From NCBI GenBank assembly GCA_017998755.1, contig JAGOCL010000001.1, positions 1 through 26,386 on the forward strand: 26,386 bases of DNA. The letters run 5' to 3'. Shown here piece after piece: positions 1 through 26,386 of this stretch (the first letter of the stretch is position 1; each line of letters begins with the position of its first letter). The DNA comes from Spirochaetota bacterium. GTDB taxonomy: Bacteria > Spirochaetota > GWE2-31-10 > MWDO01. Below the pieces are notes generated by a model that saw only the letters and a list, made by a program, of their open reading frames with translations, had not been told where the DNA came from and made no database searches. The position numbers were made by a program, and so were the translations under genes.

Positions 1-130
1 CCATAAGAGTATCTACAACAAAATCCATAGTGGTATAGTGATCGTTTAACATTATCACTTTATACATGGAAGGCTTTTTGGTAATAATTTTTTCTTTTGT
101 CTCAAAAACGCTTTCAAAACGGTCAGACAT
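1..130 (-). CDS. clpS: ATP-dependent Clp protease adaptor ClpS (5' part, truncated by window edge)
   Basis: Manual translation from ATG at 130 gives [43 protein letters not shown], matching the ClpS signature YKVxxLNDxYTxMxFVV. AGGA lies upstream. Not in the ORF track. Confidence 0.9.
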
Positions 131-239
131 ATTTAAAATCCTAAAAGATAATATAAAAAAATTGGCGCGTCAAGTCAATGAAATTAATATAAAGTTTAAT
201 CGGAATGAAAGTAACATACGATATAAGATATTGTTCAAA

Positions 240-617
240 CTATTCTTTATCAATATCTTCTTTATAAAATAAGAAATAAAGAAATATAAAAAAATCTATA
301 GGCATCAATAAATAAAAATAGGCCGATATAGTTACTTTATTCATAAATAATAAAAAAATATAATAAACAATAATCATTAATTTATAGATTGACCAAAAAT
401 TCACTACCGGACGGTATTTTTTATCAAAAAAGTAGAAAATACCCGATATAGCAAAAATAACATTTGTAAAAACTGTCGATCCGAACCAAAACCATGTTTC
501 GTCTTTAATAACCGTAGATATTTCAAAATTTACTTTTACAAAATTAATAATTAGGTATATAATGCACCATCTGGTTATCTCAAATATCGATATAGCTAGT
601 AAAAATTTATTTTTCAT
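240..617 (-). CDS. Hypothetical small integral membrane protein (about 4 hydrophobic segments)
   Basis: 125-aa ORF rich in F/I/L/Y/W with a charged C-tail. It fills the gap between clpS and ctpA and is co-oriented with clpS. Confidence 0.65.
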   Translation of the reverse strand: MKNKFLLAISIFEITRWCIIYLIINFVKVNFEISTVIKDETWFWFGSTVFTNVIFAISGIFYFFDKKYRPVVNFWSIYKLMIIVYYIFLLFMNKVTISAYFYLLMPIDFFIFLYFLFYKEDIDKE

Positions 618-685
618 AGCGCAATTGTATAATACAATAACCGACTTATTGCAACATTTTTATTAAATAATTTTGTGGGGTTTTT

Positions 686-2089
686 ATGGCTAAAAAAGAG
701 AGAATTGTTTGGATTATCGCCGTTTCAGCGTTACTTTTTATTTCGTTGTTTGGTATTTTTGTCAACGACGCTTTTGCCGGTAGCGTATCGTCTGAATTCC
801 CTTATATACAGAAATTTTTATCGGTATTCAACTCAATTAAGAAAGAGTATGTGGACGAGGAGAAAATTGACGATAAAAAACTGATTAACGGGGCCATAAA
901 AGGCATGCTGGAAGCCATAGGAGACCCCCATACAAATTATCTTAGCGATAAAGATATGAACGATATGAACGACACTTCGAGCGGTAATTTCGGCGGCGTT
1001 GGGATGATCATTCAGTCAAAGGACGATTATATAGTAGTAGTGTCGCCTATTGAAGGGACGCCGGCTTACCGTAAGGGAATGAAGTCCGGCGACTTATTGA
1101 TATCGGTAGACGGTCAGTCGCTAAAAGGGGTCGAGGTCAACGAGGCGGCAAACAGACTAAGGGGCGTTCCCGGCACTTCGGTAAAAGTGGAATTTATTCG
1201 AGAAGAAATTAAATATGAAGTTGAGATAGTTAGAGCGATTATAGACGTTCCTTCCGTAAAGCATACGACTATTAAAGACAAGTACGGATATCTAAGAATT
1301 ACTCATTTTACCGGAACCACAGACGGTTATGTTAAAAAAGCTCTTAAAGAATTTACCGATAAAAATATAACCGGAATAATAGTCGATCTAAGAGCGAATC
1401 CGGGAGGATTACTATCTCAAGTTATTAATATTGTGGATTATTTTCAAGACGAAGGGGATATCGTTTCGACAAAAGGGAGAAACTACCAAAACAGCGTTAA
1501 TAAAGCGTCTCGTATTAATACGATAGTTAAAAATGAAATTCCGGTTATAGTATTAGTCGATAACGGCTCTGCAAGCGCGTCCGAGATATTTTCCGGAGCA
1601 ATAAAAGACTTAAACAGAGGAATTCTAATTGGCGAAAAAACTTACGGGAAAGGATCCGTTCAAACTATACATCAACTGGGCTCCGACGGATTTAAAATAA
1701 CAATAGCAAAATATTATACTCCGGCCAATATTTCTATAGACGGAATCGGAATCGAACCTCATATCGAGGTTAAAGAACCGGAGTTGTCGGAAGAACAAAA
1801 ACTTTTATTGCAAAAGATGTTTAAGGATAAAGCGGTTGAAAATATCGTTAAGTCCGTCAAAAACCCGACAGGCGTCGAGATTGAATCGATGGCTAAACAA
1901 CTGGCCGTAAGCGGGTACGATCTTCCGGCAAGGTATCTTAAAAAGCTAATAAAAAACGAACTGGAGATAACTTCTGAAAATAAAGAAATATATGATTTGG
2001 AATACGACTTACAATTACAAAAAGCTTTGGAAGTTTTGGAAGGAAATTTATTAGAATATAAAGACGGAAAATATTATTTGAAAAAATAG
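686..2089 (+). CDS. ctpA: C-terminal processing peptidase, S41A family (PDZ + Ser/Lys protease)
   Basis: N-terminal hydrophobic anchor; PDZ segment (GVGMII...GDLLISVDG); motifs DLRANPGGLL, SASASEIF, GEKTYGKGSVQ. Confidence 0.93.
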   Translation: MAKKERIVWIIAVSALLFISLFGIFVNDAFAGSVSSEFPYIQKFLSVFNSIKKEYVDEEKIDDKKLINGAIKGMLEAIGDPHTNYLSDKDMNDMNDTSSGNFGGVGMIIQSKDDYIVVVSPIEGTPAYRKGMKSGDLLISVDGQSLKGVEVNEAANRLRGVPGTSVKVEFIREEIKYEVEIVRAIIDVPSVKHTTIKDKYGYLRITHFTGTTDGYVKKALKEFTDKNITGIIVDLRANPGGLLSQVINIVDYFQDEGDIVSTKGRNYQNSVNKASRINTIVKNEIPVIVLVDNGSASASEIFSGAIKDLNRGILIGEKTYGKGSVQTIHQLGSDGFKITIAKYYTPANISIDGIGIEPHIEVKEPELSEEQKLLLQKMFKDKAVENIVKSVKNPTGVEIESMAKQLAVSGYDLPARYLKKLIKNELEITSENKEIYDLEYDLQLQKALEVLEGNLLEYKDGKYYLKK

Positions 2090-2144
2090 TCGGAGCTCGG
2101 CCGGCGGTTAAAGTAAAAAAAACGAAACGCCGGCAGAATTCCGA
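2090..2144. other. GC-rich stem-loop downstream of ctpA
   Basis: GCCGGCG (2100-2106) pairs with CGCCGGC (2128-2134); outer TCGGA (2090-2094) pairs with TCCGA (2140-2144); 21-nt A-rich loop; no U-tract. Confidence 0.6.
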
Positions 2145-2177
2145 TAAAATGATACCGAAAATAAAGGCATTTAAAGA

Positions 2178-2206
2178 TTGACTTTTTTTTAATATTAATT
2201 TATTAT
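2178..2206 (+). promoter_or_regulatory. sigma70-type promoter for rpmF-plsX
   Basis: TTGACT-17 nt-TATTAT, upstream of the AGGAG RBS of rpmF. Confidence 0.7.
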
Positions 2207-2259
2207 TCGTATCTTAAATTTTAAAAATATTAATTAATAATACATTTTAGGAGTATGAT

Positions 2260-2445
2260 ATGGCGGTACCTAAGCATCGTAAATCTAAATCGAAGAAAAG
2301 AATGCATAGAAGAATAAATATGAAAATGACTTTACCGGGAATGACGAAATGTCCCGAATGCGGGATGTTAACGCCTCCGCATAAAGCTTGTATTCATTGC
2401 GGTAATTACAAAGGTTCTTTAGTCGTTCAGGTCGGAAAAGATTGA
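2260..2445 (+). CDS. rpmF: 50S ribosomal protein bL32 (Zn-binding form)
   Basis: MAVPKHRKSKSKKRMHR N-terminus plus CPECG...HKACIHCG zinc ribbon. Confidence 0.97.
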   Translation: MAVPKHRKSKSKKRMHRRINMKMTLPGMTKCPECGMLTPPHKACIHCGNYKGSLVVQVGKD

Positions 2446-3452
2446 GAATAGGGATAGATGTTGATTCGGGAGAGCGTTCGTTCGACGAGTTGGTAAACGG
2501 CGCTCTAAAGTCTCTTCAAAATCTACCCGACGTTTCTCTTTATATAATTGGCAAATCTGATAGAATTCGTAAACAATTTCTAGATATCGAATCGCTTTCA
2601 AACGTCTTTTTAATCGACGCAAAAGAAGTTATCTACATGGACGAGAACCCGTTATTAAGCGTTAAAAGAAAACGCGAATCGACGGTAGTTATCGGAACTA
2701 AAGCGCTAAAAGAGAATTTGATAGATTTCTTTTTATCTCCGGGGAACACGGGAGCGACGGTCGTATCGAGCGTACTTTCCCTTGGCATGACAAGTCATAT
2801 AAAAAAACCTGCAATGGCTACTTTTTTTCCCAGAATGAACGGCGGCGAAACGCTTATGCTGGATATAGGGGCAAATCCTGAATCAAATGAAGAAAATATT
2901 TACCACAACGCTTTATTGGGTTTAGCTTACTATTCGATACTTTGGGGGAAAAAGAACCCTTCTATAGGGCTTCTTAACGTTGGAAGCGAATTTGGGAAAG
3001 GATCGAAAAATACAAAGAAAGCGTTCAATTTACTCTCTCATATTGATTCTTTCGTCGGTAACGTCGAAGGGTATAATATTTTAAACGGATCGGTAGACGT
3101 AACGGTTTGCGACGGTTTTACCGGCAATACTTTACTGAAATTTGCCGAAGCTTTTAAAGAGCTGTTTTTATACGCTTTAAAGGAAACGTTCAATTCTGAT
3201 AAAAATTCATTTAAATTTCCAAAAAATATTTTTGACACTTCGAGAGAAAAAAAGAATTTAATGTTAGATAAAATTAAAACCAAGTATTTTGGGGCGGCTC
3301 CGCTTTTAGGGGTAAAAGGAGGCGTTTTGATTGGTCATGGGATGAGCTCCGGAGAAGACGTAGAAAACGCCGTCTATCTTGCCGACCGTCTGTATAAGTC
3401 AAATTATATAGATTCAATGAATAATTATATTAACGAAAATATAAAAAAATAA
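2442..3452 (+). CDS. plsX: Phosphate acyltransferase PlsX
   Basis: Motifs SPGNTGA, LDIGAN, GLLNVG, FVGNVEG, CDGFTGN and APLLGV...HG. TTG start overlaps the rpmF stop (TTGA); rpmF-plsX is a conserved gene order. Confidence 0.9.
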   Translation: MRIGIDVDSGERSFDELVNGALKSLQNLPDVSLYIIGKSDRIRKQFLDIESLSNVFLIDAKEVIYMDENPLLSVKRKRESTVVIGTKALKENLIDFFLSPGNTGATVVSSVLSLGMTSHIKKPAMATFFPRMNGGETLMLDIGANPESNEENIYHNALLGLAYYSILWGKKNPSIGLLNVGSEFGKGSKNTKKAFNLLSHIDSFVGNVEGYNILNGSVDVTVCDGFTGNTLLKFAEAFKELFLYALKETFNSDKNSFKFPKNIFDTSREKKNLMLDKIKTKYFGAAPLLGVKGGVLIGHGMSSGEDVENAVYLADRLYKSNYIDSMNNYINENIKK

Positions 3453-3469
3453 AATATATTGAAAAAAAG

Positions 3470-3498
3470 TTGAAATAATAAAAAATATGATATATAAT
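3470..3498 (+). promoter_or_regulatory. sigma70-type promoter upstream of flaB1
   Basis: TTGAAA-17 nt-TATAAT. Confidence 0.6.
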
Positions 3499-3511
3499 TT
3501 GGATAATTAAT

Positions 3512-3538
3512 TAAAGTTTTTTTTGGATTATCCGATAT
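3512..3538 (+). promoter_or_regulatory. sigma28 (FliA)-type promoter of flaB1
   Basis: TAAA(GTTT)-N15-TCCGATAT, matching the TAAA-N15-GCCGATAA consensus, about 180 nt upstream of a flagellin. Confidence 0.85.
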
Positions 3539-3674
3539 GTATAGTAAGTTCTTATTATATCTTTAACGTTGGGGGACGGAAAAGATTAGGAGCTAAATTA
3601 ACGATGGGGGGGCGTTTATAGTTCTTTAAAATGGGGATCAATAGCGGCTCGTATGAGGCGCTTTTAATTATAAG

Positions 3675-3710
3675 CAGGTAAGGATTACCTGTAAATTAGT
3701 TTCATGGAGG
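3675..3710 (+). promoter_or_regulatory. Putative CsrA binding sites in the flaB1 leader
   Basis: Hairpin CAGGTA-AGGAT-TACCTG presents GGA in the loop; a second site ATGGA overlaps the Shine-Dalgarno (CATGGAGG). Confidence 0.7.
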
Positions 3711-3717
3711 AAACAAA

Positions 3718-4596
3718 ATGATTATCAACCACAACATGTCTTCAATCAACGCTAACCGAGTCTTAAAGTTTAACAATGTAAATGTTAACAAAGACATGGA
3801 AAAGCTGTCTTCCGGAATGAGGATCAACAGAGCTAGCGACGACGCTTCAGGTCTGGCTGTATCCGAAAAAATGCGATCGCAAATCAGAGGTTTATTACAA
3901 GCCGAGAAAAATGCTGAAAATGGAATTTCTTTTATTCAGACTGCGGAAGGATATCTTCAAGAGACTCAAGACGTAGTACAAAGAATCAGAGAATTGTCTG
4001 TTCAATCTTCTAACGGTATCTATACCGACGAGGACAGAATGTATATCCAAGTCGAAATTAGCCAGTTAGTCGACGAGATTGACAGAATAGCCAGTCACGC
4101 TCAGTTTAACGGTATGAATATGTTAACCGGAAGATTTGCTAACATTTCTAACGGAGGAACTCCTACCGCTTCTATGTGGCTTCATATCGGAGCTAATATG
4201 GATCAAAGAGAGCAAGTATACATCGGAACTATGACTTCTCAAGGATTGGGTTTGAAAGAAGCTAACGGTTTACCGCACGCGGCAAACGCGGCTTTTACTC
4301 TTTCTACTCCCGGCGGAGCTAACATGTCTATAGGTTTGATGGACTTAGCTTTAAGAAAGATTAACAAACAAAGAGCGGATCTTGGAGCTTATCAGAACAG
4401 ACTTGAACACGCTACAAAAGGTTTGTTGATAGGAGCCGAGAACTTACAAGCGGCTGAATCTATTATCAGAGATTCAGATATGGCTAACGAAATGGTAAAT
4501 TTCACGAAGAATAGTATACTGGTTCAGTCCGGAACTGCAATGCTTGCGCAAGCAAACGCTAAGACTCAGTCGGTTTTACAATTATTAAACGCATAG
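3718..4596 (+). CDS. flaB: Periplasmic flagellar filament core flagellin FlaB (copy 1)
   Basis: [14 protein letters not shown] start; [31 protein letters not shown]; [12 protein letters not shown]; C-terminal [10 protein letters not shown]. The short central region is typical of spirochete FlaB. Confidence 0.97.
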
Positions 4597-4668
4597 TTTA
4601 AAATTGTTCTTTGAAAAGAAAGTTTAGTTTTAAATCTCTACCTTGACAACGGTAGTTTGACAGACGGC

Positions 4669-4689
4669 GCCCTCCAAAATTTGGGGGGC
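4669..4689 (+). terminator. GC-rich hairpin after flaB1 (weak terminator or stabilising/processing stem)
   Basis: GCCCTCCA pairs with TGGGGGGC; an outer GGC/GCC and ACAG/CTGT extension is possible; only a short U run follows. Confidence 0.45.
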
Positions 4690-4838
4690 TATGCCTGTTT
4701 ATGAATCTTTAAGTTAAAAATATAAAGGGCGATTTTGTGGTTTTAATAGAGATTCATGCAGAACTACTTTTAAGGAGAAAACCTTAATAAAAAACCTTTC
4801 TAAAAGATTTAGAAAGCTATATCAAGGAGGGTATTTTA

Positions 4839-5693
4839 ATGATTATTAACCATAATATGTCTTCGATAAACGCCAATAACGTATTGAAGTTTAAAACAAG
4901 AGACGTTGATAAGACGATGGAAAAACTATCGTCCGGAATAAGAATCAACAGATCGGGAGACGACGCATCCAACCTAGCCGTATCGGAAAAAATGAGAGCC
5001 CAAATAAGGGGCTTAAATCAAGCCGAGAAAAACGTTCAGAACGGAGTATCTTTAATTCAAGCTACGGAAGGATATTTGCAAGAGACCGAAGACGTTGTTC
5101 ACAGAATCAGAGAGCTAGCAGTTCAATCTTCTAATGGTATTTATACGGATGAAGATAGGCAGTATATCCAAGTTGAGATTGATCAACTTGTTGACGAAGT
5201 GAACAGAATAGCGTCTCACGCTCAGTTTAACGGGATGAATTTATTAACCGGTAGATTTGCAAATTCTCAAAAAGGCGCGACTCCAACGGCGTCTATGTTC
5301 TTCCAAGTGGGAGCTAACATGGACCAAAGAGAACAGATTTATATTGGCGAAATGACTGCTAAATCTCTGTTTAAAACAGAAACAGATGGACAAGTGCTTC
5401 TTAGTACTCCGGCGGCTTCAAACATCTCCATTGGAAGAATGGACGAAGCTTTAAAGATGATTAACGAGCAAAGAGCAGATCTTGGAGCATATCAGAACAG
5501 GTTTGAAACGGCTCAAAAAGGTATTGCGATAGCTTCAGAGAATTTACAAGCGGCAGAATCAGTTATAAGAGACGCAAATATGGCGTCTGAATCTGTCAAC
5601 TTTGTAAAAGACAGCATACTGGTTCAATCCGGTACCGCAATGCTAGCGCAGGCGAATACACGACCGCAAACGGTATTACAACTGCTGGGCTAA
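4839..5693 (+). CDS. flaB: Periplasmic flagellar filament core flagellin FlaB (copy 2)
   Basis: Same flagellin N- and C-terminal motifs as copy 1; AAGGAGG RBS. Confidence 0.97.
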
Positions 5694-5800
5694 CTTTGAA
5701 AATTTAATGTTTTTTAAAGTAGAAACTGTTCTATCTTTAGTTTTTCTAATCGCCCTTTTCTCGGCGTTAACGCGCCAGTTTTATAAAACCACAATAATAA

Positions 5801-5837
5801 CTCCCGCTTCCTGAAAAGGACGCGGGAGATCTTTTAA
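5801..5837 (+). terminator. Intrinsic terminator-like hairpin after flaB2
   Basis: CTCCCGC-t-TCCT-GAAA-AGGA-c-GCGGGAG (GNRA tetraloop) followed by ATCTTTT. Confidence 0.7.
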
Positions 5838-5889
5838 AAAAGTTGACAGGGAGGGATGAGATTGCCTAAATTTTTTTAGGAGGAGAAAT

Positions 5890-6276
5890 ATGATAAACAA
5901 TGTAAATATAATAAAATCGGACAATTACGCTCAGATTTTGCTACAGCAAGCGGCGAATCGGAAGGGAGCAAAGTCGGTTGAAAGAAAAAACGCGGCAAAA
6001 GCTCTGACTCAGGATGAAATAAAAAAGCTAATAAAAAAAGAGATCCCGGGTTTGGATTCAGAAAACGCTATGGAACTTATAGGAAATTCTCAATCTCTGG
6101 AGTTATTAAATCATAAAGTTCATTTAAGGATGAATAAAGATATAAATAGGGTTATCATAACGATAGTAGATAAGGAATCCAATCAAGTAGTAAAAGAAAT
6201 CCCTTGCGAAGAGTTGCAAAATCTTGCCGCGCACCTCAAAAAAGCCGTCGGAGTTTTGTATGACAAAGAGGCGTAG
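5890..6276 (+). CDS. flaG: Flagellar protein FlaG
   Basis: C-terminal LNHKVHLRMNKDINRVIITIVDKESNQVVKEIP.EEL..LA..L motif; located between flagellin and fliD. Confidence 0.9.
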   Translation: MINNVNIIKSDNYAQILLQQAANRKGAKSVERKNAAKALTQDEIKKLIKKEIPGLDSENAMELIGNSQSLELLNHKVHLRMNKDINRVIITIVDKESNQVVKEIPCEELQNLAAHLKKAVGVLYDKEA

Positions 6277-6325
6277 AGACGCAGTTTTGCGTTAGCGATT
6301 TTTCAGTTTGGGGGGGTAATTTTGT

Positions 6326-8320
6326 ATGTCGGACGGCGTTTATATTCCAGGGTTAAGTAGTAAATACGGTTCAAGCGAATCCATAAAGAAAATTATGGAC
6401 TCGAAAAGGGAAAAGCTTGACAAACTTGAAAATGAAAAAGAAATTCTAAAAGACGAAAAGAAAATATGGAGCGAACTGAAATCTAAAGCTCAGTCTTTTC
6501 AAAACAGCGCAAAAAAAATGTACGGATTTGAAGCGCCTTTTGACGACAAATTATCGGTATCTTCAGACGAGGCCTCTTTTTCGGCAAACGTTTCTAGAAA
6601 CGCCGAGATTGGAGAGTATAGGATTAATATTAAGAAGAAAGCGGCGTCTCATAAAATTGCCGGCGCTCAATTGGAAAGGAATTATAAAATTCAATCCGGA
6701 GAGTATCTTTTTAAAATTGGCGATGAAAATTTTAAGGTAAATTTTAGCGGCGGTTCTTTGGATGATTTTGCCCAAAAAATAAAAAAAGATTCAGGCGAAA
6801 AGATCAAAACAATCGTAGCTAACGACACTTCAAAAACTCAGGTTTTTATTCTTGAATCCTCTATTTTTGGCGACGGTAATTTTATAACTTTTGAAAACGA
6901 TCTTACAAGAAACGTTTTTAAAGCTATGGGCTTTTATGAAGAGACAAATACTTTTGATAAACGAATCGCAATTGAAGATAAAACATTAGTGAATTTGTCT
7001 GAAAATAAAAGAAATTCGATTATAGATGAAAACGGTAGCCTTGTTTTAAAAACAAATGATAAATACAGAATTAACCTTCCGGAAAACGTACCTTATAAAG
7101 AAGGTTTGGTAATGACGATAGACTTGAAAACTTTAAGTTTAGACGAAGTTGAATCGTCTGAAAAAATCGATCCGACAGGACCAAATTTTTCTCAAGAAGG
7201 TTCGGTAAATATTTATGATATTGAAATAGAGGGGGAATCTTCGCTTGTCGATATACCTACTTATGAGAAAATAGAAGAGCCGGTAAAAGAGACGATTATA
7301 GACGACAAGTATGTCTCTTTAATTACCAACAAGAGAACGATAAATCTTGAGGAGCTTGATGTAAATTCGGAAGATAAGACTTTGTCTTTTGATATGAAAG
7401 ATATAATCGCTCCCGACGAGGCAATTTCTTCGGTATTAATCAATAATAATAACACTGAAAAAGTATTGTTTGCAAAGAATCTTCGATTTTACGATAAAGA
7501 AGCTCTCACTGGGGTAAAATTCCGAAACGAACTTTCGTCGCCATCCAACGCGTCTTTGACTTTAGACGGTTTGAAAATCGATCGGGAGTCAAACGTTATA
7601 AACGATTTAATCAAAGGGGTTACTCTAAATATTTTTGATAAAACGGATAGGGAAGAAACCCTGAAGATTGATAGAGACTATAATAAAATAGCCGAATCTG
7701 TTAACGATTTCATAGGGGAGTACAACCAGATACTAGATTTTATCAACAATGAAACAAACGTCGACGCTATGGAATATAGGGAAGAAGACAAAGAAAAGAC
7801 CGGGAAGCTTTCCAAAGATTATACTCTTCGTTCTTTAGTTACAAAACTTAGAGTTATAATGATGAATCCTTATCCGACGGATTTTGGGGCTGAATTGTCA
7901 AATTTAAGCCAGATTGGTATTTCTACAAACGAGTCTAATAAAGGATTTGACGCGACGAAGATGAAGGGTATTCTGGAGGTTAATCCCGATAAATTTATCG
8001 AGCAAATGGAGAAGTACCCCGCGGGAATAAAACAACTTTTTGGGAGCGACACAGACGGAGATATTCTGATAGATAACGGTATTGCGTATGAAGCCGAACG
8101 GTTGCTCAAAGCTTATACGACTAGAGACGTCGGTTATTTTGATTCGAAGACAAATTCTATTGATAATCGTATTGAAAATCAAAACAAATCAATCGACAGT
8201 TATAAAGAAGTTCTTGATAAAGAAGAGAAGGACTTGAAAGAAAAATTTTTTAAAATGGAAAAAGCCGCTCAAGAGCTTGAGGAAAACAAAAAAAGGTTCG
8301 ATAATCTAGATAATAAATAA
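6326..8320 (+). CDS. fliD: Flagellar filament cap protein FliD (HAP2)
   Basis: N-terminal PGLSSKY...; IGEYRINIKKKAASHKIA; LTLDGLKIDRESNVINDLIKGVTLNI; LSQIGIST; C-terminal coiled coil. Confidence 0.93.
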   Translation: MSDGVYIPGLSSKYGSSESIKKIMDSKREKLDKLENEKEILKDEKKIWSELKSKAQSFQNSAKKMYGFEAPFDDKLSVSSDEASFSANVSRNAEIGEYRINIKKKAASHKIAGAQLERNYKIQSGEYLFKIGDENFKVNFSGGSLDDFAQKIKKDSGEKIKTIVANDTSKTQVFILESSIFGDGNFITFENDLTRNVFKAMGFYEETNTFDKRIAIEDKTLVNLSENKRNSIIDENGSLVLKTNDKYRINLPENVPYKEGLVMTIDLKTLSLDEVESSEKIDPTGPNFSQEGSVNIYDIEIEGESSLVDIPTYEKIEEPVKETIIDDKYVSLITNKRTINLEELDVNSEDKTLSFDMKDIIAPDEAISSVLINNNNTEKVLFAKNLRFYDKEALTGVKFRNELSSPSNASLTLDGLKIDRESNVINDLIKGVTLNIFDKTDREETLKIDRDYNKIAESVNDFIGEYNQILDFINNETNVDAMEYREEDKEKTGKLSKDYTLRSLVTKLRVIMMNPYPTDFGAELSNLSQIGISTNESNKGFDATKMKGILEVNPDKFIEQMEKYPAGIKQLFGSDTDGDILIDNGIAYEAERLLKAYTTRDVGYFDSKTNSIDNRIENQNKSIDSYKEVLDKEEKDLKEKFFKMEKAAQELEENKKRFDNLDNK

Positions 8321-8335
8321 ACGTCGGAGTTTTAA

Positions 8336-9328
8336 GTGGAAATATTAATTAATAACGAAATCATCCCATTCGAATTGGAAGGTGAAAAGAACGCTTTTGA
8401 AATAGTAAGCGCAATAGGGCTGTACGCGTCAAAAAACGATCCCCAACATTTTATAACCTCTATATCCGTTAACGGGAAAGAGTACTCTTACGCAGATGAG
8501 AACGGACTAAAAAACATTATGATCGAGGACATAGATAAACTGGAAATAGAAACTTCCGGTTTATTAGGTATATCAATTTTATCAATCGATCAAGTTGATA
8601 AATTCTTAAACCTATTAACGACGATGGTAAATCAAAATCAATACGACGAATCTTTAGTTAAAATAAAAGATTCTATGTTATGGATGAAAGACGGAGTAAA
8701 ACAGGTTGTCGGTTTGTTTTTTTCGAAGAAGAATAGATTAATTAATGACGAGAAAATATTCTCAAATGAATTTGATAAAATAAATTTGATAATCAAACAT
8801 ATAGACGCTCAGGGACATATTTTACCCGACAATATAATAGAGAGTTTTAATAAATCTGTAAAAACTATGAAGGGCTGTTTGAATAATATCAGAACGTTTC
8901 TTAAAACTTCTGAAGATATGGAAGATAAAGATAAAATACTTGAAAATCTAAATTCTGTAATAGGCGATATTGAGAAATTGATACCGGGGCTTTCAAGCGC
9001 GCCGATTTTGTTTCAAACCGGAGACGATAATCTTGCTATGGAAACAATTCAGAATTTAGCAAATATTCTGGAACGAAGTATAAATTTATTTATCGTTTTC
9101 AAAGAAGATTCTAACCTTCATCTCGATAAATATACGACAAAAGAGGTAACTTTTGAAGTTTTCTTTGAAACTTTAACGAATCATTTGAAAGAATTGATGA
9201 GTTCTATTGAAAATAACGATTCCATAATGATGGGGGATTTGTTAGAGTACGAATTTATTCCGAATATAGAAGAGATCAGCGGTATATTTAAAAGGATCAG
9301 AGACGAAGCCTTTATCAAAGCGAATTAA
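8336..9328 (+). CDS. Conserved hypothetical helical protein downstream of fliD
   Basis: 330-aa ORF with GTG start and GGAG RBS; motifs LFQTGDDNLAM and DSIMMGDLLEYEFIP. Confidence 0.8.
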   Translation: MEILINNEIIPFELEGEKNAFEIVSAIGLYASKNDPQHFITSISVNGKEYSYADENGLKNIMIEDIDKLEIETSGLLGISILSIDQVDKFLNLLTTMVNQNQYDESLVKIKDSMLWMKDGVKQVVGLFFSKKNRLINDEKIFSNEFDKINLIIKHIDAQGHILPDNIIESFNKSVKTMKGCLNNIRTFLKTSEDMEDKDKILENLNSVIGDIEKLIPGLSSAPILFQTGDDNLAMETIQNLANILERSINLFIVFKEDSNLHLDKYTTKEVTFEVFFETLTNHLKELMSSIENNDSIMMGDLLEYEFIPNIEEISGIFKRIRDEAFIKAN

Positions 9329-9408
9329 TTTTAATTATTTCTTTCAAAAATTCAAAATTATGATATAAAACTATCCGTATTCAAAAAAAGTTTTATATTT
9401 AGCGGAAT

Positions 9409-11001
9409 TTGGATCAAATAGTGAGCGATAATAAAAAGTATTTAAAATCAACATTGATCATTAGCTTATGTTCTTTTTTATCGCAAATTTTGGGATTATT
9501 AAGAACGACTTTGCTTTCTTCTTTTTACGGAGCAACCGAAAGCGAAGGGCTTGCCGATTGTTATTCCGCCGCATTCAAACTCCCCGATATAATTTTTACT
9601 TTGGTCGCCTCGGGAATAGTTTCTATTGTTCTTATTCCTTATTTTCTAACAAAGATGAAAGAAGGAAAGGCCGACGCGATTAACAAAATATGTTCCGGCT
9701 TCATTAACATATTTTTTCTTATTTTAAGTTTTTTTATAATTATAGGAATGGTTTTTGCGCCGTATATAGTAAAAAATATTTTACTATCAGGTTGGACGGA
9801 TGATATTAAAATTGCTCTTACGGTCAAAATGACTAGAATATTATTTTTACAAGTTCTTTTTATTAGTTTATCAAGTATTTTTGGCTCTTATCTCAACGCT
9901 TTAGAGAAATTTTTAGCATATTCGTTGGCTTTATTGTCATATAATGTCGGTATTATAATAGGAATTTTATTTTTAGCTCCATATATAGGAATTGAAGGGG
10001 TAGTATGGGGCGTCGTAGCGGGGAGTTTTATACATTTAGCTATTCAAGCGGGGGGCTCGATTAAAAACGGTTTTAAATATTCTCTAGTATTACCTAAAAT
10101 CGACAAGGAATTAATATTTCTTACGTTAAACGGAATTCCGAGAGTGATTACTTTGGCAAGTTCGCAAATTGTAAGATTCTTTTACGTAACAATAGGAAGT
10201 TTCATATTCACCGGCGCAATTTTTATATTTGATAATGTAGAAAATATCGCTATGGTTCCTTACGGTTTAGTCGCAATAAGCTTTTCCACGACGGCGTTTC
10301 CTATATTTATAAAATATTTCAATAAATCTGATTATTCGTCTCTTTATGATTCGCTTTTTGAAAAGTTAAGAATGCTTTTCTATTTTATTTTACCCGTAAC
10401 GGTAGTTTTAATAGTTTTGAGAAAAGAGATTGTCGATATTTTAATCGGTTATAATAAATATTTGCCAAAAGACGTAGAAATTACCAAAAACGCTCTATTT
10501 TATTTGGCTCTGAGTATTCCTTTTTTTTCCGCATCGTTATTAATAGTAAAATTTTATTACGCTTTGAGATTTTCATTAATTCCTATGTTTATCGCTTTAT
10601 TCTCATCGGTTTTGTCTATAGCCGTTTCATACTTATTAGTTAATAAATTGGAAGTAGCAAGTTTGTCGATAGGGAGATCTGCCGGGTATCTGACGCAGTT
10701 TATTTTGCTTATGATTTTTTTAATACCTGTTTTTAGAAATAAAATTGATCCGGGTAAGAATAAAACTAAGCCGGTAATTGAGACGGTTGTATTAATTACT
10801 ATATCCTCAGTAATATTGGTATTTGGATTATTTCTTCAACAATGGATTAACATTTCAAATGTCGGAAAAATTGATTCGATTTTAAAGATATTATTAATTG
10901 GATTTATAATATCCGTTTTATACTTTATCTCAACATATCTGACAAACTCGGCGGAATCAAAAATGGTTTTGAATTATATTACTTCAAAATTTAAAAAATA
11001 A
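9409..11001 (+). CDS. murJ: Lipid II flippase MurJ/MviN
   Basis: SQILGLLR; ADCYSAAFKLPD; VASG; about 14 hydrophobic segments; TTG start. Confidence 0.9.
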   Translation: MDQIVSDNKKYLKSTLIISLCSFLSQILGLLRTTLLSSFYGATESEGLADCYSAAFKLPDIIFTLVASGIVSIVLIPYFLTKMKEGKADAINKICSGFINIFFLILSFFIIIGMVFAPYIVKNILLSGWTDDIKIALTVKMTRILFLQVLFISLSSIFGSYLNALEKFLAYSLALLSYNVGIIIGILFLAPYIGIEGVVWGVVAGSFIHLAIQAGGSIKNGFKYSLVLPKIDKELIFLTLNGIPRVITLASSQIVRFFYVTIGSFIFTGAIFIFDNVENIAMVPYGLVAISFSTTAFPIFIKYFNKSDYSSLYDSLFEKLRMLFYFILPVTVVLIVLRKEIVDILIGYNKYLPKDVEITKNALFYLALSIPFFSASLLIVKFYYALRFSLIPMFIALFSSVLSIAVSYLLVNKLEVASLSIGRSAGYLTQFILLMIFLIPVFRNKIDPGKNKTKPVIETVVLITISSVILVFGLFLQQWINISNVGKIDSILKILLIGFIISVLYFISTYLTNSAESKMVLNYITSKFKK

Positions 11002-11059
11002 TATTGTGTTTTTTCTAAATATTTATTAAAATAACTGCAATATAATTGTAGGAGTAAAT

Positions 11060-11932
11060 ATGTTGCAAGGATTATATACCGCCATAGTAACGCCGTTTAA
11101 CGAAGACGGAACTATTGACGAACATTCTTTTAGGGAACTTATTGAAGAGCAGGTAAGCGCCGGAGTTACCGGTATCGTTCCTTGCGGAACGACGGGCGAG
11201 TCGCCTTCGTTAGATTATAAAGAACACGACGAGGTAATCCGTATCGTAGTTGATCAGGTAAGAAAAAGATGCGAGGTTATGGCCGGAACAGGTTCAAATT
11301 CGACAAAGGAAGCGATCGAGATGACTAAACACGCCAAATCGCTTGGCGTAACTTCTTCTTTACAGGTAGTGCCGTATTATAATAAACCGACTCAAAAAGG
11401 TCAATACGAACATTTTAAAGCTATTGCCGAATCGTCGGATTTACCGATTGTTATATATAATATACAAGGAAGAACCGGCGTTAATATGGAGACTTCAACA
11501 TTAATAGAACTTTCAAAAATAAAAAATATTATCGCCGTTAAGGAAGCGTCCGGTTCGGTTTCTCAAATGATAGATGTTCTGGAACAAAAACCAAAGGATT
11601 TTTCCGTTTTATCGGGCGACGACAAGTTAACTCTACCGCTTATGGCTTGCGGAGGTTCGGGAGTAATATCAGTAGCGTCGAATGTTATTCCGAAGAAAAT
11701 GGTCGAATTTGTTAATTACGGATTGAATAACGATTTCATTTCAATGAGAAAAATGCAATTGGAGTTAAACGAGTTATTTACAAAACTCTTCGTTGAAACT
11801 AATCCTATTCCGGTAAAGAAGATATTGGCTTTAAAAGGTAAAATTAAGTCCTCATATCGTCTTCCGATATGCGAACCTTCCGATAAAACCGTTGAAATTT
11901 GTAAATATTTGATAGAAAAATATAAAATATAG
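11060..11932 (+). CDS. dapA: 4-hydroxy-tetrahydrodipicolinate synthase
   Basis: AIVTPF; GTTGES; VPYYNKP; IYNIQGRTG (catalytic Tyr); AVKEASG (Schiff-base Lys); LSGDD; FVETNPIPVK. Confidence 0.95.
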   Translation: MLQGLYTAIVTPFNEDGTIDEHSFRELIEEQVSAGVTGIVPCGTTGESPSLDYKEHDEVIRIVVDQVRKRCEVMAGTGSNSTKEAIEMTKHAKSLGVTSSLQVVPYYNKPTQKGQYEHFKAIAESSDLPIVIYNIQGRTGVNMETSTLIELSKIKNIIAVKEASGSVSQMIDVLEQKPKDFSVLSGDDKLTLPLMACGGSGVISVASNVIPKKMVEFVNYGLNNDFISMRKMQLELNELFTKLFVETNPIPVKKILALKGKIKSSYRLPICEPSDKTVEICKYLIEKYKI

Positions 11933-11935
11933 TTA

Positions 11936-12529
11936 ATGTATAATTTGAATGAAGATATAGTTGTAGAAAATTGGATAAAACCTCCAAAAATTGTTCAGTA
12001 TACAAATTCTCATTTAAAATCTTACGACGGAAAGACCTTAATTTGCGAGTTTATGTTTCCTCATAAATATTCGTTCAACGATTTTTATATCTTTGGAGAG
12101 AAAGTTTTAAACTCCGGAGATATGTTTTACGGAAGAAGATATTTTTATTGCGATAGGTATTTTTCTTTATTGGAATTTTATTCTAAAGATCGTAATATTA
12201 CAGCTTATTATATCGATTTATCTTTACCGGCGTTGATATTGAAGGAAGACGTTTATAAAGTTGTAATTCTTGATATAAAACTGGATTTCTTTGTTATGCC
12301 GAATAAGAAGAAGCATTATTTACTGGACGAAGACGAATACAAACATGCGATAGATAGCGGTTATTTTACAGACAACGAGATTAGCGCATGTAATAGAACA
12401 AAAGATTTTATATCGCGCAAAATACTATCCGGGAATTATGACGATATATTTAAGGATTATGAGAAAACCGACATATCTGAATGGGACAGATATAAAAATA
12501 TTTCAAAAACGCTTCTATTTGAGATATAA
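11936..12529 (+). CDS. DUF402 domain protein (putative nucleoside di/triphosphate phosphatase)
   Basis: YYIDLSLP...LDIKLDFFV...LLDEDEYKHAI pattern characteristic of DUF402. Confidence 0.75.
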   Translation: MYNLNEDIVVENWIKPPKIVQYTNSHLKSYDGKTLICEFMFPHKYSFNDFYIFGEKVLNSGDMFYGRRYFYCDRYFSLLEFYSKDRNITAYYIDLSLPALILKEDVYKVVILDIKLDFFVMPNKKKHYLLDEDEYKHAIDSGYFTDNEISACNRTKDFISRKILSGNYDDIFKDYEKTDISEWDRYKNISKTLLFEI

Positions 12530-12542
12530 AAGAGAAATAACA

Positions 12543-12571
12543 TTGCATAAAACTAAAATTAATATTATAAT
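12543..12571 (+). promoter_or_regulatory. sigma70-type promoter
   Basis: TTGCAT-17 nt-TATAAT. Confidence 0.6.
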
Positions 12572-12605
12572 ACCGCTTTATTAAATATAGGTTGGGGAAT
12601 TAATT

Positions 12606-13205
12606 ATGGATAAAGAAAAGATTGTTTTTCGAGCGCGCGGGCCGGTTTATACTCACTTCGCATTTGCTATACTGTTATTTTATATACTTTTTTGGGACTT
12701 GAAAAGCGGTTTCGTTCAAATTATATCCGGAGGCTTCTTAGTTATTTTAGGAGAATTCATCAGGATTTGGTGCGCATCGTATATAGGGACTTGCGGGAGA
12801 GCGATGTCTTTAGACGTTAAGAGGTTGAGGGTGTCGGGGCCATATTCGTTCGTCAGAAATCCTATATACATCGGTAACTTTATTTGGTCGGCCGGATTAG
12901 CGGTATTGGCGAATTTTCCTTACATTATTCCGTACTTTTGGGTTTGTTTGATAATCTTATATATATCGATTATACCTTACGAGGAAAAATATTTGGCGGA
13001 CACTTTCGGCGATGAATATAAAGATTACTCTTCAAAAGTTAATCGGTTAATTCCTACGTTCGGGAAAAAAAGAAACAGAGAAAAAAGCGAATATGAAATA
13101 AAATTGGGGTTAAAAAACGAGGCTCATGTTATTACATACTTAGTTTTATCGACAATTGTATTTATAGTTCTTACCGCGCTACGAGGCGGCTTTACGGCGA
13201 AATAA
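12606..13205 (+). CDS. Isoprenylcysteine carboxyl methyltransferase / PEMT family membrane protein
   Basis: SGPYSFVRNPIYIG motif; EEKYL...FGDEYKDY...VNRLIP C-terminal motif; hydrophobic helices. Confidence 0.88.
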   Translation: MDKEKIVFRARGPVYTHFAFAILLFYILFWDLKSGFVQIISGGFLVILGEFIRIWCASYIGTCGRAMSLDVKRLRVSGPYSFVRNPIYIGNFIWSAGLAVLANFPYIIPYFWVCLIILYISIIPYEEKYLADTFGDEYKDYSSKVNRLIPTFGKKRNREKSEYEIKLGLKNEAHVITYLVLSTIVFIVLTALRGGFTAK

Positions 13206-13247
13206 CGAAAGATATTAAAGGTTTAATGTTTAATAGCGATTATTTTC

Positions 13248-13275
13248 TTGCAATTATTAATTAATGTAATATAAT
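13248..13275 (+). promoter_or_regulatory. sigma70-type promoter (near-leaderless NUDIX transcript)
   Basis: TTGCAA-16 nt-TATAAT, ending 9 nt before the ATG. Confidence 0.5.
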
Positions 13276-13284
13276 ACTAAAATT

Positions 13285-13863
13285 ATGAAAGATAAAAATA
13301 AACTTTGGGATATTAAGTCTAAGAAACAAATATTTAAGAAGAAAATATTTTCCGTTAATGAAATGGATTGTTATTTGCCTTCAAAGAATGTTAATAACCT
13401 TTTTTATTCCCTAGATCTCTACGATTGGGTCAATATTTTTGCCGTAAACGACAAAAATGAAGTAATACTTGTAAAACAACATAGAATAGGTTCAAATATT
13501 GTAACTATAGAAGTTCCGGCCGGTGCTATCGAGCATAACGAAGACCCCGAGTTAGCGGCTAAAAGGGAGTTGCTTGAGGAGACGGGATATTCGACCGACA
13601 ACATAGAGTTGATAAAGAAAATCAGAGTTAACCCCGCAATACAGTCTAATTTTTGTTATTTCTTTTTAGCAAAGAATTGTAAACCGAGTTCTGAAGTACA
13701 TTTTGACGAGACTGAGGAGATAGAGCTCTTAACGGAACCTGTCGAATCGGTTTTTAACAAAATATGGGACAATTATATAGATAATTCTCTGGCGTTAATG
13801 GCGGTAATGCTGGCAAAAGAGAAAATATTAAATTCAGAAAATTCCAAAAAAGATTGCCAATAA
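13285..13863 (+). CDS. NUDIX hydrolase (ADP-ribose pyrophosphatase-like)
   Basis: Nudix box GAIEHNEDPELAAKRELLEETGY; LVKQHR...IEVPAG. Confidence 0.92.
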   Translation: MKDKNKLWDIKSKKQIFKKKIFSVNEMDCYLPSKNVNNLFYSLDLYDWVNIFAVNDKNEVILVKQHRIGSNIVTIEVPAGAIEHNEDPELAAKRELLEETGYSTDNIELIKKIRVNPAIQSNFCYFFLAKNCKPSSEVHFDETEEIELLTEPVESVFNKIWDNYIDNSLALMAVMLAKEKILNSENSKKDCQ

Positions 13864-13865
13864 AG

Positions 13866-14210
13866 ATGTTTAATAAAAATATATATCAAATATATTTTAT
13901 AATATACCCCGATGGAGAAGAGCAGGAGATATTTAATCCGCTAAATTTCGGCGATATTGTCGACGTTAACGGAAATCTTTATGAAATGAAAGATTTGGAT
14001 CCTCATAAGATTGCTTACAAAGTAGTCGGGTGTAAGAGATCAGATTATTTTAAAGAAAGTACTTGGCGGTATAAGCTTGAGATATTAAATAGGGATCAGG
14101 TAATTGACGAGATAGGATACAGAAATACGGTGGAGTATAAAGAAAAACTCGACGAGATATACAAAAAAATTGAAAAGAGAATTTTGAAGAAAAAAAAGAG
14201 GACGCGCTAA
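13866..14210 (+). CDS. Hypothetical protein
   Basis: ORF track starts at TTG 13854; ATG 13866, just after the NUDIX stop, is preferred. The stop abuts the next ATG (14211), implying an operon. Confidence 0.7.
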   Translation: MFNKNIYQIYFIIYPDGEEQEIFNPLNFGDIVDVNGNLYEMKDLDPHKIAYKVVGCKRSDYFKESTWRYKLEILNRDQVIDEIGYRNTVEYKEKLDEIYKKIEKRILKKKKRTR

Positions 14211-14909
14211 ATGTTGGAAATAGAAAAAAAATATTTTGTTGGGAATTTTGACGATACTTTGGATTTACTTCAAAAGCGTTTTGGAAAATATGAAACCGAA
14301 GTTAAGTCCGGTTTTTGGTGGAGCAGTAATTGCTCCGGCTTGGAAAATATTTTGGATATAAACGAGCCGAAATTATTAAAAAAAGAGGCGGCGGTTATAA
14401 AAGAAATTGGAGAATTTGTTTTTCCGGTACAAGATTATAATTTTATGCGGATCAGAATAATTAATAGCTCTAAATATTGCGTAACTTTTAAAAATAAAGC
14501 TTTAATAAAGAATATTGAGAGAAATACGGAGTATGAATTTGAGATTGAAAAGGATTTGTTGTTAAGGATTATTGATTTTTTACAAGAAAATTGTTTTATT
14601 TTTTATTATAATATAAAAGAATCAAGAGTTTTTAAAAAGAAAGACATTTCTATTGAACTTTCTACTTTTAACGATCTGGTAAGCCCCTACTTAGAGGTTG
14701 AAGCCCTTGGCGAAAATGAACAGGAGTTGTTTTCTAAAATTGAAGAAACTATAAATCGAATCAATCTGACTTCCCTTAAAGAAGAACCTAAAAATTATGT
14801 GGAATTATCGTTTTTGGAAAATAAAAACAAATTAAGAAATGTAAAACTTTCCGCTTACTCTAGGGAAGCTTTTAAAGAACTACAAAACAAATTAGACGAT
14901 AACGGATAG
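14211..14909 (+). CDS. CYTH (CyaB/thiamine triphosphatase-like) domain protein
   Basis: N-terminal EIEKK (ExExK); RIR; TFK; EYEFE; YLEVE motifs. Confidence 0.8.
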   Translation: MLEIEKKYFVGNFDDTLDLLQKRFGKYETEVKSGFWWSSNCSGLENILDINEPKLLKKEAAVIKEIGEFVFPVQDYNFMRIRIINSSKYCVTFKNKALIKNIERNTEYEFEIEKDLLLRIIDFLQENCFIFYYNIKESRVFKKKDISIELSTFNDLVSPYLEVEALGENEQELFSKIEETINRINLTSLKEEPKNYVELSFLENKNKLRNVKLSAYSREAFKELQNKLDDNG

Positions 14910-14911
14910 AT

Positions 14912-15517
14912 ATGACAGACTCAGAATTAACGATGCTTAGTTTTATTCAAGACGGACTAAATTACTCTTATATAATTGAAAAAGTGATAGACGGGAAAAA
15001 GTTGAGGGATTATTTTGAATTGTCTTTTTCTAGTATATATTTTTTGACTAATATTTTAGAAAAAAAAAATCTAGTCGAGACGTATCCAAGTTTTGGAAAG
15101 AAAAAAGTCGGTAAAAAAGCGATTAAAATTACCGAATCGGGTACGGAAACGCTAAAAAAGTCTTTTACAGATAAGTTTTCCGCTAAACCGCAATTGTCTC
15201 ACCCTTTCGACTATATATTATATCATTGTCATCATTTTACTTCTCAAGAATTAAAGTCAGGATTAAATAAATATATCAAAGAATCAGAGCGAATTTATTT
15301 ATATTATTTTCAAAAATACGAAGACAAGAAAAACTCAGATAATCTTGAGATCGGCGAAAAGATGGTCTTAAAACATTTTATTCACCGATTGAAAGGCGAG
15401 ATAGAATGGGCGAAGGAAACTAAAATATATTTACAATCCATAAAAAATCTTGACGAAGAATTAGAAAAACAAAAGCGAAATATTTCAGAATATTTTAAGC
15501 GACTTATACTTGATTAA
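14912..15517 (+). CDS. PadR-like winged-helix transcriptional regulator
   Basis: LSFI...YSYII...SSIYFLTNILEKKNLVE...KKAIKITESG pattern plus a C-terminal helical domain. Confidence 0.75.
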   Translation: MTDSELTMLSFIQDGLNYSYIIEKVIDGKKLRDYFELSFSSIYFLTNILEKKNLVETYPSFGKKKVGKKAIKITESGTETLKKSFTDKFSAKPQLSHPFDYILYHCHHFTSQELKSGLNKYIKESERIYLYYFQKYEDKKNSDNLEIGEKMVLKHFIHRLKGEIEWAKETKIYLQSIKNLDEELEKQKRNISEYFKRLILD

Positions 15518-15522
15518 AAAAG

Positions 15523-16506
15523 TCAGCTGTTTTGCGTTAGTTTCAGAGCTAAGTTATACGCCGACAAAAAACTATTTATACCGGCAGTTTTCTTTCCTAT
15601 AAGATCGACTCCCGTTCCGTGATCTACGCTCGTTCTTATATATTTCATTCCAAAACTTAGATTTACGCCGTCGTCAAAAGATAACATCTTAAACGGAATT
15701 AGTCCTTGATCGTGGTAGGGAGTAATGTATAATCCGAATTTACTTCTCATTGATTCTAAGAAAGCGGTATCAGCCGGAATAGGACCTACTAAAATAGGAT
15801 TGTTCATCTCATTTAGGACTTCTTTCATCATATTTTCTTCATCGCCTAATAAGCCGTTTTCCCCTGCGTGGGGATTTATTCCGACAACGCAGATTTTTTT
15901 ATTTATATTTAATTTTTTTACAAGATCAAGAGAAGTATTAATTGCGTCAATTAAAAGATCTTTTGTTATAGCTTTTGGAACATCCTTTAAAGGGATATGA
16001 GTAGTTAGAAGTAATAAATTGATTTTATCAGAAATAAAGGTCATAAAAACCTGTTTTTCGTTCCATCTTTTTTGGTAGAATTCCGTATGACCTGTAAAGG
16101 TTTTATCAAAAATGTTAATATTTTTCTTAGATACCGGTAACGTTACTACGCTGTTAAAATAGCCGTTTTTTACTAAATCGGCTGTCATATTTATTGTATC
16201 AAAAGCGATCTTTCCGTCCATGTTTTCGTTGATTGTATTTATAGCTACGTTAGATGAATATTCGTCGATATTGATAATAGAAAAGTCTTTATTGTCGTTA
16301 ATAGTTATTTTTTCTAAATCGTCGAATTTATACTCGTTAAATTTACAATTTATATCCAATAGTTTGCAAAAAGATTTGAGTATATTTACAGACCCTACGC
16401 AAAAAGGCTTTACGTCTTTATAAATATCTGTCGATAAGCTTCGTAAAAAAATCTCATATCCTATACCGTATGGAGATCCCAAAGATATAATCGGTAAATC
16501 TATCAT
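15523..16506 (-). CDS. pdxA: 4-hydroxythreonine-4-phosphate dehydrogenase family (PdxA)
   Basis: GIGYEI; TLPVSK; GHTE; TTHIPL; GINPHAGE; GPIPADT; YHDQGLIPFK; RTSVDHGT. Confidence 0.92.
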   Translation of the reverse strand: MIDLPIISLGSPYGIGYEIFLRSLSTDIYKDVKPFCVGSVNILKSFCKLLDINCKFNEYKFDDLEKITINDNKDFSIINIDEYSSNVAINTINENMDGKIAFDTINMTADLVKNGYFNSVVTLPVSKKNINIFDKTFTGHTEFYQKRWNEKQVFMTFISDKINLLLLTTHIPLKDVPKAITKDLLIDAINTSLDLVKKLNINKKICVVGINPHAGENGLLGDEENMMKEVLNEMNNPILVGPIPADTAFLESMRSKFGLYITPYHDQGLIPFKMLSFDDGVNLSFGMKYIRTSVDHGTGVDLIGKKTAGINSFLSAYNLALKLTQNS

Positions 16507-17270
16507 TTCTTAAAATCCGGCATTCTTAATATATCAATAAAGTCGTCGATAAAAACCGAGCATTCTCTAATAATATATTCCATTGTTTGGCCTGTAAAAA
16601 TATCTTTTTTTGCTTTATCAAATTTATTGGAATATTTCTCAGCGGCGTTAAACAAACTTTTTCTACCCTCGTTAAGGTCCGTTATTACTAAAGTCAAGAA
16701 AGTTCTAATATCGTTTAATAATTCGCTAATTTTGACCAATAAATGATGTTTCTGAAGATTAATTCGCTCTTTATATTTTTCAATCTGATCTTTGTTAGTA
16801 AGTTTACATAATAATTCAAAGTCGGCAATGAATTCTTTTACTAGATGTTTTACGGAGTCGTATTTAACGTAAAAATCGTCTCTTTTCCTTGAAAGAGCGT
16901 AATCAAGTTTGAGATTGGTCTGACTCATAGGCGGTAAAAAATTTTCTTCAAAGTAATTTAGATAAGAATATAGCTGATCTAATTCAGAATCTTTATTCAG
17001 ATCAGAAATTTTTTCGATTTGTACTAAATTCTTATAGTTTTTATCATTAGCGGCGGTAGCATCTTCGCCATCGACGTTTTGAGTTAATATATTAAGTTTA
17101 ACCGGATTAACCCAGTTGCCGTTTTCAATATCTTTGATAATTAAATCGACTTCTTTAATGTAGTGAGAAATTCTTTTTTTTTGTTCCTCTTTTTGAGAAA
17201 CTTTATAAGTCGACAATAATTGAGCCTTTATTTTGTAAATCTTTTCAATTTCCTTATCGCTTAGCGACAT
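16503..17270 (-). CDS. Hypothetical helical protein
   Basis: 255-aa ORF with AGGGG RBS; its stop overlaps the pdxA start (ATGA). Confidence 0.75.
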   Translation of the reverse strand: MSLSDKEIEKIYKIKAQLLSTYKVSQKEEQKKRISHYIKEVDLIIKDIENGNWVNPVKLNILTQNVDGEDATAANDKNYKNLVQIEKISDLNKDSELDQLYSYLNYFEENFLPPMSQTNLKLDYALSRKRDDFYVKYDSVKHLVKEFIADFELLCKLTNKDQIEKYKERINLQKHHLLVKISELLNDIRTFLTLVITDLNEGRKSLFNAAEKYSNKFDKAKKDIFTGQTMEYIIRECSVFIDDFIDILRMPDFKK

Positions 17271-17309
17271 AATATACCCCTAAACACATTGGACTTCAGT
17301 AGTTTTATC

Positions 17310-17360
17310 AAAAAACGCCATACGCGAAGCCTTCGATAAAGAGCCCGTCAATATGGCGTT
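17310..17360 (-). terminator. Terminator-like stem after the flaA pair
   Basis: AACGCCATA/TATGGCGTT perfect 9-bp stem (17314-17322 / 17352-17360), continuing into a U run on the minus strand; 29-nt loop. Confidence 0.6.
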
Positions 17361-17405
17361 ATTATTAAATAATATTTAATATTTTTATATCTAATTCAGA
17401 AATAC

Positions 17406-18335
17406 TCACCAATCGTCTCTCATATCGTCGTCGTCTCTTGTCGATTCGTTAAAAAGATCCGTCGTAGCTCTTAATTCGTCAAAATAAATGAAATATGAAC
17501 CAAAGGTTTCGACAGGATCGCATTCGATCAAAAATCCGTTAAATTTTATACCTTCTTTATCGATAAAATGGTGATCCCATTGCTTAATCTTCTCATTTCC
17601 CGGAATATATGTTGTAATTTTTTTCCAACCGGTAAAGTTTAGCGAACTTCCGTATAGAATTCTTTGACTGCCGTTAAAGTCCTGAACCAAGAACTTTAAT
17701 ACGTGCTTATAATTTCTTCCGGCTACCCAAACAGACATGCTTTGGCATCTGCCTTCGACAACTATAGGTTTTATAGGAATAATGGAAAACCAGTTGTAAC
17801 CTCTCGCTATATACTCTATTTTTACGCCAAGCACTTTCTCTCTTGAATATAGTTCAGGCACTTTGTCTCCTATGTTATTATCTTCAAAAATAGTTCTCGC
17901 TCTGCTTCTTTTTTCTTTCGTTACGCCGTCTGCTTTAACAACGTAGAAATTATTTTCAATTTGAGTTACAGTGCCTTCTTCGTCGGTCATTGTGTATTTT
18001 TCCATCTTTTTTTCATATAAGCTGTTGATGAAGTTCAAATCGTCGCCGTCCAATTCCTTAGATACTATATTTTCATATACGTCGGCGTCAAATCTTGGGG
18101 GGATTTCTGTGGCAATATCTTTTGGCGCTCCTGTTCTTGTTCTTTTAGAAATAATCCCTTGATCCAGCGGCATTGCGACTTTCCAAAAAGAGGCGTCTTC
18201 AAAGCCTGTAAGTCTTATTGAAGTAATTTGCGAGTTGGCGGAAATACCGTCGAAACTCTCGGCGCTATCTTGAGAATATGCGAAAAGGGACAGCGTTACA
18301 AGCAGTATAACTATCATTATGTTTTTCTTAATCAT
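17406..18335 (-). CDS. flaA: Flagellar filament outer layer (sheath) protein FlaA, second copy
   Basis: Signal peptide; KVLGVKIEY..RGYN; IKPIVVEG..SMSVWVAGRNYKH; LNFTGWKK; YFIYFDELR. Confidence 0.88.
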   Translation of the reverse strand: MIKKNIMIVILLVTLSLFAYSQDSAESFDGISANSQITSIRLTGFEDASFWKVAMPLDQGIISKRTRTGAPKDIATEIPPRFDADVYENIVSKELDGDDLNFINSLYEKKMEKYTMTDEEGTVTQIENNFYVVKADGVTKEKRSRARTIFEDNNIGDKVPELYSREKVLGVKIEYIARGYNWFSIIPIKPIVVEGRCQSMSVWVAGRNYKHVLKFLVQDFNGSQRILYGSSLNFTGWKKITTYIPGNEKIKQWDHHFIDKEGIKFNGFLIECDPVETFGSYFIYFDELRATTDLFNESTRDDDDMRDDW

Positions 18336-18361
18336 TTTACTCTCCTTATATGTTATTGCGA

Positions 18362-19207
18362 TTATGGCATATTATCGACGGTAACGTCGACGTTAACGCC
18401 GTCTTTCCAGACTTTTTTAACGTAATCAGGTCTTCCGAGCTGATATCCGTCGTATATCTCTTCGTAAACGTCGGACAAATACTTGATGTGGTCTATGTAT
18501 ATATCCGCCCCGCTAACTTTTTCGTTAGGATTTGTCCAGATAACGAGCTTAGTAAAAGATAACGCTTTAACGCTGGGGATATAATCTACGGTTTGAGGGA
18601 TACTCGTAGGAACGTTGACTGAAAAATTTTTCCAGCCGACGTGTCTTAAGCTACCGACGTTTAATCTGTGTTCTGCGCCTCTGTAATCTGTTAATACGAC
18701 TTCCATAAAGTAGTCAAAATTAGCGCCCCATATCCAAAAATCAAACTGTCTGACTTTTCCTTTAAACATTATAGGTTGTATAACATATTTATCGTCGTCT
18801 TTTTTACTTACCGGATAGACTTCGACGTAATTGTATCCTTGCCTGTTAAACTTCACATTCAATGCCAAACAATAACCGGATACGTCGGTATATTTTGATT
18901 TTTGTTTTTCCGAATCTTCCGTACCGTAAAAAAAAGATCCTTCGTTGCCAAAGTACGCTTCAGGCCACGCTTTGACCCATGCAATTTTTTGTAAGCTCTT
19001 ACCGTTCTCCCTGTTATTGTATCTGCCAAAAACATTAGGAACAACTTTCCAAAATCTTTTAGGCGAAGACGAGTCTTCTTCAGACATCTCAAAGTCTTCG
19101 AGCACAAGCGATTGTACGTTGGAAGTATATTCCGTACCAAACGCGGAACCTACGCCAAATAAAAGTAGAAACAGAGAAAATAATGCAGTTATTTTTCTTA
19201 TAAACAT
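18362..19207 (-). CDS. flaA: Flagellar filament outer layer (sheath) protein FlaA, first copy
   Basis: Signal peptide; LEDFE; KFNRQGYNYVEVYP; FDFWIWGANFDY; GSLRHVGWKN; IYIDHIK. Confidence 0.88.
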   Translation of the reverse strand: MFIRKITALFSLFLLLFGVGSAFGTEYTSNVQSLVLEDFEMSEEDSSSPKRFWKVVPNVFGRYNNRENGKSLQKIAWVKAWPEAYFGNEGSFFYGTEDSEKQKSKYTDVSGYCLALNVKFNRQGYNYVEVYPVSKKDDDKYVIQPIMFKGKVRQFDFWIWGANFDYFMEVVLTDYRGAEHRLNVGSLRHVGWKNFSVNVPTSIPQTVDYIPSVKALSFTKLVIWTNPNEKVSGADIYIDHIKYLSDVYEEIYDGYQLGRPDYVKKVWKDGVNVDVTVDNMP

Positions 19208-19279
19208 GTAACGTTACTCCTTTTTAGTCAAAAAAGTATTTAAAATGAATCTAACAATTTTAAAAAAACTATCATAAAA

Positions 19280-19308
19280 ATTATAGTTTAATGGTATAAA
19301 ATTGTCAA
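19280..19308 (-). promoter_or_regulatory. Consensus sigma70 promoter of the flaA operon
   Basis: Minus strand reads TTGACA-17 nt-TATAAT exactly; sigma70-driven flaA transcription is established in spirochetes. Confidence 0.85.
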
Positions 19309-19410
19309 ATTAAATTTCTTAATCTTTATAACATTTTTAATAAATAACAAAATTCAATTATACCAAATTTCTCGATTTTATAAATCTAAAACTTTAATTT
19401 TATAACCATA

Positions 19411-20325
19411 TTATATAAATTTAATTCTATATTTTTCAGCCTCGTTATGTAAAACGTCAATTTCTTCCATAATTTTGTCGACGGTAAATTGTTTAACAAG
19501 TTCTTTATCGTCCGGATTTATATTGTTGGTTGCCAATATAGAGCTCATATAGTCTTTGGCGCTTTTTATTTCGCCAAAGTTGAATACTAAAACGTCCTTA
19601 ACAAAAGGTTCTTTGGTCATGTCTTCATGCTCTTTAGGAGGCATATTATTGCCATTAATCGAGCAACAACAAAAATAATCAAAATAATTGAGATACCCCA
19701 TCGTTTCTTTAATCCCTTTTTTTGAATCGGGATCCCACGGTCTATATCGGGTGCCGGAAGGGTACATGATAAATATATTTCCTTTATTTCTTAATTCCAT
19801 AATTTTTCTGGCGGATCTTAGATTAATTTTTTTTGCAAAATCCAATTCTTTTGAGAATTGTTCGTTTCCTTCCATTTTTTTAGTCGTTCTTGGAGGAACT
19901 ATTACTATTCGCGTAAACATTTCCGTAAAAATTTTAACTATTGGATTTTCATTTAACTTAACTCCGGCGATAAAAATGAATTTGTCAAAAATTTCCTTGG
20001 CTATATCAAGCTCGCAATCGTAAAACCTTAAAAATAAACTTGGAACGTCCAAATTTGAGACGTGCTCGGATAGTATAATGCAAGACTTGCCTTCTTTAGC
20101 TAATTGATAAAGTTTTAACACATTTTCCATTCCTAATATCGAGCTTCCCGGAAGATGTCCCATTTTCATAGACTCAAATAAAAGATTCCTATTAGTTTTA
20201 TGCGCTTCTTGATATACGTTATCCGGCGTAATACTCGTATCTTCGTTCATTTTAGAGTGTTTTGCCATTAACTTTGCGTAATCAAAGAATTTTGTTGTTA
20301 AAACGTCGTTAGGATCAATATTCAT
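19411..20325 (-). CDS. Glycerol-3-phosphate / lysophospholipid acyltransferase (plastid/chlamydial GPAT-like)
   Basis: HxxxxD motif (EHVSNLD); FIAG..L..NP..K.F; N.RS; PSGTRYRP. Start moved to 20325 (MNIDPND), which has an AAGGAG RBS. Confidence 0.8.
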   Translation of the reverse strand: MNIDPNDVLTTKFFDYAKLMAKHSKMNEDTSITPDNVYQEAHKTNRNLLFESMKMGHLPGSSILGMENVLKLYQLAKEGKSCIILSEHVSNLDVPSLFLRFYDCELDIAKEIFDKFIFIAGVKLNENPIVKIFTEMFTRIVIVPPRTTKKMEGNEQFSKELDFAKKINLRSARKIMELRNKGNIFIMYPSGTRYRPWDPDSKKGIKETMGYLNYFDYFCCCSINGNNMPPKEHEDMTKEPFVKDVLVFNFGEIKSAKDYMSSILATNNINPDDKELVKQFTVDKIMEEIDVLHNEAEKYRIKFI

Positions 20326-20502
20326 AAATTTACGCTCCTTGGTTAATATAAAAAAATATAGATAGAATCTAGTTAGTTTTATCAAATTATCTTTATTTAT
20401 TTGATAAATTTAGCTTTAATTATTTGCTATGTTATGATATTATTTGTTAAAAATCAAGAAAACAATAGATATTTTGTTATTAATAAGAATTTTAAATTTT
20501 AA

Positions 20503-20531
20503 TTGCAAAATTAAAAAAAATGATTTAAAAT
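20503..20531 (+). promoter_or_regulatory. sigma70-type promoter for the SDR gene
   Basis: TTGCAA-17 nt-TAAAAT. Confidence 0.55.
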
Positions 20532-20575
20532 TCTTATCAGTATATCAATTCTTTTAATTATGGGGGTAGAGTGTT

Positions 20576-21406
20576 ATGGCAGAAGTAAATTTATTTAAGA
20601 ATAAAACCGTTCTGATTACCGGAGGCGCCGATGGGCTTGGTAAGGCTTTGGCGATAGAATTGGCTTTGGCAAAGGCGGACGTGATTGTTGTAGATAGGAG
20701 TAAGGATCAAATCAACGCTCTTATCAATGAGATATCTCAAATGAAGAAGAAGTGCGGAAAAGTTACTGGCGTCGAAGGGGATGTGTCCTCGTTGAAAGGG
20801 TGCGAAGAGATAATAAAAAATACAAAAAGAATAAACGGTTCGATCGACATACTTATTAATAACGCCGCCGCGTTGGTTCCTTCTAAATTTGAAGAACAAA
20901 AAACTCAAGATATTCAAAATATGGTTAACGTGAATATTATGGGAACAATGAATATGACAAAACTGGCTTTGCCGGTATTGAGATCGTCAAAGAAACCGGG
21001 ATTGATTAATATTAGCGGTTTTTTTGGAAAAGTCGGAGTTCCGTATTTTTCAGTATATTCAGCAACAGAATTTGCTATAACGGGATTTACCGAATCTCTT
21101 CAGAGAGAATTTGCGGGAGAACCAATAAGAGTAATGGGCGTTCACACGGCGGGTATCAAAACAAATATGTTTAAAGGTATGATCGGTAAGATGACAAAAA
21201 TGAATTTTGTTTTTGAAGCTCCCGAAGTTGTCGCCAAAAAAATTGTTACGGCTTATAATGAAATGAAAAATGATTTAGTCCTCGGAAAAAATGAAAAAAG
21301 TCTCGCTTTTTGGAATACCGCGTCAAAAAACTCGGTAAATAACAAATTTAAAAAGATTAAGACTAAATTATTAAACGCCGCGGCTAATTTTGGTTCAGAC
21401 GAGTAA
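20576..21406 (+). CDS. Short-chain dehydrogenase/reductase family protein with altered active site
   Basis: TGGADGLG cofactor motif, DVSS and ILINNAA are present; the active site reads NISG...YSATE. Confidence 0.88.
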   Translation: MAEVNLFKNKTVLITGGADGLGKALAIELALAKADVIVVDRSKDQINALINEISQMKKKCGKVTGVEGDVSSLKGCEEIIKNTKRINGSIDILINNAAALVPSKFEEQKTQDIQNMVNVNIMGTMNMTKLALPVLRSSKKPGLINISGFFGKVGVPYFSVYSATEFAITGFTESLQREFAGEPIRVMGVHTAGIKTNMFKGMIGKMTKMNFVFEAPEVVAKKIVTAYNEMKNDLVLGKNEKSLAFWNTASKNSVNNKFKKIKTKLLNAAANFGSDE

Positions 21407-21448
21407 TTTATTTTAATTCAATTTTTAAATTTATACTCTAAGTAACTT

Positions 21449-21487
21449 TATCGTTCGGAGCGCGCGAGGCTGTTTCTTTCGGCGATA
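21449..21487 (+). other. GC-rich hairpin in the leader of the DegT-like gene
   Basis: TATCG/CGATA outer stem and TCGGAG/TTTCGG (G-U rich) inner stem, in an otherwise very AT-rich spacer. Confidence 0.4.
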
Positions 21488-21535
21488 GTATGATTAGTTT
21501 GATTAATTAATACCAAATTCTTATGGAGAGCCGTC

Positions 21536-22594
21536 TTGTTAAAAGAATATGTATCGGTGTATAGACCGACTATCAAAAGAAAAGACCTTGAGTATGTTTT
21601 AAATACGATGGTTGAAGATAAAATTTCTTATGGAGAGTACGCTAAAGTTTTTGAAAGGAAACTTTATGAAAGAACGGGAAGTTATAACGTAATAGCGCTA
21701 AATTCTATTTTTAGCGCTTTATCTATAGTTTTTCAAAGTTTAGACGTTAAAAGCGGAGACGAAGTTATTCTGCCTTCGTTTGCCCCCCAAGTTTATCTAA
21801 ATTTTATTTTATTATTCGGTGCTGTTCCAAAATTAATCGATATGGAAGAAAACAGCTATCGCCCGTCGTTAACGATGATGCGCGACTCAATAACCGAGAA
21901 AACCAAGCTTGTTATATTATATTACTATTTTGGATATACCTATGATCCCAACCCTTATCTTGATCTTTTTCATACTGTAGTAGAAGATATTTCCAGCGTT
22001 ATCGGAGCCGGAGTTAACGGTGAAAAGGTCGGCTCTAAGTCCCAATACGCAATTGCGGATTTTTCATCAAAGAGCTTGATAACTACCGGCGACGGGGCGG
22101 CGGTTTTTTGTAATTCGAGAAAAAACTATTATTTAACTAAGTCGCTGATAGAAAATGAAGAATACTCTCTCGATTATAAACCGCGTAATTATTGCTTAAT
22201 GCCGGACTTAAACGCTTCTATGGGCATAAGTCAGATTGAAACGCTTGATCATAAGTTGAAACTTAGAGAAACAATAGGCAAATTTTACGAACAAGCCGCT
22301 TTGAAAGGTAGAAGCGGGTTTATCGCTCAGGAAAAAGATTTTGACAGGTATTATAGCGATTTTCCGATTCTAATTAAGTCAAATCTTAAGGACGCTCAGC
22401 TTTTTCTAAAAAAATACAAAATAGAGGGGATTAGACCTTTTGCTTATCCTCTGCATCAATATTTGAATTTACCAAAAGAAAAATTTCCCGTTACCGAATA
22501 TTTTTATCTAAATACTTTGCTTATACCAAGTTATTCGTCGCTGACAAAAACTCAAGTAACGGAAATAACAAAAGTTTTGGCCGGTATGATATGA
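21536..22594 (+). CDS. DegT/DnrJ/EryC1/StrS family aminotransferase-like protein with displaced catalytic Lys
   Basis: GDEVILPSF; GAVPKLID; VVED...IGA; TTGDGAAV; N..MPDLNASMGISQ. TTG start with GGAG RBS. Confidence 0.85.
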   Translation: MLKEYVSVYRPTIKRKDLEYVLNTMVEDKISYGEYAKVFERKLYERTGSYNVIALNSIFSALSIVFQSLDVKSGDEVILPSFAPQVYLNFILLFGAVPKLIDMEENSYRPSLTMMRDSITEKTKLVILYYYFGYTYDPNPYLDLFHTVVEDISSVIGAGVNGEKVGSKSQYAIADFSSKSLITTGDGAAVFCNSRKNYYLTKSLIENEEYSLDYKPRNYCLMPDLNASMGISQIETLDHKLKLRETIGKFYEQAALKGRSGFIAQEKDFDRYYSDFPILIKSNLKDAQLFLKKYKIEGIRPFAYPLHQYLNLPKEKFPVTEYFYLNTLLIPSYSSLTKTQVTEITKVLAGMI

Positions 22595-22600
22595 TCGTCG

Positions 22601-22858
22601 TTATTTAGTTTTATCAAACCAATCGGTAATTTGACTTTTGTTTTTTTCAACTATCTTTACAAAATCTTCGATTTGATCAAGTTGAAGCGTAACGCCTTTT
22701 GCCGTTGGCGCCCATCCGTCTTCCTTTTGAAAATATTTTCTGACGTCTAAGAACCGCGAGTTTTTGAAAGACGATAGTTTAATTATTATCGGTTCGCGGA
22801 CGATTGCCTCTCCGGAGGAATTAAAGCCGATTCTACCTAATTCAATCTCTTCTTGCAT
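22601..22858 (-). CDS. PC4/YdbC-like (transcriptional coactivator p15 fold) ssDNA-binding protein
   Basis: LSSFK...LDVRKYF...GW.PT.KGVTL motif; AAGGAG RBS. Confidence 0.85.
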   Translation of the reverse strand: MQEEIELGRIGFNSSGEAIVREPIIIKLSSFKNSRFLDVRKYFQKEDGWAPTAKGVTLQLDQIEDFVKIVEKNKSQITDWFDKTK

Positions 22859-22880
22859 AAATATCTCCTTGAATAAATAT

Positions 22881-24518
22881 TTATTTTAAAATTTCTTTAA
22901 GTTTTGTAAAAAACTCGTCTCTCGATCTGTCTGTTTTAGCGATTATCGCCTTGTTTGTCGCGCCTATATCGTCGTACAAATTTAGAATTTCAATTAGTTT
23001 GTCGTTGAGAGACGTATCCTTAGAAAGAATGCTTTTTATTTCAGATTTTAGTAAGTTTGATTTAACGATATTAATAGCCGTTTGGACGGGATTGTAGTCT
23101 GAAGCGTTTCTGCTCTGCTGAGAAGAATCTGTTGTCGATTTGATCTTTTCCGTTACATTGGCTATCTGGTTTAATTTATTTATTTGCGACGCTATCTGTT
23201 TATTAAAATTTGATTCGTTCCATTTAGAAAAAATGCTGTTTAATAAGGCGTAAAAGAAATTCATATACTGTTTTTGTCTTTTAATGTAATCAAGTATCGC
23301 TTTTTCAAGAACAATATATTCTAAAATTTCAGCCATATTATCAAGCGTTATCTCGTAGAAATTCTTTAAATCCTTGAATTCTTCGGATTTTAATAGTTTC
23401 TCAGAAATTCTGATATTTTGATGTTTTTTTGATTTGACGGCTTCTTCTATTTGTTCAGATAGGTTTTCTCTAAAGCAGATGTAAGTATCGTCGCTATAAA
23501 CGTCTTCTTTAAAATTATCTTTAATAATAATGTCGATTGACGGAATCAGTAAATTTCTGATTTTCTTCCGTAGAAATTCTGTTTTTTCGCTAGATAAAAT
23601 TTTTACTTGACGAGAATTTTCTAAAATATCAATATTGTTATCGTCGATTTTAAAAATCTTATAATTTGACCCCATAAATTTATCGTTGATTTCAGGAGGA
23701 TTTAACGTCTCTTTTTTTATTTTGAAAATTATAAAGTCCGGGTTTGATTTAAAAAAATTCACTATATCTGTTTTATTAATTTCTTCTTCTGAATTTGAGA
23801 ATAGATCTTTGTATGCGTTAGATATAACGTCTCTATACAAAGGATAAGAATTCTTTACGAAGTCCCAATAAAATTTCTTTTCAATAATAATATCTTTAAT
23901 AACGTTGGATTTTTTTGTTTTAATCTTTTTATCTTCGGTTGTTTTGTTTTTTGCATAAGATACGATATGTTGCAAATAAGCGTTCCAGTTAGGCGCGATA
24001 ATTCGGGCTATGTTGTACAAATCTAACGTTATTTTATTTGATTCGTACGGCCTTATGTTTTTCATTCTAAACTCAATATCTTTTATTAAGTCGATAGGGC
24101 TGATAGTATTATTGGTATTTCTAAAATATGCGATAAACTTTATAATATTGCTTTCGTTTATTTCATTTTTGAATTTTTTTATTTGATCGGTCGTCGGTAG
24201 AGAGGATAATTCAAACTTCTCGGAATAAAACTTTTGAAGCGCAGATTTAATTTCTTCTATTTTGTCTTCTTTAAGTAGAAAAATAAAATTTATTGAAGCT
24301 GAATTTATATCTTTTAATCTTACAAAACTATCGCAATAGTCTAGAAGAGGTTTTATTAAAATTAAAAAACATTTATCTCTATTATACGATACGTCCGATT
24401 TGAATAATTCGGAAGAAAATATTACTTCGGTGGAAATTTGTCCGGTTTTTAATAAAAATTCCTTAAAAACCACAGATTGAAAATCATTTCTTTTTAAAAG
24501 ATCGCCAAAATCAATCAT
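22881..24518 (-). CDS. Hypothetical protein (545 aa, low complexity K/I/N/E-rich)
   Basis: Long ORF co-oriented between parB and the PC4 gene; no motif recognised. Confidence 0.75.
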   Translation of the reverse strand: MIDFGDLLKRNDFQSVVFKEFLLKTGQISTEVIFSSELFKSDVSYNRDKCFLILIKPLLDYCDSFVRLKDINSASINFIFLLKEDKIEEIKSALQKFYSEKFELSSLPTTDQIKKFKNEINESNIIKFIAYFRNTNNTISPIDLIKDIEFRMKNIRPYESNKITLDLYNIARIIAPNWNAYLQHIVSYAKNKTTEDKKIKTKKSNVIKDIIIEKKFYWDFVKNSYPLYRDVISNAYKDLFSNSEEEINKTDIVNFFKSNPDFIIFKIKKETLNPPEINDKFMGSNYKIFKIDDNNIDILENSRQVKILSSEKTEFLRKKIRNLLIPSIDIIIKDNFKEDVYSDDTYICFRENLSEQIEEAVKSKKHQNIRISEKLLKSEEFKDLKNFYEITLDNMAEILEYIVLEKAILDYIKRQKQYMNFFYALLNSIFSKWNESNFNKQIASQINKLNQIANVTEKIKSTTDSSQQSRNASDYNPVQTAINIVKSNLLKSEIKSILSKDTSLNDKLIEILNLYDDIGATNKAIIAKTDRSRDEFFTKLKEILK

Positions 24519-24534
24519 ATATAATCCGTTATTT

Positions 24535-25428
24535 TTAAATAATTTTCAGATTAAATAATTCAAGAAGTCTTTCAAGCTCGTCTTGATTGAAATATTCAAT
24601 TTGAATTTTACCTTTTAAAGAATTTCCTAAAATTTGAACTCTGGTCTGTAGTTTTCTTTCAAGTTCTTTTTCTGCATTCTGAATTTCAAGCTCTCTCAAT
24701 GAATTTTTTTTATTCTGATTTTCCTTGCCGGATATAGGCCATTTTTTTGTCAAACCTTCGGCTTCTCTTACCGATAAGTTATTATTTATTATATATTTAG
24801 CAAAATCAATATGATATTTCTTATCTTGTAAAGATAAAATGGTTCGAGCGTGTCCCGGGGTAATTGTTCCGTCCATTATCCATTTTTGAATCTCTATATC
24901 GAGATTCAACAACCGAATAAAATTTGTTATAGAAGTTCTGCTCTTACCGATAGAATCCGCCAGTTCTTCTTGAGTTATGCCGAAAGAATCAATCAGATTT
25001 GAATAAGCCAAAGCTTCTTCTATCGGATTAAGGTTTTCTCGTTGGATATTTTCAATTAGTGAAATTTCAAGCTTCTCTTTTTGAGAAAGATTTTTGATAA
25101 TAACTGGGATTTTGGTTAATCCTACGCTTTTAGCCGCTCTATATCGTCGCTCGCCGGCTATTATTTCATACGAATCCCCTTTTTTCGATACGGTAATAGG
25201 TTGAATAATTCCAAAATTTTTAATCGATTGGGCCAAACTTTCTATCGAGTCTTCTGAAAAACTTTTTCTTGGCTGGTCTGGATTGGGGACGACTTTATCA
25301 ATGTCAAGTTCGACAAACCCTGCAATTACGTTATTTTGATTAATAACTTCGTCGTTTGTTTCTTCGGCGACGTTCATTTTTAATAAAGCGTCTAATCCGC
25401 GTCCCAGTCCTTTATTATTCTTTGCCAT
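24535..25428 (-). CDS. parB: Chromosome partitioning protein ParB/Spo0J
   Basis: KGLGRGLDALL N-terminus; PNPDQPRK; GIIQPI; AGERRYRA CTPase motif; ENIQRENLNPIEEA; HTH. Start set at ATG 25428, overlapping the parA stop. Confidence 0.95.
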   Translation of the reverse strand: MAKNNKGLGRGLDALLKMNVAEETNDEVINQNNVIAGFVELDIDKVVPNPDQPRKSFSEDSIESLAQSIKNFGIIQPITVSKKGDSYEIIAGERRYRAAKSVGLTKIPVIIKNLSQKEKLEISLIENIQRENLNPIEEALAYSNLIDSFGITQEELADSIGKSRTSITNFIRLLNLDIEIQKWIMDGTITPGHARTILSLQDKKYHIDFAKYIINNNLSVREAEGLTKKWPISGKENQNKKNSLRELEIQNAEKELERKLQTRVQILGNSLKGKIQIEYFNQDELERLLELFNLKII

Positions 25429-26173
25429 TAATAAACTCCAAAGCCAATTCCTCGTACGCTTTTGCGCCAAGGCAATTTTTATCGTGAAGATAAACCGGAA
25501 TTCCAAAAGAAGGGGACTCCGCTATTCTTATATTTCTTGGAATCATAGTTTTATAAACCTTTTTGCCGAAATGGCCTATAACGTTTTTTGCAACGTCGTC
25601 GGTCAGATGGGTTCTTTTATCGAGCATTGTGAGTAAGACGCCCTCAATTTGCAATTTTGGGTTTAGATTTTTCTTTACAAGATTAATAGTGTTAATCAAC
25701 TGAGTCAAACCTTCCAAAGCAAAGAACTCAGTTTGAAGAGGAATTAGTATGGTATCCGCCGCCGTAAGTCCGTTTAGAGTCAGTATTCCAAGCGAAGGGG
25801 GGCAATCAATAAATATATAATCAAAAGCCGGTCTTATTTTTTCTAATGTGTTTTTTAAATAAAATTCTCTTTTATCTTTTTCAATTAATTCAACTCCGGC
25901 GCCGGTAAGGTTGATATTAGAAGGGATAACGTAACAGTTGTCAATCTTAGTTTTAACAAGAGTTTTCTCAACGTCTATGATCCCCATTATCGCTTCGTAT
26001 ATCGTGTTGGAGTCTTTTTTTATACCAAATCCCGACGAACAGTTGCCCTGAGGATCGAAATCTACTACGGCAACTTTTTTTCCTTGAAGAGCGACGCTAC
26101 AGGACAAATTGATCGCGGTTGTCGTTTTTCCAACGCCGCCTTTTTGATTTGCAATAGTTATTATTTTACCCAT
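25415..26173 (-). CDS. parA: Chromosome partitioning ATPase ParA/Soj
   Basis: ANQKGGVGKTTT deviant Walker A; DFDPQGN; IDCPPSLG; EFFALEG; IPRNIRIAESPSFG. Confidence 0.96.
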   Translation of the reverse strand: MGKIITIANQKGGVGKTTTAINLSCSVALQGKKVAVVDFDPQGNCSSGFGIKKDSNTIYEAIMGIIDVEKTLVKTKIDNCYVIPSNINLTGAGVELIEKDKREFYLKNTLEKIRPAFDYIFIDCPPSLGILTLNGLTAADTILIPLQTEFFALEGLTQLINTINLVKKNLNPKLQIEGVLLTMLDKRTHLTDDVAKNVIGHFGKKVYKTMIPRNIRIAESPSFGIPVYLHDKNCLGAKAYEELALEFINGKE

Positions 26174-26248
26174 GTAATTTCAGCTCTCCGGAAAATTAAG
26201 ATAAATAATAATAACAAAATAAACGATAAAATTCAAATTTATTTGGTT

Positions 26249-26386
26249 TTATTTTTTCTTCTTTCTGTACTTCATCCTCAATTTGTCTGTAACAAGAAGA
26301 GCGGAGGGGAGTATGAAAAGAGAACCAAAAGTACAGGTCAGCATAGAAAGAGCTATCAACGTTCCAAAATAAATTATCGGTTTGAA
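26249..26386 (-). CDS. 3' end of an MMPL/RND family transporter (partial)
   Basis: Manual translation: FKPIIYFGTLIALSMLTCTFGSLFILPSALLVTDKLRMKYRKKKK*, typical of the last TM helix of MMPL proteins. Not in the ORF track. Confidence 0.7.
   Translation of the reverse strand, partial: FKPIIYFGTLIALSMLTCTFGSLFILPSALLVTDKLRMKYRKKKK

What the first reader, a model, noticed from the sequence alone, without database searches (positions are those of the whole stretch)
4724..5794. flaB2 is clasped by two perfect 11-nt complements between its upstream and downstream spacers, in crossed order
Seen: upstream of flaB2 are the contiguous blocks A=AAAGGGCGATT (4724-4734) and B=TTGTGGTTTTA (4735-4745). Downstream of its stop are the exact reverse complements A'=AATCGCCCTTT (5748-5758) and B'=TAAAACCACAA (5784-5794), separated by a 25-nt linker holding a small GGCG/CGCC hairpin. 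The order A-B ... A'-B' is not nested. It gives a pseudoknot with two coaxially stackable helices (22 bp in total) whose loop is the whole 855-nt CDS. Two adjacent perfect 11-mers between two short spacers look unlikely by chance. Inference: an end-to-end RNA clasp, analogous to rRNA-flanking RNase III stems or the 5'-3' pairing of type I toxin mRNAs. It could process, circularise or stabilise the flagellin mRNA, or gate its translation. A less favoured alternative is DNA inverted repeats for flagellin phase variation. I know of no such element described for flagellins.
Basis: partly seen in the sequence, partly recalled or inferred. Interest (0 to 1): 0.82.

Follow-up and report, generated by a model that had tools for sequence, protein, structure and literature searches.

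The report
Flagellin mRNA end-to-end RNA clasp
The two 11-base complements are real and belong to a conserved, co-varying pairing between the 5' leader and 3' trailer of one spirochaete flagellin mRNA; in other spirochaetes it is a loop-loop kiss between an orphan Rfam motif (Termite-flg) and the gene's own terminator, and what it does is untested.

Summary
Observation confirmed. A/B (4724-4745) and A'/B' (5748-5758, 5784-5794) are exact complements in crossed order. They are not a dispersed repeat, and only 1 of 500 shuffles matches them. The gene is the second of two tandem flagellin genes (flaB-flaB-flaG-fliD; by synteny closer to Treponema flaB3 than flaB2).

All 13 loci of the order that carry the B core keep A:A' and B:B' at the same places and in the same crossed order, but with different sequences. 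Compensatory changes include U:A<->C:G and G:C<->A:U with a G.U intermediate. Cognate flanks beat permuted ones in 10,000 of 10,000 trials.

In GC-rich spirochaetes the same gene carries GGCGCGA in the loop of a 5'-UTR hairpin and UCGCGCC in the loop of its own terminator (35 of 39 loci; control hexamers 1-3). In termite Treponema that 5' hairpin is Rfam RF01729 Termite-flg, an orphan motif with no published partner.

Metatranscriptome contigs (one spans 4618-5805 with no mismatch) place both halves on one abundant RNA. This rules out a start downstream of B.

Best reading: a 5'UTR-3'UTR RNA clasp. Its function is inferred only (stability, translation control, or read-through). The window's copy does not score as RF01729. 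I found no published description of the pairing.

The parts
3470..3498 (+). sigma-70-like promoter of the first flagellin gene (TTGAAA-17-TATAAT); context only
   Evidence: In T. denticola flaB1-flaB3 form one sigma-70 operon (PMC9481697).
3718..4596 (+). first flagellin gene (flaB-a, 292 aa)
   Evidence: Flagellin_N and Flagellin_C
4606..4616 (+). GTTCTTTGAAA, invariant motif at the start of the flaB-b leader. Complementary to the SD region. The abundant RNA begins at or just after it.
   Evidence: conservation; RNA contig starts at 4618, 4648, 4655
4659..4699 (+). hairpin T1. It looks like a flaB-a terminator but lies inside the abundant flaB-b RNA, so it may be a 5' stabiliser.
   Evidence: fold, z -4.65
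4700..4758 (+). 5' hairpin P1 (arms 4700-4710 / 4748-4758) that displays A-B. Its inner local pairing competes with the clasp.
   Evidence: (I25). An enclosing stem of 8-19 bp is present in 11 of 13 loci of the order, each with a different sequence.
4724..4734 (+). block A (pairs with A')
   Evidence: duplex -15.6 kcal/mol
4735..4745 (+). block B (pairs with B'). Positional counterpart of the GGCGCGA loop of Termite-flg-type leaders.
   Evidence: duplex -11.8 kcal/mol
4770..4787 (+). covarying hairpin presenting AGGAG (a CsrA-type GGA site by analogy)
   Evidence: (compensatory pairs)
4796..4816 (+). covarying pre-SD hairpin
4822..4831 (+). Shine-Dalgarno region TCAAGGAGGG
   Evidence: invariant
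5748..5758 (+). block A'
   Evidence: identical in sister species G001
5763..5776 (+). small linker hairpin (not conserved in sequence; present in 7 of 13 loci)
5784..5794 (+). block B'
5801..5836 (+). rho-independent terminator of flaB-b (stem 5801-5828 plus U-run). It carries compensatory changes relative to G001.
5843..5872 (+). sigma-70-like promoter of flaG (TTGACA-18-TAAATT); context only

Best explanation
A-B in the 5' leader and A'-B' in the 3' trailer of the flaB-b (flaB3-like) flagellin mRNA base-pair with each other as RNA. This clasps the two ends of the message.

Anatomy in the window: A-B sits in the loop of a 5' hairpin about 95-115 nt upstream of the AUG. It lies upstream of a GGA-presenting hairpin and the SD. 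A' and B' are single-stranded, just upstream of the terminator. Forming A:A' and B:B' (about -27 kcal/mol) outcompetes the inner local 5' hairpin, which costs about 8 kcal/mol to open.

This is the AT-rich version of an old spirochaete device. In GC-rich lineages, a 5'-UTR hairpin loop GGCGCGA(A) kisses the loop UCGCGCC of the gene's own terminator. Often a second helix, GGGAACGG:CCGUUCCC, forms right after the stop codon.

Inferred function, not shown: the clasp makes a closed, nuclease-resistant and highly abundant monocistronic message out of the flaB-flaB-flaG-fliD unit. It also brings 3'-end information to the CsrA-type translation-control region of the leader.
For: Shown:
1. Exact complements, rare by chance.
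2. Same positions and crossed order, with different sequence, in all 13 B-core loci of the order. The B helix has 146 of 169 canonical cells against 130.5 +/- 4.1 when partners are permuted (0 of 5000). It shows double-sided changes (U:A<->C:G; G:C<->A:U) and a G.U intermediate.
3. Cognate versus permuted flanks score 27.9 against 20.8 +/- 1.1 (0 of 10,000). Real versus reversed trailer gives p = 2e-8.
4. GC-rich lineages: 35 of 39 loci with 5' GCGCGA have 3' TCGCGC (control hexamers 1-3). All 35 sit in the apical loop of a 7-15-bp hairpin. GCGCGA sits in a hairpin loop in 34 of 39. Fisher p = 7.5e-20 over 132 flagellin ORFs, not corrected for phylogeny.
5. Further compensatory variants: GCGCGU/ACGCGC and GGUGCGGG/CCCGCGCC.
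6. RNA: contig 4618-5805 at depth 19.4 with 0 mismatches. flaB-a is at 3.5-5.4x, and flaG, fliD and the upstream gene are near 0.
7. A-B spacing and A'-B' spacing are anticorrelated (rho -0.86, n = 13). This is expected if both helices form in one structure.
8. A' and B' are unpaired in the local fold.

Inferred: the stabilisation and translation-coupling roles. They rest on the 3.6-5-fold excess of flaB-b RNA over flaB-a RNA, the adjacent GGA hairpins and the presence of CsrA in 5 of 5 relatives.
Against: - There is no structure probing or proximity-ligation data.
- Contigs are assemblies, not single molecules.
- The origin of the 5' end (TSS or processing) is unknown.
- The G.U versus A.C test for strand-specific RNA pairing is not significant overall (8 vs 9). 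Within the order's B helix it is 4 vs 0.
- In GC-rich lineages the kissing core is nearly invariant, so covariation there is modest.
- With no spacer between A and B in the window, both helices cannot form without strain unless the 25-nt linker spans them.
- A:A' is missing in termite Treponema.
- Cis and trans pairing cannot be told apart from sequence.
- CsrA and FliW were not found in this 86%-complete genome.
Confidence: 0.6

Rival explanations
1. Same pairing, but in trans. The 3' trailer (A'-hairpin-B'-terminator, about 90 nt) accumulates as a 3'UTR-derived small RNA. It pairs with the A-B loop of other flaB-b leaders and gives feedback control of flagellin synthesis.
For: Covariation cannot tell cis from trans. 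A' and B' are single-stranded next to a strong terminator, the usual build of 3'UTR-derived sRNAs. Terminator loops are used for pairing by known sRNAs (PMC11979758, PMC3834814).
Against: No separate short RNA contig or depth step at the 3' end was seen, although contigs are a poor tool for this. No other target sites exist in the genome, since the other copies of the 11-mers are inside ORFs. The anticorrelated spacings fit either model.
Confidence: 0.17
2. Terminator control. The 5' hairpin loop contacts the terminator (its loop in GC-rich lineages, the sequence just before it in the window). This tunes termination and hence read-through from flaB-b into flaG-fliD.
For: B' lies in the terminator loop in 35 of 35 GC-rich loci and 5-25 nt before the terminator in 13 of 13 loci of the order. 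In T. denticola flaB1-flaB3 and downstream genes are co-transcribed. Purine-rich 5' arms and pyrimidine-rich 3' arms would allow the kiss to spread into the stems.
Against: A loop-loop kiss does not open a terminator stem. The stem extensions contain A.C mismatches. The window has its own flaG promoter-like site. RNA depth drops to about 0 after the terminator.
Confidence: 0.12
3. DNA-level feature: inverted repeats for site-specific inversion (phase variation), or two copies of one operator bound by a DNA-binding protein that loops out the gene.
For: On duplex DNA, A'/B' are inverted copies of A/B. The overall G.U versus A.C count does not exclude DNA.
Against: - The crossed order is not a simple inverted repeat.
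- There is no recombinase in the window.
- There is no inversion junction in 4 RNA runs, and the locus is collinear in many DNA assemblies.
- The blocks change sequence from species to species while staying complementary, which is unlike an operator.
- In other lineages the two sites sit exactly in the apical loops of two different covarying RNA hairpins, one of them the terminator.
Confidence: 0.03
4. Chance complementarity in AT-rich spacers.
For: A permissive score on the single sequence is not significant (26 of 200 shuffles).
Against: The strict score reaches 1 of 500. Position, order and complementarity are kept across three or more orders with changed sequence.
Confidence: 0.01

Closest known systems
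Rfam RF01729 Termite-flg RNA motif (Weinberg et al. 2010, PMC2864571)
   Same: It lies in the 5' UTR of the orthologous flagellin gene. A large hairpin displays the pairing sequence (invariant loop aGGCGCGAAa = block B of GC-rich lineages). A GGA-loop hairpin follows, then the SD. It hits 8 termite-Treponema loci at about -122..-20 from the ATG.
   Different: The window and its whole order do not score (E up to 5-10). The loop sequence is different, and A and B share one loop. [quoted passage not shown] The terminator-loop partner is what is added here.
icaR mRNA 5'UTR-3'UTR pairing in Staphylococcus aureus (PMC3868564)
   Same: A bacterial mRNA whose 3' UTR base-pairs with its own 5' UTR.
   Different: In icaR the 3' UTR pairs with the SD, blocking translation and triggering RNase III cleavage. 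Here the pairing lies 95-115 nt upstream of the AUG and not on the SD. It consists of two crossed helices or a loop-loop kiss, and it is conserved across orders.
Long-distance kissing loops between 3' CITEs and 5'-UTR hairpins of plant RNA viruses (e.g. BYDV; PMC6614841)
   Same: A 5' hairpin loop is complementary to a 3'-UTR hairpin loop a kilobase or more away, which closes the RNA.
   Different: Those are eukaryotic viral RNAs, and the kiss delivers initiation factors. No equivalent factor is known here.
Terminator loops used for base pairing (sRNA terminator loops, PMC11979758; bsrG/SR4 kissing, PMC3834814)
   Same: The apical loop of a rho-independent terminator serves as a pairing surface.
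   Different: Those act in trans between two RNAs. Here the partner lies in the same transcription unit.
rRNA processing stems and 5'-3' pairing of type I toxin mRNAs such as hok
   Same: The flanks of a long RNA segment pair end to end.
   Different: Those helices are nested and long, and they are RNase III substrates or translation locks. This one is crossed, and in most lineages it is too short (6-8 bp) for RNase III.

Membership tests
Rfam RF01729 Termite-flg | Covariance-model score at or above the gathering threshold (40 bits) | tested here: not met
   No hit in window 3300-6500 at E<=5, nor in 15 loci of the order at E<=10. Positive controls: 8 termite Treponema loci at 43-70 bits.
Rfam RF01729 Termite-flg | Located in the 5' UTR of a flagellar (flagellin) gene | tested here: met
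   A-B lies 94-115 nt upstream of the flagellin ATG, inside the RNA contig.
Rfam RF01729 Termite-flg | Central hairpin with the invariant loop GGCGCGAA | tested here: not met
   The window's hairpin loop carries AAAGGGCGATTTTGTGGTTTTA instead. It is equivalent only in position and in having a 3' complement.
Rfam RF01729 Termite-flg | Following hairpin with a GGA loop | tested here: inconclusive
   Hairpin 4770-4787 presents AGGAG at the stem-loop border and covaries. It is not aligned to the model.
cis 5'UTR-3'UTR pairing of the icaR type | Both partners are on one transcript | tested here: met
   RNA contig 4618-5805 with 0 mismatches. It is an assembly, not a single molecule.
cis 5'UTR-3'UTR pairing of the icaR type | The 3' UTR pairs with the Shine-Dalgarno sequence | tested here: not met
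   The partners are 4724-4745. The SD is 4822-4831.
cis 5'UTR-3'UTR pairing of the icaR type | RNase III cleavage of the duplex | not testable with these tools
   Needs RNA end mapping in an rnc mutant.
Invertible DNA switch (phase variation) | Simple inverted repeats flanking the segment, plus a nearby recombinase | tested here: not met
   The order is crossed. Pfam finds flagellin, FlaG, FliD, PlsX, an S41 peptidase and MurJ, but no recombinase.
Invertible DNA switch (phase variation) | Both orientations are present in reads | tested here: inconclusive
   No inversion joint in 4 RNA runs.
Loop-loop kissing complex | Complementary sequences in the apical loops of two hairpins | tested here: met
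   Met in GC-rich relatives (35 of 35 and 34 of 39). In the window only the 5' partner is in a hairpin loop, and A'/B' are in linear single strand.

The most novel reading that the evidence does not exclude
Spirochaetes have kept, since before their orders split, a closed-loop flagellin mRNA. A 5'-leader hairpin (Termite-flg and its AT-rich equivalents) must find its complement at the very 3' end of the message (terminator loop or pre-terminator strand). Only a completed transcript would then adopt the stable, translation-competent, CsrA-responsive fold. This would be a bacterial counterpart of viral and eukaryotic 5'-3' communication. It would also be the first function for an orphan Rfam motif.
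Probability: 0.3. Interest if true: 0.85.

Novelty: new variant of a known kind. Interest (0 to 1): 0.72.

Why it matters
- It gives the 16-year-old orphan motif Termite-flg a concrete partner, the loop of its own gene's terminator. The motif's mechanism becomes testable with a handful of compensatory mutants.
- It adds a phylogenetically deep, covariation-supported case to the very short list of bacterial mRNAs whose 5' and 3' UTRs pair. As far as I could find, it is the first to use a kiss with the message's own terminator.
- Flagellin dosage in spirochaetes is known to be set post-transcriptionally (CsrA, FliW, FliS). A 5'-3' clasp next to the GGA sites would be a missing piece of that control. 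It may exist in cultivable treponemes (found in the isolate Treponema sp. TIM-1, L114).

Tried and rejected
1. Sigma-28 promoter idea. TTAAGTTA-N11-GGCGATTT (4709-4735) would make block A a -10 box and put the start near 4743. Rejected: the motif is not kept in relatives, and abundant RNA contigs start at 4618-4655.
2. Sigma-70 promoter TTTACA-18-TAAAAT at 4575-4604. It fits a start near 4611, but the -10 is lost in sister species G001. Unresolved, and not relied on.
3. GTTCTTTGAAA as a -35 box. There is no -10 at 16-18 nt in any lineage.
4. RNAduplex on whole spacers gave meaningless energies, so it was dropped.
5. A mismatch-tolerant segment score is not significant for single sequences.
6. 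G.U versus A.C counting as an RNA-versus-DNA test is inconclusive overall.
7. MAFFT plus RNAalifold on the 5' element predicted nothing because the alignment was too poor. The enclosing stem was shown per sequence instead.
8. RF01729 search of 151 Spirochaetota genomes: nothing rang anywhere, so it is uninformative.
9. Dispersed-repeat or trans-target idea: the other copies of the 11-mers lie inside ORFs.
10. Other flagellin paralogues (286-aa and 290-aa types) and phylum-level representatives show no consistent clasp.
11. The B. burgdorferi RNA-RNA interactome preprint has nothing on flaB ends.
12. The count of structure pairs on a joint alignment was not run, because it would have needed a very long typed structure string. 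The same counts were made in a script.

Full report
**What is there**

The window carries two tandem flagellin genes (3718-4596 and 4839-5693), followed by flaG (5890-6276) and fliD (6326-8320). In T. denticola this synteny is flaB1-flaB3-flaG-fliD (PMC9481697).

The four blocks are exactly as described. A is 4724-4734 and B is 4735-4745, and they are contiguous. A' is 5748-5758 and B' is 5784-5794. A 25-nt linker holding a 5-bp hairpin separates A' from B'. The genome is a 486-contig MAG from digester or wastewater habitats. Each 11-mer has only two or three further copies, all inside ORFs.

**Chance**

Strict Watson-Crick scoring of the two best matches between the two spacers gives 52, against 36.9 +/- 3.4 in dinucleotide shuffles (1 of 500). 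A permissive score is not significant on one sequence. The case therefore rests on relatives.

**Relatives within the order**

The order has 20 species representatives, and all carry the locus.
- The sister species G001 keeps the 5' spacer at 96% identity. A, B and A' are identical and B' keeps 10 of 11 pairs. The terminator hairpin has changed on both arms.
- In the more distant genera, the best complementary segments between leader and trailer fall at the same places. A lies about -122..-105 from the ATG and B about -116..-97. A' lies 18-71 nt and B' 48-101 nt after the stop. They are always in crossed order but have different letters. Examples are AAAAGGGCGCATTT/AAATGCGCCCTTTT with TGTGGTTTATTAAT/ATTAATAAACCACA (L012), and AAAAAAGGTGC/GCACCTTTTTT with TTGCGGTTTTAAA/TTTAAAACCGCAA (L019).
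- In an anchored alignment of the B helix (13 loci), 146 of 169 cells are canonical. Permuting partners gives 130.5 +/- 4.1 (0 of 5000). Double-sided changes include U:A<->C:G and G:C<->A:U, with a G.U intermediate in L020.
- Cognate leader-trailer pairs score 27.9 against 20.8 +/- 1.1 for permuted pairs inside the order (0 of 10,000). Real trailers beat reversed trailers at p = 2e-8.
- A-B is enclosed by an 8-19-bp stem of varying sequence in 11 of 13 loci.
- B' always lies 5-25 nt before a strong terminator. The linker hairpin is present in only 7 of 13 loci.
- The A-B spacing (0-6 nt) and the A'-B' spacing (3-27 nt) are anticorrelated (Spearman -0.86; -0.85 with one locus per genus). This is expected if both helices form in one three-dimensional structure.

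**Beyond the order**

Eighty genome loci and eighty metagenome loci from across Spirochaetota show the same device in GC-rich dress.
- The 284-aa-type flagellin gene has GGCGCGA(A) about 85 nt upstream of the ATG, in the apical loop of a covarying hairpin.
- It has UCGCGCC in the apical loop of the rho-independent terminator.
- Of 39 non-redundant loci with the 5' hexamer, 35 have the 3' hexamer within 180 nt of the stop. Control hexamers of the same composition occur in 1-3 loci. All 35 sit in the loop of a 7-15-bp hairpin.
- Over 132 flagellin ORFs the two hexamers co-occur with Fisher p = 7.5e-20, uncorrected for phylogeny.
- Variants change on both sides: GCGCGU/ACGCGC, GGUGCGGG/CCCGCGCC, TAGCGCGAT/ATCGCGCTA.
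- About 16 of 49 loci also have GGGAACGG at about -105 paired with CCGUUCCC 6-24 nt after the stop. This is again the crossed order.
- First-gene (286-aa) and 290-aa flagellin paralogues show nothing comparable.

**Link to a known motif**

In termite-gut Treponema loci and in the isolate Treponema sp. TIM-1, the 5' element is Rfam RF01729 Termite-flg (43-70 bits against a gathering score of 40).
- The invariant loop of its central hairpin, aGGCGCGAAa, is block B.
- Its last hairpin has a GGA loop.
[quoted passage not shown] It names no partner and no mechanism (PMC2864571).
- The window and its order do not score with the model. The window's element is an architectural counterpart, not a demonstrable member.

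**RNA evidence**

Four metatranscriptomes hold the locus.
- One contig covers 4618-5805 at depth 19.4 with no mismatch. Others cover 4648-5766 (18x), 4655-5660 and 3987-5789.
- flaB-a contigs have depth 3.5-5.4. flaG, fliD and the upstream gene are at or near zero, so the coverage is transcript-like.
- A and B are therefore transcribed, together with A' and B', on an RNA 3.6-5 times more abundant than flaB-a RNA.
- This excludes my own first idea, a sigma-28 promoter using block A as its -10 box.
- Whether the 5' end near the invariant GTTCTTTGAAA (4606-4616) is a start or a processing site is open.

**Energetics**

A:A' is -15.6 kcal/mol and B:B' is -11.8 kcal/mol. Keeping A-B single-stranded costs the local 5' hairpin about 8 kcal/mol. 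A' and B' are free in the local fold.

**Mechanism**

Shown: a conserved, co-varying complementarity between leader and trailer of one transcribed unit. In most lineages it is displayed in hairpin loops.

Inferred: the two ends pair, in cis most simply. This gives a closed message that resists 5'- and 3'-dependent decay. It also places the 3' end beside the GGA hairpins and the SD, where CsrA-type control acts. CsrA is present in 5 of 5 relatives but was not found in this incomplete genome.

Rivals that use the same pairing are a trans-acting trailer fragment and control of termination or read-through. DNA-level explanations are unlikely, for these reasons:
- the order is crossed;
- no recombinase is present;
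- no inversion joints were seen;
- the sequence turns over quickly while staying complementary;
- the sites are placed in the loops of two different RNA hairpins.

The strand-specific G.U test is too weak to add much: 4 vs 0 in the order's B helix, but 8 vs 9 overall.

**Verdict**

The feature is conserved across several spirochaete orders and connects to an orphan Rfam motif. Function is untested. As far as the searchable literature goes, the pairing is undescribed.

Noticed in passing
window 4606-4616 (and 4640-4648); L041-L119 leaders: GTTCTTTGA(A/C)AA, followed in GC-rich lineages by CCCTCC, is invariant at the start of the flaB-b leader across Spirochaetota. It is complementary to the SD region TCAAGGAGGG. 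In L016, L107 and L112 it lies after a terminator-like hairpin of the first flagellin gene. It could be an anti-SD, a processing site or an unusual promoter element.
   Followed up: partly
L041-L199 trailers (e.g. L114 about 40-60 nt after the stop): GC-rich lineages have a strongly conserved 3'-UTR hairpin with the loop CUGGACGUC between A' and the terminator. The loop holds a palindromic GACGUC core and a GGA. It could be a CsrA site or a dimerisation loop. It is absent from the window's order.
   Followed up: no
window 3607-3616 vs 4666-4675; about 3670-3682 vs 4692-4700: The first flagellin gene may have its own leader-trailer complementarity. GGGGGGCGTT pairs with GGCGCCCTCC, and AAGCAGGTA pairs with TGCCTGTTT. 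The second pairing recurs in L012, L015 and L021.
   Followed up: partly
window 4591-4650: In RNA contigs the flaB-a contig ends at 4590-4610 (depth 3.5-5.4). The flaB-b contig starts at 4618-4655 (depth 18-19). Hairpin T1 (4659-4699), which looks like the flaB-a terminator, belongs to the abundant downstream RNA.
   Followed up: partly
L010-L027, L054 (order): The spacing between A and B is inversely related to the spacing between A' and B' (rho -0.86, n = 13).
   Followed up: yes
L022, L024, L027 (genus g7): A third complementary pair, ATTTACCTAT / ATAGGTAAAT, lies 3' of B in the leader and 5' of A' in the trailer. It is nested relative to the other two.
   Followed up: no
window 3738 / 5310 (run X9): One RNA contig joins flaB-a position 3738 to flaB-b position 5310, with a short side of 21 nt. 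It is probably a paralogue chimera of the assembler.
   Followed up: no
window 5801-5828 vs L011: The flaB-b terminator differs from the sister species on both arms with pairing kept, while the flanking A' and B' are conserved.
   Followed up: yes
G000 whole genome: CsrA and FliW were not found in this 86%-complete MAG. CsrA is present in all five relatives tested, including the sister species.
   Followed up: partly
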